From contig CANRCX010000004.1 in assembly GCA_947629235.1 (NCBI GenBank), positions 13,191 to 77,190 of the forward strand: a stretch of 64,000 bases of DNA. Direction: 5' to 3'. This DNA comes from an uncultured Bacilli bacterium. Lineage in GTDB: Bacteria > Bacillota_I > Bacilli_A > RF39 > UBA660. This document shows, in pieces, positions 1 to 64,000 of this stretch. The stretch's first letter is position 1. The number at the start of each line of letters is the position of its first letter. The notes under the pieces are model-generated. The model was given only the letters and a program-made list of their open reading frames with translations, did no database searches and was not told the origin of the DNA. The translations under genes were made by a program, and so were the position numbers.

Positions 1-695
1 ATATTAATTTTAAAATAGATGGCCCAATTAATATAAATGGAAATATGATAGTTAATTCAAATATAGATTTAAATAATCAAAAATCATGTAACGTGAATAT
101 TGCAATAAATTATATAGATAATAAAAATAATGAATCTTCTATAAAACTTATAAGTAATAAATCATTTATATTTGAATCTAAAAATATAGAATATAATGAA
201 CAAATAATAGTTAATCCATGGAGTATATTTGATAGATTTATATATCATTCTATTAAAAAAGGTAAATTTAATAGTAATTTAAATTCTTATTATAAAGAAA
301 ATGTAAATTATATAGAAAGAGATAAAAATAATGCATATTTAAAAACAGTTACAAAATTAATTGATAATTATAAAATTAGAAAATATGAAAATCAATTATA
401 TCATAAAGTACCAGATAAAGAATTAACAAAAGGTACTATTCAAAAAGGTTTATTAATGCAAAAAATAGATAAAACATATTCTAAAAAAATAAAAGAATTA
501 CAAAAACTATTTAATAAAAATAAAGTATTAATTTTTGATAATTTAATATCTGTTACATTTGATAAAACATCTCCACAAGAAATAAATCATTTATTTGCTA
601 CAGAAATAGAAAAAATAAAATATTATAATGAAGAAGATAATTTAACAGATGCAATTTTTAAAAATAAAAAGACACAAAAAAGAATATTAAAATAA
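1..695 (+). CDS. hypothetical protein, C-terminal fragment (5' end lies upstream of the window)
   Basis: The frame of ORF 45..695 stays open back to base 3 (att aat ttt aaa ata gat ggc ...), so the ATG at 45 is probably internal. The protein is Asn/Lys-rich and has no motif I recognise. Confidence 0.5.
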   Translation, partial: INFKIDGPININGNMIVNSNIDLNNQKSCNVNIAINYIDNKNNESSIKLISNKSFIFESKNIEYNEQIIVNPWSIFDRFIYHSIKKGKFNSNLNSYYKENVNYIERDKNNAYLKTVTKLIDNYKIRKYENQLYHKVPDKELTKGTIQKGLLMQKIDKTYSKKIKELQKLFNKNKVLIFDNLISVTFDKTSPQEINHLFATEIEKIKYYNEEDNLTDAIFKNKKTQKRILK

Positions 696-769
696 ATTTA
701 TTATTCTTTTTTGTTTGCGTATTTTAAGAAATAATTTATAATGATATAATTATATTAAAGGAGAAACTT

Positions 770-1510
770 ATGAAAATAAATAAATTTAAAAAAGTTGGGA
801 AAAATAAATATAAAGTTATATTTGATAATAATGAAATAACTTTATATGAAGATGTTATTTTAAAATACGATTTATTATTAATAAAAGATGTTGATATAGA
901 TTTACTTGATAAAATAATAGAAGAAAATAAATATTATGATGCTTATTATACTGCACTTAATTATATTGAAATTAAATTACGTTATAAAAAAGAAATAATA
1001 TCATATTTGAAGAAAAAAGAATTTAGTGATGATTTAATTAATGAAGTAGTGAATAAATTAGAAGAATTAAAACTACTTAATAATAAAAATTATATAATAG
1101 CTTATACTAATGATAGAATAAATTTAAGTAGTGATGGGCCATATAAAATAAAAAAGTCACTATTAGAGTATGAATTTGATGAAGAAGATATAGATGAATA
1201 TTTAAATACTATTGATGATAGTATATGGATAGAAAAATTAAATAAAATAGTTAATAAAAAGAAAAATTTAATGAAAAGTAAAAGTTATTATATGTTTATT
1301 ACTAAAATGAAAAATGATTTATATAATTTAGGTTATGATAAATATATGATAGAAGAGATTCTTAAAAATATAGAATATAATTCAAATGCATTAGAAAAAG
1401 AAGCAGAAAAAGCAAAAAAGAAATTTAAAAATGATAAAACTAAAATAATTAATTCTCTTTTAAGAAAAGGTTTTGATTATGAAGATATAAAATCAATATT
1501 TAAAGATTAA
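770..1510 (+). CDS. recX: RecX-family regulatory protein
   Basis: 246 aa. The N-terminal KYKVIFDNNEITLYEDVILKYDL is followed by repeated helical modules (YYTALNYIEIKLRYKKEIISYLKKK; DLINEVVNKLEELKLLNNKNY; GPYKIKKSLLEYEF; LLRKGFDYEDI), typical of Firmicute RecX. RBS aaaggag lies upstream. Confidence 0.6.
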   Translation: MKINKFKKVGKNKYKVIFDNNEITLYEDVILKYDLLLIKDVDIDLLDKIIEENKYYDAYYTALNYIEIKLRYKKEIISYLKKKEFSDDLINEVVNKLEELKLLNNKNYIIAYTNDRINLSSDGPYKIKKSLLEYEFDEEDIDEYLNTIDDSIWIEKLNKIVNKKKNLMKSKSYYMFITKMKNDLYNLGYDKYMIEEILKNIEYNSNALEKEAEKAKKKFKNDKTKIINSLLRKGFDYEDIKSIFKD

Positions 1511-1543
1511 AAAACTCACAATATTTTGTGAGTAATTTTTTTT
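1511..1543. terminator. bidirectional intrinsic terminator shared by convergent recX and prsA
   Basis: Stem ACTCACAA (1514-1521) pairs with TTGTGAGT (1526-1533) around loop TATT. It is flanked by AAAA on one side and AATTTTTTTT on the other. Confidence 0.7.
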
Positions 1544-2516
1544 AATTTAAACTAGTATCTTGACTAGAAACTAAATCATTAAAACTTTTTTCTAAATCAG
1601 TATCAACAAATTTCATTTTATTTTCTTCTCTTAATGCTTTTAATGCTTTAGCAGTAAATCCAGTTTCTAAAGCTATTTCTCTACCAATAGTAGTTCTAAT
1701 TTCTTCTTTTAATTCATCTGTTAATTCTGGTTTATCATCTTGACTAGTTCTATATAAAATATGATATCCTTGACTAGATTTTACAGGGCTAGTTGTATAA
1801 CTTCCATCTTTTAATCCAAGTAGTGCATCAAATACTTCACTTTCAACATCGTTAGTATTTACTTTTCCTAAACTACCACCATTATTAGCAGTTTCACTAT
1901 CTTTAGAATATTCTTTAGCAGCTTGAGCAAAATCCTTTCCATCTTTTAATTCTTGAATTATATTTTTAGCTTTTTCAAGAGCTTTATTTTCAGCATCTTT
2001 CTTTTCATCATCACTAGCACTACTACTAACATCAATAGTAATTAAAATTTGACTAGCTTCAATATCTCCATATACTTCTTGTTCATAATAATCATTTAAT
2101 TGTTTATCTGTTACACTTTCAATAGCATAATCTTCTGCCCATAAATTTCTTTTGTAATTAAGTGATAAATAATCTCTAAATGCACTATCATCTTTTACAT
2201 TAAATGTTGAACTTATATAATCTTCATAATCATAACCATATTTCTTAGTTTCATCTTTTAGTTGTTTAATAGTTTGATTTATATATGTTTTTTCACTTTC
2301 TGTAGTTTCATATTTTTCTTTTAATAATTTAGAATCTATTAAATCCATAATCTTCTCAGCACCATAAGATTCTTTTAATTCTTTATACAATTCATCTACA
2401 CTAATTCCACCATTTTCAAATGTAACTATTGCTTTTTCTCCATTATCAAGTTTTACATCTTTACAACCAGTTACTAATAATAAACATAGTGCTCCAAGTA
2501 ATAACTTTTTCTTCAT
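1542..2516 (-). CDS. prsA: PrsA-type foldase lipoprotein (parvulin peptidyl-prolyl isomerase)
   Basis: Lipoprotein signal with lipobox MKKKLLLGALCLLLVTGC. Parvulin signature SSQGYHILY near the C-terminus. AGGAGG RBS. Confidence 0.8.
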   Translation of the reverse strand: MKKKLLLGALCLLLVTGCKDVKLDNGEKAIVTFENGGISVDELYKELKESYGAEKIMDLIDSKLLKEKYETTESEKTYINQTIKQLKDETKKYGYDYEDYISSTFNVKDDSAFRDYLSLNYKRNLWAEDYAIESVTDKQLNDYYEQEVYGDIEASQILITIDVSSSASDDEKKDAENKALEKAKNIIQELKDGKDFAQAAKEYSKDSETANNGGSLGKVNTNDVESEVFDALLGLKDGSYTTSPVKSSQGYHILYRTSQDDKPELTDELKEEIRTTIGREIALETGFTAKALKALREENKMKFVDTDLEKSFNDLVSSQDTSLN

Positions 2517-2641
2517 TTTAATTTCCTCCTAACTCTTAATATAATAGCAAATATAACATTAAAATACAAGTAATTATCATACACAAAAAATAAGTTTTAA
2601 CATACTATAAGAGTGTAAAGATAAAAAAGGAGGAATGTTTT

Positions 2642-2758
2642 ATGAATTCAGGATGCGGTTGTAATTCTTGTAATGGTAATGGAAATGGCATTGGTGGAGC
2701 AGCATTTGCACTAGTATTATTCATATTATTAGTAATCATACTAGGTGCTTTTATCTAG
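2642..2758 (+). CDS. tiny transmembrane protein, YjcZ-like (not in ORF track)
   Basis: 38 codons, MNSGCGCNSCNGNGNGIGGAAFALVLFILLVIILGAFI. AGGAGG lies 8 nt upstream. A Gly/Asn/Cys head plus an FALVLFILLVII tail is the pattern of the YjcZ / tiny_TM_bacill sporulation-protein family. Confidence 0.55.
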   Translation: MNSGCGCNSCNGNGNGIGGAAFALVLFILLVIILGAFI

Positions 2759-2777
2759 TTTAAGGAGGTGCAATTAT

Positions 2778-2870
2778 ATGTGTGGTAATTATCAAGGAGC
2801 TAATATATTCTTTATAATTTTAGTACTATTTATTCTTTTAGCTATAATTTTTGGCTTTGGAGGATGGTAG
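2778..2870 (+). CDS. tiny transmembrane protein, YjcZ-like paralog (not in ORF track)
   Basis: 30 codons, MCGNYQGANIFFIILVLFILLAIIFGFGGW. It has its own AAGGAGGTG RBS (2762-2770) and shares the VLFILL core with the ORF 20 nt upstream. Confidence 0.5.
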   Translation: MCGNYQGANIFFIILVLFILLAIIFGFGGW

Positions 2871-2876
2871 TAATAT

Positions 2877-2906
2877 AAAAGAGAACATTTTCTCTTTTTA
2901 TTTTGT
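2877..2906 (+). terminator. intrinsic terminator after the tiny-ORF pair
   Basis: AAAGAGAA (2878-2885), loop CATT, TTCTCTTT (2890-2897), then TTATTTT. Confidence 0.6.
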
Positions 2907-2941
2907 CATTTTTTTGATAAAATAATTTAAGAGGTGAGTTT

Positions 2942-4228
2942 ATGATAGATATTAAACTTATAAGAGAAAATAGAGAAGTAGTAAAAGAAAATATTAAAAA
3001 GAAATTTCAAGATGAAAAATTACCTTTAGTAGATGAAGTATTTGAACTTGATAGAGAATATCGTGAATGTAAATCAAAAGGTGATAATTTAAGAAGTGAA
3101 AAAAATAATTTAAGTTCCAAAATTGGTGAACTTATGAGAAATAAAAAAGTAGATGAAGCTAATAAAATAAAAGAAAATGTTTCTAAAATGCAAGATGAGA
3201 TTACATCATTAGGAGAAAGAGAAGAAGAGTTAGAAGTTAAAATAAAAGAAATAATGATGGTTATTCCAAATATAATAGATGAAAGTGTACCAATTGGAAA
3301 AGATGATAGTGAAAATGTTGAAGTTGAAAAATTTGGTGAACCAATTGTTCCAAAGTATGAAATACCATATCATGCAGATATAATTGAAAGTTTAAATGGA
3401 ATGGATAAAGATGCAGCAGGAAGAACTAGTGGACAAGGATTTTATTATCTTCTTGGTGATATAGCTAGACTTCATGAAGCAATGATAGCGTATGCAAGAG
3501 ATTATATGATTGAAAAAGGATTTACTTATGCAATTCCACCATTTATGATTCATAGTGATGTAGTTACTGGTGTTATGTCTTTCCCTGAAATGGAAGCAAT
3601 GATGTATAAAATTGAAGGAGAAGATTTATATTTAATTGGAACTAGTGAACACTCAATGATAGGTAGATTTAAAGATCAAATGTTAAAGAAAGAAGATTTA
3701 CCAATTAGAATGACTTCATATTCACCATGTTTTAGAAAAGAAGGTGGATCTCATGGCTTAGAAGAAAGAGGTTTATATAGAGTTCATCAATTCGAGAAAC
3801 AAGAAATGATTGTTTTATGTGAACCAGAAGATTCAATGAAATATTATAATGATATGTGGAAATATACAGTAGAAGTATTTAGAAATATGGATATTCCTGT
3901 AAGACAACTTGAATGTTGTAGTGGAGATCTAGCTGACTTAAAAGTTAAATCATGTGATATTGAAGCATGGAGTCCAAGACAACAAAAATATTTTGAAGTA
4001 GGATCTTGTTCTAATTTAGGGGATGCACAAGCAAGAAGACTTTCTATTAGAGTAAAAGGTGAGAATGGTAATTATTATTTACATACACTAAATAATACAG
4101 TACTAGCATCTCCTCGTGGACTTATTGCTTTAATTGAAAACAATTATCAAGAAGATGGATCAATTAAAATACCAAAAGTATTACAACCATATATGGGTGG
4201 TAAAAAAGTCATTAAGAAAGAGAATTAG
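2942..4228 (+). CDS. serS: seryl-tRNA synthetase
   Basis: 428 aa. An N-terminal coiled-coil arm (MIDIKLIRENREVVKENIKKK) is followed by class II motifs (FRKEGGSHGLEERGLYRVHQFEKQE; GSCSNLGDAQARRL; LNNTVLASPRGLIALIENNYQ). Confidence 0.95.
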   Translation: MIDIKLIRENREVVKENIKKKFQDEKLPLVDEVFELDREYRECKSKGDNLRSEKNNLSSKIGELMRNKKVDEANKIKENVSKMQDEITSLGEREEELEVKIKEIMMVIPNIIDESVPIGKDDSENVEVEKFGEPIVPKYEIPYHADIIESLNGMDKDAAGRTSGQGFYYLLGDIARLHEAMIAYARDYMIEKGFTYAIPPFMIHSDVVTGVMSFPEMEAMMYKIEGEDLYLIGTSEHSMIGRFKDQMLKKEDLPIRMTSYSPCFRKEGGSHGLEERGLYRVHQFEKQEMIVLCEPEDSMKYYNDMWKYTVEVFRNMDIPVRQLECCSGDLADLKVKSCDIEAWSPRQQKYFEVGSCSNLGDAQARRLSIRVKGENGNYYLHTLNNTVLASPRGLIALIENNYQEDGSIKIPKVLQPYMGGKKVIKKEN

Positions 4229-4240
4229 TTCTCTTTTTTT
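4217..4240 (+). terminator. intrinsic terminator overlapping the serS stop codon
   Basis: AAAGAGAA (4217-4224), loop TTAG (contains the stop), TTCTCTTT (4229-4236), then a T-run. Confidence 0.6.
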
Positions 4241-4287
4241 ATTCTTTTTACTATGTTATAATTATTATAATATAGGAGAAGTACAAA

Positions 4288-5814
4288 ATGAAAAAGCTAT
4301 TAAAAAAAGAACAAATACTTTTAGAAATTTTATCAGATATTTATATTTTTACTTTAATAATTATTTTTCCATTAATAGTTAATAAAACTGGTTTCTTTCA
4401 TATATTGGAATGTAAATGGTATTCATTTGTACTTATCGCGACAACATATATTTTATTAAGCTTAATTATAGTATTATATTTTTTAATATTTAAAAAAGTA
4501 AATTATTTTAAAAAATATAAATTTTCTATTATACAGTATTTAGCTATTATATTTTTATTTGTAAATATTGTTTCTTGTTTTTTATCTCCTTTTTTAAATA
4601 AATATAATTTATTTATTGGAGTAGGTAGAGGTGAAGGATTAATAGTAACATCTTTATATATTTTATCTTTTTTATGTTTAACATTTTTTGCTAAATTTAA
4701 GAAAAAATATATTTTATATTTTTCTATTTCTTCAATACTTTTAAATTTAATAGCAATATTACAATATATTGGATTTAATCCATTTAATATGTATCAAAAT
4801 GGTATAGGAACTCATAATGTAAGTTTTATGACAACAATTGGTAATATAGATTTTATATCAGCAATGTATACAATATTATTAACTATATCATTTAGTTCAT
4901 TTATATTTTTAGAAGATAATAAAACATATGAAAAAATTATTCATTTATTATCAGTTTTAATGGGTTCATTTATATTTGGAATAATAAATGTTCAAAGTGG
5001 AAAAGTTGCATTTTTAGTAACATTAGTTATAATATTTCCATTTATAATTACAAATAATAAAAGACTATCTAGATTTTTAATTATGATATCAACAATATTA
5101 TTATCTTATTGTATAAATATAATTATTAATCCAGAATATCATTATGATTTAAATAAGTTAGGACTTTATTTTCAATTTAATTATTTAGTTATTTTATTTT
5201 TAATAGTATGTAGTTTATTAATATATTTATCTTATATATTAAAAAATACTAAATATGATTTTTCTAATAATAAAAAAATAATAAGAAACTTTTATATATT
5301 AATAGTATCTTGTATTTTAATTGTAATAGTTTCTTTATATTTTATTGATTTTAAAAGTGGTATTTTATATGAAGTTCATGAATTATTACATGGAAACTTT
5401 GATGATGAATTTGGTACATATAGAATATTTCTATGGAAAAGATCATTAAAATTAATATTAGACTATCCAATACTTGGAACAGGTCCTGATAGCTTTGCTG
5501 TTAGATTTATGGCTAAATATACTAATGATATTATGGCAATTGGTCCTTTAACAATAAATGATACAGCAGCTAATGTTTATTTAACAATGACTGTTAATTT
5601 AGGAATTATAGGTTTATTAAATTATTTATCATTCTTATTTTATAATTTAAAAGAAGGAATTAAAAATATAAATAAATATTCTGTTGTTTTATTAATCGCT
5701 ATTATTTGTTATATAACTCAAGATTTTTTCAATTTATCTGTAGTTATTGTAAGTCCATTATTTTGGGCATTGTTAGCTATTCATTATATTAGTTATAAGA
5801 ATAAAAATACTTGA
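4288..5814 (+). CDS. O-antigen ligase/polymerase (Wzy_C)-like polytopic membrane protein
   Basis: 508 aa with at least 10 hydrophobic segments. A large loop carries YRIFLWKRSLKLILDYPILGTGPDSFAVRF, which is the R..lW...l.....P.fG.G.gsF signature of the Wzy_C / O-antigen ligase family. Confidence 0.6.
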   Translation: MKKLLKKEQILLEILSDIYIFTLIIIFPLIVNKTGFFHILECKWYSFVLIATTYILLSLIIVLYFLIFKKVNYFKKYKFSIIQYLAIIFLFVNIVSCFLSPFLNKYNLFIGVGRGEGLIVTSLYILSFLCLTFFAKFKKKYILYFSISSILLNLIAILQYIGFNPFNMYQNGIGTHNVSFMTTIGNIDFISAMYTILLTISFSSFIFLEDNKTYEKIIHLLSVLMGSFIFGIINVQSGKVAFLVTLVIIFPFIITNNKRLSRFLIMISTILLSYCINIIINPEYHYDLNKLGLYFQFNYLVILFLIVCSLLIYLSYILKNTKYDFSNNKKIIRNFYILIVSCILIVIVSLYFIDFKSGILYEVHELLHGNFDDEFGTYRIFLWKRSLKLILDYPILGTGPDSFAVRFMAKYTNDIMAIGPLTINDTAANVYLTMTVNLGIIGLLNYLSFLFYNLKEGIKNINKYSVVLLIAIICYITQDFFNLSVVIVSPLFWALLAIHYISYKNKNT

Positions 5815-5867
5815 AAAATTAATCAATATAAGAGATAATTATTATTGTAGTAGGAGAGTGAAAAGTA

Positions 5868-7484
5868 GTGAATGATTATGAAAATAAAGTTTTAAAATAT
5901 ATATTAAGTGGTATTTTTATATTTGTTTTCGGAATATTTATAGGATATCAATTAGATAATAATGGAATTAAATCTATTCAAGGATATTTATTTAATTCTT
6001 TAACTAACGCGACTGATTCAAATGCAACAGATTCAAATGCTACTGATGCTAATGCTACTAATTCTAATGCTGAATGTTTTGATTGTGCAAATGCTAGTGA
6101 TGATGTAATATATTTAAGTGATTTTTATTTAAAAGATACTGAAGTAAAATCTGGTGATAGATTAAATTTAGTTGTTGACACTTGTGGTGCTACTATAAGA
6201 GAAATAGTAGTAACTTTTAAAGATTATAGTAATGATAATATATTTAATGCTAGAGTAAAAGCAATTAATACTGACCCATACATTGAAGTACCATACAATA
6301 TTTTTAGTGGTGAATATACAGTTAATGATGTTTTATTAATTGCTAATAATAGTGATGGAACAACATTTTCAAAACATTATAGTTATGATTCAGAAGATGA
6401 TGAATATTATTGGGATTTTTATTATGAGACAGTAACAATTACTGTTCCAGAAAATAAAGTTCATTTAATAAATACATTTAATATTAAAAGTACTAATGCA
6501 ATGGCAGGAGATAAAATTTATATAGATTATTCTTTATATGGATCTGAAAAATTAAAAAATTTATATTTAACTTTTGAAGAAATAAATAGTCATGATTCAT
6601 TTTCTACAACAGTAAATTCATTAGATAGTTCACCATATTTCTATATACCTTCTAATGTTAAAAAAGGAAATTATGTATTATCAGAAATACTTGCATTATC
6701 AGCACATAATTCAATTTATGAAGATATTGATAAATTTAGTTATTCTATAAATGTAAATGGTGTTAATAGTAATAGCTTATATTATAATCTTCAAGATTTA
6801 GATTCAAAAACTATATCAGAATTATATAAAAATGATACAGATATTATTGTAAATGAAGGAATAATTAAAAAAGATGTATTTAATGCTATTAAAGGTAAAA
6901 ATAAAAACTTAATAATTGAAAGCAATAATAATCAAATGGTATTTAATGGAAAAGATATAAAAAATGCAAAAGAAATAGATGCAGAATTTGAATCTACTAA
7001 TGTAAAAGATTTTCCTAATATAGAAAATCATGTTAAAAATGGTGTAGTTTTAAATTTTGTAAATAATGGTGATTTACCAGGAAAAGCAACTATAAGAATA
7101 AAATCAACTGATACTATAAGTTCAATTTTAGAAAATAAAAAAATATATGTATATTATTATAATGAAGATAGTGATAATTTCTGTATAATTGATTCAAATA
7201 TTAAATTAACAAAAGATGGATATTATGAATTTGAAATTACACATAATTCAAATTACTTATTAGTTAATTATAAATTAGATAGTTCTTTAGTTGTTGATAA
7301 TAATGTTGTAACATTTCAAAAAAGTAAATTAATTAATATAGCATTAATATTAGGTGGATTCTTACTAGCAGTTATTGTTATAGTAGTTATTATAATAATA
7401 CAAAAGAAAAATAAGAAAAAGAAACTTAATCCAGAAGAAACAAATAATGAAGTAAAAGAAGAAAAAAATAATACTTTAAATTAA
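5868..7484 (+). CDS. secreted/surface protein with N- and C-terminal membrane segments, function unknown
   Basis: GTG start 9 nt after AGGAGAG. It has an N-terminal TM segment (ILSGIFIFVFGIFIGY), a tandem NATDS repeat, and a C-terminal TM segment plus a basic tail (ALILGGFLLAVIVIVVIIIIQKKNKKKK). Confidence 0.6.
   Translation: MNDYENKVLKYILSGIFIFVFGIFIGYQLDNNGIKSIQGYLFNSLTNATDSNATDSNATDANATNSNAECFDCANASDDVIYLSDFYLKDTEVKSGDRLNLVVDTCGATIREIVVTFKDYSNDNIFNARVKAINTDPYIEVPYNIFSGEYTVNDVLLIANNSDGTTFSKHYSYDSEDDEYYWDFYYETVTITVPENKVHLINTFNIKSTNAMAGDKIYIDYSLYGSEKLKNLYLTFEEINSHDSFSTTVNSLDSSPYFYIPSNVKKGNYVLSEILALSAHNSIYEDIDKFSYSINVNGVNSNSLYYNLQDLDSKTISELYKNDTDIIVNEGIIKKDVFNAIKGKNKNLIIESNNNQMVFNGKDIKNAKEIDAEFESTNVKDFPNIENHVKNGVVLNFVNNGDLPGKATIRIKSTDTISSILENKKIYVYYYNEDSDNFCIIDSNIKLTKDGYYEFEITHNSNYLLVNYKLDSSLVVDNNVVTFQKSKLINIALILGGFLLAVIVIVVIIIIQKKNKKKKLNPEETNNEVKEEKNNTLN
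6006..6071 (+). repeat. 15-bp coding tandem repeat, about 4.4 copies, encoding N-A-T-D/N-S/A
   Basis: aac gcg act gat tca / aat gca aca gat tca / aat gct act gat gct / aat gct act aat tct / aat gct. Confidence 0.85.
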
Positions 7485-7488
7485 AGTG

Positions 7489-8088
7489 TTATTTTCTTTT
7501 ACAATATGAAATTATATAATTATCTATATCATTTATAAATCCACATTCAACAGTTTTATCACTACAATAAACTTTATTATTTTTAATTATAAATTCAACA
7601 CTAAAAATATTATTTAAATTTGTTCCTTTCATTTTAAAATAAGCTTCTTTTAATGTATATATTTGAAATAATCTCTTTTCTATATCATTATTACTTTTTA
7701 ATATATATTCTTTTTCTTTATTAGTAGCAAAATAATTAATAGTATTTAAATTAGTTTTTCTCACTTTTTCAATATCTATTCCAATTTCTTTATTTGATAC
7801 TATAGTTATAATATAATCAAATGAATGACTTATATTAAAATATATATCTTTATCTTTTATATAAGATTTACCATAATTATTATAATTAAAATCTAAATTA
7901 CTATAATTTAAATTATATAAATCTAAAAGTAAATCTTTTAATAATATTTCACCAATAATAGATAATAATTTTAATTTATTATTTTTATATTTATCTATTT
8001 TATCTTTTTTAAAATTATTTATTTTATTATAAAAACTTATTATTTCATCTTCATTATAATCATTAATTGTTTTGATTAAGTATTTCAA
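7489..8088 (-). CDS. Sfp-type 4'-phosphopantetheinyl transferase
   Basis: 199 aa with GIDIEKV and the LKEAYFKMKG (W/K-E-A-x-x-K) motifs. The length and two-lobe layout fit Sfp-class PPTases. Confidence 0.7.
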   Translation of the reverse strand: MKYLIKTINDYNEDEIISFYNKINNFKKDKIDKYKNNKLKLLSIIGEILLKDLLLDLYNLNYSNLDFNYNNYGKSYIKDKDIYFNISHSFDYIITIVSNKEIGIDIEKVRKTNLNTINYFATNKEKEYILKSNNDIEKRLFQIYTLKEAYFKMKGTNLNNIFSVEFIIKNNKVYCSDKTVECGFINDIDNYIISYCKRK

Positions 8089-8214
8089 TATAACACCTCT
8101 TATATAATTTAAATTAAAATTATTATTTGTGTCAATATTTTTAAATAAAATATTAAAAATAATATTAATATTTGATATAATAAATTTAATATATAGAAAG
8201 AAAGAGTAGTAAAT

Positions 8215-9087
8215 ATGAGTAGAAAACTTTTTTGTGATATTAGTCCAACAACTTATAAAATTTCAATGAAAAAAGAAATTATGTTAAGACACATAAAAGA
8301 TTTTTTTAGTAGAGAAAAAATAGCTAAAACAAAGTCTAAAAAGGAACTATCAAATATAGTTAAAAGTCACACCTCTATACTTATAAGAAAACTAGCAGGA
8401 GTAGATTTAAAATTACAAGAAAATAAAGTTACTAATATTATGATTGCTTGTAATAAAATTAATGGAATAATAGTTCATCCTGGAGAAACATTTTCATATT
8501 GGAAAGTAGTTGGTCCAACCGGTAAAAAATATGGATATAAAAAAGGATTAGTTATTGGAAGAAAAGGATTATCTTCTGATTATGGTGGTGGATTATGTCA
8601 AATGGCTAATATGATACATTATTTAGTATTAAATAGTCCATTAGAAGTAACTGAATTACATCATCATTCAGATGCATTATTTCCAGATGATAGAAGACGA
8701 GTACCATTTGGGACAGGGACATCTGTAACATATAATAATGTAGATTATAGATTTAAAAATAATACTGATCAAGATGTTCAAATTTTAGTTTGGTGTGAAG
8801 GTGGAGAATTATGTGGAGAATTAAGGAGTGAAAGACCTTTTCCATGTAGATATAAATTAATAGAAGAAAATCATCATTTTGCAAAAGAAAATAATAAATA
8901 TTATAGAATTTCTCAAGTATATAGAATAGTTATTGATAAAATGACAAATGAAGAATTATATAGAGAACTAATATTAGATAATCACTCAGAAGTTTTATAT
9001 GATTATTCATTAATACCTAAAGATCAAATAAGAGATGATAAAAATGATAGAAAAAATAAAAGAAATAGTAAAAAGAAATCCAAATAA
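8215..9087 (+). CDS. VanW-domain protein
   Basis: PGETFSYWKVVG...YGYKKGLVI...YGGGLCQMANMIHYLVLNSPLEVTELHHHS matches the VanW core (GGG-x-CQ ... H). It has a Lys-rich C-terminal tail. Confidence 0.75.
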   Translation: MSRKLFCDISPTTYKISMKKEIMLRHIKDFFSREKIAKTKSKKELSNIVKSHTSILIRKLAGVDLKLQENKVTNIMIACNKINGIIVHPGETFSYWKVVGPTGKKYGYKKGLVIGRKGLSSDYGGGLCQMANMIHYLVLNSPLEVTELHHHSDALFPDDRRRVPFGTGTSVTYNNVDYRFKNNTDQDVQILVWCEGGELCGELRSERPFPCRYKLIEENHHFAKENNKYYRISQVYRIVIDKMTNEELYRELILDNHSEVLYDYSLIPKDQIRDDKNDRKNKRNSKKKSK

Positions 9088-10438
9088 TATAGCATATAAA
9101 ATTAATAATGAAAGAATTACTTATAAAGAATTATGGAATAAAGCAACATACTATTCAGAATATTTAATTAATCAAGGAGTAGACCCTGTAATAATATATG
9201 GACATAAAAGTATTAGTATTTTGATATCTATATTATCTTGTATTATTTCTAATAGAACTTATATACCAATTGAAACATCTATGCCACTATATAGATTAAA
9301 AAAGATAATTAAAAGTACTAATACTTCTTTAATATTAACTGAAAATAAAATAAATTTAGATAATATATCTATTCATAATTTAAATGAATTAGAAAAATAT
9401 AAAATTCATAAAGACAAAAATAACAATAATAATATAGTTTATATAATTTTTACATCTGGTTCTAGTGGAGAAGCTAAAGGTGTACCTATAAGTAAAGATA
9501 ATTTAAATAATTTTATAAATTGGATTAGTAATTTAAAACCATTATGTGATTATAAAAATATTAATGTATTAAATCAAGCTAATTTTAATTTTGATTTGAG
9601 TGTTGCTGATTTATATTATTCATTATGTAATGGACATACATTAATATCATTTAATAGAGATAATAGTGAAGAAATATTTGATGTAATGAAAGAAATAAAT
9701 GTTGCAGTTATGACACCTACATTTATGAAATATTGTTTATTAAATGAAGAATTCAATGAAAAAAATTACAAAAAGTTTAAATGTGTATATTTTTGTGGTG
9801 AACAATTAGAAAAAAAATTAGTAAATAAGTTATTTTTACATTTTCCAAATTTAAAAATAATAAATGCATATGGACCAACAGAAGCAACAAGTGCAGTTTC
9901 TGCTATTAGAATTACAAAAGATATGTTAATAAATGAGAAAAAATTATTACCAGTAGGTGAAACTCAAACTTTTGCAACTAATATAGAAATTATAGATAAT
10001 GAAATAGTTTTAAAAGGAAAAAGTGTATTTAATGGTTATTTAAATAACTATACTCAAGGATATTATAAAGAAAATAATATTAATTGTTATAAAACAGGTG
10101 ATATTGGATATATAGAAAATAATAAATTATATTGTATAGGTAGAAAAGATAATCAAATTAAATATAAAGGATATAGAATTGAACTTGAAGATATTGAATA
10201 TAATATTAATTTAATAGATGAAGTAGAAGATTGTGCAGTAATAGCTAAATATAATGAAAATAATATTGTTAAAACAATAGTGGCATATGTTGTTTTAAAA
10301 AAAGATATTGATATAAAAATGAAATTAAAAAAATATTTACCAGATTATATGATACCAAAAACTATTAAAATAATTGATAAACTACCTGTTAATAAAAATG
10401 GTAAAATAGATAGAAGGGAATTAAGTAAATATGAATAA
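9035..10438 (+). CDS. dltA: D-alanine--D-alanyl-carrier-protein ligase-like adenylating enzyme
   Basis: It is collinear with my recollection of B. subtilis DltA: ITYKELWNKA, VIIYGHKSISILISIL, YIPIE, IFTSGSSGEAKGV, LNQANFNFDLSVADLY, YFCGE, NAYGPTEATSAV, TGD, GRKDNQIKYKGYRIELEDIE, NKNGKIDRR. The start may be 9035 or 9044, and either overlaps the vanW 3' end. Confidence 0.75.
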   Translation: MIKMIEKIKEIVKRNPNNIAYKINNERITYKELWNKATYYSEYLINQGVDPVIIYGHKSISILISILSCIISNRTYIPIETSMPLYRLKKIIKSTNTSLILTENKINLDNISIHNLNELEKYKIHKDKNNNNNIVYIIFTSGSSGEAKGVPISKDNLNNFINWISNLKPLCDYKNINVLNQANFNFDLSVADLYYSLCNGHTLISFNRDNSEEIFDVMKEINVAVMTPTFMKYCLLNEEFNEKNYKKFKCVYFCGEQLEKKLVNKLFLHFPNLKIINAYGPTEATSAVSAIRITKDMLINEKKLLPVGETQTFATNIEIIDNEIVLKGKSVFNGYLNNYTQGYYKENNINCYKTGDIGYIENNKLYCIGRKDNQIKYKGYRIELEDIEYNINLIDEVEDCAVIAKYNENNIVKTIVAYVVLKKDIDIKMKLKKYLPDYMIPKTIKIIDKLPVNKNGKIDRRELSKYE

Positions 10439-10661
10439 AATAGATGTCAAAAAATTATTATATGAAATATGTGAAGATAAAATGGTGTATGAAGATAATA
10501 TTGATTTAGTAGAAAGTGGATTATTAGATTCTTATGCATTTATAGAACTTTTTTCTAAATTAGAAGATGAAGGTATAAGTTTGCAACCAACAAGAATTGA
10601 TAGAACAAAATTAAGAACAGTTAAAGGTATTGAAGAATTAATAAATGAATTTAAAAAATAA
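10431..10661 (+). CDS. dltC: D-alanyl carrier protein-like
   Basis: 76 aa. ESGLLDSYAFIELFSKLEDEGIS parallels DltC EEGLLDSFGTVELLL (Ser is the Ppant site). An 8-nt overlap with dltA suggests translational coupling. Confidence 0.7.
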   Translation: MNKIDVKKLLYEICEDKMVYEDNIDLVESGLLDSYAFIELFSKLEDEGISLQPTRIDRTKLRTVKGIEELINEFKK

Positions 10662-10714
10662 TTGATTTTATTTCAATAGTAATATAAAATATATTTTTAC
10701 TAGGAGGGTTTTAA

Positions 10715-11932
10715 ATGAATATTGATGAAGATAGAATGACTTATGATTTAATGTGTGCTATTAGTGAGTTTGCATGTAGACCAACTAAAAATATGATAGT
10801 AAATGATTATGCATCTTTAATATTTTTAAATCAAGCACTAGCTAAATTATTTAATAAATATTTTGTAATAGATAATATAATTAAAGATTATCATAGAGCA
10901 CAAAAAATAAAAATAAGAGATAATCAAAACTCATTAAATAATTATTTAAATAATTTTTTTGAAAATAGAAAATTAATAAATGATATATCTACAAGCTATA
11001 TAAAGAATTTTGATGAAAAACAAATACAAAAATATCAATATTTTAAAAATTTAAGACATTATAGTAAACAAGATTTTATTGATGTAATTCTATCTTACTA
11101 TAGTACTTTTGGTAATAATATATATAATATTGTAAAAAAATATTTTGATGAAAATAGAATACAAACAGGATTTTCAATAAATGATTTAGAAAATTCAGGT
11201 GATGATTATTCTGGATTATATAGTTTTCTTACATTTTTACAAACAGGTTATATATTTGGTGAGCTTAGTGAATTAAGCACTATGAATGCTGGAATGTTAG
11301 TTCATGAACTAGGGCATGCAGTAGATTCTGAAACATTTATATTTCCACAACAAAAGAATATTAATATATTTGATGATTATTTATCAGAAATACCATCATT
11401 AACATTTGAATTTGGTTTTTATGATTATTTAGAAAAAAATCATATTGATATAATTGGTAGTAATATAATGAAAAATTTAAATTATATTAATTATTATTCA
11501 TGGTTTAAAGTATTAAATTATGCATCATCTCTAAAAGAAATGATTATTAATACAGATGGAGATATAGAAATACCACAAGAAGAAATTGATTCAATAAATA
11601 AAATGATAGCTGATATAATTGATATTACTATTTATGAAGATGGTGAAGGTAATGTTTTAGATCAAGAATGTGTTATTCGTTTAAGAGACTCAATTATATA
11701 TGCATTAGGTGGATACTTTGCAAGACATTTAAGTTTAATGATGAATGAAGATAATAAAGAATTTTTAAAAATATTTAATAATATTATTACATCTAGAAAA
11801 GAAGCAACATTTGAAGAAATAATTGAAAGAGCAGGTATTAATTTAGAAGACTTTATAAGTGGTAAATTAATTTATCCTAAAATTGATGAAGACACTTTAG
11901 TACTTAAAAATAGATTTGAGAAGAAGATATAA
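10715..11932 (+). CDS. HExxH zinc metallopeptidase, M3B (PepF)-like catalytic region
   Basis: MLVHELGHAVDSE is followed about 25 residues later by YLSEIPSLTFE, which fits the HExxH ... E third-ligand arrangement of M3 peptidases. It lacks the long N-terminal half of PepF. Confidence 0.45.
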   Translation: MNIDEDRMTYDLMCAISEFACRPTKNMIVNDYASLIFLNQALAKLFNKYFVIDNIIKDYHRAQKIKIRDNQNSLNNYLNNFFENRKLINDISTSYIKNFDEKQIQKYQYFKNLRHYSKQDFIDVILSYYSTFGNNIYNIVKKYFDENRIQTGFSINDLENSGDDYSGLYSFLTFLQTGYIFGELSELSTMNAGMLVHELGHAVDSETFIFPQQKNINIFDDYLSEIPSLTFEFGFYDYLEKNHIDIIGSNIMKNLNYINYYSWFKVLNYASSLKEMIINTDGDIEIPQEEIDSINKMIADIIDITIYEDGEGNVLDQECVIRLRDSIIYALGGYFARHLSLMMNEDNKEFLKIFNNIITSRKEATFEEIIERAGINLEDFISGKLIYPKIDEDTLVLKNRFEKKI

Positions 11933-11968
11933 TGTATTAATGTTATATCTTTTTTCATATAATTTATT

Positions 11969-12748
11969 ATGAAAACATATTTAAAATATTTATTAGTTAT
12001 ATTTTTTACTGTATTTAGTTTTTATTATACAGATAAAGTTATTGAATTATCACAATATAATAATACGATTCTAGCATCTATTGAGAAGTATGCTGAAGAT
12101 AATGATTATAAATGTATGGAAGGTTATATAAAAGAAGAAGGAATAGTTCTAGGACTAAGTGGTCTTATAGTTAATAAAAATAAGAGTTACTCAAATATGA
12201 AAGGTATTGGATTTAAAGAAGATTTAATTGAATATAAAAGTGATGAATGTATATTAAATAAAAAAGATAATTTAGATAAATATATTATTTCAGGTAATAA
12301 ACATAAAAATAATATAAGCTTAGTAATAGATACAGATACATTTAATTATTATAATCAAATGATGAAAATTGCCAAGAGTGAAAATATTGAATTAAATACA
12401 CTTGTAAATTTAAATAATATAAATAATATAGAAGATAAAACAAATATTTTATATAAAACTAATAGTAATGATATAAAAGAATTTAAGAAAAATATTTCTA
12501 ACTTTTACTGTGTTAAAACAAATGATTTTGATATATTAAAATATTGTAAAAAAGAAAAATTAAATAGTATTAATATAATAAATTATATTGAATCAGATTT
12601 ACTTATTAATACTAAAAAGATACTTGAAAATGGTTCAATTATATTTATAAAAGAAAATAATAAAAATTTAAATGAATTATTAACTACTATAAAATATATA
12701 AAAAGTAGGGGATATAATATAGTTAATATAGATACTCTTTTATCTTAA
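11969..12748 (+). CDS. membrane-anchored protein, degenerate polysaccharide-deacetylase (PdaB)-like
   Basis: It has an N-terminal TM segment. ISLVIDTD and the C-terminal GSIIFIKENNKNLNELLTTIKYIKSRGYNIVNIDTLL resemble the NodB-fold start and end. The catalytic D-D and His motifs are not recognisable. Confidence 0.3.
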   Translation: MKTYLKYLLVIFFTVFSFYYTDKVIELSQYNNTILASIEKYAEDNDYKCMEGYIKEEGIVLGLSGLIVNKNKSYSNMKGIGFKEDLIEYKSDECILNKKDNLDKYIISGNKHKNNISLVIDTDTFNYYNQMMKIAKSENIELNTLVNLNNINNIEDKTNILYKTNSNDIKEFKKNISNFYCVKTNDFDILKYCKKEKLNSINIINYIESDLLINTKKILENGSIIFIKENNKNLNELLTTIKYIKSRGYNIVNIDTLLS

Positions 12749-12801
12749 TAGATTGTAATTTTACTCTAAAAACTATATAATTATTATAGTAGGTGGGTAA
12801 T

Positions 12802-13740
12802 ATGATTAAAAAGTATTATAAGAGTTTAAAATCAAACTTAAAAAAGTTACATAAGAATATATTAGTAGTTAAAAGTAAATGCAATAAAAATTATATTTTT
12901 ATATTATTTGATATGTTATATTCAACAGTTAGATATGATGTAAATGATGAAGAATATAAATTTTTTGAATTTTATAATCTTGATAAAGATAAAAGAAATA
13001 CTTACCTTACTAACTATAGACATGATAGATTACAAAAACATTTATATGATAAAAATATTACAAATATAATAAATGATAAAAATAAACTAATATTAAGATT
13101 TAAAGATATATTAAAAAGAGAAGTTTATAATATAAATGATTTAAGTTTTAAAGAATTTGAAGACCTTTCAAAAAGCAATGGAAAATTAATATGTAGAAGT
13201 GATAACAATTCATTTATTAAAACATATAAAATATTTGATGTTAAAAATTATAGAAGTCCTGCTTTTATGGCAGAAGATATAAGAAAAAATAAATTATTTA
13301 TAATTGAAAAATATTTTGAAAATAATAAAACTTTATCTGAACTTAATAATGATTTAGTAGTTATTAATGTAGTTACTCTTTATAATAAAAGAAATGCTAA
13401 TGTAATATCTTCAACAATAAAATTTAAAGATGGAAATAATATTATTAGTGGTTGTATTGATATTAAAAATAAAGTTATTTTAAGTACTTTAAAAGATGAT
13501 AAATTTAACAATTATAAAAAAATAGATAATATTAAAGTCCCATATTTTGATAAAATATTAGATCTATCATTAAAATTAGCAAATGAACTTAGTGAAATAA
13601 AAGAAATCGAATGGAGTTTCTGTATAAATGGAAAAAATATTTATTTAATGGATGCATCTTTATGGAATGACTATGTATATTCACAATTACCAGATTATAG
13701 AAAAGTAGGATTAATTAAATATTATAATAGAATAAAATAA
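12802..13740 (+). CDS. ATP-grasp (sugar-transfer-associated type)-like protein
   Basis: ATG at 12802 lies 6 nt after TAGGTGG; the track's GTG at 12793 is less likely. The N-terminal FDMLYSTVRYDVNDEEYKFFEFYNLDKDKRNTYLT and the C-terminal IEWSFCINGKNIYLMDASLW resemble the ATPgrasp_ST family layout. The match is weak. Confidence 0.35.
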   Translation: MIKKYYKSLKSNLKKLHKNILVVKSKCNKNYIFILFDMLYSTVRYDVNDEEYKFFEFYNLDKDKRNTYLTNYRHDRLQKHLYDKNITNIINDKNKLILRFKDILKREVYNINDLSFKEFEDLSKSNGKLICRSDNNSFIKTYKIFDVKNYRSPAFMAEDIRKNKLFIIEKYFENNKTLSELNNDLVVINVVTLYNKRNANVISSTIKFKDGNNIISGCIDIKNKVILSTLKDDKFNNYKKIDNIKVPYFDKILDLSLKLANELSEIKEIEWSFCINGKNIYLMDASLWNDYVYSQLPDYRKVGLIKYYNRIK

Positions 13741-13748
13741 AAATAGGG

Positions 13749-14999
13749 TTAAATCATATTTTTAAATTTTTCCCTATTTTTTATTGTTGAATTTTTTAAA
13801 AGAGATGATGCACGAAGTAGAGTAGTTTTACCAAATTTATCATTTATTTTATCAATAATATCATAGTATTCATTTGTTTTGATTGAATTATCACTATCAT
13901 TATCAAATAAACTAAGTTGTGTACATTTTTTATTTGATAGTTTAGAATAAGCAATTCCAACTTTTCTAATAGGTAAGTCTTCTATATTTTTATCATAAAT
14001 ATATTTTAATACTTCAAGTATTTTATCTTTATTATCTTCTTCTATATTTAAAGATATTGTTTCACTAAATTTTTTATAATAATCTCTTGAATATGATACG
14101 CTTAAATAAATTAATTTAGTAGTAAGATTCATACTTCTAAGTTTAGTATTTAACATATCATTCATTTCTTCAATTACTAAAAAAGCTTCATCAACTTTAT
14201 AATCTCTATTTAATATTTGACTCATACTCATTGATTTATTCTTACCTTTATTATTTAAATCTTTTATAGTAGTAAAATCTATTCCATTAGCTTTACACCA
14301 AATGTCATTTCCCATAACATTACCAAATCTTTTAATATAAAAGTCTCGTGTATAATTATTTATATCTTTAATTTTTTTAATTCCAAGATTTGATAATTTA
14401 TCTTGAAGTTTTTTACCAAGTCCCCATACTTCACTTATTGGTTCTATATTCCAAAGTTTATTTTCAATATCATCATATGTCCATTTAGCAATACAATCTT
14501 TATTATGTTTTGCTTCTATGTCCATTGCAACTTTAGCTAAAAATATATTTGGTCCAATACCTGCAGTTGAAGTAATACCTGTTCTTTTCTTTATTTCTTT
14601 CATCATCATAAGTGCAATTTCATAATCACTCATATTATAATATTTTAAATAATCTGTTATATCAATGAATACTTCATCAATAGAATATACATGTATATCT
14701 TCAATACTTACAAACTCTTTATAAATATCTAATACTTTTTTACTATATTCTTCATATAATTTCATTCTAGGTTTTGCATATATAATATTTATATTTTTAG
14801 GAAGCTCAAAAACTCTAATTCTATTTTTAACACCAATGTTTCTAAGATAGGGTGATACAGCAAGACACATGGCAGAGTTACCCCTAGTAGTATCAGCAAC
14901 TACAAGTGGTACTTTAAATGGATCAAAACCTCTTTGTACACATTCGCAAGATGCAAAAAAACTTTTTAAATCAATACTAATAATATGTCTTTCTTTCAT
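13749..14999 (-). CDS. Y-family (translesion) DNA polymerase
   Basis: IISIDLKSFFASCECV, PLVVAD and YSIDEVFIDIT are the Y-family palm motifs. 416 aa. Confidence 0.85.
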   Translation of the reverse strand: MKERHIISIDLKSFFASCECVQRGFDPFKVPLVVADTTRGNSAMCLAVSPYLRNIGVKNRIRVFELPKNINIIYAKPRMKLYEEYSKKVLDIYKEFVSIEDIHVYSIDEVFIDITDYLKYYNMSDYEIALMMMKEIKKRTGITSTAGIGPNIFLAKVAMDIEAKHNKDCIAKWTYDDIENKLWNIEPISEVWGLGKKLQDKLSNLGIKKIKDINNYTRDFYIKRFGNVMGNDIWCKANGIDFTTIKDLNNKGKNKSMSMSQILNRDYKVDEAFLVIEEMNDMLNTKLRSMNLTTKLIYLSVSYSRDYYKKFSETISLNIEEDNKDKILEVLKYIYDKNIEDLPIRKVGIAYSKLSNKKCTQLSLFDNDSDNSIKTNEYYDIIDKINDKFGKTTLLRASSLLKNSTIKNREKFKNMI

Positions 15000-15062
15000 A
15001 CAAACACCTTTTTGTAATTATATAATACTATACAAATAATTGTTTGTCAATTACATAAAATA

Positions 15063-15084
15063 AAAAAGTAGATGTCTACTTTTT
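15063..15084 (-). terminator. intrinsic terminator overlapping the stop of the AAA+ gene
   Basis: AAAAAGTAG / CTACTTTTT around ATGT. On the minus strand a TTTTTTATTTT run follows. Confidence 0.55.
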
Positions 15085-17238
15085 TAATCTAAGTTCTATA
15101 ATTTCACAATGATGTTTTTGTGGTTTCATATTTCTTAATTTTTGAATTTGTCTTGCTTTTGAACTATTATAAAGTCTATCTTCATTAAGTAGTGCACTAA
15201 TAATATCTTCAATTGAAACTTCACTTCTATTATAATAAGCACTAATTGCATAAGCTTCTTTTAAAATATCAATTACCATTCTTGGATTACCAGATTTATC
15301 ATTATAAGTTCTAAATTTATCTTGTGTTGATTCAATTAACCATTTAATTATCATATCTTTTTCTTCATCACTCATAAGTAATTTAGAATAACTAAATTTA
15401 TTATAACTTGTAATTAAATTATCTAATATTTCATATATAACATCATTTGTAGGTTCACTTACTGAAATTTTTTTAAATCTAGTTTTATATGCTTCATCTT
15501 CATTTATATATTTTTGATATTCATTCTCAGTAGTAGAACCAATAATTCTAACTCTTCCTGTATCTAAATAAGGTTTTAATATTTCACTAACAGAATTTTC
15601 ACTATTTTCGGTTTTTCCTGCTCCGATAGTTTGATGAATTTCATCTATAAATAAAAGTATATTTTTAGATTTACTAGCATCATTTAATATTTTTTCCATT
15701 TTTTCTTCAAGAGTACCAACATATTTAGTACCAGCAACAAGAGTACTTGTACTTATATTAAATATTCTTAAATTTTTAAGTTCATCAGGAACATCACCTT
15801 TTTGTATTCTATAAGCAAGTCCATTTACAATAGATGTTTTACCACATCCAGCACGACCTGTTAATATAATAGATTTATCTTTCTCAGGATATAATAAAAT
15901 TTGTTCAATTCGTTTTAATATATCTTCACGTCCTACACTTGGATCTTTTAAATAATTTTCTTTTGTTAATTCATAACCATATTTATTTAAAGCAGATAAA
16001 TTTAATTCATTATCATATTCAGTAGTATTTTCAATAGACTCATCATCTAAATTATTACTTTCACTTTCATTAATAATTACATAATTATCTGTATTTATAT
16101 TTTTCATTTTATTTTGAAAATATTTTTTATCTTTTTCATCTACTATTAAAAATGATTCTTTAAATCTTTTATCTAATTTATATTTAGGATTTTTTTCTAA
16201 ATTTTTTTCGTTTCTAAACTTTCTTAATTTATCAAAATTCTCTAAAGAACAATTCATTATTATATAATTACTTTTTAGTTTAATATTATATTCATTATCA
16301 TTATATTTAAACACAATATTAAATTCTTCTTTATTATAATAAGAATCATATAAATAAGATAATATATCAATTTCATTTGAATTAATTATATGATTATTAA
16401 TACTTATTATTTCTAAACTATTATCTTTTATATTTGATAAATCTAATTTTTCATTATTGTTAATATTTTCAATACTAATAATTAAATCATTATTTACATT
16501 TTTAAAATCATCAAATTTTAAATAATATTTATTATTATCTTTATATATAATAAATCCATTAAATACATTTATTGGAAATCTATCACTAAAACTTTCATTT
16601 ATAACTTCAATATTATCAAAGAAATTAGCTAAATCCATATTAAATATATCATCTAATTCATCATATAAATACATAATTTTATCACTATCAATTTTATAGT
16701 TATATTTTAAAATATTATTAAATAAAGCAGATATTTCGCTATCTTCTAAACTATAATATATATTAATAGGAGTAATTTGTTTATAGAAATTATCATTTTT
16801 ATTTATATATTTATCTTCAAATTCATTTTCAACATAATCACATAAATCATTAAAAACATTATCTAAATTAATTCTATCTATTTCTTCTATTGTAATTTCA
16901 CTATTTAATATACTTGTAAATTTTGATTTTAAATTATTATCTTTAATAATAAATTTATTAAATAAGCTTTTACATGTAATACCATATTCTTTAAATTTAT
17001 TTTTAATATTTTCATCAGTATTTAAAATTGCAAATAAAGAAGAGAAATATATAATTTCATCTGCATATAAATTTCTTATTATTTCTATATCTTTATTTTT
17101 ATCATATTCATGAACTTTTATTTTAGATTCATTCTCATAAAAAAAGCTAGCAATTCTATTCATTATTATTAAATATCTTTTTGTTTCATTATTTAATTTT
17201 TTAAATATTTCGTTATTTTTCATGTTTAATTCTCCCAT
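15076..17238 (-). CDS. Clp/Hsp100-related AAA+ ATPase with a single D1-type module and a long unrelated N-terminal region
   Basis: Residues about 430-720 read like ClpA/B/C D1: GRAGCGKTSIVNGLAYRIQKGDVPDELKNLRIFNISTSTLVAGTKYVGTLEEKMEKIL, ILLFIDEIHQTIGAG, IIGSTTENEYQKYI, RFKKISVSEPT. There is no D2 module. The first 430 aa or so are Asn/Asp/Ile-rich with only a faint Clp_N-like segment. Confidence 0.7.
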   Translation of the reverse strand: MGELNMKNNEIFKKLNNETKRYLIIMNRIASFFYENESKIKVHEYDKNKDIEIIRNLYADEIIYFSSLFAILNTDENIKNKFKEYGITCKSLFNKFIIKDNNLKSKFTSILNSEITIEEIDRINLDNVFNDLCDYVENEFEDKYINKNDNFYKQITPINIYYSLEDSEISALFNNILKYNYKIDSDKIMYLYDELDDIFNMDLANFFDNIEVINESFSDRFPINVFNGFIIYKDNNKYYLKFDDFKNVNNDLIISIENINNNEKLDLSNIKDNSLEIISINNHIINSNEIDILSYLYDSYYNKEEFNIVFKYNDNEYNIKLKSNYIIMNCSLENFDKLRKFRNEKNLEKNPKYKLDKRFKESFLIVDEKDKKYFQNKMKNINTDNYVIINESESNNLDDESIENTTEYDNELNLSALNKYGYELTKENYLKDPSVGREDILKRIEQILLYPEKDKSIILTGRAGCGKTSIVNGLAYRIQKGDVPDELKNLRIFNISTSTLVAGTKYVGTLEEKMEKILNDASKSKNILLFIDEIHQTIGAGKTENSENSVSEILKPYLDTGRVRIIGSTTENEYQKYINEDEAYKTRFKKISVSEPTNDVIYEILDNLITSYNKFSYSKLLMSDEEKDMIIKWLIESTQDKFRTYNDKSGNPRMVIDILKEAYAISAYYNRSEVSIEDIISALLNEDRLYNSSKARQIQKLRNMKPQKHHCEIIELRLKK

Positions 17239-17354
17239 TAAATGAATTTATAATAGCATAATTTAATTTTTATTGTCAATTAAGTATTTAAAAAAAATAA
17301 ATTTAATGTTATAATTTATATGAAAGAAAAATATTAGTAGTGGAGGTGAATTTA

Positions 17355-18539
17355 ATGACTATTTTATCTATATGTGATAATCCTGATGTTTTATCAATGT
17401 TTAGAGTAATTAAAATATTATTAACTATAGTAAGAATTGTTGTACCAATTATGTTGATAATTTCATTAGCATTAGATTTCACTAAGGCAACAATAGACGG
17501 GAATAATGATTCATTAAAAAAAGCTAGCACTCTTGCAGTAACTAAAGCTATAGCTGCAATTCTTGTATTCTTTATACCTAATTTTGTTCATATAGTTGTA
17601 AATGTTGTAAGTGGAGATGATACATATGAACAATGTTTATCTGATGCAACTATTGAAAAAATAAGTGCTGGATATGAAACTCTAGCATCTAGTTATATGG
17701 ATATGGTTAAAGAAAATTATAATGAATCATATTATAATCTTGCATTAAAAGCCGTTAATAAAATAAAAGATGAAGACTTAAAAAAAAAGAAATTAGATGA
17801 ACTTAAAGATATAAAAGCAGTAATTGATGCTAAAAAATATATTGATATAGTAAGAAAATCTAAAAATACTACTGATTATGAAAATGCAGAAGCAGCAATT
17901 GAAAAAATTAAAGATGAAACAATAAAAAGTGAGTTGTCAAAAGAATTAGAAGAAATTTCTTATTCAATGACACAGTATATAGAAGAGTATAGTAGTAATG
18001 GACTTATAGCAAATGCGGCCGGTATGCCATATTATAATCAATGTGATTCAAGATGGGGTAATCATGCATATGATATTACTGCAGCATATACTGCAACACT
18101 TTGTTCATCATCTTGTGGTTATACATCATTTTCTATGGTAGCAAGTGGACTTAATCATGATATGTCAATAAATCCTTTAGGAGTTGTACAATTTTTTAGA
18201 GGCACTGCCCCTACACATAAAGGATATGGAGCAATGAGTGATGCTGAGCTTAGAGATGCAAATAAAGTAGGACATTTTAATTTAGTTCCAGAAGTATTAT
18301 TTGGAAGATCAAGTGATATGAGTGAAACTAAAAAAGTTAAAATAATGACAGCTATTAATGCTGGAAAACCAGTTGTATTATTAACTCCAGGTCATTTTGT
18401 AGCACTAGCTCCTAGTGGTACTGGTAAAGTAGTATTATTAGATCCGTTTTATACTAATAAAAATGGAACATATACAGTAGATCAATTATATAGTAAAGTT
18501 GGAACATTTATGTATGCAGTTGCATATTCAAGAAAATAG
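17355..18539 (+). CDS. membrane protein with C-terminal C39-like (papain-fold) peptidase domain
   Basis: ATG at 17355 lies 7 nt after GGAGG; the track's GTG at 17340 is less likely. Two N-terminal TM segments precede PYYNQCDSRWGNHAY...LCSSSCGYTSFSMVASGL ... GHFVALAP, which is the Q..W / CG.t / H pattern of Peptidase_C39-like domains. Confidence 0.5.
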   Translation: MTILSICDNPDVLSMFRVIKILLTIVRIVVPIMLIISLALDFTKATIDGNNDSLKKASTLAVTKAIAAILVFFIPNFVHIVVNVVSGDDTYEQCLSDATIEKISAGYETLASSYMDMVKENYNESYYNLALKAVNKIKDEDLKKKKLDELKDIKAVIDAKKYIDIVRKSKNTTDYENAEAAIEKIKDETIKSELSKELEEISYSMTQYIEEYSSNGLIANAAGMPYYNQCDSRWGNHAYDITAAYTATLCSSSCGYTSFSMVASGLNHDMSINPLGVVQFFRGTAPTHKGYGAMSDAELRDANKVGHFNLVPEVLFGRSSDMSETKKVKIMTAINAGKPVVLLTPGHFVALAPSGTGKVVLLDPFYTNKNGTYTVDQLYSKVGTFMYAVAYSRK

Positions 18540-18543
18540 TGTT

Positions 18544-18571
18544 AAGTACTTTAAAATAAGTACTTTTTTTA
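18544..18571 (+). terminator. intrinsic terminator
   Basis: Self-complementary AAGTACTT (18544-18551) and AAGTACTT (18558-18565), then TTTTT. Confidence 0.65.
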
Positions 18572-18626
18572 TTGTATTTTTAATACTAATCATTTATAAT
18601 ATAGCTTATTAAAGAGGTAAAAAGGT

Positions 18627-18890
18627 ATGAAAAATTTTATAGATCCATTTTTATATAATGTACCACACTTAGATATTCATGGATATGATAGAACAGGTGC
18701 AGTAGCAGTAATTAAAATATTTATTGATAATAATTTAAGAATAGATGAAAAGAAACTTGTAATTATTCATGGTAAAGGAGAAGGAATATTAAAAAGTGCA
18801 ACTCATGAATATTTAAAGAAAGATAAAAGAGTTTTATCATTTAAAACAAATAATTTTAATGATGGAGAAACAATAGTTTATTTAAAGTGA
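18627..18890 (+). CDS. stand-alone Smr-domain protein
   Basis: 87 aa. LDIHGYDRTGAVAVIKIFI...LVIIHGKGEGILKSATHEYL matches Smr (LDLHG ... iIHGkG.g.L). Confidence 0.7.
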   Translation: MKNFIDPFLYNVPHLDIHGYDRTGAVAVIKIFIDNNLRIDEKKLVIIHGKGEGILKSATHEYLKKDKRVLSFKTNNFNDGETIVYLK

Positions 18891-18900
18891 GGAATTACAT

Positions 18901-19608
18901 ATGCAACAATATTTTAGTGTATCAAAAAAAGATAATACTTTATATTTAAATAATGATGAATTAAATCATATTAAAAATGTAATGAGAATGAAAGAAAATG
19001 ATGAAGTAATTATCGTTTATGAAGATAAAAGTTATATTTGTACTTTAAATAAAGATTTATTATCTGCTAATATTAAGGAAGAATTTAAATCATTAAAAGA
19101 CTCTAGTAAATTTATTGTATATGTTCCTTTATTAAGCGAAGATAAAATGAGTTTTATATTACAACATGGAACAGAACTTGGTATTACAGACTTTATAGTA
19201 GTAGAATATGAACATTGTAAATATAAGTTACCTAAAAAAGATTATGAAAAGAAACTTACTAGATGGAATAAAATAATTAAAGAAGCAAGTGAACAATCTT
19301 ATAGAATTAAAAAACCATCTCTTGAAAAAATAATAAATGTTAAAGATATAGAAAGTATATGTAATGTAAATATATTGTGTTCACTTGACAAAAGTAACGT
19401 AAAACATATTTGTAAAGTATTAACAAGTAAAAATCTCAATGATACAATTAGTTTAGTATTTGGACCAGAAGGTGGACTATCTAAATCTGAAGAAGAAATG
19501 CTAGTAAAAAAAGGATTTATTAAAACATCTCTTGGTGAAAATGTACTTAGGACAGAGACAGTACCTTTGATGATAGCATCAATAATCAAATACTTAAAGG
19601 AAGAGTGA
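18901..19608 (+). CDS. rsmE: 16S rRNA (uracil1498-N3)-methyltransferase
   Basis: 235 aa. The C-terminal SPOUT knot is LVFGPEGGLSKSEEEML...LGENVLRTETVPL. The conserved Firmicute rsmE-mtaB neighbourhood is present. Confidence 0.85.
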   Translation: MQQYFSVSKKDNTLYLNNDELNHIKNVMRMKENDEVIIVYEDKSYICTLNKDLLSANIKEEFKSLKDSSKFIVYVPLLSEDKMSFILQHGTELGITDFIVVEYEHCKYKLPKKDYEKKLTRWNKIIKEASEQSYRIKKPSLEKIINVKDIESICNVNILCSLDKSNVKHICKVLTSKNLNDTISLVFGPEGGLSKSEEEMLVKKGFIKTSLGENVLRTETVPLMIASIIKYLKEE

Positions 19609-19613
19609 TCAAT

Positions 19614-20300
19614 ATGAAATTTGATAAAATGTTAGATACATTTATTGAAGGAGATTATTTTATAATATTTTTAATACTTACAATTATTATATTAATAGTA
19701 TTAATTCTTGCATTAATAAAATCAAGAAAAGATTATAATGAATTATTAATTGAATCAACTGAAAATAAAGATAATGAATTAAATCTATTTATAAGTGATA
19801 ATGAAAATTTAAAACAAGAAGAACCTAAGAAAGAAGAAAATGATATCTTAGATGATTTAAATTCTCTTTATGCAACAACTGAAGAAGATATTATTAATGC
19901 AGAAGAACCACTTGTTAAACAAGTAGATATTAATAATATTAAAACATATGATGATGAAATAGATGAATATGAAAATAGTGAAGAAGAAAATGCAGTTATT
20001 TCAGCAGAAGAACTAGAAAAGAAAACTAGAGAAAGAATGGATGCACTTGGATTAACTGATAATCAAGCTGCAATTCAAAAATATGAAGAAGAGCAAGAAA
20101 ATAAGGCAATTATAAGTTATGAACAACTATTAAAAAATGCATCAAATATAACATTATCATATAAAGATGAAACAAAAGAAAAAGGTTCACCTAAAATAAA
20201 TAAAATTGAAGTAGAGCAAAAAGAAGTAGTTGGAACAGAAGTTTATTTGGAGGAAGAAGAATTCTTAAAAATATTAAAAGAATTTAGAATATCATTATGA
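19614..20300 (+). CDS. membrane-anchored acidic protein, unknown function
   Basis: The ATG at 19614 is preferred over the GTG at 19605. It has a single TM segment (FIIFLILTIIILIVLILALI) followed by a Glu/Asp-rich tail. Confidence 0.5.
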   Translation: MKFDKMLDTFIEGDYFIIFLILTIIILIVLILALIKSRKDYNELLIESTENKDNELNLFISDNENLKQEEPKKEENDILDDLNSLYATTEEDIINAEEPLVKQVDINNIKTYDDEIDEYENSEEENAVISAEELEKKTRERMDALGLTDNQAAIQKYEEEQENKAIISYEQLLKNASNITLSYKDETKEKGSPKINKIEVEQKEVVGTEVYLEEEEFLKILKEFRISL

Positions 20301-21562
20301 AAACATTTTTAATAAAAACATTAGGCTGTAAAGTTAATTCTTATGAAAGTGAATTTATAAGAAATATACTTCTTGATAATGATTATATGGAAGTAGAAGA
20401 TCATGCAGATATTTGTATTATAAATACATGTACTGTTACAAATACAGCTGATAATAAAAGTAAACAAGTTATTAATAATATAAAAAAGAATAATCCTAAT
20501 AGCATAGTTGTTGCTATGGGATGTTTTTGCCAGTTTAAAAAAGATAATATTCTAGATTATATAGATGCAGATATTATTGTTGGTAATAAATATAAAAGTA
20601 AAATATTAGATTTATTAAATGAATTTGAAAAAAATAAAAAGAGAATAATTAAATTTGATGATATGGAAAAGTCTATATTTGAAGATATGGAAATAAAAAA
20701 ATATGTTCATCATCATAGAGCATTTATTAAAGTAGAAGATGGATGTAATAATTTTTGTAGTTATTGTATAATTCCATATGTAAGGGGTAGAGTTAGAAGC
20801 AAAGATTTTAATAAATGTATTATGGAAATAAATGATTTATCATTATCTGGTGTTAAAGAAATAGTTTTATCAGGTATTCATACTGGTCAATATAATAGTG
20901 ATGGTAAAAGACTATCTGATTTAATAAATAAAATATCTGAAAATGAATTAATTAAAAGAATAAGACTTTCATCAGTTGAAATAGTAGAGCTTGATGAAAA
21001 AATGATGGAAATAATAAAAAATAATAATAAATTTGTATCTCACTTACATATTCCACTTCAAGCAGGTAGTGATAAAGTACTAAAATTAATGAATAGAAGA
21101 TATGATAAAAAATATTTTAAAGAAAAATGTGATGAAATTAGAAGTTATAGAAAAGATATAGCACTTTCTACTGATGTAATAGTTGGTTTTCCTGGTGAAA
21201 CAGAAGATGATTTTAAAGAAACTTTAGATTTTTGTCGTGAAATTGGCTTTTCTAAAATACATGTTTTCCCATATTCTGATAGAAGTGGAACAGTAGCTTC
21301 TCGTATGGAAAATAAAATACCAGGAAATATTAAAAAAGATAGAGTACATAGATTAATTGAATTATCTAATACTTTAGAAAAAGAATATTTTAATAAATTC
21401 ATTAATCATGAAGTAGAAGTATTAATAGAAGAATTAAAAGATGGATATTATTATGGTTTTACTGATAATTATATTCCACTTAAATTAAAAGGGGATTATA
21501 AAATTAATGAGATTTATAAAATAAAACTAACAAAAGAAGATATAAATTTTGATATGAATTAA
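20297..21562 (+). CDS. mtaB: tRNA methylthiotransferase, MtaB/MiaB family (radical SAM)
   Basis: N-terminal UPF0004 domain (LGCKVNSYESE ... NTCTVT), radical-SAM CNNFCSYC, and a C-terminal TRAM-like region. An ATGA overlap links it to the upstream gene. Confidence 0.8.
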   Translation: MKTFLIKTLGCKVNSYESEFIRNILLDNDYMEVEDHADICIINTCTVTNTADNKSKQVINNIKKNNPNSIVVAMGCFCQFKKDNILDYIDADIIVGNKYKSKILDLLNEFEKNKKRIIKFDDMEKSIFEDMEIKKYVHHHRAFIKVEDGCNNFCSYCIIPYVRGRVRSKDFNKCIMEINDLSLSGVKEIVLSGIHTGQYNSDGKRLSDLINKISENELIKRIRLSSVEIVELDEKMMEIIKNNNKFVSHLHIPLQAGSDKVLKLMNRRYDKKYFKEKCDEIRSYRKDIALSTDVIVGFPGETEDDFKETLDFCREIGFSKIHVFPYSDRSGTVASRMENKIPGNIKKDRVHRLIELSNTLEKEYFNKFINHEVEVLIEELKDGYYYGFTDNYIPLKLKGDYKINEIYKIKLTKEDINFDMN

Positions 21563-21590
21563 TAAAATAAGGTTAATTATTAAAAAAATG

Positions 21591-21619
21591 TTGATTATCA
21601 AATATATTTTTGATATAAT
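21591..21619 (+). promoter_or_regulatory. sigma-A-type promoter for tRNA-Met
   Basis: TTGATT (21591-21596), a 17-nt spacer ending in TGa, then TATAAT (21614-21619). This sits 19 nt before the tRNA 5' end. Confidence 0.6.
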
Positions 21620-21637
21620 TATCCTTGTAATTCAAAT

Positions 21638-21714
21638 GGCGATGTAGCTCAGCTGGCTAGAGCATCTGGTTCATACCCAGGAGGTCGAGGGTTCGAATCC
21701 CCCCGTCGCTACCA
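21638..21714 (+). tRNA. tRNA-Met (CAT), elongator type, CCA encoded
   Basis: Cloverleaf folded by hand: acceptor GGCGATG/CGTCGCT, D arm GCTC/GAGC, anticodon stem TCTGG/CCAGG with loop TTCATAC, T arm GAGGG-TTCGAAT-CCCCC. The 5' half is nearly identical to my recollection of B. subtilis elongator tRNA-Met. It lacks the initiator features (no 1:72 mismatch, no GGG/CCC anticodon stem). Confidence 0.9.
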
Positions 21715-21752
21715 AATTTATAGAAAACTCGAATAATACGAGTAAAATAGAG

Positions 21753-21779
21753 AACGTACTTGATAAAAGTACGTTTTTA
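21753..21779 (+). terminator. intrinsic terminator after tRNA-Met
   Basis: AACGTACTT (21753-21761) pairs with AAGTACGTT (21767-21775), then TTT. Confidence 0.65.
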
Positions 21780-21794
21780 TGTTATTATGTATTT

Positions 21795-21906
21795 GTCAAA
21801 GAAATTTGCATAAAATAAAAAAGGAATACCTAATTTTGATGAGTTAGGTACTATCCTAAAATTATTTCAGTTTAGTACCGACTTATACAGTTGGTACTAT
21901 TTTATT
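21795..21906 (+). ncRNA. candidate antisense sRNA (type I antitoxin-like), ends approximate
   Basis: Promoter TTGATA-17-TATTAT (21760-21788) is homologous to the promoters at 34717 and 35060. Hairpins are AGGAATACCTAA/TTAGGTACTATCCT and TAGTACC(21873-79)/GGTACTA(21893-99), followed by TTTTATT. It is fully complementary to the 3' UTR and last codons of the minus-strand small ORF. Confidence 0.3.
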
Positions 21907-21974
21907 AATATGATTAAAATCACAATAATAAGGAGTATTATGATAGAGCAAAGATATTTCTCTGATTTTCTCAT
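21897..21974 (-). CDS. 25-aa hydrophobic peptide, type I toxin-like (not in ORF track)
   Basis: MRKSEKYLCSIIILLIIVILIILIK. GGAGGTG lies 7 nt upstream of the ATG. It has its own promoter (TTGCAT-17-TGgTATAAT on the minus strand near 22046-22075) and its own terminator (AGGATAGTACCTAA/TTAGGTATTCCT + TTTTTTATTTT ending near 21815). Confidence 0.4.
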   Translation of the reverse strand: MRKSEKYLCSIIILLIIVILIILIK

Positions 21975-22121
21975 AATTTCACCTCCTTTCACTTTAAAAA
22001 GTAAAAGAGAATAGTACCTAAACTAACTAAGTATTCCTAAAATAATTATACCAAACAAATGTTTTTGATGCAATGCTTTTATATTAAATTTTGACAATTT
22101 AAGAAACACATTTGCTTACTA

Positions 22122-22152
22122 TCAAAAAACTACTCTTAAACAGGGTAGTTTA
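22122..22152 (-). terminator. intrinsic terminator of the 209-aa gene
   Basis: On the minus strand: AAACTAC, an 11-nt loop, GTAGTTT, then TTTTGAT. Confidence 0.5.
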
Positions 22153-22154
22153 TT

Positions 22155-22784
22155 TTATCTTTTTTTAATTAATTTAGATACATCATTTGAATTTTCAGTT
22201 TTAGATTGTTCTGAGTTTTCTAATAATATTAAATCATAAAAATTAATACCACATTTATCATAAATTGACTTTATTTCATCAAGTGTAATATTTTCAGTAT
22301 ACCATTCAAAATATTTTTGATAATTTTTACTATTTTTAAATAATAATAAGCGTCCAGATACAGTAAATAAATCAATAATATCATTATCATTAACATCTGT
22401 ATTTACTCTTTTGAATCCTAATCTTTCTAAATCTAATACATTATTTAAATTAGATACACTTTTATATGAGCAAGGACTTAAATTCAATTTCTTTTCTATA
22501 TAATCTGTTAAATAAGATAAAACTTTAAATCCATCTTCACGACTCATTCCATCAGGAAGCATAAATGGTTTAAATGGCCAATCAATTACACCTATATTAT
22601 TATCTGTTTTACCATACTGTTCACCAATTCTGTGATAATTAACATAGTGTAATCTATATATATTTTGATTTCCAATTTGATGATCTTCTAGTTCTGCTTC
22701 AAATTCATAATTTTTATTAGTAGTTTGAGATAAATCTGAGATTTTACTTTTTAATTTTTCTAAATTTTCTTTTAAACTCATCAT
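22155..22784 (-). CDS. hypothetical protein
   Basis: 209 aa with an AAAGGAGG RBS. No motif recognised. Confidence 0.6.
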   Translation of the reverse strand: MMSLKENLEKLKSKISDLSQTTNKNYEFEAELEDHQIGNQNIYRLHYVNYHRIGEQYGKTDNNIGVIDWPFKPFMLPDGMSREDGFKVLSYLTDYIEKKLNLSPCSYKSVSNLNNVLDLERLGFKRVNTDVNDNDIIDLFTVSGRLLLFKNSKNYQKYFEWYTENITLDEIKSIYDKCGINFYDLILLENSEQSKTENSNDVSKLIKKR

Positions 22785-22848
22785 AAAGTCCTCCTTTGCA
22801 TGTATTATTTTATCATAAAAAACTATTATTTCAATGATTTATTACATA

Positions 22849-22874
22849 TAAAAACTACTTTTAAGTAGTTCTAT
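22849..22874 (-). terminator. intrinsic terminator of the ASCH gene
   Basis: AACTACT (22853-59) pairs with AGTAGTT (22864-70) around a 4-nt loop, with T-runs on both strands. Confidence 0.55.
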
Positions 22875-22883
22875 TTTTTTAAT

Positions 22884-23225
22884 TTATAATAGTTGTATTC
22901 TAATACCTAAGACACCATATTGTTCTTGCTTTTCTTTTGTATAAAATTGTTCAAGATCTTTAATTAATTTTTCTTTTGTTATAGATTTATCAGCAAGAAG
23001 TGCAATATCAAAATCTTTTAACATATCTTCAAAATTATTATATCTTAATAAACCAATAACTTTAGCTTCAAAAAAATTATTTACTTGTGAATCATTTATA
23101 AATTTAATAGTGTCACCAAGAACTATTTTTTGTCTTTTCTCATCATATAATCTTATTTCAATTCTTTTAGTTCCATTAAGTATATAGTTATAATATTCAG
23201 GTTGTAATTTCATTTCGTATTTCAT
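22884..23225 (-). CDS. ASCH (ASC-1 homology, PUA-like) domain protein
   Basis: 113 aa. MKLQPEYYNYILNGTKRIEIRLYDEKRQKIVLGDTIKF... matches the ASCH beta-barrel start (l...y...i..G.K..E.Rl.d.kr..i..GD.i.f). Confidence 0.65.
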   Translation of the reverse strand: MKYEMKLQPEYYNYILNGTKRIEIRLYDEKRQKIVLGDTIKFINDSQVNNFFEAKVIGLLRYNNFEDMLKDFDIALLADKSITKEKLIKDLEQFYTKEKQEQYGVLGIRIQLL

Positions 23226-23341
23226 TTTATTTTCTCCTTTAAATTATTTTATCATAAATATAATATTATGGTAATATTAATTAAAGTAATATAAGTTATA
23301 ATTGTTTGTTCATCAAATTTACACAAAAATTACACAAATTA

Positions 23342-23370
23342 TTGTATACAAAAAAATTTAGTTGTATAAT
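23342..23370 (+). promoter_or_regulatory. sigma-A-type promoter of the Dlt-like operon
   Basis: TTGTAT (23342-47), a 17-nt spacer, then TATAAT (23365-70), 41 nt before the ATG. Confidence 0.5.
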
Positions 23371-23411
23371 GTTTTTAGTGTGAAAAAATTTGTTAAAAGG
23401 AAGTTATAAAA

Positions 23412-24914
23412 ATGTATAATGTAGTAGATTATTTAGAAAATACAACTAAAAAATATGGTAATAAAATAGCTATTATAGAAGAGAATAATAAAATAACTTA
23501 TAATGATTTTAACAAATATTCTAAAGTAGTAGGATCATTTATAGGAAGTATAGTATTTAATGAACCAATTATAATATTTATGGATAAGGGAATAGATGCT
23601 TTAATTTCATTTTTTGGATGTATTTATGCAGGATGCTTTTATACTCTTATAAATCCAGAGCTTCCTAGTGTTAGAATAGATCATATTAAAGATACAATTA
23701 AATCTAAAATAGTAATTACTGATGATGAAAATTATGAATTAGCAAAAACTTATTTTAGTGATTTAACTATTAAAAAAATTAGTGAATTAAAAAAAGGTAA
23801 AATAAATAGTGAAATACTTGATAAATGTTATAGAAATCATATTGATACAGATCCTTTATATGTAAATTTCACATCAGGTTCTACTGGAGTACCAAAAGGA
23901 GTGGTAATATCACATAAAAGTGTAATTGATTTTATAGATGAATTTACAAAAACATTTAAGTTTAATAAAAATGATATAATTGCAAATCAAGCTCCATTTG
24001 ATTTTGATGTTTCGGTAAAAGACATTTATTCAAGTATAAAAGTAGGAGCTACATTATTAATTGTACCTAAGAAATATTTTTCAAATCCATCTTTGCTTTT
24101 AGATTATTTGTGTGATAATAAAGTTACTACTATGACTTGGGCTGTGTCGGCACTTTGTTTAATTACAACTTTTCATGGACTTGATTATAAGGTTCCAGAA
24201 ACTGTAAATAAAATATTATTTAGTGGTGAGGTAATGCCTTTAAAACATTTAAATATATGGATGCAACATTTACCAAAAACAAAGTTTGTAAATGTATATG
24301 GACCTACTGAAATAACATGTAATTGCCTATATCATATAGTTGATAGAAAAAGAGATTATAAAGATAAATTACCAGTAGGATTTCCTTTTAAAAATGAAAG
24401 AGTATTTTTATTAAATGATAAAGACGAAATAATAAAAGACAAAGATATTGTTGGTGAAATATGTGTATCAGGAACTTGTGTAGGACTTGGATACTATAAT
24501 AATACTGAATCTACAAATAAAAGTTTTACTAAAAATCCAAATAATTCTAGTTATAGAGAAACAATATATAGAACAGGTGATTTAGGATATTATAATAACT
24601 TAGGTGAAATAATGTTTAATGGTAGAAAAGATTTTCAAATTAAATATTTGGGTCATAGAATAGAACTAGAAGAAATAGAAAAATCAATGATGGATATTGA
24701 TGAAGTAAATCGTGGATGTGTAATATTTGATGAAGAAAAATCTAAATTATATGGGTTTTATATAGGAAATATAGATAGAAAAAATTTAAGTATTAAATTA
24801 AAAGAAACTTTACCAGTATTTATGATACCAACGAAACTTATACAATTAAATGAATTTCCACTTACTAAAAATGGAAAAATTGATAGAAAAAAATTAATGG
24901 GTGATTACAAATGA
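23412..24914 (+). CDS. stand-alone amino-acid adenylation enzyme (DltA/NRPS A-domain type)
   Basis: 500 aa with FTSGSTGVPKGV, NQAPFDFDVSVKDIY, FSGE, VYGPTEITC, YRTGDLG, GRKDFQIKYLGHRIELEEIE and TKNGKIDRKKL. Confidence 0.85.
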   Translation: MYNVVDYLENTTKKYGNKIAIIEENNKITYNDFNKYSKVVGSFIGSIVFNEPIIIFMDKGIDALISFFGCIYAGCFYTLINPELPSVRIDHIKDTIKSKIVITDDENYELAKTYFSDLTIKKISELKKGKINSEILDKCYRNHIDTDPLYVNFTSGSTGVPKGVVISHKSVIDFIDEFTKTFKFNKNDIIANQAPFDFDVSVKDIYSSIKVGATLLIVPKKYFSNPSLLLDYLCDNKVTTMTWAVSALCLITTFHGLDYKVPETVNKILFSGEVMPLKHLNIWMQHLPKTKFVNVYGPTEITCNCLYHIVDRKRDYKDKLPVGFPFKNERVFLLNDKDEIIKDKDIVGEICVSGTCVGLGYYNNTESTNKSFTKNPNNSSYRETIYRTGDLGYYNNLGEIMFNGRKDFQIKYLGHRIELEEIEKSMMDIDEVNRGCVIFDEEKSKLYGFYIGNIDRKNLSIKLKETLPVFMIPTKLIQLNEFPLTKNGKIDRKKLMGDYK

Positions 24915-26080
24915 ATTATGAAGAAATAGTTAAAAAATATAAAACACCATTATTTATATATAATATTGATACTTTAATTGATAGAATAAATTATTTAAAA
25001 AGTAAACTTACAGATAAATATGATTTAGTATATGCAGTAAAAGCAAATACATTTATAGCAAAATCTATAGAAAAATATGTATCTAGATATGAAATATGTA
25101 GTAATGGAGAATTTAATATATGTAATAATCTTAATATTGCTCATAATAAAATGGTTATATCTGGTGTTAATAAAGATTATGATTCAATTGATAATATGAT
25201 TAAAAACTATGATATATTAAAATATACTATTGAATCTATTAATCAATTTAAATTATTAACTGAATTATCTAAAAAGTATAATAAACAAATACATGTATTA
25301 ATAAGACTTACAAGTAATAATCAATTTGGTGTAAGTGAAGATGATTTTAAATGTATATTAAAAAATATAGATAATAATTATTTGTTATTAGATGGTATTG
25401 AATACTTTTCTGGTACTCAAAAAACAAAATTAGAAAGAATAGAAAAAGAAATAGATTATTTAATAGAATTTACAAATAATATTGAAAATGAATTTAATAT
25501 AAACATTAATGAAATAGAATATGGAGTAGGTCTTCCTGTTTACTATTACCAAGGAGATACATTTAATGAAGATGAATTTTTAGATAAAGTTAAAACAATT
25601 TTAGATAAAATAACAAATAAAAAAGTAGTATTAGAACTTGGAAGAAGTATAGCTTCTTCTTGTGGAAGTTATTTAACAAGTGTAGTAGATATGAAAACAA
25701 GTAAATATGGAAATTATGTAATAGTAGATGGTGGGATAAATCATTTAGTATATTATGGTCAAACAATGGCTATGAAAATACCATATTATGAATTATTACC
25801 TAAAGTAAAAACAAAAGATGAAGAAACTTATAATATATGCGGTTCTCTTTGTACTATAAATGATTTTCTAGTTAAAAATATTAAAACAAGAAAGTTAAAT
25901 ATTAATGATATATTTGTATTTAAAAATACAGGTGCTTATTCAAGTACAGAAGGAATTAATTTATTTTTAAGTAGAGATTTACCTAAAATAGTATTAATAG
26001 AAAATAATAAATGTAAATTAGTTAGAAAAGATATTAAAACAAGTGATATAAATTTTCCAAATTATGATATAAAGGAGTGA
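24911..26080 (+). CDS. fold-type III PLP-dependent decarboxylase (Orn/DAP/Arg decarboxylase family)
   Basis: TPLFIYNIDTL...YAVKAN (PLP lysine), EYFSGTQ, DGGINHL, and ICGSLCTINDFL (active-site Cys). The ATGA overlap with the adenylation gene suggests translational coupling. Confidence 0.75.
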   Translation: MNYEEIVKKYKTPLFIYNIDTLIDRINYLKSKLTDKYDLVYAVKANTFIAKSIEKYVSRYEICSNGEFNICNNLNIAHNKMVISGVNKDYDSIDNMIKNYDILKYTIESINQFKLLTELSKKYNKQIHVLIRLTSNNQFGVSEDDFKCILKNIDNNYLLLDGIEYFSGTQKTKLERIEKEIDYLIEFTNNIENEFNININEIEYGVGLPVYYYQGDTFNEDEFLDKVKTILDKITNKKVVLELGRSIASSCGSYLTSVVDMKTSKYGNYVIVDGGINHLVYYGQTMAMKIPYYELLPKVKTKDEETYNICGSLCTINDFLVKNIKTRKLNINDIFVFKNTGAYSSTEGINLFLSRDLPKIVLIENNKCKLVRKDIKTSDINFPNYDIKE

Positions 26081-26087
26081 AGTAAAA

Positions 26088-26318
26088 ATGGAAAAATTAA
26101 TTGAAATATTAGAAGGATTAAATCCAGAAGTAGACTTTAAAACATGTAATGATTTAGTAGATGGAAGACACTTAGATTCTCTTAGTATATTATCACTTAT
26201 TAGTGAAATAGAAAGTGAATTTGATGTAGTAATACCAACTGTAGAAATAATACCAGAAAACTTTAATTCTGCTAAAAAAATATGGGAGCTAATAGAAAGA
26301 TTAGAAGAAGATAACTAA
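26088..26318 (+). CDS. acyl/peptidyl carrier protein
   Basis: 76 aa and acidic. It carries the GRHLDSLSILSLISEIE phosphopantetheine-attachment motif (DSL). Confidence 0.8.
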   Translation: MEKLIEILEGLNPEVDFKTCNDLVDGRHLDSLSILSLISEIESEFDVVIPTVEIIPENFNSAKKIWELIERLEEDN

Positions 26319-27880
26319 TGTCATACTTCTCATTAAAATATTTATTAGTATTTTTATTAGCTATAGTAGTTGTATATATTTTTACACCTAAAAAATTAAA
26401 AAGATTATTATTACTTCTAGCAAGTTATGCTTTATTTTTAAAAGTTAGTAAAAAGCTAGTAATATATTTATTATTATCAACACTATCTATTTATATATCT
26501 GGTTTATTATTTAAAAAAATAGATGATAAAAGAAATATAAAAATAAAAGGTGTTGATAAAGAAAAAAGAAAAGAAATTAAAGAGAAATATAAATCTAAAA
26601 AGAAAATAATTTTGATTTGCTGTATTCTTTTTAATGTGTCTTTTTTATTTATATTTAAATATTTAACTTTCTTTACTAATATAATTAATATAATATTTAG
26701 TAGTGATATAAAGGTATTAAAATTATTAGCTCCAATGGGAATATCTTTTTATACTCTAAGTGCATTATCATATTTAATTGATGTATATAATGAAAAACAA
26801 GAAGCAGAAAAAAATATAGTAAAAATAATGTTATATTTATCATTCTTTCCAACTATACTTGAAGGTCCTATACTAAAATATAGTGATGTTAAAGATGAAT
26901 TTGAAAAGAAATCAAAAGTAACATATAAAAATTTTTGTTTTGGAGTTCAACGAATTCTTTATGGACTTTTTAAAAAATTCTTAATCGCAGATAGACTTAA
27001 TATGTTTGTAAAACTTGTTTTTGATAATTATACAAATTATAATGGTTCAACAATATTATTAGGTGCATTATTCTATACAATATTACTTTATATGGAATTT
27101 TCTGGAACAATGGATGTAGTAATAGGATCAGCAGAAATTTTTGATATAAAATTACCTGAGAATTTTAAACAACCATTCTTTTCAAAAAATATATCTGAAT
27201 TTTGGTCAAGATGGCATATTACATTAGGATTATGGTTTAAAAATTATATATTTTATCCTGTATCATTATCAAAACCAGTTAAAAAATTAACAACATTTTT
27301 AAGAAATAAAATAAATGCAAGATTTTCAGTAATTGTAATGAGTGCAATATCTTTATTTGCAGTATGGTCATTAAATGGATTATGGCATGGAGCAGGATTT
27401 ACTTATATTGCATTTGGATATTATCATTTTATATTAATATTACTTGGAAATATATTTGAACCATTAATAGTAAAAATATTAAATAAATTAAAAATATCTA
27501 GACAAAATAAAGTATATAAATTTTTACAAATAATTAAGACATCATTCTTAGTAGTATTAGGTGAGTTAATATTTAGAGCTAAAGATTTAACTACCGCGAT
27601 AGGTATGTTAAAAAGTATATTTACAAACTTTAATATTACTAAAATAAATTTCTTATTAGGAATGGATAGTAAAGATTATATAGTATTAATTATATCAATT
27701 ATAATTGTATTTATAATTAGCATATTAAAAGAGAAAAATATTAATGTAAGAGAAAAAATAAGTGAAAAACATATAGTAATTAGATGGATAATTTATTATG
27801 CATTAATTCTTGGCATTATAGTATTTGGTGCTTATGGACCTGGATATGATCCAGTAGAACCAATATATGCAGATTTTTAG
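26318..27880 (+). CDS. MBOAT-family membrane O-acyltransferase (DltB/AlgI-like)
   Basis: 520 aa and polytopic. It has FWSRWHITLGLWFKNYIFYPV with the invariant MBOAT His. The start shares a base with the carrier-protein stop (TAATG). Confidence 0.85.
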   Translation: MSYFSLKYLLVFLLAIVVVYIFTPKKLKRLLLLLASYALFLKVSKKLVIYLLLSTLSIYISGLLFKKIDDKRNIKIKGVDKEKRKEIKEKYKSKKKIILICCILFNVSFLFIFKYLTFFTNIINIIFSSDIKVLKLLAPMGISFYTLSALSYLIDVYNEKQEAEKNIVKIMLYLSFFPTILEGPILKYSDVKDEFEKKSKVTYKNFCFGVQRILYGLFKKFLIADRLNMFVKLVFDNYTNYNGSTILLGALFYTILLYMEFSGTMDVVIGSAEIFDIKLPENFKQPFFSKNISEFWSRWHITLGLWFKNYIFYPVSLSKPVKKLTTFLRNKINARFSVIVMSAISLFAVWSLNGLWHGAGFTYIAFGYYHFILILLGNIFEPLIVKILNKLKISRQNKVYKFLQIIKTSFLVVLGELIFRAKDLTTAIGMLKSIFTNFNITKINFLLGMDSKDYIVLIISIIIVFIISILKEKNINVREKISEKHIVIRWIIYYALILGIIVFGAYGPGYDPVEPIYADF

Positions 27881-27888
27881 GTGAGTGT

Positions 27889-28833
27889 ATGAAAAACGTA
27901 TTAAAAAGTATAATATTTATGACAATATTATTAATTTTATATGAAATTATATCATATTCATTAATTACAAATAAAGAAAATATAGAAAAATATGGTATAA
28001 GAGTAGTATCTAATAATGCAATATTAACTGAAGAAAAAAATACTATTGATGTAGTAGCAATAGGGGATAGTTTAATTTATTCATCTATTTCTCCAATGAT
28101 AATATGGAATAATTATGGATATACTGTATTTGATCTTGCATCTGCTGCTCAAGTAATAAATGATTCATATAAAGATTTAGAGTATGCAGTTGATACACAA
28201 AATCCAAAAGTAGTTATATTTGAAGCAGATGTTTTATTTAGAAATCCTAAAAAAGTACCATGGTATTATAAATTTACAAAATTAGAAAATTATTTTTCTT
28301 TATTCAATCATCATAATAATTGGAAAATATATTTATTTAATTTTTTAAAAACTGATACAACAAATAATATATTTAAAGGATTTAAATATATAAATAAGAC
28401 TGTATCAGCAAAAGAAAAAGATTATATGAAAAAAACGGATAAAAAGACAAAAATACCAGAAAATAATATTAAATATTTTGAAGAAATGAAAAAAATATGT
28501 GATGAAAATAATATAAAATTAATTATTATGAGTTTTCCAAATATGAGAAGATGGAACTATTCAAAACATGAAGCAACTTTAGAATTATCAAAAAAATATA
28601 ATTTAGAATTTATTGATTTTAATACAGAAACAGATATATTAAATATAGATTGGAAAACTGAATCAAGAGATGGTGGTGGTCACTTAAATTATGTTGGTGC
28701 TACTAAAGCTTCTAATTATGTAGGGGAATATTTGAAAAAAAATAATCTTGTAGAAGATCATAGAAAAGATAGTAAATATAATAGTTGGAATGAAGCTTAT
28801 AAACAATATGAATATAAATTAAAAAATAATTAA
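27889..28833 (+). CDS. membrane-anchored DltD/SGNH-like protein
   Basis: N-terminal TM segment. VVAIGDSLIYSSISP is the GDS block I. The C-terminal SRDGGGHLNYVGA is the D-x-x-H block V. Its position after the MBOAT matches dltD. Confidence 0.65.
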   Translation: MKNVLKSIIFMTILLILYEIISYSLITNKENIEKYGIRVVSNNAILTEEKNTIDVVAIGDSLIYSSISPMIIWNNYGYTVFDLASAAQVINDSYKDLEYAVDTQNPKVVIFEADVLFRNPKKVPWYYKFTKLENYFSLFNHHNNWKIYLFNFLKTDTTNNIFKGFKYINKTVSAKEKDYMKKTDKKTKIPENNIKYFEEMKKICDENNIKLIIMSFPNMRRWNYSKHEATLELSKKYNLEFIDFNTETDILNIDWKTESRDGGGHLNYVGATKASNYVGEYLKKNNLVEDHRKDSKYNSWNEAYKQYEYKLKNN

Positions 28834-29175
28834 TACTGAAGATATAGCATAATCTTTATCATGAGATATAGAAACAGATATATTTTTGATTTCTATATCT
28901 TTTTTTATATCATTATGTAAAACTATATAAGGATCACTATTTTCATTATGCAATACTTCTATATCTTTAATATTATAGTCATTAATACCTTTTTTAATAG
29001 ATTTTAAAAAAGCTTCTTTACTTGCATATATTCCAGCAATAGTATCTAACTTATTTTTATTTTTAGAATTAATATATTCTATTTCATTTAAAGTAAAACA
29101 TCTATTCATAAAATTTTCATTATTAATAAGTTTTTCAAATCTTTTTATATAAACAATATCTATTCCATTTGACAT
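28819..29175 (-). CDS. acpS: holo-[acyl-carrier-protein] synthase (AcpS-type PPTase)
   Basis: 118 aa with GIDIVYIKRF, YASKEAFLKS and ISISHDKDYA. Its 3' end overlaps the convergent DltD-like gene by 15 nt. Confidence 0.8.
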   Translation of the reverse strand: MSNGIDIVYIKRFEKLINNENFMNRCFTLNEIEYINSKNKNKLDTIAGIYASKEAFLKSIKKGINDYNIKDIEVLHNENSDPYIVLHNDIKKDIEIKNISVSISHDKDYAISSVLIIF

Positions 29176-29277
29176 AATAATTCACCTGTAAAAATTATAG
29201 CATAAATTAAATATTATGTTTATTTTATTTAAAAAGTATGTTATAATATCATAACTTGATTAAAGGGGAGAATTATA

Positions 29278-30927
29278 ATGAAATTATTTGAATTTATTAA
29301 TAAAACATCTTTATATTTAAAAGAAACTGAAGAAGAGTTAATAGACTATTTAAATACTAGAATATATAATAAAAATATTTGTAGTAAAGATGAACTTAAA
29401 AGTTTAGATGAATTAATAAATAATGTTATATCTAATGTAAGTATAGGATTGAAAAGTAAAAGTAAAATTTTACATAAAATATCAGATTTATATATAATGT
29501 CAGTTAGTATGACAGATTATAATATAATTAAATCTAAGAAATTTTTTTATTATAATTCAATGGATATTATAGATTATTTAACAATATTATTAAAAGATTG
29601 TCCTAATATATTTGAAACAAATATTTTATATAAAATATTATATAAATATTTAGAAGATTATGCAGATATTAATGAATTAATAAATGTATTATATGAATAT
29701 AAAGATAAAATAGGTGAAGATAAAATAAATGAGTATGTAGATTATATAACTAAATCTTCATTTACTATTATTTGTAATAAAATATTAAAAGAATTAGATA
29801 ATGATATAATAAGTATTGATGTAATACTTAAAAACTTAGATTTATTATCTAATATTAATTTAAATTATCATTCACCAAAAAGAATACTTTTATTAAAAGA
29901 AGTAATAAATAAAATAAATATAAAAAAAGAGTTAGATTATTTTGTAGAAGAAGATGGAAATAAAATAATTAATAAAATTGATAATATATTGAAAAATATA
30001 GATAGAGATTATAATAAGAATGAAAAAATAAAACATTCTATTGAAAATGGAAATATTGATATAAGAAGAACTCAAGCATATTTTGAAAATATTAATTATC
30101 CACAAGATGGATATAAAATTGTTCAAAATGAAAAAATAATTACAATTAATAAAAATATATATAATAAAAATGCTGCTTTTTGTATAAGAAAAGATGGAGA
30201 TAATTATTTATTAAAAGTATATATAACAGATGTACCAACTTTTCTAGCTAATAATAGACAAATAGCAATGAATGCTTATAAAAAAGGTGAAAACATGTAT
30301 TTAAATGATAAAGATAAATCTTTATTAATACCAATGTTACCATTATTTTTAATAAAGAAAAATTTATCTTTAAATATGTATTATAATAAAAAAGCAATTG
30401 AATTTTCTTTTGTAATAGATAAAAATGGAAATGTAATATCTAAAAATGTAGATAAAAAGTTTTTTAAAATAGGTCATGACTTAAATATAGAAGATACAAA
30501 AAATATAATAAATAGTAATGAAGATAGTTTACTTAGATATTGTTTAAGAAATTATTATGAATTATGTAAAATAATTTCTTTGTCAAATAATTCAAATATT
30601 AATGATAATACACTAGTTAATTTGCCCTTAAAATTAGTAGATGATTGTGTATCAAAAGATTTAAATTTAGGTATTTTTAGAGATAAAAATAAATATACAA
30701 AAGAAAATACGGGTATATTATTTTCATCAACTCCATTATCAAAATATTGTTGTAATATAAATTTAACTTTATTTTTAGAAAATAATGGAATACATATATG
30801 TGATGAAAAAGATTTAATATATATAGAAGATCATATTGATGATATTATTAAACATTTAAATAATAGAGAAGAAATAAAAGATTTTGTTTCAAAAAATTAT
30901 GATTTTTGTAAAAAATATGTTATATAA
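29278..30927 (+). CDS. RNB (RNase II/R)-like protein with degenerate catalytic motif
   Basis: The central AAFCIRKDGDNYLLKVYITDVPTFL...AYKKGENMYL...IPMLPLFLIKKNLSL follows RNB motifs (DDA.s...g.y.l.VHIADV...R..S.Y....pMLP..L....SL). The Asp cluster is replaced by ITINKNIYNKNAAF. Confidence 0.5.
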   Translation: MKLFEFINKTSLYLKETEEELIDYLNTRIYNKNICSKDELKSLDELINNVISNVSIGLKSKSKILHKISDLYIMSVSMTDYNIIKSKKFFYYNSMDIIDYLTILLKDCPNIFETNILYKILYKYLEDYADINELINVLYEYKDKIGEDKINEYVDYITKSSFTIICNKILKELDNDIISIDVILKNLDLLSNINLNYHSPKRILLLKEVINKINIKKELDYFVEEDGNKIINKIDNILKNIDRDYNKNEKIKHSIENGNIDIRRTQAYFENINYPQDGYKIVQNEKIITINKNIYNKNAAFCIRKDGDNYLLKVYITDVPTFLANNRQIAMNAYKKGENMYLNDKDKSLLIPMLPLFLIKKNLSLNMYYNKKAIEFSFVIDKNGNVISKNVDKKFFKIGHDLNIEDTKNIINSNEDSLLRYCLRNYYELCKIISLSNNSNINDNTLVNLPLKLVDDCVSKDLNLGIFRDKNKYTKENTGILFSSTPLSKYCCNINLTLFLENNGIHICDEKDLIYIEDHIDDIIKHLNNREEIKDFVSKNYDFCKKYVI

Positions 30928-30983
30928 TTGACAATAATTATTTTAAAGTTTATAATTTTTATAGTTCACAGGAGGATGTAAAA

Positions 30984-31724
30984 ATGGACTTTAAAGATAA
31001 AGTAGTAATTGTAACTGGTGGTACAAGAGGTATAGGTCTTGAAACAGTAAAAGTATTTTACAAATATAATGCAAATGTAGTATTATTTGGATCTAAAAAA
31101 GAAAGTGTAGAAGAATGTGTTAATAAATTAAAAGAAGAAGGTATTATAGTTTCAGGATATTATCCTAATTTAAATAATTATGAAGAAGTAAATAATATAA
31201 TAAAAAAAGTATATGAAAAATATGGACATATAGATGTTCTTGTAAATAATGTAGGAATATCTGATAATAAAAAGATTGATGATGTTAGTAGTGCTGATTT
31301 TTTAAAAATTATGAATATAAATATAAATTCAATGTTTAATACTTCTAAATCAGTAATTCCATATATGAAAGAACAAAAATCAGGTGTAATATTAAATGCA
31401 AGTTCTATGGTAAGTATTTATGGTCAACCAAGTGGGATAGGATATCCTACTAGTAAAAGTGCTGTTAATGGATTTACTAAATCACTTGCAAGAGAACTTG
31501 CACCATTCAATATAAGAGTAAATGCAGTTGCTCCTGGAATTATAAAAACTGATATGTTAAAGAATTTAAGTGAAGATATTATTAAACCATTAATTGATAA
31601 TATACCACTTGGTAGAATAGGTATGCCTTCTGATATAGCTAATGCATATTTATTCTTAGCAAGTGACTTAGCAAGTTATATTACAGGTGTTGTTTTACAA
31701 GTAGATGGATGTGCTAAAAATTAG
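30984..31724 (+). CDS. short-chain dehydrogenase/reductase, FabG-like
   Basis: VTGGTRGIG, NNVG, S...Y(PTS)K triad, PGIIKTDM. 246 aa. Confidence 0.8.
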   Translation: MDFKDKVVIVTGGTRGIGLETVKVFYKYNANVVLFGSKKESVEECVNKLKEEGIIVSGYYPNLNNYEEVNNIIKKVYEKYGHIDVLVNNVGISDNKKIDDVSSADFLKIMNININSMFNTSKSVIPYMKEQKSGVILNASSMVSIYGQPSGIGYPTSKSAVNGFTKSLARELAPFNIRVNAVAPGIIKTDMLKNLSEDIIKPLIDNIPLGRIGMPSDIANAYLFLASDLASYITGVVLQVDGCAKN

Positions 31725-31730
31725 CAAACA

Positions 31731-31758
31731 AAAAGAACAATCGAAATTGTTCTTTTTT
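31731..31758. terminator. bidirectional intrinsic terminator
   Basis: AAAAGAACAAT, loop CGAA, ATTGTTCTTTT, with A- and T-runs on either side. It lies between convergent genes. Confidence 0.7.
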
Positions 31759-32281
31759 AATCTCTTTCTTTAAATGAATGAATTATATTTCCTGTTTCTG
31801 CATTAATATAAAATTCATATTCATAATTATTAGAATCAAAGTCTACTTCATATACATATTGATTATATTTATAATCAAATTCTATACTTATGTCATATAC
31901 ATCACTACTACTAAAATTAAGATTTTTAAGTGCTATATCTAATGCTTCTTCTTTTGTTATATATTTTGTATTGTTATTATTAGTTTGATTGTTGTTTTGT
32001 TGATTATCATTTATTTGTTGATTATCATTAACTTGATTATTATTTTGATTATCAACATTAGTATTGTTATTATTAGAATTATTACCATTTACATAACCAT
32101 TATTATAGTTATCATACATATCATCATATTTATCAAATTTTTCTAATACTATTGCAATAATAGTTACAAGTAATACAATTATAAATATTAATGCAAGAAT
32201 TACTATTTTATATGGTATTTCATCTTTTTTCTCAACTTCTAATTCTTTATTTTCTTTTTTTATTTCCTTTTTACTCATTTT
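31757..32281 (-). CDS. membrane-anchored PepSY-domain protein
   Basis: The preferred start is MSKKEIKK at 32281, after AAGGAG. It has a TM segment, an Asn/Gln-rich low-complexity linker, and a C-terminal PepSY fold (ITKEEALDIALKN...YEVDF...YEFYINAETGNII). Confidence 0.7.
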   Translation of the reverse strand, partial: KMSKKEIKKENKELEVEKKDEIPYKIVILALIFIIVLLVTIIAIVLEKFDKYDDMYDNYNNGYVNGNNSNNNNTNVDNQNNNQVNDNQQINDNQQNNNQTNNNNTKYITKEEALDIALKNLNFSSSDVYDISIEFDYKYNQYVYEVDFDSNNYEYEFYINAETGNIIHSFKERD

Positions 32282-32366
32282 ATTCTCCTTTCTTATGTAA
32301 TAATTATAGCATAATATTTTTCTTTTAATCAATATAATTTAATGATATAATTTTATTAGTGATTAT

Positions 32367-32849
32367 ATGAATAGAAAAGTATTAATTATAAGTTTAATAT
32401 TAATAATTATAATTTTATCTATATTTTTAATATTTAATAAAAAACAGAATATAGAAGTAAATAATAATATAGAAGAAAATACAAATGAAAGTGAAGATAA
32501 TATGGATAAGATAAAATTAAAAGTAAATAATATTGAATATGAAATATTACTTGAAAATAATGATACAGTAAAAGATTTAATAAATTTATTGCCACTTAAT
32601 ATTAATATGAGTGAACTTAATGGAAATGAAAAATATTATTATTTAGATAATAGTATTAGAAGTAATCCTAGTAAAGTTGGTAAAATTAATACTGGTGATA
32701 TTATGTTATATGGTAATGATTGTATAGTTATATTTTATGAATCATTTAATACAAGTTATTCTTATACTAGAATAGGAAAGATTGTAGATAGTAGTAATTT
32801 AAAAGAAAACTTAGGTTCTAGTAATGTAAATGTAGTATTTGAAAAATAA
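32367..32849 (+). CDS. cyclophilin-like-fold protein with signal anchor
   Basis: KLKVNNIEYEILLENNDTVKDLINLLPLNINMSELNGNEKYYYL...GDIMLYGNDCIVIFY...YTRIGKI fits the cyclophilin-like (Cyclophil_like) family pattern. Confidence 0.6.
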   Translation: MNRKVLIISLILIIIILSIFLIFNKKQNIEVNNNIEENTNESEDNMDKIKLKVNNIEYEILLENNDTVKDLINLLPLNINMSELNGNEKYYYLDNSIRSNPSKVGKINTGDIMLYGNDCIVIFYESFNTSYSYTRIGKIVDSSNLKENLGSSNVNVVFEK

Positions 32850-32891
32850 ATAAAAATAATTTATAATAAAATAAGAAAGGAAAATAAAATT

Positions 32892-33764
32892 ATGGAAAAA
32901 TCAAAAGTTTATTTTACAAAAGAATTAACTCCTGAAGCTGTAGTTAAAATGTATGAGTCTTTAGGTATTGAATTAAAAAGAAAAGTAGCAGTAAAAGTAC
33001 ATTCTGGTGAAAGAGGAAATCAAAATTATTTAAAACCAGAATTCTTAAAGCCAATGATTGATCATGTAAATGGTACAGTAGTAGAATGTAATACTGCTTA
33101 TGATGGAGCAAGAGATACAACAGAAAAACATATAAAATTAATGGAAGAGCATGAATGGAGTAAATATTTTAATGTAGATATAATGGATTCAAAAGAAGAA
33201 TTAGAACTTGAAATTCCAAATGGAAAAGTACTTAAGAAAAATTATGTTGGAAAAAATATTGAAAATTATGATTCTATGTTAGTATTATCTCACTTTAAAG
33301 GTCATCCAATGGGTGGATATGGTGGAGCTTTAAAACAATTATCAATTGGGGTTGCATCAGGTCATGGTAAAAGATATATTCACTGTTGTGGAAATGATGG
33401 AAGTTATGAAGATATGTTTAATCAAAATCAAGAAAGATTTTTAGAATCAATGGCAGATGCAGCATCTTCTGTAGCAAAATATTTTGAAGGAAATATTGCA
33501 TATATTAATATAATGTGTAATATGTCTGTTGATTGTGATTGTTGTAATGTAGCAGAAGATCCATGTATGAAAGATATTGGTATTTTAGCTTCATTAGATC
33601 CAATAGCAATAGATCAAGCTTGTATTGATTTGGTAAAGAGTTCAGATGATCCTGGACGTGATCATTTACTTGAAAGAATTAATTCAAGAAAAGGTACTCA
33701 TACTATAGATGCCGCTTATGATTTAGAATTTGGAAATAAGGAATATGAATTAATTGAATTATAG
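32892..33764 (+). CDS. DUF362-like protein with Cys cluster
   Basis: N-terminal KVYFTKE...VAVKVHSGE plus the Cys-rich MCNMSVDCDCCNVAEDPC. Assignment to DUF362 is from memory of the family pattern. Confidence 0.45.
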   Translation: MEKSKVYFTKELTPEAVVKMYESLGIELKRKVAVKVHSGERGNQNYLKPEFLKPMIDHVNGTVVECNTAYDGARDTTEKHIKLMEEHEWSKYFNVDIMDSKEELELEIPNGKVLKKNYVGKNIENYDSMLVLSHFKGHPMGGYGGALKQLSIGVASGHGKRYIHCCGNDGSYEDMFNQNQERFLESMADAASSVAKYFEGNIAYINIMCNMSVDCDCCNVAEDPCMKDIGILASLDPIAIDQACIDLVKSSDDPGRDHLLERINSRKGTHTIDAAYDLEFGNKEYELIEL

Positions 33765-33782
33765 TGATTTAGTACTATTTTC

Positions 33783-33811
33783 TTGACAAAATAGGCAAAA
33801 AGTGGTATAAT
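33783..33811 (+). promoter_or_regulatory. strong sigma-A promoter (extended -10)
   Basis: TTGACA (33783-88), a 17-nt spacer ending in TGg, then TATAAT (33806-11). Confidence 0.7.
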
Positions 33812-33817
33812 GTTAAA

Positions 33818-33939
33818 CAGTTGAAGGGGAGTAGTTCTAAAGTTTAATTCGTCATTACGATATAAAATATCCGGATTAAACAGTAACTTTGTTATTGAAC
33901 AAGACTTTCACAGTAATTGTGGGGTCTTGTTTTCTTTTA
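33818..33939 (+). promoter_or_regulatory. structured 5' leader ending in an intrinsic terminator (candidate riboswitch/attenuator)
   Basis: A 10-bp hairpin, GTTTAATTCG/CGGATTAAAC, lies at about 33843-33892. Then comes AACAAGAC(33898-905)...CACA/TGTG...GTCTTGTT(33924-31) plus TTTTCTTTT, ending 27 nt before the ATG of 33967. Confidence 0.45.
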
Positions 33940-33966
33940 CCTCACAATAAATAAGGGGGGATATAT

Positions 33967-34494
33967 ATGAAGAAAAGAAAATTTTATTTAGCTTCTGCTA
34001 TACTTAAAAGAAGGGAGATTGTTGAATTATATGACAAATATGAAACATTTGGAGAAATAGATTATTATATATATGTTTCAAATAAAAAAGTACTTGTTTA
34101 TAGTGAAACAGATGAAAATGGTAAAGAAGTTTTCTATCATTATCCAAGTGGTAAAGAAGTTTATGAAAGAAACTTTGATTCATCATATACTACTGATAAT
34201 TCATATTGTTATACTTTCAATTATACAGATAGTATTAGTTTAGTAGATAAATTTGCTAAAAGACCATTTAAAGAAAGAGATTATTTAGGATACTTTGTTC
34301 CTATTCATGAATACTTTGGATTTAATACAGAAATAACTTCAACAGGATTAGCAGTTGCATTATTAAACTATGCTAACTTAAATAAATCTGGTTATACATT
34401 ATTATCAATGAATAAAGAAGAAGCTAAAAAACAAATTGATGCTATTAAAAATAAAAATACAGAAGAAGAACAAAAACAATTAAAACTAAAATAA
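33967..34494 (+). CDS. hypothetical protein
   Basis: 175 aa with a GGGGGG/AAGGGGGG RBS. No motif recognised. Confidence 0.6.
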   Translation: MKKRKFYLASAILKRREIVELYDKYETFGEIDYYIYVSNKKVLVYSETDENGKEVFYHYPSGKEVYERNFDSSYTTDNSYCYTFNYTDSISLVDKFAKRPFKERDYLGYFVPIHEYFGFNTEITSTGLAVALLNYANLNKSGYTLLSMNKEEAKKQIDAIKNKNTEEEQKQLKLK

Positions 34495-34510
34495 CTATTT
34501 CTAATATCAG

Positions 34511-34539
34511 AGTAAGTCAAAATATGACTTACTTTTTTA
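34511..34539 (+). terminator. intrinsic terminator
   Basis: AGTAAGTCA (34511-19) pairs with TGACTTACT (34525-33), then TTTTT. Confidence 0.7.
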
Positions 34540-34716
34540 ATTTATCATAATATTATTAATGATAAGTAAAATAAAAAATTAATATTTGTAGTAGAATTGA
34601 AGATAATTCTAGTTATCTATTATAATGAAAGTTATTGTAATAAAAATAGTGAAATACTCTTGAAATGTATGAAGATTATTAATATACATAAGTGAAGTAA
34701 TACTATACAAATTAAT

Positions 34717-34745
34717 TTGACAAAATACATAAATAATGTTATTAT
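34717..34745 (+). promoter_or_regulatory. sigma-A promoter of candidate sRNA (repeat copy 1)
   Basis: TTGACA (34717-22), a 17-nt spacer, then TATTAT (34740-45). Confidence 0.55.
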
Positions 34746-34751
34746 GAATAC

Positions 34752-34866
34752 ATCAAGGAAACTTGAATAAAATAAAAAAGGAACATTTAGCTTATTGCTA
34801 AAATGTCTACCTTAATGCGATAGACATTTAGTCTATAAAGAATAGACTAAGTGTCATTTTTTTATT
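34752..34866 (+). ncRNA. candidate antisense sRNA (type I antitoxin-like), ends approximate
   Basis: The 5' hairpin is ATCAAG/CTTGA. Further hairpins are AATGTCTA/TAGACATT and TTAGTCTAT(34828-36)/ATAGACTAA(34842-50), with a T7 run at 34857-63. It is complementary to the 3' UTR and stop region of the minus-strand small ORF. Confidence 0.35.
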
Positions 34867-34946
34867 ACAATTATCAAAATGATAATTAAAAATAAAATGA
34901 TAATTATGAGCTTTAGAATTTTGATCAAAAAAGTCTTAGTTTTCAT
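34854..34946 (-). CDS. 30-aa hydrophobic peptide, type I toxin-like (not in ORF track)
   Basis: MKTKTFLIKILKLIIIILFLIIILIIVIKK. GGAGG lies 9 nt upstream. A minus-strand promoter TTTACT-17-TATAAT sits near 35010-35040. The minus-strand terminator is ACATTTTAGC/GCTAAATGT + TCCTTTTTTATTTT (34770-34812). Confidence 0.4.
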   Translation of the reverse strand: MKTKTFLIKILKLIIIILFLIIILIIVIKK

Positions 34947-35059
34947 ATTATCAAACCTCCTTTCTAAAAAAAGAAGGTAGACACTTTAGCACTAAATATT
35001 CCTTAATATTAATTATAAATGATAATTTATACTAAGTAAAGTAAAACTATACATTTTTA

Positions 35060-35089
35060 TTGACAAAAATACATTAATAATGATATTAT
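35060..35089 (+). promoter_or_regulatory. sigma-A promoter, repeat copy 2 of the sRNA promoter
   Basis: TTGACA (35060-65), an 18-nt spacer, then TATTAT (35084-89). About 120 nt around it are homologous to 34690-34840. Confidence 0.5.
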
Positions 35090-35095
35090 GAATAT

Positions 35096-35249
35096 ATCAA
35101 GGATACCTTGATATAAAATGTCTACCTAAAATTGGAATAGACATTTAGTCTTTAATTATGATATGAGCCCTGTTTCTTGAATAAAAAAGGAATGGGGCTT
35201 ATATCATTATGTACTATTTATTATGAAGTCTTCTACAAGACTATTTTTT
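35096..35249 (+). ncRNA. orphan sRNA paralog or 5' leader of the lipoprotein-MBOAT-DHHW operon
   Basis: Hairpins are ATCAAGG/CCTTGAT, AAATGTCTA/TAGACATTT and ATGATATGAGCCC/GGGGCTTATATCAT, with a terminator-like AGTCTT(35227-32)/AAGACT(35237-42) + ATTTTTT. It ends 75 nt before the ATG at 35324. Confidence 0.3.
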
Positions 35250-35323
35250 ACTTTTAAAAACAATTGATTAATTTTTGAATATATAGTAAACTTTAAATAT
35301 AAGGAAAGTAAAGGAGAAAAATT

Positions 35324-35791
35324 ATGAAAAAATTTAAAAAACTAGTGCTTTTATCATTTGCTTGTTTAATGGTTTTAACTTTAAGTGCATGTGGTAGTAA
35401 AAATGTAGAAGAAAGTTTAGATGAAATAGTTAATAAGTTAACTGCTGGTGTAGATGATGAAATGAAATCTAGATTAGAAAATCGTGAAATCACAGCTGAA
35501 AATATTAATCAATTTGTAGGAACTAGTGACATTAAATTTACAGAAGGACTTGCACAAGAACATATGACAGGTTCTGTTGCATATTCAGTAGTTTTATTAA
35601 GAGTAGAAGATAGTGATGTTGAAAGTGTTAAAACTAAAATTAAAGAAAATATAGATCCTAGAAAATGGATTTGTGTTGGAGTGGAGCCAGAGAATGTTAT
35701 TATTAAAAATAAAGGTAATTTAATAATTGCAATAGTGGTTGAAAACGAAGAATATAGAAATTCTATTTCAAAAGCGTTTGATAATTTATAA
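35324..35791 (+). CDS. lipoprotein (DUF4358-like)
   Basis: The lipobox is LTLSACGS. Small lipoproteins of this type commonly precede MBOAT + DHHW gene pairs in Clostridia. The family name is from memory. Confidence 0.6.
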   Translation: MKKFKKLVLLSFACLMVLTLSACGSKNVEESLDEIVNKLTAGVDDEMKSRLENREITAENINQFVGTSDIKFTEGLAQEHMTGSVAYSVVLLRVEDSDVESVKTKIKENIDPRKWICVGVEPENVIIKNKGNLIIAIVVENEEYRNSISKAFDNL

Positions 35792-35823
35792 GAGTTTTAA
35801 AACTCTTTTTTTAGGAGAAATTT

Positions 35824-37203
35824 ATGATATTTTCTAGTATAACATTTATATATTATTTTTTACCAATTTTATTACTAATATATTTTATAGTATCAAGTAA
35901 ATACAAAAATCTAGTATTACTATTTTTTAGTTTATTATTTTATTTTTTAGGAGAGCCTAAATATATAATAATATTAATACTATCTTGTATTATTAATTAT
36001 TATATAAGTAAACTAATAGAAAAAAGAAAACACAAAAAATTATATTTAATTATCGGACTTACTTATAACATATTACAATTATTAATATTTAAATATACTG
36101 ATTTTTTCATATCAAATATAAATACAATATTTAAAACAAATTTTAGTTATTTATATTTAGTAATGCCTATAGGAATAAGTTTTTTTACATTTCAAGCAAT
36201 TAGTTATATAGTAGATGTGTATAATAAAAAACATAAAAGTGCAGATACTTTAATTACATTTATGACTTATTTATGCTTATTTCCACAGTTGATTGCAGGA
36301 CCAATAGTAAGATATAGTAATGTAGAAAAAGAATTAAAAAGTAGAACTCATACATTTGATAAAACAAGTGAAGGAATTAAAAGATTTATAATAGGTTTAT
36401 CTAAAAAAGTATTACTTGCTAATGTATTAGGTGAATTTTCAAAATCAATAATTACTGAAACAGTAGTATCTTCTTGGTTAAAACCAATTAGTTTTACACT
36501 ACAAATATATTTTGATTTTAGTGGATACTCAGATATGGCAATTGGACTTGGATTAATATTTGGATTTAGATTCTTAGAAAACTTTAATTACCCATTAATA
36601 GCATCTTCAATCACAGATTTTTGGAGAAGATGGCATATATCACTATCATCTTGGTTTAGAGATTATGTATATATACCATTAGGAGGAAATAGAGTAAGTA
36701 AATTAAAATGGATAAGAAATATATTTATAGTATGGTTTTTAACAGGATTTTGGCATGGAGATAGTTGGAATTTTATAATATGGGGACTTTATTTTGGAGT
36801 ATTACTAATAATTGAAAAATTATTCTTAGGTAAACATTTAGAAAAAACTAAAATATTCAAATATATTTACACAAGTATTATAGTTATAATTAGTTTTCTA
36901 ATATTTAATTCAAATAGTGTAAGTGAAATATTTATAAGTTTAAAAAATATGTTTTTCCTAAATAATATTCCATTTATTAATAATGAAACAATATATTATT
37001 TAAAAAGTTATTTAATCATATTTATAATATCTATATTTTCAGCAACACCATTACTTAAAAACATAATAAAGAAACTTTCAAATACTAAATTTAAAAACAT
37101 TATAAATATTTTAGAAGTAATAACATTAATAACTTTACTTACTATAACTACTGCATTTTTAATAGATGAATCATTTAATCCATTTTTATATTTTATATTT
37201 TAA
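35824..37203 (+). CDS. MBOAT-family membrane O-acyltransferase (AlgI/DltB-like)
   Basis: 459 aa and polytopic, with FWRRWHISLSSWFRDYVYIPLGGNR and WHG. Confidence 0.85.
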   Translation: MIFSSITFIYYFLPILLLIYFIVSSKYKNLVLLFFSLLFYFLGEPKYIIILILSCIINYYISKLIEKRKHKKLYLIIGLTYNILQLLIFKYTDFFISNINTIFKTNFSYLYLVMPIGISFFTFQAISYIVDVYNKKHKSADTLITFMTYLCLFPQLIAGPIVRYSNVEKELKSRTHTFDKTSEGIKRFIIGLSKKVLLANVLGEFSKSIITETVVSSWLKPISFTLQIYFDFSGYSDMAIGLGLIFGFRFLENFNYPLIASSITDFWRRWHISLSSWFRDYVYIPLGGNRVSKLKWIRNIFIVWFLTGFWHGDSWNFIIWGLYFGVLLIIEKLFLGKHLEKTKIFKYIYTSIIVIISFLIFNSNSVSEIFISLKNMFFLNNIPFINNETIYYLKSYLIIFIISIFSATPLLKNIIKKLSNTKFKNIINILEVITLITLLTITTAFLIDESFNPFLYFIF

Positions 37204-37212
37204 GGAGAACTT

Positions 37213-38277
37213 ATGAAAAATAAAATTATAACAATTATATTTATAATTTATATATTTACTTTTTCAATACTTGGAATAGTTTTAAAAGATGAACTTATTA
37301 GTAAAAGTGAAAGAAGAAAATTAAAAACATTTCCAGAATTTACTTTTACAAGTGAATATATTACTAATTTAGATAAATACTTTTTAGATCATTTTCCATA
37401 TAGAGATAATTTTAGAAGTTTAAAAGCAAATTTAAATTATAAAATATTTAGAAAATTAGATAATAATAGTATTTATTTAAAAGATAATTATATATTTAAA
37501 TCAAACTATCCAACAAACATGGATTCAATAAAATATTTTATAGATAAAACAAATGAAGTAAAAGATAAATTTAGTGAAAATAATAATGTTTATATGTTAA
37601 TTATTCCTGATAAAAATTATTATTTAAAAGATAAAGATTTCTTACAAATAGATTATGATTATATTTATAATGAAATAAATAAATTAAATATTAATAACAT
37701 TGATATTAGAAATATAATGAATTTAAATGATTATTATGAAACAGATACCCATTGGAAACAAGAAAATTTAGATAAAGTAGTAAAAGAAATTACAAATAAA
37801 ATGAATTTATCTTATGAAAATATTAATTATAAAAAGAATACTTTTAATAATTTTTATGGTGTTTATTATGGAGAGTCAGCAATTAATAGAAGTCCTGAGA
37901 GTCTTACATATTTAACTAATGAAACTATTGATAATTCAAATGTATATTATTTAGAAAATGATACTTTAAATAAAGTTTATAACAAAGATAAATTAAATAA
38001 TTTAGATAGTTATGATGTTTATTTAGATGGCGCTAGTGCTTATATTGAAATATATAATGAAAATGCAAGTAGTGATAGAGAACTTATAATATTTAGAGAT
38101 TCATTTGGAAGTAGTTTAACACCACTTCTAATTAATTATTATAAAAAGATTACTATTATTGATAATAGATATATAAATAGTGATAATTATTTAAATTATG
38201 TTAATTTTACTAATCAAGATATATTATTTTTATATAGTACACTTATAGTAAATAATAGTTATACATTAAAAGGATAG
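37213..38277 (+). CDS. DHHW-family (AlgX/AlgJ-like SGNH) protein
   Basis: N-terminal TM segment, YYETDTHWKQEN (the D-x-H-W motif, here DTHW) and FRDSFGSSL. It lies directly after the MBOAT gene. Confidence 0.65.
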   Translation: MKNKIITIIFIIYIFTFSILGIVLKDELISKSERRKLKTFPEFTFTSEYITNLDKYFLDHFPYRDNFRSLKANLNYKIFRKLDNNSIYLKDNYIFKSNYPTNMDSIKYFIDKTNEVKDKFSENNNVYMLIIPDKNYYLKDKDFLQIDYDYIYNEINKLNINNIDIRNIMNLNDYYETDTHWKQENLDKVVKEITNKMNLSYENINYKKNTFNNFYGVYYGESAINRSPESLTYLTNETIDNSNVYYLENDTLNKVYNKDKLNNLDSYDVYLDGASAYIEIYNENASSDRELIIFRDSFGSSLTPLLINYYKKITIIDNRYINSDNYLNYVNFTNQDILFLYSTLIVNNSYTLKG

Positions 38278-38372
38278 TAATATAAATGTTAAAATTAATA
38301 TTAATGATTGATAAAAATTTAAAAAAGATATAAAATTTAATTAGAGAATTATAAGAAAGGAAATTTAATATT

Positions 38373-38825
38373 ATGAAAAAGTTAGTTGTTTATTTTTCAG
38401 CAAGTGGAGTTACTAAGAAAGTAGCAGAAAGTTTAAAAGAAAAAATTAATGCAGATATTTTTGAAATAAAACCAGTAAATGAATATACTACTGAAGACTT
38501 AGATTGGACAAATGGAAGTAGTAGATGTTCTATTGAAACTAAAGATAAAACTAGTAGACCAGAAATTAAAGAAAAACTAGATTCAATTAAAGAATATGAT
38601 ACTATTTATATAGGATTTCCTATTTGGTGGTATGTGTGTCCACATATTATAAATACTTTTATAGAAAGTTATGATTTTACTAAAAAAACTGTTAGAGTAT
38701 TTTGTACATCAGGATCTAGTGGAATAGATGAAGCACTTGATGATTTAAGAAAAACATATCCAAATATTAATTTTAAGGATGGTAGAAGAATAGGCAGAAT
38801 AGAAGAATTAGATACTTGGATTTAG
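38373..38825 (+). CDS. flavodoxin-like protein
   Basis: MKKLVVYFSASGVTKKVAE (FMN phosphate loop), IYIGFPIWW and FCTSGSSG. Confidence 0.7.
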   Translation: MKKLVVYFSASGVTKKVAESLKEKINADIFEIKPVNEYTTEDLDWTNGSSRCSIETKDKTSRPEIKEKLDSIKEYDTIYIGFPIWWYVCPHIINTFIESYDFTKKTVRVFCTSGSSGIDEALDDLRKTYPNINFKDGRRIGRIEELDTWI

Positions 38826-38829
38826 GTAG

Positions 38830-39513
38830 GTGATTATATTGAAAAAAACTTTCATAGAAATTTGTGCATTTATTTTAGTACTTATTTTAGTAATTAGTGT
38901 AATAACAATTGTAAATGATAAAAAAAGTACTAATGAAAATGAAGCTAAAGATGTATTAGATGATGCTGAAAACAACTCAAATTTACCTGCTACAAATAAT
39001 AAAATATTAGTTGCATATTTCTCAAGACCAGGTGGTAACTATAATGTAGGTAATGTTGAAATAGGTAATACTGCTTTAATGGCATCATATATAGTTGAAT
39101 ATTTAGACGCTTCATCATTTGAAATATTACCAGTTAATGCATATTCTCAAGATTATTCAACTGCTTTAGAAGAAGCAAGTAAAGAAAAAGAACAAAATGC
39201 ACGACCAGCAATTAAAAATGAACCTACTAATTTAGAAAGTTATGATACAATATTTATTGGCTATCCAATATGGCATGGAGATTTACCTATGATTATGTAT
39301 ACGTTCTTAGAAAATTATAATTTTGATGGTAAAAAGATAATACCATTTAATACCCATGAAGGATCTGGTTCTGCAGGAACATTTGAAACAATAAAAAATA
39401 AATTAATAAATTCAAATGTTAATACAAATGGACTTTCAATTAAAGGTAGTATTGCAAGAACAGAAGAAGGTAAAGAAGAAACAATAAAATGGTTAAAATC
39501 AATAGGATATTAA
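38830..39513 (+). CDS. membrane-anchored flavodoxin-like protein
   Basis: GTG start and an N-terminal TM segment. ILVAYFSRPGGNY, IFIGYPIWHG and FNTHEGSGS mark it as a paralog of the preceding gene. Confidence 0.65.
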   Translation: MIILKKTFIEICAFILVLILVISVITIVNDKKSTNENEAKDVLDDAENNSNLPATNNKILVAYFSRPGGNYNVGNVEIGNTALMASYIVEYLDASSFEILPVNAYSQDYSTALEEASKEKEQNARPAIKNEPTNLESYDTIFIGYPIWHGDLPMIMYTFLENYNFDGKKIIPFNTHEGSGSAGTFETIKNKLINSNVNTNGLSIKGSIARTEEGKEETIKWLKSIGY

Positions 39514-39514
39514 G

Positions 39515-39539
39515 TCTAGTTTATTAAAACTAGATTTTT
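39515..39539 (+). terminator. intrinsic terminator
   Basis: TCTAGTTT (39515-22) pairs with AAACTAGA (39527-34), then TTTTT. Confidence 0.7.
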
Positions 39540-39623
39540 AATTTACATAAAATTTACATATTTAATTTCAATTAAATTATCGATATGATAAAATAAACTA
39601 AGACATTAAATTGGGAGGTTATA

Positions 39624-41489
39624 ATGGATATCGATTATTTAAAGAAATTAAAATCAGAGATTAGCAAATTAAGTGATGAAGAATTAAAGAAAAGAGATTT
39701 ATATTTAAAGAAATTAGCATCAGGTGAATTACAAGGTCCACCTGTAGGATATATGAGTATAGATAAGCCATGGTTAAAATATTATGATGATAGTAGTATT
39801 ATGTTAGATTTTAAACCTATGTCTATTTATGACTTAATGCATGAATCAAATATAGGCCATGAAAATGATACAGTTATTAATTATTTTGGTAAAAAAGTTA
39901 CTTATAAAGAATTAGAAAAAAATATTGATATAGTAGCTAAAGCTTTATTAGAATTAGGTGTACAAAAAGGTGATATAGTTATGATGAATTTACCTAATAT
40001 TCCAGAAGCTGAATATGTATTTTATGCAGTAAATAAAATCGGAGCTATATTAGAACCAATTGACCCTAGAACTAATGAAGAAAATATTTTAAAAGATGTA
40101 AAAGATTCTAACGCAAAATTATTTATAAGTTTAAATATAATGAATCCAAAATTAGCAAAAGTTGAAGATGTAAAAATTGTTCCAGTATCACCATATAATT
40201 CATTACCTTTTATAATGAAAAAAATTGCTAGTTTAAAAGAAAAAAAAGGTATTGTTAATTTAGATAATCAATTAAGTTGGGATGAATTTATTAAATTAGG
40301 TAAAAATTCAAATAAAACAGTTGAGAGTGTTTTTGAACCAAATGAAACAGCAATAATAATACATACTGGTGGATCAACTGGAGTACCAAAAGGTGTTAAA
40401 TTAACAAATGAAAATTTTAATGGATTAATTTATCAATTAATGAATAATAAAATGAATTTTAGAAGAGGTAGTACTTTCTTAAATATTTTACCACCTTTTA
40501 TAGCATTAGGATTAGATAATGCTATGCATTTAGCAGCTTGCTTGGGTATTGAATCTATATTGATTCCTAGTTTTGAACCAGAAGATATACCAAAACTTGT
40601 AGATAAACATAAACCAAATGTACTTCTTTGTGGACCAATTCATTGTTTAACAATGATGAATTCAGATATAATGAAAAATAAAGATTTATCTTATTTAGAA
40701 ATATTATGTTCAGGTGGAGATAAAATGCCAAGAGAAGATCAAGAAGCATTTCAAACATTTTTAAAAGATCACAATGCAAAAGCAAATACTTGGCTTGGAT
40801 ATGGTGCTACAGAAACAAGTGCTGGAAGTTCATGTATGACAGATGAATGCTTTAGATATGAATCAGTTGGAGTACCATATTTAAAAAATGTTTTTGCAGT
40901 TTATGATACAGATACTAATGAAGAAGTATATGGACCTGATAAAATAGGAGAATTAAGAATTAATGCACCAACTTTAATGCAAGGATATTTTGGAGTAGGA
41001 GAAGAAGAAACAAATAAAGTTTTATATACAGATGAAAATGGTACTAGATGGTATTTAACAGGAGATTTATCTCATTTTGATAAAGATGGACTTGTATATA
41101 TTGATGGTAGAATAAAAAGAATTATTACTCGTAGAGGATTTAAAATATATCCTTTATATGTAGAAGAATTAATAATGAGACATCCTGCTATTAAACAATG
41201 TGCAGTTGTAGGTGTTGAAGATCCAAAAGAAATAAATATTCCAGTTGCTAATATTGTATTAAAAGATGAATATAAAGATAATGAACAAATAAAAGAAGAA
41301 GTTATAAATTATATAAATGATATAATTGAGAAGAATTTACCTGAATATTCAATGATGGCAGGATTTAATTTTTTAGATGAAATGCCACTAACACCTATTG
41401 GAAAATTAGACTTTAAAGCTTTAGAAAAAATGGGTATTATTTCTTCTAAAGAAAAACAAATGCAAAAGAGATTTGATATTTTGAAATAA
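39624..41489 (+). CDS. AMP-forming acyl-CoA synthetase/ligase family protein
   Basis: 621 aa with IIHTGGSTGVPKGV, GYGATE and TGD...DGRIKR. The N-terminal extension contains KPWLKYY. It is a paralog of 49700..51436. Confidence 0.75.
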   Translation: MDIDYLKKLKSEISKLSDEELKKRDLYLKKLASGELQGPPVGYMSIDKPWLKYYDDSSIMLDFKPMSIYDLMHESNIGHENDTVINYFGKKVTYKELEKNIDIVAKALLELGVQKGDIVMMNLPNIPEAEYVFYAVNKIGAILEPIDPRTNEENILKDVKDSNAKLFISLNIMNPKLAKVEDVKIVPVSPYNSLPFIMKKIASLKEKKGIVNLDNQLSWDEFIKLGKNSNKTVESVFEPNETAIIIHTGGSTGVPKGVKLTNENFNGLIYQLMNNKMNFRRGSTFLNILPPFIALGLDNAMHLAACLGIESILIPSFEPEDIPKLVDKHKPNVLLCGPIHCLTMMNSDIMKNKDLSYLEILCSGGDKMPREDQEAFQTFLKDHNAKANTWLGYGATETSAGSSCMTDECFRYESVGVPYLKNVFAVYDTDTNEEVYGPDKIGELRINAPTLMQGYFGVGEEETNKVLYTDENGTRWYLTGDLSHFDKDGLVYIDGRIKRIITRRGFKIYPLYVEELIMRHPAIKQCAVVGVEDPKEINIPVANIVLKDEYKDNEQIKEEVINYINDIIEKNLPEYSMMAGFNFLDEMPLTPIGKLDFKALEKMGIISSKEKQMQKRFDILK

Positions 41490-41541
41490 AAATATTAAAT
41501 TTTTTTTCTTTATATGTTATAATTAAAATAGGTGATGTAAA

Positions 41542-43782
41542 ATGCTAGTGTCAATGCTTGCAGCAATTTTTAGTTTAATATTTATTTTAATTATAACTAT
41601 ATCTTTTTATTCAAAGCAAAGAATAGATAGTTATGAAACCCAAATCTATTCTAGAATGTTAATAGTAAATACATTATTGTGCTTTTGTGATGCTCTATCT
41701 GGTATACTATTTTTAAATGGTTTTGATATTAGCTCACATTGGTATATGTTACTTACTAAATTTATATTTATATTATTTTTGCTATGGGACTTATGTATAT
41801 TTGTATATATATTATCTATATCATATAATGTTAAAAAGCAACAAGATAAAGTAAATTTCTATTTTTATTGTTTAGCATTTATGCTTTCATTATTAATGTT
41901 AATATCTCCTGTAGATATAGTAATTAAAGAAAGTGTTGTTTATCCAGAAGGATTAGCAATAGAAATTATAAGTGCACTTACAATAATATTAACTTTTTCA
42001 GTTGTTATTGTTTTAATTAAAAATATAAATAAAATTTTAAATAAGAAATTTGTTCCATTAATACTTTTATTATTATTTGGACTTATAACTTTTTATATTC
42101 AAAATATTACAGGAGTATTATTAATGACTGCTTGTCAAACAATAATTACTGTAATAATGTTTCATACAATAGAAAATCCAGATGCTAAAATGGTTAATGA
42201 ATTAGAACTAGCTAAGTCAGCTGCTGAAAAAGCAAATAGAGCAAAAACAGATTTCTTATCTAATATGTCACATGAAATAAGAACACCATTAAATGCAATA
42301 GTTGGATTTAGTCAATTTATAGAAAATGCAGAAACATTAGAAGAAGCTAAAGAAGATGCAACTGATATAATTATTGCTTCTCAAAACTTACTTGAAATAG
42401 TAAATGGAATCTTAGATATAAGTAAAATAGAAGCAGATAAAATGGAAATAGTAAGTGTTGATTATGATTTAAAAGCTATTCTTGAAAATTTAGTTAAGCT
42501 TGTAGAAACTAGAATAGGTGAAAAAGATATTGAAATAAAAACTCAATTTGCTGAAGATATACCAGAAAATTTATATGGTGATAGTGGTAAAGTTAAACAA
42601 ATTATTACAAATATATTAACTAATGCTGCTAAGTATACAGAAGAAGGTGAAATAAACTTTAATGTAAATTGTGTTAATAATGATAATAAATGTAAATTAG
42701 TAATATCTATTAGTGATACAGGAAGAGGAATTAAACAAGATCAAATAGATAAGTTATTTAATAAATTTGAACGTCTTGAAGAAGATAAAAATACAACAGT
42801 TGAAGGAACTGGTCTTGGACTTGCAATAACAAAAAGATTAGTTGAAATGATGGGTGGTAAAATTGTAGTACAAAGTGAATATGGAGAAGGTAGTACATTT
42901 ACAATTTATTTAACTCAAGAAATAAGAAAAGCAGTTCATAAAAAAGAAGAAGAAATTGCAAATATTTCTGCAAAATTCACAAATAAAAGAGCATTATTAG
43001 TTGATGATAATAGATTAAATCTTAAAGTAGGTAGAAGACTTCTTATTAGTTATGAATTAAGTGTTGATTGTGTAGAAAGTGGATTTGAAGCTATAAATAA
43101 AGTAAAGGCAAACAAATATGATATTATATTACTTGATATAATGATGCCTAAAATGGGTGGCGTTAGTACTCTTAAAAAATTAAAAGAAATAGATGGTTTT
43201 GATGTACCAGTAGTTGCATTAACAGCAGATGCAATACAAGGAAAAGCACAAAAATATTTAGAAAGTGGATTTAATGCATATTTATCAAAACCAATTGAAA
43301 ATGTTGAATTAAGTAAAGTACTAGTAAAATATTTAGGTAAAGATAAAAAAGAAGTTAGTGTTAAAAAAGTTGAAGCAAAAAAAGAAACTAGTGAAAAAAT
43401 AGAAGTTAAAAAAGAAAATAGAATTGAATATTTAAAAGAAAATGGTATAGATGTTGAAGCAGGTCTTAAATTACTTGGAAGTGTTGAATTATATAATCAA
43501 ACATTAAAAGATTTCTTAACTGAAACTAAAACAAGAATTCCAAAAATGAAAAAATTTAAAGAAAATAAAGATTGTGAAAACTATCAAATACTTGCTCATG
43601 CTATGAAAAGTGATAGTAAATATTTAGGTTTCAAAGTACTAGCTGATATGTCTTTAGAACATGAACTTAAAGGAAAAGATAATAATATTAAGTTTATTGA
43701 AGAAAATTATGATAAACTAATAGAAGAAGTTAAAAGAATTACAAATGTTATTAAAACATATTTAGAAAAGGAGGAAAAATGA
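41542..43782 (+). CDS. hybrid sensor histidine kinase (multi-TM sensor, HisKA, HATPase_c, REC, HPt)
   Basis: About 6-7 N-terminal TM segments. [11 protein letters not shown] is the H box. DTGRGI and GTGLGLAI are the G boxes. The REC domain has [14 protein letters not shown]. The C-terminal HPt is [11 protein letters not shown]. Confidence 0.9.
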
Positions 43783-44171
43783 AAAAAGCAATATTAGTAG
43801 CAGATGATTCAATGATAATTAGAAATATTATTGAGAGCACATTAAAAGATAAGTATGAAGTATTAAAAGCAGAAAATGGAAAAGAAGCAATTGATTTTGT
43901 TACTAAAAACGAATATGATATTGTAGGTATACTCCTAGATTTAAAGATGCCAGATTATGATGGATTTGTAGTACTTGATTATTTTAAAAATAATGATTTA
44001 TTTAAAAAATATCCTGTATCTATTATATCTGGTGATGATACTAAAGATACAATAGAAAATGCATTTAAATATGATATAGTTGATATGTTAAATAAGCCAT
44101 TTGATGCTGAAAATATTATATCTATTGTAAATAAGATGATAAGTAAAAAAGAAGATTCTACTAAATGGTAG
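43779..44171 (+). CDS. single-domain response regulator (REC only)
   Basis: 130 aa with [18 protein letters not shown] and KP. An ATGA overlap links it to the kinase gene. Confidence 0.85.
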
Positions 44172-44247
44172 AATTTTTTTTAATTTTTTTATAAAAAATA
44201 TTGAATATATAAAAAAATAGTCTTAAAATTATAATAGGTGAGAGTGT

Positions 44248-45624
44248 ATGAAAAAGGATAAAAAAGAAAAAATAACTGAAGAAGAAAAAGAAGAAGAAAT
44301 TGAAGAAAAAAAACCTAAGACTATAAAAGAAACTAAAGTAAAAAAAGTAGATCAAAATAAAGCAATAGAAGAAGTAAAAACTGAACCAAAAAAAGAAAAG
44401 AAACAAAATAAAAAGGAAGTAAAAGAAGTATCACAAGAAGTACCAAAAGAAAAACATAAGAGAAGTAAAGTAGCAACCGTAATTTTATGGATATTTGTAG
44501 TACTTTTTACAATTGTATTATTATGTTCATGTGGAGCGTGGAGTTATTATATGTATAATACATATATGACTCATAGAGAAAACTGCTATAAAGAAATGGA
44601 AATAATAAAATCTCAAAATGATTCAGCATTTAAAGAAGTAAATATGGAAGAAGAATATTTAAATTCAATGACATATGAAGAAATAAAAAATTTAGCAGTA
44701 GATAAAGAAAAATTAGTAAGTGGAACAACAATAAAAATGTATTATAACGGAGAAGAAGTAACAGAAGATAGTGGAATGTTATTTAATGTAGTTGGTGAGT
44801 CAAGATTAATAATAAAATTAAGAAAAAGTTATAATTATCAATTAATAAAATCATATAGAGAAGATATTGAAAGTACAAATATAATAGTATTTAATGTAAA
44901 AGATACAATATTTCCAAAAATAACAGGAGTATCAAATAAAACAATAACAGTAGGAGATAAAATAGATTTAACAAGTGGAGTAAGTGCAAGTGATGAAAAA
45001 GAAGGAGAAATAGAAGTAGTAGTCGAAGGAAGTGTAGATACATCAAAAGCAGGAACATATACAGTAAAATATAATGCAACAGATATAAACGGAAATAAAA
45101 CAACTAGTGAAATGAAAGTAACAGTAAAAGCAAAGACAACAACAACTAAAAAATCAAGTAGTTCTAGTTCAACTAAAAAATCAAGTAGTTCAAGTTCGAG
45201 TAAAAAATCAAGCTCTAGTTCAAGTTCAAGTAAGCCAAGTGCAAGTACAAAATCAGGAAGACTTAGTATTGCTAAAACAGAAGCTAAAAAAGTAGCAAAA
45301 CAAATATTTAAATCAGGAATGACTGATATGCAAAAAGCAGAAGCTATAGCTACATGGTTGTATACAAATGTTGATCCACAACATGAACAAGGAACAGAAG
45401 AATATAAAAAGAATTTTGGAAATGAAGCATATGCAGCATTTGTATTAAGAAAAGCAGCATGTTCAGGATTTTGTAAGGCAGCAATGTTATTGTGTACTGA
45501 AGGTAAATTAACTTGTAAACATATAAATGCAAATAAATGGACTCATCAATGGTTACAAGTAAAAATTGATGGTAAATGGCTTGAATTAGATGGTCAATTA
45601 GGAATGGTTGGAAATTTATATTAA
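44248..45624 (+). CDS. membrane-anchored protein with Ig-like (DUF5011-type) domain, poly-Ser linker and transglutaminase-like C-terminal domain
   Basis: A Lys/Glu-rich N-terminus is followed by a TM segment (VATVILWIFVVLFTIVLLCSC). The Ig-like module is DTIFPKITGVSNKTITVGDKIDLTSGVSASD...GTYTVKYNATDINGN. A KKSSSSSS x3 linker follows. The C-terminal candidate Cys-His-Asp set is AACSGFCKA ... THQWLQVKIDGKWLELD. Confidence 0.55.
   Translation: MKKDKKEKITEEEKEEEIEEKKPKTIKETKVKKVDQNKAIEEVKTEPKKEKKQNKKEVKEVSQEVPKEKHKRSKVATVILWIFVVLFTIVLLCSCGAWSYYMYNTYMTHRENCYKEMEIIKSQNDSAFKEVNMEEEYLNSMTYEEIKNLAVDKEKLVSGTTIKMYYNGEEVTEDSGMLFNVVGESRLIIKLRKSYNYQLIKSYREDIESTNIIVFNVKDTIFPKITGVSNKTITVGDKIDLTSGVSASDEKEGEIEVVVEGSVDTSKAGTYTVKYNATDINGNKTTSEMKVTVKAKTTTTKKSSSSSSTKKSSSSSSSKKSSSSSSSSKPSASTKSGRLSIAKTEAKKVAKQIFKSGMTDMQKAEAIATWLYTNVDPQHEQGTEEYKKNFGNEAYAAFVLRKAACSGFCKAAMLLCTEGKLTCKHINANKWTHQWLQVKIDGKWLELDGQLGMVGNLY
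45148..45231 (+). repeat. 27-30-bp coding tandem repeat x3 (KKSSSSSS[T/S])
   Basis: aaaaaatcaagtagttctagttcaact / aaaaaatcaagtagttcaagttcgagt / aaaaaatcaagctctagttcaagttcaagt. Confidence 0.8.
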
Positions 45625-45646
45625 AAATATAAAAAAATAGTTTTAG

Positions 45647-45680
45647 AAAAAGTATATTAAAAAACAATATACTTTTTTTA
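45647..45680 (+). terminator. intrinsic terminator
   Basis: AGTATATT (45651-58) pairs with AATATACT (45666-73), then TTTTTT. Confidence 0.7.
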
Positions 45681-45718
45681 ATTTTACAAAAAATTTACAA
45701 ATAAATTATAAAAAACTA

Positions 45719-45747
45719 TTTACAAATTAATATAAAAATAGTAATAT
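45719..45747 (+). promoter_or_regulatory. putative dcw (mraZ) promoter
   Basis: TTTACA (45719-24), a 17-nt spacer, then TAATAT (45742-47). Confidence 0.45.
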
Positions 45748-45748
45748 A

Positions 45749-45783
45749 GTGGTAGGAAGTGAAACAAAGTGGTAGAAAGTGGG
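45749..45783 (+). promoter_or_regulatory. MraZ operator-like array: four GTG[G/A][T/A/G] boxes phased every 10 nt
   Basis: GTGGT at 45749, GTGAA at 45759, GTGGT at 45769 and GTGGG at 45779. The last two are preceded by AAA (aaaGTGGT, aaaGTGGG). Confidence 0.6.
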
Positions 45784-45794
45784 GTGTAAATATC

Positions 45795-46232
45795 ATGTTC
45801 ATGGGTGAGTTTCATCATAATATTGATGAAAAAAGCAGATTAATAATTCCTTCTAAATTTAGAAGTGAATTAGGAGAAACTTTTATAATCACTAAGGGAC
45901 TTGATAAATGCTTATTTATCTATTCTAAAACTGAATGGGATAAAATAATGCAAAAAGTAAGCACACTACAATTTACTAAAAAGAATGTAAGAGCTTTTGA
46001 AAGAGCTTTTATAGGTGGAGCTTCCACAATTGAATTCGATAAACAAGGTCGAATTAATATTACCTCACCGTTAGTTCATTACGCCAATATTCAAAAAGAA
46101 TGTGTGATTATTGGCGTAAATGAACGACTAGAAATATGGAGTTTAGAAGAATTTAATAATTATATGAAAGCAAATGAAGAATCTCTTGAAGAAATAACTG
46201 AAAATATATTTGAGAGTGGATATGAAGCATAA
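45795..46232 (+). CDS. mraZ: transcriptional regulator MraZ
   Basis: MFMGEFHHNIDEKSRLIIPSKFR is the canonical MraZ N-terminus, and there is a second SpoVT/AbrB-like repeat (DKQGRINITSPL). The track start at 45759 would read through the operator boxes. Confidence 0.9.
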   Translation: MFMGEFHHNIDEKSRLIIPSKFRSELGETFIITKGLDKCLFIYSKTEWDKIMQKVSTLQFTKKNVRAFERAFIGGASTIEFDKQGRINITSPLVHYANIQKECVIIGVNERLEIWSLEEFNNYMKANEESLEEITENIFESGYEA

Positions 46233-47124
46233 AAGTGTATTATTAAATGAGGTAATAGAATACTTAAATGTATCAGAGGGTAAAAATTATATAGATGCTA
46301 CTGTGGGATATGCAGGGCACTCAGGCGAGATATTAAAGAGATTGAATAAAAAGGGGTTTCTTTTCGCCTTTGATCAAGATGATGAAGCCATTAAATATTC
46401 AAATGAGAAGTTATCTAAAATTGCTTCTAATTTCAAAATCATTAAAAGTAATTTTGTTCATATGAAGGATTACATTAATGAAAGTGTTGATGGTATATTA
46501 TTTGACTTAGGAGTATCTAGTCCACAGTTAGATGAAGATGAAAGGGGATTTAGTTTCCATAAAGATGCAGTACTTGATATGAGAATGGATACATCTAACA
46601 ATCTTACTGCATACATTGTTGTTAATGAATATAGTTATGAAAAACTAGTAGATATTCTCTATAGATTTGGTGAAGAAAAATATGCAAAATCAATAGCAAA
46701 AGCTATAGTAGATAATAGACCAATTACAACAACATTAGAGCTAGCTGAATTAATTAAAAACAATGTACCAATAAGTTATAGAAATAAATCTCATCCTGCA
46801 AGAAAAACATTTCAAGCAATAAGAATTGAAGTGAATCATGAACTTGATATATTAGAAAGTTCACTAAGAGATGCTTTTGATTTATTAAATGTTGGTGGAA
46901 GATTACTTGTAATTACATTTCAACCACTAGAAGATAAAATAGTTTCAAAAGTATTTAAAGAATTATGTAGTGATAGTGAAAGTGCTAAAAAACTACCATT
47001 TGTTCCAGAAGAATTAAAAGCAAAAGCTAAAAAAGTAGCTAAAATAACTCCTAGTAGTAAAGAACTAGAAGATAATAATAGAAGTAGAAGTTCTAAATTA
47101 AGAGTAATAGAAAGGGTAAAATGA
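46222..47124 (+). CDS. rsmH: 16S rRNA (cytosine1402-N4)-methyltransferase
   Basis: HKSVLLNEV..., DATVGYAGHS, FDQDDEA, DLGVSSPQLD, RGFSF, HPARKTFQAIRIEVN. Confidence 0.9.
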   Translation: MKHKSVLLNEVIEYLNVSEGKNYIDATVGYAGHSGEILKRLNKKGFLFAFDQDDEAIKYSNEKLSKIASNFKIIKSNFVHMKDYINESVDGILFDLGVSSPQLDEDERGFSFHKDAVLDMRMDTSNNLTAYIVVNEYSYEKLVDILYRFGEEKYAKSIAKAIVDNRPITTTLELAELIKNNVPISYRNKSHPARKTFQAIRIEVNHELDILESSLRDAFDLLNVGGRLLVITFQPLEDKIVSKVFKELCSDSESAKKLPFVPEELKAKAKKVAKITPSSKELEDNNRSRSSKLRVIERVK

Positions 47125-47408
47125 AAAAGAAAAAGTATATTAAAGTTAAAGGCGAAGGTGTAATAACTACTATGATGATATTATTTATAGTAGGTATTTT
47201 GTTTACAAATTTTATAGGTCAAGCTATGTTACAATCAAATAATTCAGAACTTCAAAGATTAAAAAGTAAAATTAATACACAAGAAAAGATGAATGCAAGT
47301 ATACAAATGAAAATTAATGAACTTGCATCTTTAGATAATGCACTTCAAGTTGCAGATACATTTGGTTTGGAGTATAATAATAGTAATATTAAAGTAATTT
47401 CAAAATAG
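47121..47408 (+). CDS. ftsL: cell-division protein FtsL-like
   Basis: 95 aa: a basic N-terminus, one TM segment, a coiled-coil and a C-terminal LQVADTFGLEY. Its position directly after rsmH fits, with an ATGA overlap. Confidence 0.6.
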   Translation: MKKKKYIKVKGEGVITTMMILFIVGILFTNFIGQAMLQSNNSELQRLKSKINTQEKMNASIQMKINELASLDNALQVADTFGLEYNNSNIKVISK

Positions 47409-47421
47409 AGGTGCATAAATA

Positions 47422-49626
47422 ATGAAAAAAATAAGAGCAATTAAAATAAATATAATGTTTGTTATTATAATTGTTTTTATTTTTTTATGTCTTATAATTA
47501 AACTTGTATTTATAGGTACTGGAAATGTTACAGTTAAAGATAAAACTCTTTCTGAATTTGCTAGTGATAGGGATACTGTTAAACGAACATTAAAAGCACC
47601 AAGGGGAACAATATATTCAAGTGATAATGAAGTACTTGCAAAAGATGTTAATAGTTATACAGTAATTGCATATTTAGAACCGTCTAGAACTAAAGATGAA
47701 AATCATCCATATCATGTAGTAGATAAAGAACTTACAGCTGAAAAATTAAGTCCTATTATTAATATGAGTAAAGAAACAATATTAGATATTTTAAATACTA
47801 AAATTAAAAGTTGTGATGAAAATAATGTATGTCAAGAAAAAGTACCATATCAAGTTGAACTAGGTCCTGGTGGAAGGGGAATTACTGAACTTACTAAAGA
47901 TCAAATAGAAGCACTTGATTTACCAGGTATAGATTTTATATCAAGTACTAAGAGATATTATCCAAATGGTGACTTTTTATCTTATGAACTTGGATATGCT
48001 AAAACAGATGATAATGGAAATTATAAAGGTGAAATGGGTATTGAAAGTTACTATAATAAAGAACTTACAGGAACTGATGGTTATATAGAATATCAATCAG
48101 ATTTATATGGATATCAAATTACTAGTATGCCGAGTGTTGAAAAGAAAGCAGTACCTGGAAATGATATATATTTAACAATAGATACAAATATTCAAATGTT
48201 TACAGAACAAGCAAGAACTACATTAGAAGCTGCTAAACCAGAGTGGGCAACAGTAGTTGTAGTAAATGCTAAAACTGGTGAAATATTAGGTGTTTCATCA
48301 AGTCCAAGTTTTAATAATAATACTCTTGAAATAAAATCGTATTATAGTCCATTTACACAAAATACATATGAACCAGGTTCAACTATGAAAATATTTAGTT
48401 TTATGGCAGCTATGCAAAATGGAGTGTATGATGGACAAGAAAAATATAAAAGTGGTAGATTAAAAGTAGATGATGCGGTTATTAAAGATTGGAATGGTTA
48501 TGGTTGGGGAAGTATCACTTATGATGAAGGATTTATGGGTTCTTCAAATGTAGCAGCAAGTCATCTTGCACTTGATAAATTAGGTCGTGCTAAATTAAAA
48601 GATTTTTATAATTTACTTGGCTTTGGTAAAAAGACTGGAATATATCCAGAAATAAAAGGTGTTGATACTGAAGGAACAGGACTTGTTAATTTTAGATATA
48701 ATACAGAAGTTGCATCTGCTTCTTATGGTCAAGGTATTAGTGTAACAGCAGTACAAATGATTCAAGCTTTAACTACACTTGGTAATAAAGGAACAATGCT
48801 AAAACCATATATTGTTTCTAAAATAGTAGATAGTGAAGGAAATGTAGTTCTTGAAAATAAAAGAACAGAAGTAAGTAAAGTTTGTAGTGAAGAAGTAGCA
48901 ACAGATATTATTGATTTAATGAGAGGTGTAGTTGATGGTAGAAGTAAGATTTCTACTGGTACTGGTTATAAAGTAAAAGGTTATGATTTAGTTGGAAAAA
49001 CTGGTACTGCTGAAATAGCTTCTGCTAGTGGTGGATATTTAAGTGGTTCTACAAATTATGTTAGAAGTTTTGCAGGATTATTTCCAGGAAAAGATCCAGA
49101 AATTATTGTATATGTAGCTGCTGCTAAAATGAAAAATTCGAGTTATTTAAAAACTGCTGTAAAAGATTTAGTTAAAAATGTAGGTACATACTTAAATATA
49201 TATGGAGATGTAAGTGATAATGAAGATGCAACATATACATTAAAAAGTTATGTTAGTAAAAATGTAAGTGATGTATCAAAAGAAATAAATGATGCTGGAC
49301 TTAAATCTATAGTAATTGGTGATGGAGATAAAGTAATTAAGCAATATCCTAATGAAGATGTAACATTAAATAAAAATAGTAAAGTATTTTTACTTACAAA
49401 TTCAAATTCATATAAAATGATTGATATAAATGGTTGGTCTAGAAATGATGTTTTATCATTTACAAAATTAATTAATTTAAATACTACATTTAGTGGATTT
49501 GGTTATGTAAAAGAATATTCATTAAAGAAAAATAGTGAAATTGATTTAACACAGACTCTAGAAGTAACGTTAGAACCAAAATATAAAGAAGAAGAAAAAG
49601 ATGAAGATAAAAAAGATCAAGAGTAA
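47422..49626 (+). CDS. class B penicillin-binding protein (PBP2B/SpoVD type) with two PASTA domains
   Basis: Signal anchor and dimerisation domain. Transpeptidase motifs are STMK (EPGSTMKIF), SSN and KTGT. Two C-terminal PASTA-like repeats are present. Confidence 0.85.
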   Translation: MKKIRAIKINIMFVIIIVFIFLCLIIKLVFIGTGNVTVKDKTLSEFASDRDTVKRTLKAPRGTIYSSDNEVLAKDVNSYTVIAYLEPSRTKDENHPYHVVDKELTAEKLSPIINMSKETILDILNTKIKSCDENNVCQEKVPYQVELGPGGRGITELTKDQIEALDLPGIDFISSTKRYYPNGDFLSYELGYAKTDDNGNYKGEMGIESYYNKELTGTDGYIEYQSDLYGYQITSMPSVEKKAVPGNDIYLTIDTNIQMFTEQARTTLEAAKPEWATVVVVNAKTGEILGVSSSPSFNNNTLEIKSYYSPFTQNTYEPGSTMKIFSFMAAMQNGVYDGQEKYKSGRLKVDDAVIKDWNGYGWGSITYDEGFMGSSNVAASHLALDKLGRAKLKDFYNLLGFGKKTGIYPEIKGVDTEGTGLVNFRYNTEVASASYGQGISVTAVQMIQALTTLGNKGTMLKPYIVSKIVDSEGNVVLENKRTEVSKVCSEEVATDIIDLMRGVVDGRSKISTGTGYKVKGYDLVGKTGTAEIASASGGYLSGSTNYVRSFAGLFPGKDPEIIVYVAAAKMKNSSYLKTAVKDLVKNVGTYLNIYGDVSDNEDATYTLKSYVSKNVSDVSKEINDAGLKSIVIGDGDKVIKQYPNEDVTLNKNSKVFLLTNSNSYKMIDINGWSRNDVLSFTKLINLNTTFSGFGYVKEYSLKKNSEIDLTQTLEVTLEPKYKEEEKDEDKKDQE

Positions 49627-49639
49627 TCTTGATTTTTTA
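49615..49639 (+). terminator. intrinsic terminator inside the dcw cluster
   Basis: GATCAAGA (49615-22) pairs with TCTTGATT (49627-34) around GTAA (includes the stop), then TTTTT. Confidence 0.6.
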
Positions 49640-49699
49640 ATTTAATGAAAGAATATAAAAAATATGGTATAATTAATTTATATATAAAATAATTGTATA

Positions 49700-51436
49700 A
49701 TGAAAGGAAAAATTATTTTTATGGGAAAAACACAAGAGAAAACAGATTATCCTTGGTATAAATATTATGTAGGAATGCAAAAACATATAGATTATCCTGA
49801 TGTTTCAATGTATGAAATGGTAAGAAGAAGTGCAAATAGTTATCCTAGTAACATAGCATATACTTATTTTGGAAATAAAGTTACTTATAAAACATTTTTA
49901 AAACGTATTGATGAAACAGCTAAAGCTTTTATTAGAATGGGTGTTAAAAAAGGAGATTATGTAAGTATAATAATGCCAAATACACCAGAAGCAATAACAT
50001 GTGTTTATGCATTAAATAAAATAGGTGCAATATGTAATATGTTACATCCATTATATAGTGAAGAAGAAATAAAATATGCTGTTAATTTAGTTAATTCTAA
50101 ATATTTAGTTGTTTGTGATATTGTTTATAAGAAAATTAAAAACATAAGAGATAAATTTAATAATGTTGAAAAAATACTTTATATACCACTTAGTGAATCT
50201 ATGGATCCATTAACTTCTTTTGCATTTAAAATAACTAATGGTCTAAAAATTAGTTTACCACTTGAAGATGATGTAATACCATATTATAGATTTATATCAA
50301 GAGCTAAATTTCATAAAAAAGAAGTAAAAGATGTATTAAAAGGAAATGATGTTGCGATTATACTACATAGTGGTGGTACAACAGGAAAATCTAAAGGAAT
50401 TGCTCTTACTAATTTAAATCTTAATGCACTTGCATTATCTGAACTTGAAATAATTAAAAGTATGAAACCTGGTGTTAGTTGTTTATCAATTATGCCAATA
50501 TTTCATGGATTTGGTCTTGGTTGTACAATGCATGGTGTATTTGTAGGAAAAGGTCATGCTATAATTTTACCAACAGTTAATCCTAAAAAATTTGCAGATA
50601 CTATTTTAAAATATAAACCAAATGCAATAGCAGTAGTTCCAAGTATGTTAGAAGGATTATATAAAAATAAAAAATTAGTAGATGCAGATTTATCATTTAT
50701 TAAATGTATTGTGTGTGGTGGAGATAGTATTAGTGATAAATTAAGAAAAAAATTAGATACTTTTTTATATGATCATGGAAGTGAAGCAACAATTAGAGCA
50801 GCTTATGGTATGACAGAATGTACTGCAGGAGTTATAATGATACCAAAAGAAATATCAAAAGATGAAAGTATTGGTATTCCTACACCTGATACAATAATTA
50901 AAATAGTAAAACCTAATACAACAGAAGAATTACCTTATAAAGAAGAAGGTGAAATATGTATTAGTGGACCTACTGTTATGAAAGAATATATTAATGAGAA
51001 AGAAGAAACTAAAAATGTATTAAAAACTCATAAAGATGGTAAATTATATCTTCATAGTGGAGATATTGGATATATGGATAAAGATGGCTTTGTTTATTTT
51101 AAATCAAGATTAAAAAGAATGATTGTATCAAGTGGTTATAATATTTATCCTAGTGTAGTTGAAAATATCATTTTAGAACATCCTTATGTATCTGCCTGTG
51201 CAGTAGTAGGTGTTCCACATCCATATAAAAAAGAAGTAATAAAAGCATATATTGTACTTAAAAAAGGAATAGTATTAAATAGTGAAGTTAAAAAAAGTAT
51301 TAAAGAGCATTGTGAAAAAAATATAGCTTCATATGCACTTCCTTATGCATATGGATATAGAAAAGAACTACCTAAAACATTAGTTGGAAAAGTTGCATAT
51401 ACAGAACTTATTAGTGATGATAAAGAAGAAATATAA
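49700..51436 (+). CDS. AMP-forming acyl-CoA synthetase/ligase family protein
   Basis: ILHSGGTTGKSKGI, AYGMTE and SGDIG...KSRLKR, with an N-terminal YPWYKYY. It has its own extended -10 (TGgTATAAT, 49665-73). The alternative start is 49721. Confidence 0.75.
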   Translation: MKGKIIFMGKTQEKTDYPWYKYYVGMQKHIDYPDVSMYEMVRRSANSYPSNIAYTYFGNKVTYKTFLKRIDETAKAFIRMGVKKGDYVSIIMPNTPEAITCVYALNKIGAICNMLHPLYSEEEIKYAVNLVNSKYLVVCDIVYKKIKNIRDKFNNVEKILYIPLSESMDPLTSFAFKITNGLKISLPLEDDVIPYYRFISRAKFHKKEVKDVLKGNDVAIILHSGGTTGKSKGIALTNLNLNALALSELEIIKSMKPGVSCLSIMPIFHGFGLGCTMHGVFVGKGHAIILPTVNPKKFADTILKYKPNAIAVVPSMLEGLYKNKKLVDADLSFIKCIVCGGDSISDKLRKKLDTFLYDHGSEATIRAAYGMTECTAGVIMIPKEISKDESIGIPTPDTIIKIVKPNTTEELPYKEEGEICISGPTVMKEYINEKEETKNVLKTHKDGKLYLHSGDIGYMDKDGFVYFKSRLKRMIVSSGYNIYPSVVENIILEHPYVSACAVVGVPHPYKKEVIKAYIVLKKGIVLNSEVKKSIKEHCEKNIASYALPYAYGYRKELPKTLVGKVAYTELISDDKEEI

Positions 51437-51557
51437 TAATTTATAAATAATATAATTTTATATAGTTTATGACAAAATATGCTAAAAATGATGCAAAAAA
51501 ATAAATAATGTTATATAATAATGCTTGCAAAGAAGCACTTTGCAAAAAGGAGAGCTT

Positions 51558-52667
51558 ATGAAATTTATTTTAACTGCTGGTGGAACAGGTGGACATATAT
51601 ATCCAGCTCTATCAGTATTAGATGAAATAAAAAAGGATAAAAATAATGAATACTTATATATTGGAACTAAAAATAGAATGGAAAATGATTTAATACCAAG
51701 TATGGGTATTCCATATGAAGGAATAGAAATATATGGACTTTCTAAAACTAATATGATTAGAAATGTTAAAAATATAAAATGCATTATTTCTTCATATAAA
51801 AAGTGTCTTAAAATAATGGATGAATTTAAACCAGATGCAGTAGTTGCTTTTGGTGGATATGTAACATTACCAGTTTGTTTAGCTGCTAAAAAAAGAAAAG
51901 TTAAAGTATTTATACATGAACAAAATATGTTACCAGGAAAAACAAATATTTATTTATCTAAAAAAGCAGATGCTGTTTTCACATCATTTGAAGATGGAAC
52001 TAGAAAATTGAAATGTAAAAATATTAAATTTACTGGAAATCCAGTTAGCCAAAGAGCACTAGAATGTAAAAAATATAATAAAACTGATTTAGGTTTTGAT
52101 AAAAATAAAAAACTTATAATTATAGTAATGGGTTCTCTTGGTAGTACATCAGTAAATGAAAAATTATTAGATTTCTTGAGAACATATGAAAAAGATGATA
52201 CAGAAATATTATTTATAACAGGAAAAGCTAGTTATAATGAATTAAATAATAATTTAGTAGTACCAAAAAGTACAAAAATAGTACCATTTTTTGATAATTT
52301 ACCAAGTTTAATGAAAAGTGCTGACTTAATTATTTCAAGAGCAGGTGCTTCAACTATCGCGGAGATTATGGCTACTAAAACACCATCAATATTAATACCT
52401 AGTCCATATGTAGCTAATAATCATCAATACTATAATGCACTTGATTTAGTAAATAAAAAAATAAGTATATTAATAGAAGAAAAAGATTTAAATAAAAATA
52501 CACTAGTTGATGCAATTGATGAAATATTTAGTGAAAATACTAGTAAAGAAATAAAGAAAAACTTAAGTGAAATAAAAGTATTAAATTCTAGTACTATAAT
52601 ATTAGATGAAATGAAGAAGATAATAAAGGGTAAAAATGAAAAAAAGAAAGTCAAAGAAAAAAATTAA
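51558..52667 (+). CDS. murG: undecaprenyldiphospho-muramoylpentapeptide beta-N-acetylglucosaminyltransferase
   Basis: MKFILTAGGTGGHIYPAL at the ATG at 51558, after AAAGGAGAG. Also GGYV, HEQN and RAGASTIAEI. Confidence 0.9.
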   Translation: MKFILTAGGTGGHIYPALSVLDEIKKDKNNEYLYIGTKNRMENDLIPSMGIPYEGIEIYGLSKTNMIRNVKNIKCIISSYKKCLKIMDEFKPDAVVAFGGYVTLPVCLAAKKRKVKVFIHEQNMLPGKTNIYLSKKADAVFTSFEDGTRKLKCKNIKFTGNPVSQRALECKKYNKTDLGFDKNKKLIIIVMGSLGSTSVNEKLLDFLRTYEKDDTEILFITGKASYNELNNNLVVPKSTKIVPFFDNLPSLMKSADLIISRAGASTIAEIMATKTPSILIPSPYVANNHQYYNALDLVNKKISILIEEKDLNKNTLVDAIDEIFSENTSKEIKKNLSEIKVLNSSTIILDEMKKIIKGKNEKKKVKEKN

Positions 52668-53313
52668 TTTTAAAAATATTATTAAGTTTATATTAATACT
52701 TTCAATATTTATAATTCTTATATATTTTGTTTTTAATACAAAAACTAGAAATATAATTATATTAAATAATGAATATTACACAGATGAAGATATTATTGAA
52801 GGGTGTGGTATTCAAAATTATCCTAAATTTACATTATTAAGTACAAGTAGTATTAAGAAAAAATTATTAGATTTAGATTTAATTGAAGATGTTAAAGTTA
52901 AAAAGAAATTTGGATTTATATTACAAATAGAAGTTAGTGAAAAGAAAATTCTATATTATATTAGAAGTACAGATGAATATAAATTATCTACAAATGAAAA
53001 TATTAAACTTGATAATGTAATTGGTGTTCCAACTTTAATAAATTATGTAGAAGAAGATGTTGAAAAGAATTTTGTTTCTTCTCTTAAAAAAGTAGATAAA
53101 AATATTATTAATATGATTAGTGAAATAGAATATTCACCAAATGAATTTGATAACAAAAGATTTCTACTTTATATGAATGATTCTAATTTAGTATATGTTA
53201 CAACAACTAGAATTGAACTTTTAAATAAATATGTTGATGTTATAAAAAAAGTTGGAGATAAAAAAGGAATACTATATTTAGATAGTGGAAATTATTTTGA
53301 AATTAAAAAATAG
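52636..53313 (+). CDS. divIB: cell-division protein DivIB/FtsQ-like
   Basis: A basic N-terminus and TM segment are followed by a POTRA-like segment (IIILNNEYYTDEDIIEGCGI). The position after murG fits. Confidence 0.6.
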   Translation: MKKRKSKKKINFKNIIKFILILSIFIILIYFVFNTKTRNIIILNNEYYTDEDIIEGCGIQNYPKFTLLSTSSIKKKLLDLDLIEDVKVKKKFGFILQIEVSEKKILYYIRSTDEYKLSTNENIKLDNVIGVPTLINYVEEDVEKNFVSSLKKVDKNIINMISEIEYSPNEFDNKRFLLYMNDSNLVYVTTTRIELLNKYVDVIKKVGDKKGILYLDSGNYFEIKK

Positions 53314-53337
53314 ATATGCATTTGTATATCTTTTTTT
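53312..53337 (+). terminator. intrinsic terminator (A/T-rich stem)
   Basis: AGATAT / ATATCT, then TTTTTTT. Confidence 0.45.
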
Positions 53338-53350
53338 CATATAATATAAT

Positions 53351-53713
53351 ATGACAAAGTTAGATAATTTTAAAAAATTTGTCTCACATCATCCTGAATT
53401 TGTAGATTATGTAAAAAATAATAGAGTTTCTTGGCAAACTTTTTATGAACTTTATGATATTTATGGAGAAGATGATAAAATATGGGATAAATATATAAGT
53501 AGTGATATAAAAGATTCAATTAATATTAAAGGACTATTTAATACACTTAAAAATATTAATTTAGATTCTCTTGAAGAAAGTATTGGATCTATTCAAAAAG
53601 CAGTAGGTCTAGTAGAAGAATTAACTAAACCAAATGAAAAAGAAGAAGATAAGAATATAACTATTAAAGAAGAAAAAATAGATAAATTATATGGTGATGA
53701 GAATGCAGTATGA
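53351..53713 (+). CDS. YlbD-like protein
   Basis: FKKFVSHHPEFVDYVKNNRVSWQTFYELYDIYGEDDKIWDKY parallels the YlbD family N-terminus (from memory), and a YlbE-like gene follows it as in Bacillus. Confidence 0.45.
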   Translation: MTKLDNFKKFVSHHPEFVDYVKNNRVSWQTFYELYDIYGEDDKIWDKYISSDIKDSINIKGLFNTLKNINLDSLEESIGSIQKAVGLVEELTKPNEKEEDKNITIKEEKIDKLYGDENAV

Positions 53714-53927
53714 AGTATTAAATAAATTAAAAGAAAATGATAAATATTTAAAATTCTTAAGACAAAATTCTAATTGGTATAAAGAACTTAATAGAAATCC
53801 AAAATCTTATGATTTATTTGTTAAAAAAATGAAAGAAAAATATAAATTAAGAACTATTGATAAAGTTGATAATTTTGTTGATAGTGTAGATTTAATAACT
53901 AAAATAATTAGTGCTTCTAATGATTAA
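53691..53927 (+). CDS. YlbE-like protein
   Basis: LKFLRQNSNWYKELNRNPKSYDLF resembles the YlbE-like family (..fLR.nP.WYr.LsR.P..y..F). The alternative start is 53703. Confidence 0.45.
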   Translation: MVMRMQYEVLNKLKENDKYLKFLRQNSNWYKELNRNPKSYDLFVKKMKEKYKLRTIDKVDNFVDSVDLITKIISASND

Positions 53928-53941
53928 TTAGAAGTTTTTTT
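53914..53941 (+). terminator. intrinsic terminator
   Basis: CTTCTAAT (53914-21) pairs with ATTAGAAG (53927-34), then TTTTTT. Confidence 0.65.
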
Positions 53942-54065
53942 AATGAATATAATATGTAAAAATATGTAAAATAATTAATGAATATCTTGATATAAATATT
54001 TAATTTGATATAATGGTAGTAATGATAGGGATAACCTAGATGGAAAGGAAGAGTGAAATAGTTAA

Positions 54066-54521
54066 ATGAAAAAGAAAGGATTTACATTAGTAGAGTTATT
54101 AGCAGTTATCGCAATATTAGCAATTTTAGTAATCATAGCACTTCCAAATGTACTTGGAATGTTTAGACAAGCAAGAGAAAATACATTTGTAGAAGAAGTA
54201 CAAAAAATATATCAAGTAGCTACACAATCTTATATTACAAGTACAATGAATACAACAAGAACAGCTTGTTTCTCATCTGAAACTGGAGATACTCATCTTG
54301 ACTTAACTGGTAGAACTACATTACATTATTATGTAAAATTCAATAGTGAAGGAAAAGTTATTAATATCCAAGCATATGATGATTCTTATGAACTTAATAT
54401 CGGTACTAAAGATGCTGATAACGAAATAACAATTGAACAAATTGGCTCAAGTACTAGTGGTAAAGCTAATGTGACTAAACCTAGAGGAACTGGTACAATG
54501 TATACTTGTGCTACTAACTAA
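54066..54521 (+). CDS. type IV pilin / pseudopilin with prepilin-type N-terminal cleavage-methylation motif
   Basis: MKKKG|FTLVELLAVIAILAILVIIALPN is the canonical G-F-T-L-x-E class III signal. Confidence 0.8.
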   Translation: MKKKGFTLVELLAVIAILAILVIIALPNVLGMFRQARENTFVEEVQKIYQVATQSYITSTMNTTRTACFSSETGDTHLDLTGRTTLHYYVKFNSEGKVINIQAYDDSYELNIGTKDADNEITIEQIGSSTSGKANVTKPRGTGTMYTCATN

Positions 54522-54530
54522 TATGAAATT

Positions 54531-54560
54531 AAAAGACTTTAAAAAGTCTTTTTTATTTTG
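54531..54560 (+). terminator. intrinsic terminator
   Basis: AAAAGACT (54531-38) pairs with AGTCTTTT (54545-52), then TTATTTT. Confidence 0.6.
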
Positions 54561-54613
54561 TAATTGAAAAAATTTCATATAAATGGTAATATAATTATAA
54601 TAGAGGTGTAAAT

Positions 54614-55054
54614 ATGAATCATAAATTATCAATTGTATTTGAAATAATTACAATTATTATATTAGCTGCTTTACTAACTGTAATTATATATCCTAAATTA
54701 AATAGAACATCAAAAAATTCAAAAGTTGAAACTTTTGTAGCAGAAGTACAAAATATATATAGAGTAACTAAGACTCAAGAAAACAAACAAAGCGTTGTAT
54801 ATAATAATGGAGTTGGAGCATCTACTTCAAATAATACATGCAATAATCTTAATAATTTATTATTAAAGGATAAAAGTATTGTATATACAGTAACTCTTGA
54901 TTATTATGGTAATATTACTAATTTAGCTGTTAGTAATGGTGAATATGAATTTGTATATAAAGGTGAAGATTTAAAATTAGACGATATAACAGAGAGTTCT
55001 GCTAAAAATGCTAAAATTGGTAATTCGGAAATTAGTTTAAGTTTATGTGAATAG
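54614..55054 (+). CDS. pilin-like paralog with degenerate signal
   Basis: It shares TFVAEVQNIYRVT with TFVEEVQKIYQVA of the upstream pilin. Its hydrophobic N-terminal helix is SIVFEIITIIILAALLTVIIYP, but it has no Gly-Phe cleavage site. Confidence 0.45.
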   Translation: MNHKLSIVFEIITIIILAALLTVIIYPKLNRTSKNSKVETFVAEVQNIYRVTKTQENKQSVVYNNGVGASTSNNTCNNLNNLLLKDKSIVYTVTLDYYGNITNLAVSNGEYEFVYKGEDLKLDDITESSAKNAKIGNSEISLSLCE

Positions 55055-55101
55055 TATTTGATAAAACATAAGATTTATTTTATAATTATTTTGGTGATAT
55101 T

Positions 55102-55986
55102 ATGGAATTAATAATTGGAAGTCATGTAGGCTTTAGTAATAAAAAACAACTTCTTGGAAGTGTAGAAGAAGCACTTAGTTATAATGCAAATACATTTATG
55201 TTTTATACAGGTTCTACTCAAAGTACACAAAGAAGTGAATTAAATGATGAACTTACATATGAAGCATATAAATTAATGGTAGAAAATAATATAAATAGTT
55301 CTAATGTTATTGTACATGCTCCATATATAATAAATTTAGCAAATAGAAGTGATGAAAGTAAATTTATGTTTTATGTAAATTTCTTTAAAGATGAATTAAA
55401 TAGAGTAAAAAAACTTGGTTTTGATAAAATTGTTTTACATCCTGGAAGTGCAGTTAATTGTACAAAAGAAGAAGGTATTAAAAATATTATAGATGGACTT
55501 AATATGGTTATTAATGATACTACTGAAGTTAAAATATTACTTGAATTTATGGCAGGTAAAGGAAATGAACTTGGAAGTAGTATTGATGAATTAAAATCTA
55601 TTATAGAAGGTATTAATAATAAAGATAGAGTTGGTGTATGTTTAGATAGTTGTCATATGAATGATGCTGGAATTGATTTAAATAAATTTGATGAATTTCT
55701 AGATGAATTTGATAAAAAAATAGGAATTAATAAGATAGGGTGTTTTCATATAAATGATAGTATGAATCCAATTGCTTCACATAAAGATAGACATGCTAAT
55801 ATCGGTTTTGGTACTATTGGATTTGAAACGCTTAATAGTATTGTTTATAATTCTAGAATAAGTGGTATTCCATTTATATTAGAAACACCATATATTAATA
55901 GAAATCAAAGTAATGAGTATCCACCATATAAATATGAAATAGAAAATTTTAGAAACAAAAAGTTTATTGATTTTACTATTCAATAA
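55102..55986 (+). CDS. nfo: deoxyribonuclease IV (endonuclease IV)
   Basis: HAPYIINLA, LHPGS, LEFMAGKGNELG, CLDSCHMNDAG, HINDS, ILETP. Confidence 0.85.
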   Translation: MELIIGSHVGFSNKKQLLGSVEEALSYNANTFMFYTGSTQSTQRSELNDELTYEAYKLMVENNINSSNVIVHAPYIINLANRSDESKFMFYVNFFKDELNRVKKLGFDKIVLHPGSAVNCTKEEGIKNIIDGLNMVINDTTEVKILLEFMAGKGNELGSSIDELKSIIEGINNKDRVGVCLDSCHMNDAGIDLNKFDEFLDEFDKKIGINKIGCFHINDSMNPIASHKDRHANIGFGTIGFETLNSIVYNSRISGIPFILETPYINRNQSNEYPPYKYEIENFRNKKFIDFTIQ

Positions 55987-55987
55987 A
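55959..55987 (+). repeat. 29-bp direct repeat, copy 1 (covers the nfo stop)
   Basis: AAAGTTTATTGATTTTACTATTCAATAAA, identical to 57306-57334. Confidence 0.9.
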
Positions 55988-56058
55988 TTGCTTAAATATT
56001 GAATGATTATTAAGAATATATTATTTTAACGAAGTAGGATAAAAAGGGGAATATAAAA

Positions 56059-57301
56059 ATGAGAAAAAGTATGATTTATGTAATATCAACAATGTTAGTT
56101 ATAAATATATTATTATTCAGTGTTGGATTATACTTAAATAAAAGTGGCAATAATATAAATAATGATAATGCAAATAGTAATAATACAAATAATGAAAATA
56201 CAAATAGTAATAATACAAATAATGAAAATACAAATGTTGATGGAAAATGTATATAAATATGAGGAAGAAGAATTTGAATATGATTGCATAGCAAATGCAA
56301 ATAATGAAAATGAATTAAATGAAATTGATTATATAAATTATAATGCTTCACCTTATCAAATTTTTACCTTTGTAGTCTTTTTAATGAATAATAAAGACTA
56401 TGTTTTAGTAAATTATGATGAAGATGGTAAAATGATTTCAATTAAAAATATTGATGAATTTACTGAACAAGATTTTTCTTCATTAAAATTTGAAAATAGT
56501 AATTTAAATGAAATAGTAGATTTTAATTCTTATGTAAAGTATATAGAATTTAATAAAACAACAAATGTTGATGAAGAGACTTCAGATATAATGATATTAC
56601 TTGAAAATAATGATGAATATAAATCATATAAGGAAGAATATAAAATAAAAATAGAAAATAATAGTTTTTATGTAAATGATAAAAAAATAAGTATTAAAGA
56701 TAATAATGAAGAATTAAAAGTTAAAAAAGTTTACATTACTGGAACTACGGATGATTGCTTTGTATGGTCAAGAATTTTAGTACTTACTACAAATAATAAA
56801 TTATATTATTATAATTATTATACAAAAAAAATAAAAGAAATAAATCCTAGTTATAAATATACAGATGTATATGAAGTCGATTTTAAAGAATCAGATATGC
56901 CTATACTTGTTGCTAAAACAACTGATAATAAATATTATTCTTTAATTGATGACAAAATTTTTAACTATGCACATAAACATTATATTTATGATGAAAATGA
57001 TGAAGATATTATTTATGTTAATTTTGATGGTTCTATTGAAAATAGTGAGAATGTATCTTATAAAGCAAAAAATATTTATGGAAGTTTAGTACTTACTACT
57101 GAGAATAAATTATTTTCTCTTGATGATATTAAATTAATTAGTGATAAAGAAGTAAAAGAAATATATATAAAAAATGAAGATTCTCATTATTATTTAATCG
57201 TTGCAAAATTTACTGATGATACTATTTATGCAAGATATGATCCTTATTATAATTGGACAAAAGAATATTGTATTAATTGGTATGCAAATCTTGATAATTA
57301 A
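56059..57301 (+). pseudogene. membrane-anchored paralog-family protein split by a frameshift (ORFs 56059..56256 and 56162..57301)
   Basis: The first frame gives a signal anchor plus an Asn-rich linker and stops at 56254. The remaining 350 aa or so continue in the +1 frame with no RBS of their own. The intact paralogs (59696, 61494, 63413) carry both parts in one frame. Confidence 0.55.
56176..56235 (+). repeat. perfect 2 x 30-bp tandem repeat (SNNTNNENTN)
   Basis: agtaataatacaaataatgaaaatacaaat occurs twice, with a degenerate half-copy just upstream. Confidence 0.9.
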
Positions 57302-57305
57302 AAAT

Positions 57306-57338
57306 AAAGTTTATTGATTTTACTATTCAATAAACTTT
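57306..57338. terminator. bidirectional terminator; 57306-57334 is copy 2 of the 29-bp direct repeat
   Basis: The 12-bp stem AAAGTTTATTGA (57306-17) pairs with TCAATAAACTTT (57327-38). T-runs occur on both strands. The stop of the minus-strand 84-aa gene lies in the loop. Confidence 0.75.
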
Positions 57339-57577
57339 TTATATTCATTATATTTTTCAATAATTCTTTTATATAATTCTTCATTGAAATTTAGTTTATA
57401 ATTTGAAATATAACTCATAAAATTAGAATTTAGAATTTCATCTGCATCATTTTTAATCGCGTTATAAATCATATCAATTTCTTCATTACTAGCAGGGACA
57501 CATTCTTTTTGTAAATAAGCAACAATATCATCTCTTGTAATATTTTTAGCATATGATTTTATTAAATCTTTTTTCAT
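57323..57577 (-). CDS. small hypothetical protein
   Basis: 84 aa, helical and acidic, with an AGGAGGA RBS. Confidence 0.6.
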   Translation of the reverse strand: MKKDLIKSYAKNITRDDIVAYLQKECVPASNEEIDMIYNAIKNDADEILNSNFMSYISNYKLNFNEELYKRIIEKYNEYKKFIE

Positions 57578-57620
57578 TAAAAAAATCCTCCTACTAATAG
57601 TATATTAGTAAGAAGACTTT

Positions 57621-58853
57621 TTATTCATTTATTGAATTTATTGCATTTAATATAGCAATTCTTCCATATTCATATGTAAGAGAACCTTGTTGATATAAAA
57701 CATATGGACTTTTTAGTGGTCCATCACATGATAATTCTATTGAAGATCCTTGAGTGAATGATGGACTTGCCATAATTATTTTATCATCATATCCTGGCAT
57801 ATCACTTTCAGTTGGGGTAACATGTGCATCAATTGGTCCACTTGCTTGAATAGAAGAAGTGTATTTAATTAATTTATCTTTATCATTAAAATATATTAAT
57901 TCTACAATATCACATCTTTTTTCATTATATCTAGGACTTACTTTATATCCTAATTTTTCTAATACTTTACTTGTTAAAATAGATACTTTTAATGCAGAGG
58001 ATACAACACTTGGGGCTAAGTATAATCCAAGTAATATATTTCTATTAGCATCAAATGAAGGTCCAACTTCTTTTCCTTCACCTGGAAGAGTAAGCCTTTG
58101 TGCACATAAATCAATTAGTTCTTTTTTACCAACGATATATGCTCCGTTATTTGCAATTCCAGCACCTAAATTTTTAATTAAAGATCCCACTATAATATCA
58201 GCACCAACATTTATAGGATTTTTAAGTTCAGTAAATTCACAATAACAATTATCTACAAATATAATTACATCTTTATTTATATTTTTAATAAATTTAATAA
58301 CTTTTTCTAACTTTTCAATATCAATTGAGTCTCTTAGAGAATATCCACGTGAACGTTGTATATGAATTACTTTGATATTATTTTTAAGTTCTTTTTTAAT
58401 ACTATCATAATCAAAATCATTATCTATTAAATCAATTTGTTTATAATTAACATTATAGCTTTTAAGAGAACTATTATTTTCTTTAATACCAATTACTTCA
58501 TGTAAAGTATCATATGGAGTACCTGTAATTGAAAGTAGGGTATCATTTGGTCTTAATAATGCAAATAAACATACAGTAATTGCATGACTTCCAGATATAA
58601 ATTGATTTCTAACAAGACCACTTTCAGCATCAAAAATATGAGCAAATATATTATCTAGTTTATCTCTTCCAGAGTCATTATACCCGTAACCCGTTGTTCC
58701 ATGTAAGTCACTTTCACTTACTTTTTCTTCATGTATTGCATCAATTACTTTTTTACTATAAAATCTATTTAATTCATCTACTTTTTTAAATTCATTTTTA
58801 ATTTCATTTTCACATTCAATTATAAATTCTTCATTATACACACTTACCACCAT
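57621..58853 (-). CDS. PLP-dependent methionine gamma-lyase-family protein (YnbB / aluminium-resistance type)
   Basis: GTTGYGYNDSGRDKLD, FISGSHAI, GTPYDTL and SLIKNLGAGIANNGAYIVG (PLP Lys) are characteristic of the YnbB family. Confidence 0.8.
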   Translation of the reverse strand: MVVSVYNEEFIIECENEIKNEFKKVDELNRFYSKKVIDAIHEEKVSESDLHGTTGYGYNDSGRDKLDNIFAHIFDAESGLVRNQFISGSHAITVCLFALLRPNDTLLSITGTPYDTLHEVIGIKENNSSLKSYNVNYKQIDLIDNDFDYDSIKKELKNNIKVIHIQRSRGYSLRDSIDIEKLEKVIKFIKNINKDVIIFVDNCYCEFTELKNPINVGADIIVGSLIKNLGAGIANNGAYIVGKKELIDLCAQRLTLPGEGKEVGPSFDANRNILLGLYLAPSVVSSALKVSILTSKVLEKLGYKVSPRYNEKRCDIVELIYFNDKDKLIKYTSSIQASGPIDAHVTPTESDMPGYDDKIIMASPSFTQGSSIELSCDGPLKSPYVLYQQGSLTYEYGRIAILNAINSINE

Positions 58854-59574
58854 CTATCTTTATAATACTATCATTTATGTAGTTTGCCTTATCACTTGCA
58901 AGAAAATATACAAGTTCTGCAATTTCATTTGGTTCTGCAAATCTTTTAAGTAATATTTTTTCAATTTCTTTTTCTTTAAATTCATTATCCATATTTTTAT
59001 TCATAGGAGTATTAATCCATCCAGGACATACACAATTTACATTAACATATGGACTATAATGATTAGCAAGATTATGAGTAAGATTAATAACACCAGCTTT
59101 AGATGCATCATAATCTAAACTATATTCATAATAACTATCAATTCCATTAGTAGATGCAATATTAATAATTTTACCATTTTTATGTTCATACATTAAATTT
59201 CCAAATAATCTACTAATATTAAATGTTCCATATAAATTTACTTCAAGTATTTTCATAAAATTTTCTTTTGTTTTATCATCAAATGCAGTATCAATTGAAA
59301 TACCTGCATTATTTACAAGAACATCAAGTGAACCAAATTCATGAATTATATCATCATACATCTTTTTAGATTCATTTTCATTAGTAATATCACATTTAAT
59401 ACAAAGACATTTTACATTATATTTTTTTTCTATTTTTTCTTTTAACTCAAAAGCTTCTTTTTCATCTTTAACATAATTAATTATAGTATTATAATTATGA
59501 CTTGCAAAAACTTCTATAATAGAAGAACCAAGTCCTATACTAGAACCTGTTACTAATACAGTTTTATTATTCAT
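58834..59574 (-). CDS. short-chain dehydrogenase/reductase
   Basis: MNNKTVLVTGSSIGLG (start at 59574 preferred), NNAG, S...YDASK and PGWINTPM. Confidence 0.8.
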   Translation of the reverse strand: MNNKTVLVTGSSIGLGSSIIEVFASHNYNTIINYVKDEKEAFELKEKIEKKYNVKCLCIKCDITNENESKKMYDDIIHEFGSLDVLVNNAGISIDTAFDDKTKENFMKILEVNLYGTFNISRLFGNLMYEHKNGKIINIASTNGIDSYYEYSLDYDASKAGVINLTHNLANHYSPYVNVNCVCPGWINTPMNKNMDNEFKEKEIEKILLKRFAEPNEIAELVYFLASDKANYINDSIIKIDGGKCV

Positions 59575-59695
59575 ATACTCATCCCTTTTTTCTAACATAT
59601 TTTATCATTTAATAAATAAAATGTAAACTTGGAATTCACAGATTGACTATCAACATATTATATTATATTATTAATAGTAGGAAGGTAAGGTAAAA

Positions 59696-61273
59696 ATGAA
59701 AAATAAAAAAGTATTAATTATAACAATTGTTTTGTTAATATTATGTATAACTGCAAGTGTACTTGGATATTACTATAGTATTAATAAAACTGATAGTAAT
59801 AAAGGAGAAAATAATACTCCAAATAACACACCATCAGATAGTGAACTAGAAGAATATTTTAATAAAATAGGTAAAAAATATGATAATATTTTTACTTTAG
59901 AAAATAATGAATTATCACAATTTGAATTTAATGAAGAAACAAAAAAACTATTTATGGATAATTTAATATTAGGAGATTTGCAATATACTGATTTTGGTGA
60001 TGATCCTGAATATAGTAAATATACAATATATAATAATAATGCAACAAAAGATATAATAAAAAATTGGTTATTTGTATATGTGGTAAAAGATCAAAATATA
60101 AATGAAGCATGTTTCTCAAAAGAATTATTAACTAATGCATATAAAAATATATTTGATAATGAAAATGTTGAAATTGATAAAATATTTAATGAAAATGAAC
60201 TAACAAATAATTATATTTGTTATAGTAAGAAGGAAAGCGATATAAAAGAATATAAAAGTTTACAAATAAAATATAGTGATGGAGAATTAGATAATTCATA
60301 TTATGAGATTATAGATAATTCAGGAAAAACAATTGATATAGAAATGGATATTGGAAAATATGTTAATTGCATAAGTATTTTTCAAGAAGCTGAATATAAT
60401 AAGGACAATGAAATAAAAAATTTAATAAATAAATATGTAAAAGATAGAGAATTTGATAAATCTGAAATAGTAGAATGGATTGGTGAATCACATATACACT
60501 TTTTAAAGGGAAATGACACTTATGATCTTGGAAATGGAGAAGAAAAAAATGTTATAACTTTAAATAATGGTAAAATGATTGTCGAATTAAAAGATAAAAA
60601 AGTAACAGTTCCAATTAATAATATAAAAGAAGTAATACTTGATGGAAAAGATAAGTCTTATGAATTAAGAGGTAATCATTTCTATATTTTAACTGAAGAA
60701 GGAGAAGTATATTATTATGATTCAATAGGTGAAGGAGAAATCACAGATGATAATGGTAAAACTAAAAATATAACTTTAGAAGAATCAGTAAAGAATTATA
60801 AAAAAATAAAGGTAGATAAAAAAGTAAAAAATTTTGTATTTAAAAGAGTAGAATCAGATTATAATATGGAAAATGAAACTTTGAAAAGAGAAATTTTGAT
60901 GGAAATATTATTTAAATTAGAAGATGATACATTATATTCAATTAAAAATAATAAAGTAGTAGATTATTTGTTAGATTCTAAATATGATAAAACTACCTTT
61001 TATGAAAATGGAGATGTAGCAATTAATAATAAAAAAATAAAATATAAATATAAATCATTTCTTAATATAGAACATTTTAAAATGTATGGAGGACAAGATT
61101 ATTTTATAACTGAAGATGATTATTTATATGATGTTGAAAATAATAAATTAGTAAATAATAGTAAGATTGATAAAATTTATGTATCTAGTATAGGTGATCA
61201 ATTATATGAATATACATATTTAATAGTTTTTAAAAATAAAGAACTTGCAACAGTAACTATAGTTAACATATAA
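59696..61273 (+). CDS. membrane-anchored paralog-family protein (long form)
   Basis: Signal anchor. The N-terminal domain is about half identical by eye to the partial gene at 63413: SELEEYFNKIGKKYDNIF, NWLFVYVVKDQNINEACFSKELLTNAYKNIF, YICYSKKESDIKEYK. The C-terminal part has repeated ...ILTEEGEVYYYD-type motifs. Confidence 0.7.
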   Translation: MKNKKVLIITIVLLILCITASVLGYYYSINKTDSNKGENNTPNNTPSDSELEEYFNKIGKKYDNIFTLENNELSQFEFNEETKKLFMDNLILGDLQYTDFGDDPEYSKYTIYNNNATKDIIKNWLFVYVVKDQNINEACFSKELLTNAYKNIFDNENVEIDKIFNENELTNNYICYSKKESDIKEYKSLQIKYSDGELDNSYYEIIDNSGKTIDIEMDIGKYVNCISIFQEAEYNKDNEIKNLINKYVKDREFDKSEIVEWIGESHIHFLKGNDTYDLGNGEEKNVITLNNGKMIVELKDKKVTVPINNIKEVILDGKDKSYELRGNHFYILTEEGEVYYYDSIGEGEITDDNGKTKNITLEESVKNYKKIKVDKKVKNFVFKRVESDYNMENETLKREILMEILFKLEDDTLYSIKNNKVVDYLLDSKYDKTTFYENGDVAINNKKIKYKYKSFLNIEHFKMYGGQDYFITEDDYLYDVENNKLVNNSKIDKIYVSSIGDQLYEYTYLIVFKNKELATVTIVNI

Positions 61274-61302
61274 TAAAATTATATATATATATATATTAAA
61301 AT

Positions 61303-61347
61303 GGAGATAAAATATTAAAATTGAATTGATTTTTATCTCTTTTTTTT
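61303..61347 (+). terminator. intrinsic terminator
   Basis: GGAGATAAAA (61303-12), an 18-nt loop, TTTTATCTCT (61331-40), then TTTTTTT. Confidence 0.55.
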
Positions 61348-61350
61348 AAC

Positions 61351-61449
61351 CTAGAACCTATTATTAATACAGATTTATTATTCATATAATCATATATTTT
61401 TTCTAACATATTTTATCAGTTAATAAATTAAATGTAAACTTGAAATTCT
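61351..61449. repeat. about 100-bp duplicate of 59540-59637 (SDR gene 5' end plus divergent promoter region)
   Basis: ctagaacctattattaatacagatttattattcatataatcat...ttttctaacatattttatcagttaataaattaaatgtaaactt aligns with ctagaacctgttactaatacagttttattattcatatactcat...ttttctaacatattttatcatttaataaataaaatgtaaactt. Confidence 0.8.
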
Positions 61450-61493
61450 GTAATATATATTATATAATCTTAAATAGAATAGGAGAGTTGTAT

Positions 61494-62375
61494 ATGAAAA
61501 ATAAGAAAATAATAATAGTAATAGGCATAGTATTAATTTTAGTTGTTTGTTTTGTAGGTTATTATATTCATTTAAATAGTAATAGTATGGAAAAATCTCT
61601 TGAAAAAGATGGCTACACTATGTTAGACATAGACAAACTAGAAACTAAATTAGAATTTACTGGAGAATTAAGAGAATTTAATATTAATGATAATGATAAT
61701 TCTTTAAGAACAATTAATACTCAAGGTGAAGAAACTTTATATGAAGGAGCTAAAATTAAATTAGCAAATGGAAAAGTTACAATGATTTTTGGTGATAATG
61801 AAGAAAGTGTACCTATAGCTGATGTATCAAAAGTATATATAAGTAATATAGCTTGCTTTAACTATGTTACAATATATTTATTAACTAATGATGGAACTTT
61901 ATATGTTTTTGATCAAAAGAGAGATAGTAGCAAAATAGAAGATTATCAAATGGGAAATAGTGAATTTAATTTATATAATCAAGATTTAAAATACACTAAT
62001 ATTATAGAATGGAAAATAAGAGATGAAAAATGTGGATATACTGCTGAATTAGTTGGAATTACTGAAGATAATGAAAGATATCTAGCTGCTCTTGAAAAGA
62101 AATTTACTTATGTAAATAAATTAAACAATATATTGATAAATGAAAATAGAGATATAGATTATGCACCAATTCAAAATAAAAAATTTAAATATTTACTAGG
62201 ATACACAGAAGATAATAATGAATATATATTTTTAACTATGGATAAGTATTTATATTCAGCTACAACTTTTTATTATATATTAATAAATCAATCACCAGTT
62301 AAAAAAATATATAATAAAAATAATAAATATGTAATAATATTTGATAATAATGAAACAAAAGAATATAGTTTTTAA
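61494..62375 (+). CDS. membrane-anchored paralog-family protein (short form)
   Basis: ATG at 61494 follows AGGAGAG; the track start at 61440 lies in the duplicated promoter segment. It has a signal anchor and repeated motifs such as IYLLTNDGTLYVFD. Confidence 0.7.
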   Translation: MKNKKIIIVIGIVLILVVCFVGYYIHLNSNSMEKSLEKDGYTMLDIDKLETKLEFTGELREFNINDNDNSLRTINTQGEETLYEGAKIKLANGKVTMIFGDNEESVPIADVSKVYISNIACFNYVTIYLLTNDGTLYVFDQKRDSSKIEDYQMGNSEFNLYNQDLKYTNIIEWKIRDEKCGYTAELVGITEDNERYLAALEKKFTYVNKLNNILINENRDIDYAPIQNKKFKYLLGYTEDNNEYIFLTMDKYLYSATTFYYILINQSPVKKIYNKNNKYVIIFDNNETKEYSF

Positions 62376-62437
62376 TTAGTAGTAAAATAAAATATAATGT
62401 GTTATAATAGTCAATACTTTATTTAGGGGTATATAGT

Positions 62438-63325
62438 ATGACTGAAGATAAAAAGCAATATTTTAAATATGATGATATATTAGAACCAATTTGTATTAAT
62501 GATGAATTATTATCAATAAAAGCATTATTAAATAAATTAAAAAAATATGTAATATATTATAAAACAATTGATATAAATGATATATTAAGATTTTCATATG
62601 AGTTTTTTAATCAATATTTAAAATTAAATAATATTAATTATTTTGATGAGAAAAAAATTTATAATATATATGATAAATCTATTTCTAAAGATGAATGGAT
62701 TAAATTTTATAATGATAATTCAGTTATTATAAGTCCATTAAATTTACCAATAAAAATAATAAGAAATTCAAAAAAAGATACTTATGAAGCATATATTGAA
62801 TATTTTTTTGGATATAACAAAGAAAGTTTGGAAGCAATTAAACAAGTTCCAATACTTTTTTCTTGTATTAAATTAAGTAGTAAATTAAGTCATTATACAT
62901 CATATTCATATATACATGAAATTACTCATACACAAATTATGAATAATAAGAATGTTCAAGAATATTATAATAAAGAATTTTTACCATTTTTAGTTGAACT
63001 AATTTCATCATTTGAATCAAATAATTCATTAATGGAATTAAGAGTATTAATTAACTATTTATTATTAAAATTAAATAGTGAAATAAATTATATATTAAAA
63101 CAAGATAATATTGATGCGTGGGTATATATAGTATCAAGACTTAAAGCATTAAATATGTTTTATTTATATTATAATAGTAATAAAGAAATAAGAAAAATAA
63201 TAGTTAATGATATTCAAAATATTTTTGATGGTACATTAGGAGTAGAAGAATTTTTAAATAAATACAATATCACTTATGAAAATTCATTAAATAAAAATTT
63301 AATAAAAAAAGTTCTTTATATTTAG
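62438..63325 (+). CDS. HExxH metallopeptidase-like protein
   Basis: YIHEITHTQI is followed by FLPFLVELISSFE. This is the same HExxH ... E spacing logic as 10715..11932. The match is very divergent. Confidence 0.4.
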   Translation: MTEDKKQYFKYDDILEPICINDELLSIKALLNKLKKYVIYYKTIDINDILRFSYEFFNQYLKLNNINYFDEKKIYNIYDKSISKDEWIKFYNDNSVIISPLNLPIKIIRNSKKDTYEAYIEYFFGYNKESLEAIKQVPILFSCIKLSSKLSHYTSYSYIHEITHTQIMNNKNVQEYYNKEFLPFLVELISSFESNNSLMELRVLINYLLLKLNSEINYILKQDNIDAWVYIVSRLKALNMFYLYYNSNKEIRKIIVNDIQNIFDGTLGVEEFLNKYNITYENSLNKNLIKKVLYI

Positions 63326-63412
63326 TATGTAAAATATTGTAAATAAAATTAAAAACATTGATAATAATAATTTGATATTATATAATCTTATAAGAATAGG
63401 AAGGTTGATAAT

Positions 63413-64000
63413 GTGAAAAAAGCTGGAATAATAATAACAATTGTTATTTTATTACTAATAAGTGGGTTTGCAAGTGTAATGGCATATTATTATTTAACTA
63501 ATAATACTAATGATACAGTAGTGGATAGTGAACTAAAAGAATATTTTGATAAAGTAGGTAAAAAGTATAAAAATATTTATACAACAGAAAATACAACAAT
63601 AAAAGATTTTAATTTTGATACTTCAAAAGATTTATTTATGAATAACTTTATATTAGAAAATTTGGAATTTTTTGATTTTAGTGATAGTTTTGATACTGAA
63701 AAATATAGAAATCAAAGTTTAATAGATAATTGGTTATTTGTATATATAGTAGATGATAATAATATTAAAGATGCATGCTTTTCAAAAGAGTTATTAACTA
63801 CTGCATATAAAAAAATATTTAATGAAGAAGTTGAAATAGAAAAAATATTTAATGATAATGAAATTACAAATCATTATGTATGTTATAGTAAAAAAGATAG
63901 TGATATAAAAGAATATAAATATAAAGAAGCAAAAATATTAAATACAACAGACGAAGATGATTTAATAGTTTCTTATTATGAATTAAAAGATAATAAAAAT
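63413..64000 (+). CDS. membrane-anchored paralog-family protein, 5' part (runs off the window; not in ORF track)
   Basis: GTG start 7 nt after AGGAAGG. I translated it by hand and it stays open to base 64000: VKKAGIIITIVILLLISGFASVMAYYYL...SELKEYFDKVGKKYKNIY...NWLFVYIVDDNNIKDACFSKELLTTAYKKIF...YVCYSKKDSDIKEYK. Confidence 0.7.
   Translation, partial: MKKAGIIITIVILLLISGFASVMAYYYLTNNTNDTVVDSELKEYFDKVGKKYKNIYTTENTTIKDFNFDTSKDLFMNNFILENLEFFDFSDSFDTEKYRNQSLIDNWLFVYIVDDNNIKDACFSKELLTTAYKKIFNEEVEIEKIFNDNEITNHYVCYSKKDSDIKEYKYKEAKILNTTDEDDLIVSYYELKDNKN

Follow-up and report, generated by a model that had tools for sequence, protein, structure and literature searches.

A putative chromosomal type I toxin-antitoxin family with a 3'-overlapping antisense RNA in uncultured low-GC gut Bacilli

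A 30-codon ORF facing a convergent small RNA (sRNA) in an intergenic gap raises the question of whether the two form a toxin-antitoxin (TA) module or have come together by chance in AT-rich DNA. The gap lies in the window, the whole 64,000-nt stretch of DNA analyzed here. An initial annotation had placed a type I TA-like module in an 830-bp gap without genes; the gap was measured at 829 bp (34495-35323). The DNA has a GC content of 22%, and the module is flanked by ordinary chromosomal genes (DUF362, cyclophilin-like, MBOAT). The ORF, the Shine-Dalgarno (SD) sequence, the promoters and the terminators that had been listed were each found in place, as was the predicted convergent plus-strand RNA with three hairpins, approximately 111 nt long.

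The locus and its paralog

The minus strand carries the candidate toxin gene and the plus strand the candidate antitoxin, as follows.

35012-35040, minus: toxin promoter TTTACT-17-TATAAT (10/12 matches)
34960-34956, minus: SD sequence GGAGG, 9 nt before the ATG (read from the sequence)
34854-34946, minus: candidate toxin ORF, 30 codons plus TGA stop, MKTKTFLIKILKLIIIILFLIIILIIVIKK (ORF list)
34766-34806, minus: toxin mRNA terminator, ACATTTTAGC/GCTAAATGT then TCCTTTTTTATTTT; as RNA, ACAUUUUAGC-AAUAA-GCUAAAUGU then UCCUUUUUUAUUUUAUU (read from the sequence)
34717-34745, plus: sRNA promoter TTGACA-17-TATTAT with TG-extended -10 (11/12 matches plus TG)
34752-34863, plus: candidate antitoxin sRNA, ~111 nt (covariance model match at 34750-34861, 80.6 bits)
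34754-34765, plus: sRNA hairpin P1, CAAG-GAAA-CTTG with a GAAA loop (consensus structure with covariation)
34766-34779, plus: A-rich linker of the sRNA (conserved)
34780-34811, plus: sRNA hairpin P2 (consensus structure with covariation)
34823-34855, plus: sRNA hairpin P3, the intrinsic terminator, with its T7 run at 34857-34863 (terminator scan, covariation)

The sRNA promoter is nearer to consensus than the toxin promoter (11/12 vs 10/12). The toxin terminator is missing from the terminator scan because the scan requires at least 3 G-C pairs. At the sequence level the antisense RNA gene has its own promoter and terminator, and its predicted transcript is perfectly complementary to the last ~94 nt of the predicted toxin mRNA, which comprise the 3' UTR and the last three codons (two Lys and the stop). 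The T7 run had been described as overlapping the ORF stop. It is instead antisense to the two C-terminal Lys codons, so that the sRNA 3' end (34863) reaches 7 nt into the ORF (two Lys codons and 1 nt), and the stop codon (34854-34856) lies within the 3' arm of the sRNA terminator hairpin.

Features of a single window are not significant alone, because the region has no more promoter-like sites than its shuffles (11 vs 10.7 expected) and short ORFs are plentiful, many of similar length overlapping the module. Both observations would suit a chance co-occurrence of an ORF, promoter-like hexamers and hairpins in AT-rich intergenic DNA. This explanation is refuted by the comparative data, in which more than 100 related loci share the same ordered architecture with compensatory changes, and its probability is close to nil. 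The initial annotation had reasoned from two diverged copies that the ORFs are not due to chance, and the related loci bear this out. It is the comparison of sequences that is decisive for the reality of the module; a lone ORF would mean little in DNA of 22% GC.

The second copy lies near 21.8 kb.

21741-22050, both strands: paralogous module, the first locus of the initial annotation (covariance model, 91.7 bits)
21793-21904, plus: sRNA of the paralogous module (covariance model)
21897-21974, minus: ORF of the paralogous module, encoding MRKSEKYLCSIIILLIIVILIILIK (sequence comparison)

The paralogous module is directly downstream of tRNA-Met (21638-21711). Homology between the loci had been noted for the sRNA promoter and a short segment. 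The homology holds, and it is not limited to these parts, as the whole module aligns (34696-35017 vs 21741-22050, 64% identity, E = 4e-16). One covariance model fits both loci, which supports the proposal of two paralogous type I TA-like modules; both loci were in the seed, so the scores of 80.6 and 91.7 bits are partly by construction. The peptide and the hairpin cores have diverged between the copies, as described earlier, and the divergence of the hairpin cores is compensatory. A 23-nt pattern spanning the promoter and P1 occurs three times in the window against 0.05 expected.

Conservation of the sRNA and the facing ORF

One pattern scan of species-representative genomes found the module in at least 119 loci. 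The hosts, more than 100 genomes, are mostly metagenome-assembled genomes (MAGs) of uncultured gut Bacilli with low GC content, and the lineage was sampled from rabbit, goat, mouse, chicken and human. A covariance-model search of related genomes, suggested with the initial annotation, recovered about a dozen non-seed copies at 43.6-111 bits, nine of them above 70. Genomes hold several copies, including tandem arrays of 2-3 modules.

The -10 region of the sRNA promoter and the RNA start, which was placed from the -10 position, hardly vary across more than 100 related loci. Pairing was scored in 94 sequences aligned with MAFFT, without fitting the alignment to the structure. Of the cells in this alignment, 91.5% are able to pair, compared with 30-42% when partners are slid. 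Double compensatory changes occur in 19/25 pairs (289 cells), a level reached by 0/500 shuffles, so that the proposed check for compensatory changes accounts for the diverged hairpin cores. G·U outnumbers A·C by 137:2 in P2 and by 87:37 in P3, which places the hairpins under selection on the plus strand.

A convergent hydrophobic ORF of 24-31 codons with an SD sequence is kept in about 80 loci among the matches listed, which answers the question raised earlier of whether the ORF is maintained. The peptides fall into seven or eight subtypes, orthologous and paralogous ORFs together. Approximately 20% of the family loci among the matches listed lack a recognizable ORF. Substitutions at codon positions 1, 2 and 3 number 2301, 1481 and 2736, position 2 varying least. 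In the window, the 30-residue ORF with its ribosome binding site encodes a small (<60 aa) hydrophobic peptide of the kind made by type I TA systems. AlphaFold2 predicts the single peptide as one helix (residues 2-29, pLDDT 94.6). A point against the TA reading is the short hydrophobic core, ~16 residues between the flanking lysines. Reading UGA as Trp, as in Mycoplasma-like relatives, would lengthen the ORF. This possibility was rejected since 8/45 long ORFs end in TGA and Trp is encoded by TGG.

We considered whether the locus could be a noncoding repeat, such as a miniature mobile element bounded by terminal inverted repeats or two convergent structured RNAs, with an incidental, untranslated ORF. 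An inverted repeat does flank the ORF, the element is multi-copy and often follows tRNA genes at a fixed distance, as do some insertion elements, and short ORFs arise easily in DNA of 22% GC. However, ORF length, frame, start, spacing of a GGAGG-type SD and hydrophobicity are kept across subtypes that diverge in nucleotide sequence, and codon position 2 is under the tightest constraint. We saw no target-site duplications and no transposase. Neither plasmid nor phage collections gave a blastn match to the module (34690-35020), and a scan of the 2.9 million viral contigs of IMG/VR with the 23-nt pattern was also empty. These searches led us to reject a prophage or plasmid carrier as well. With the pairing evidence given below, a noncoding repeat is very improbable.

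The genomic setting is varied. Many family members lie ~65 nt downstream of tRNA genes, and in these the sRNA -35 box is located within the loop of the upstream terminator. The tRNA trailer GATTGATA...AAACTCGAAC... was examined as a possible part of the module. It also trails tRNAs that have no module (10/35), so it is a lineage-wide terminator motif and no part of a mobile module. A second conserved tRNA-linked element known from related loci was searched for in the window and not found. No conserved partner gene adjoins the modules, and contexts differ between loci.

A second alternative is an antisense-regulated small membrane protein other than a toxin, such as a transporter modulator or a stress peptide, whose level the sRNA only tunes. 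The conserved ORF, the SD sequence and the sRNA are equally compatible with this, Pfam and NCBIfam gave no homology to a proven toxin, and the neighbors are ordinary chromosomal genes. On the other hand, multiple divergent copies and tandem arrays within a genome are typical of selfish or toxic modules. Some copies have a decayed ORF with the sRNA intact: the toxin ORF is frameshifted in L018 and lacks a start codon in L037. The ORF interior has been exchanged between near-identical strains while the UTRs remain ~99% identical. The lack of a conserved partner gene also speaks against this alternative, as does the silencing of the mRNA in two layers described below, and we consider it quite unlikely. 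Multi-copy and tandem arrangements, together with decayed ORFs beside intact sRNAs, are behavior typical of type I TA loci. The locus is thus likely to be a chromosomal type I TA module composed of two predicted transcripts and a presumptively toxic peptide, which is called a toxin by analogy.

Folding of the predicted toxin mRNA

The minus-strand mRNA is predicted to be ~240 nt long, running roughly from 35005 to 34768. Across the family, a TATAAT box keeps a constant spacing to the conserved 5' UTR. In every family member, the U-tract of the toxin terminator is complementary to the conserved A-rich linker of the sRNA. Three elements of its fold are needed here.

34956-34977, minus: anti-SD hairpin, CCUUCUUU (34977-34970) pairing with AAAGGAGG (34963-34956) (read from the sequence)
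34974-35004, minus: 5' arm of a long-range helix, at the extreme 5' end of the mRNA (inverted repeat I7, minimum-energy fold, RNAalifold)
34778-34813, minus: 3' arm of the long-range helix, in the mRNA 3' UTR, complement of sRNA P2 (inverted repeat, folds)

Minimum-energy folds have the SD fully paired in 47/62 family mRNAs, compared with 23% when the upstream 42 nt are shuffled, and the mean probability that it is unpaired is 0.14. Sequestration of the SD, which restrains translation in type I TA systems, is therefore found in the predicted folds.

The two arms of the long-range helix are formed by inverted repeat I7 and are 91% complementary. The 5' arm repeats the sRNA P2 region in the same sense, minus the loop. 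Pairing between 5' and 3' ends is present in the minimum-energy fold of the full toxin mRNA, and the RNAalifold consensus of 62 mRNAs contains 17 covarying pairs spanning 230-281 alignment columns. The duplex of the two arms in the window has an energy of -38.6 kcal/mol; cognate 5'-3' duplexes have -33.5 kcal/mol compared with -12.5 kcal/mol for shuffled 5' UTRs. The helix shows strong covariation with frequent G·U. Because departures from the inverted repeat are G·U rather than A·C, selection acts on pairing of the minus-strand RNA and not on symmetry of the DNA, which argues against a noncoding repeat. This conserved pairing of the 5' and 3' UTRs was absent from the initial annotation.

The predicted folds show a toxin mRNA silenced by a local hairpin that buries the SD and by a helix of ~30 bp between the 5' end and the 3' UTR. 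Blocking the 3' UTR in silico left SD accessibility unchanged (0.14 vs 0.13), with no consistent direction. Exposure of the 5' end approximately doubled, from 0.22 to 0.45, thermodynamic predictions being soft in RNA of 22% GC.

Related systems, a proposed mechanism and a toxin-less copy

In txpA/RatA, bsrG/SR4, bsrE/SR5, yonT/SR6 and sprG/SprF, the toxin mRNA has its antisense RNA on the 3' side (PMC8594479). The module resembles the 3'-overlapping modules of B. subtilis and sprG/SprF of S. aureus in that the overlap of the convergent RNAs is at their 3' ends and takes in the last part of the ORF. As in the TxpA/RatA and BsrE-G-H/SR families, the antisense RNA covers the 3' UTR and the ORF end. 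The peptide is again short and hydrophobic (in those Gram-positive modules often with a Lys-rich C terminus), and the module is chromosomal in a low-GC Gram-positive host. For 3'-overlapping Gram-positive modules, duplex formation followed by RNase III-type decay is expected, and SR4 bound to the 3' end of bsrG also influences the SD region. The peptide and RNA have no sequence or profile homology to the TxpA/RatA and BsrE-G-H/SR families (Pfam, NCBIfam, and RatA, SR4 and others in Rfam). Many members are also set apart by their position ~65 nt downstream of tRNA genes. A further difference is that the mRNA 5' end pairs with the segment of the 3' UTR that is covered by the antisense RNA, which makes the antisense RNA a same-sense copy of the 5' end. 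We know of no report of such pairing for the B. subtilis 3'-overlapping modules or sprG/SprF.

In par (Fst/RNA I-RNA II) a 5' stem-loop buries the SD and a helix (5'-UH) sequesters the extreme 5' end; the promoters are convergent and the terminator stem-loops are likely the first contact sites (PMC7472228). The module is like par of Enterococcus faecalis in its convergent promoters and in having terminator stem-loops as likely first contacts, and the SD stem-loop and 5'-end helix are analogous to those of par, not homologous in sequence. Fst-type toxins are defined by a PXXXG motif and a charged C-terminal tail (PMC7472228). By comparison, this peptide lacks PXXXG and an Fst match in Pfam, and the membrane segment of the aligned subtypes contains no Pro or Gly. 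There is no shared bidirectional terminator, P3 and its T-run ending the sRNA and the complement of P2 with its T-run ending the mRNA. The overlap is ~94 nt and extends into the ORF. While the DRa/DRb repeats of par are direct, those here are inverted, so the sRNA has the same sense as the 5' UTR and is not complementary to the translation initiation region.

In hok/Sok and Helicobacter aapA/IsoA, a long-distance 5'-3' interaction and SD sequestration keep the full-length mRNA translationally inert, and 3' processing activates it. Both features recur in the predicted mRNA here; with respect to the antisense target, long-range 5'-3' pairing is the only trait shared. Their antisense RNAs lie fully within the mRNA and target its 5' part, whereas the antisense RNA here overlaps the mRNA 3' end and pairs with the 3' arm of the helix. 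The systems share no sequence homology, and hok/Sok and aapA/IsoA occur in Gram-negative hosts.

Rfam at gathering threshold yielded only a tRNA in the window, and at E up to 10 only unrelated weak matches in 34500-35320. Family peptides had no relevant match and no known toxin family in Pfam or NCBIfam, and 0/10 family peptides were present by exact look-up among 15 billion predicted proteins; gene callers skip ORFs this short. No match to the family was found in the literature. As judged from sequence, the modules appear to be a previously undescribed family of a known kind, namely type I TA with a 3'-overlapping antisense RNA. Type I TA systems have been reported from few phyla, and this narrow range is thought to be due largely to searches that start from known sequences (PMC12390103). 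The family described here is without detectable homology to known ones, multi-copy, and spread over 100+ species of a gut lineage that is uncultured and very low in GC. The covariance model and the covariation of the sRNA and the mRNA helix will help annotate these MAGs. The comparative set is a basis for studying how antisense RNAs that bind the 3' end control events at the 5' end, and the sequence-diverse subtypes are possible orthogonal RNA regulators.

Under the type I TA reading, the ~240-nt minus-strand mRNA would encode a 30-residue, single-helix membrane peptide, and the ~111-nt plus-strand sRNA, made from a near-consensus promoter, would converge on it. The loops of P2 and P3 may kiss the complementary hairpins in the mRNA 3' UTR, and this contact could grow into a long duplex cut by a double-strand RNase such as RNase III. 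Since the sRNA shares the mRNA 5'-end sequence, it could evict the 5' arm from the 3' UTR and leave the 5' end open to a 5' exonuclease. The main effect of the sRNA would more probably be mRNA decay than translational control, be it a direct block or even activation, a preference based on the lack of a consistent shift in SD accessibility when the 3' UTR is blocked in silico. When sRNA levels fall, the peptide would be made and damage the membrane. Pairing of the A-rich linker in trans with the U-rich anti-SD loop, as in SprA1AS, is allowed by the window sequence and was rejected, the U-run being absent from the 5' UTRs of most subtypes.

A more elaborate proposal joins two ideas, that the antitoxin is a mimic of the toxin-mRNA 5' end and that its supply is coupled to tRNA transcription. 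As a mimic, the antitoxin occupying the 3' UTR would evict the protective 5' arm and admit a 5' exonuclease, besides double-strand cleavage. As to tRNA, the family would have colonized the site immediately downstream of tRNA operons, where read-through or a shared promoter context could couple the antitoxin to growth-rate-controlled tRNA transcription. If so, toxin release would report the shutdown of stable-RNA synthesis. The joint proposal is speculative, and we regard it as rather unlikely.

A third, partial sRNA-like copy without a toxin ('copy B') lies beside the module and was absent from the initial annotation.

35034-35250, plus: copy B (weak covariance model match, 22 bits)
35060 (TTGACA) and 35089 (TATTAT), plus: copy B promoter, 18-nt spacing (sequence)
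35155-35210, plus: long hairpin of copy B
~35228-35250, plus: terminator of copy B

No minus-strand ORF of at least 25 codons faces copy B. It holds the 5' part of the sRNA, including a P1-like hairpin, and its segment 35114-35155 is 94-95% identical to sRNA positions 34799-34838. The arrangement is also conserved in L019. RNAduplex of copy B against the whole toxin mRNA predicted a long gapped duplex of no informative value.

The locus and its copies in the window

The initial annotation described 34690-35010 as a type I toxin-antitoxin-like module, in which a minus-strand candidate toxin ORF of 30 codons converges with a plus-strand small RNA (sRNA), the candidate antitoxin. The module lies in a gap (34495-35323) between a lipoprotein gene and an ORF of 175 aa that has no match in Pfam. 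The ORF with its GGAGG, both promoters and both terminators were all found in the sequence.

Features of the gap
34854..34946, minus strand: candidate toxin ORF encoding MKTKTFLIKILKLIIIILFLIIILIIVIKK, with GGAGG 9 nt upstream
35040-35012, minus strand: toxin promoter, TTTACT-17-TATAAT
minus strand: toxin terminator, hairpin ACATTTTAGC/GCTAAATGT, then TCCTTTTTTATTTT
34717-34745, plus strand: sRNA promoter, TTGACA-17-TATTAT with TG extension, 11/12 matches
34823-34855, plus strand: sRNA terminator, hairpin, then T7
35034-35250, plus strand: copy B, a partial third copy, with its own near-consensus TTGACA-18-TATTAT promoter

The two transcription units are convergent, with a predicted overlap of ~94 nt. 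The T7 run had been placed over the ORF stop; it lies antisense to the two Lys codons at the C terminus, and the stop, a TGA that is genuine in this genome, lies inside the sRNA terminator stem. Taken alone, the ORF, promoters and hairpins of this single window are not significant, because promoter-like sites are as common in shuffled sequence and short ORFs are ubiquitous at the window's 22% GC.

Homology to the locus at 21.8 kb (the first locus) was borne out but is not confined to two short segments, since the entire module aligns (34696-35017 with 21741-22050; 64% identity, E = 4e-16). A 23-nt pattern comprising the -10 box and the first hairpin occurs three times in the window versus 0.05 expected. 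The first-locus peptide (21897-21974, minus strand) has 25 aa (…ILIK*) versus 30 aa (…ILIKIVPTV) in orthologues (related loci L013, L066, L119 and others), and the window reads AAAATAG where relatives have AAAAATAG. The peptide looks truncated through the loss of one nucleotide from this run, which also serves as the T-tract of the sRNA terminator.

Copy B has a hairpin that resembles the first sRNA hairpin but differs in its loop, as well as a terminator and a second, very stable hairpin of 21 bp; a search of the region found no minus-strand ORF of at least 25 codons. About 40 nt are nearly identical to sRNA 34799-34838 and thus complementary to the toxin 3′ UTR. Copy B, kept in the same arrangement in the related locus L019, may act in trans as a second antitoxin or may be what is left of a lost module.

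A conserved small RNA and peptide

The 23-nt pattern was found in at least 119 stretches of a species-representative genome collection. Among the matches listed, nearly all hosts are uncultured gut MAGs labelled Bacilli, 'Tenericutes' or Erysipelotrichaceae, with Coprobacillus sp. CAG:605 and Candidatus Ventrenecus among them; they come from rabbit, goat, mouse, chicken and human. Two module-bearing contigs (L036, L061) are labelled Roseburia sp. and Muribaculaceae, probably because they were wrongly binned or labelled. L086 lacks the module; its GC-rich sequence matches the pattern by chance. The pattern had no match in 2.9 million viral contigs, nor did blastn of the module against plasmids and phages. 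Near-identical strains are represented by three metagenome contigs, which share 99.7-99.9% identity with the window. The closest relative among the matches listed is L019, from a rabbit MAG (95% identity over 3.6 kb), likewise with two copies. Window 33766-34710, comprising the 175-aa ORF (33967-34494) and its flanks, is missing from L019, where the module directly follows a DUF362 gene; an insertion or deletion of ~950 bp thus adjoins the module.

All members share one sRNA plan. The promoter and first ~35 nt are nearly invariant, and hairpin P1 (GAAA loop) is followed by an A-rich linker and hairpins P2 and P3 (the terminator), whose sequences vary by subtype while pairing is always kept. 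Pairing was measured on 94 distinct sequences in a plain MAFFT alignment. RNAalifold predicted three helices with double changes in 13/18 pairs. In the 25-pair structure 91.5% of cells pair, compared with 30-42% after a shift of the partners by 1-3 columns, and 289 cells carry double changes; 0/500 shuffles reached the observed values. Chance co-occurrence of the elements is excluded. G·U exceeds A·C in P2 (137:2) and P3 (87:37), indicating that selection on the hairpins acts in the plus-strand transcript. The covariance model derived from these aligned sequences, whose seed includes both window loci, scored them at 91.7 bits (21793-21904) and 80.6 bits (34750-34861), and copy B at only 22 bits. 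Among related loci it added about a dozen copies lacking the exact search pattern, some of them in tandem arrays. Each of these arrays has three modules, spaced 400-475 nt apart and sometimes of different subtypes (L009 6795-7706; L064 4828-5892; L067 5347-6082). The small RNAs of L053, L058 and L117 have internal deletions.

A convergent ORF of 24-31 codons with a GGAGG-type Shine-Dalgarno sequence (SD) is present in ~80 of the ~105 loci with enough sequence, and its end is conserved at or just within the sRNA terminator. Every peptide subtype has a basic N terminus and one hydrophobic segment, usually with a basic C terminus.

Peptide subtypes
MKTKTFxIKVLKLIAIILFLLIIMIVVIKK
MKKRTFIIKVLRLIAIILLLLTLLVIAIKI
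MRKSEKYLCTIIILLIIVILIILIKIVPTV
MKKKDLLISFLILIIILLIVSLMILCIKK
MSKKDFLIFSLIIIILLLIVLLFVILK
MTKKDFLIFALIVIIILLILLLFK
MNKREKSFFIIIIILLFIIISLIYR
MTKREASLFIIILLLFFIVITLLFR

The window peptide is predicted to form one helix (residues 2-29, pLDDT 94.6). Among 26 ORFs of its subtype group, substitutions at codon positions 1/2/3 number 2301/1481/2736. Small RNAs, UTRs and promoters are ~99% identical between the window and L019, whereas the ORF interior (34864-34943; ~490-570 of L019, reverse complement) is only ~60% identical (MKTKTFLIKILKLIIIILFLIIILIIVIKK versus MKKRIYILKILRYICIILLLISLLIVIIKK), suggesting either that paralogues exchange this part like a cassette or that the peptide is under diversifying selection. 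By analogy with known systems, the peptide is probably toxic. An intact sRNA lies beside a frameshifted, start-less or unrecognisable ORF in L018, L037 and ~20 other loci, the asymmetry that a harmful ORF and a protective RNA would be expected to leave. A non-toxic membrane peptide under antisense regulation is an unlikely alternative reading of the same ORF.

Folding of the toxin mRNA and a proposed mechanism

The 5′ UTR begins ~7 nt downstream of a TATAAT box in every subtype, first with a copy of the sRNA P2 region that has the same sense but no loop, and then with a hairpin pairing with the SD. In full-length mRNA folds of both window loci the 5′ end is paired to the 3′ UTR, and the RNAalifold consensus of 62 full-length mRNAs contains this long-range helix (17 pairs spanning 230-281 alignment columns). 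UA/CG and AU/GC exchanges are abundant, and G·U is frequent with almost no A·C, so it is the minus-strand RNA that is under selection and not DNA symmetry. Cognate 5′/3′ duplexes average -33.5 kcal/mol versus -12.5 kcal/mol with shuffled 5′ UTRs, and the cognate partner has a median rank of 3.5 of 62. The SD is fully paired in 47/62 minimum-energy structures versus 23% in controls. That the element is a non-coding repeat and its ORF incidental is very unlikely, given the G·U asymmetry and the conservation of ORF and SD.

Comparison and sequence show a structured sRNA, a translatable ORF with a masked SD and an mRNA held by a 5′-3′ lock. The sRNA would bind the 3′ UTR of the toxin mRNA, with the loops of P2 and P3 probably making the first contacts, loop to loop; a double-strand RNase would cleave the resulting duplex, and the mRNA 5′ arm would be displaced. 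Blocking the 3′ UTR in silico left SD accessibility unchanged (0.14 versus 0.13) and raised 5′-end exposure from 0.22 to 0.45, so this modelling favours mRNA decay over a direct translation block as the main sRNA effect.

Relation to known systems and to tRNA genes

The interpretation as a type I toxin-antitoxin-like module paralogous to the 21.8-kb locus is supported by the shared module, covariation and conserved ORF, and we class the module as a known kind of system represented by a new sequence family. The organisation is that of Gram-positive type I families with the antisense RNA on the 3′ side (PMC8594479). As in par/Fst, whose defining features are given in PMC7472228, a 5′ stem-loop sequesters the SD and a helix hides the 5′ end, but the PXXXG toxin, DRa/DRb direct repeats and single bidirectional terminator are absent. 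The 5′-3′ lock resembles those of hok and aapA, although here the antisense RNA binds the opposite end. Rfam, Pfam and NCBIfam gave no relevant match, exact look-up found none of ten family peptides among 15 billion predicted proteins, and the peptide strings did not occur in the literature searched. Systems of this kind are familiar. The family itself is new, occurs widely in an unstudied lineage and has unusually strong covariation behind it; its notable features are an sRNA that copies the mRNA 5′ end and the many copies downstream of tRNA genes.

Among 126 copies of the family, of which 118 have 150 nt or more of upstream sequence, 47 begin at most 130 nt from a same-strand tRNA gene, mostly ~60-76 nt downstream (window 21638-21792; L010, L016, L029-L034, L041-L047 and others). 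Seven amino-acid types are represented among these tRNAs. At tRNA-linked copies the sRNA -35 box falls inside the hairpin loop of the terminator before it (AACGACTTGTCAAAAAGTCGTTTTT). The trailer motif of the tRNAs, GATTGATA..AAACTCGAAC..GTTCGAG, is present also after tRNAs without a module. Another conserved element, TGTTATAATTTTTATAGRTTNAATTGATAT..TGTCAATTTAGAAAAC, which a search of the window did not find, follows the tRNA terminator in L021, L037, L064, L076 and L114; its promoter-like box precedes a hairpin, and it may represent a further family of small RNAs or modules.
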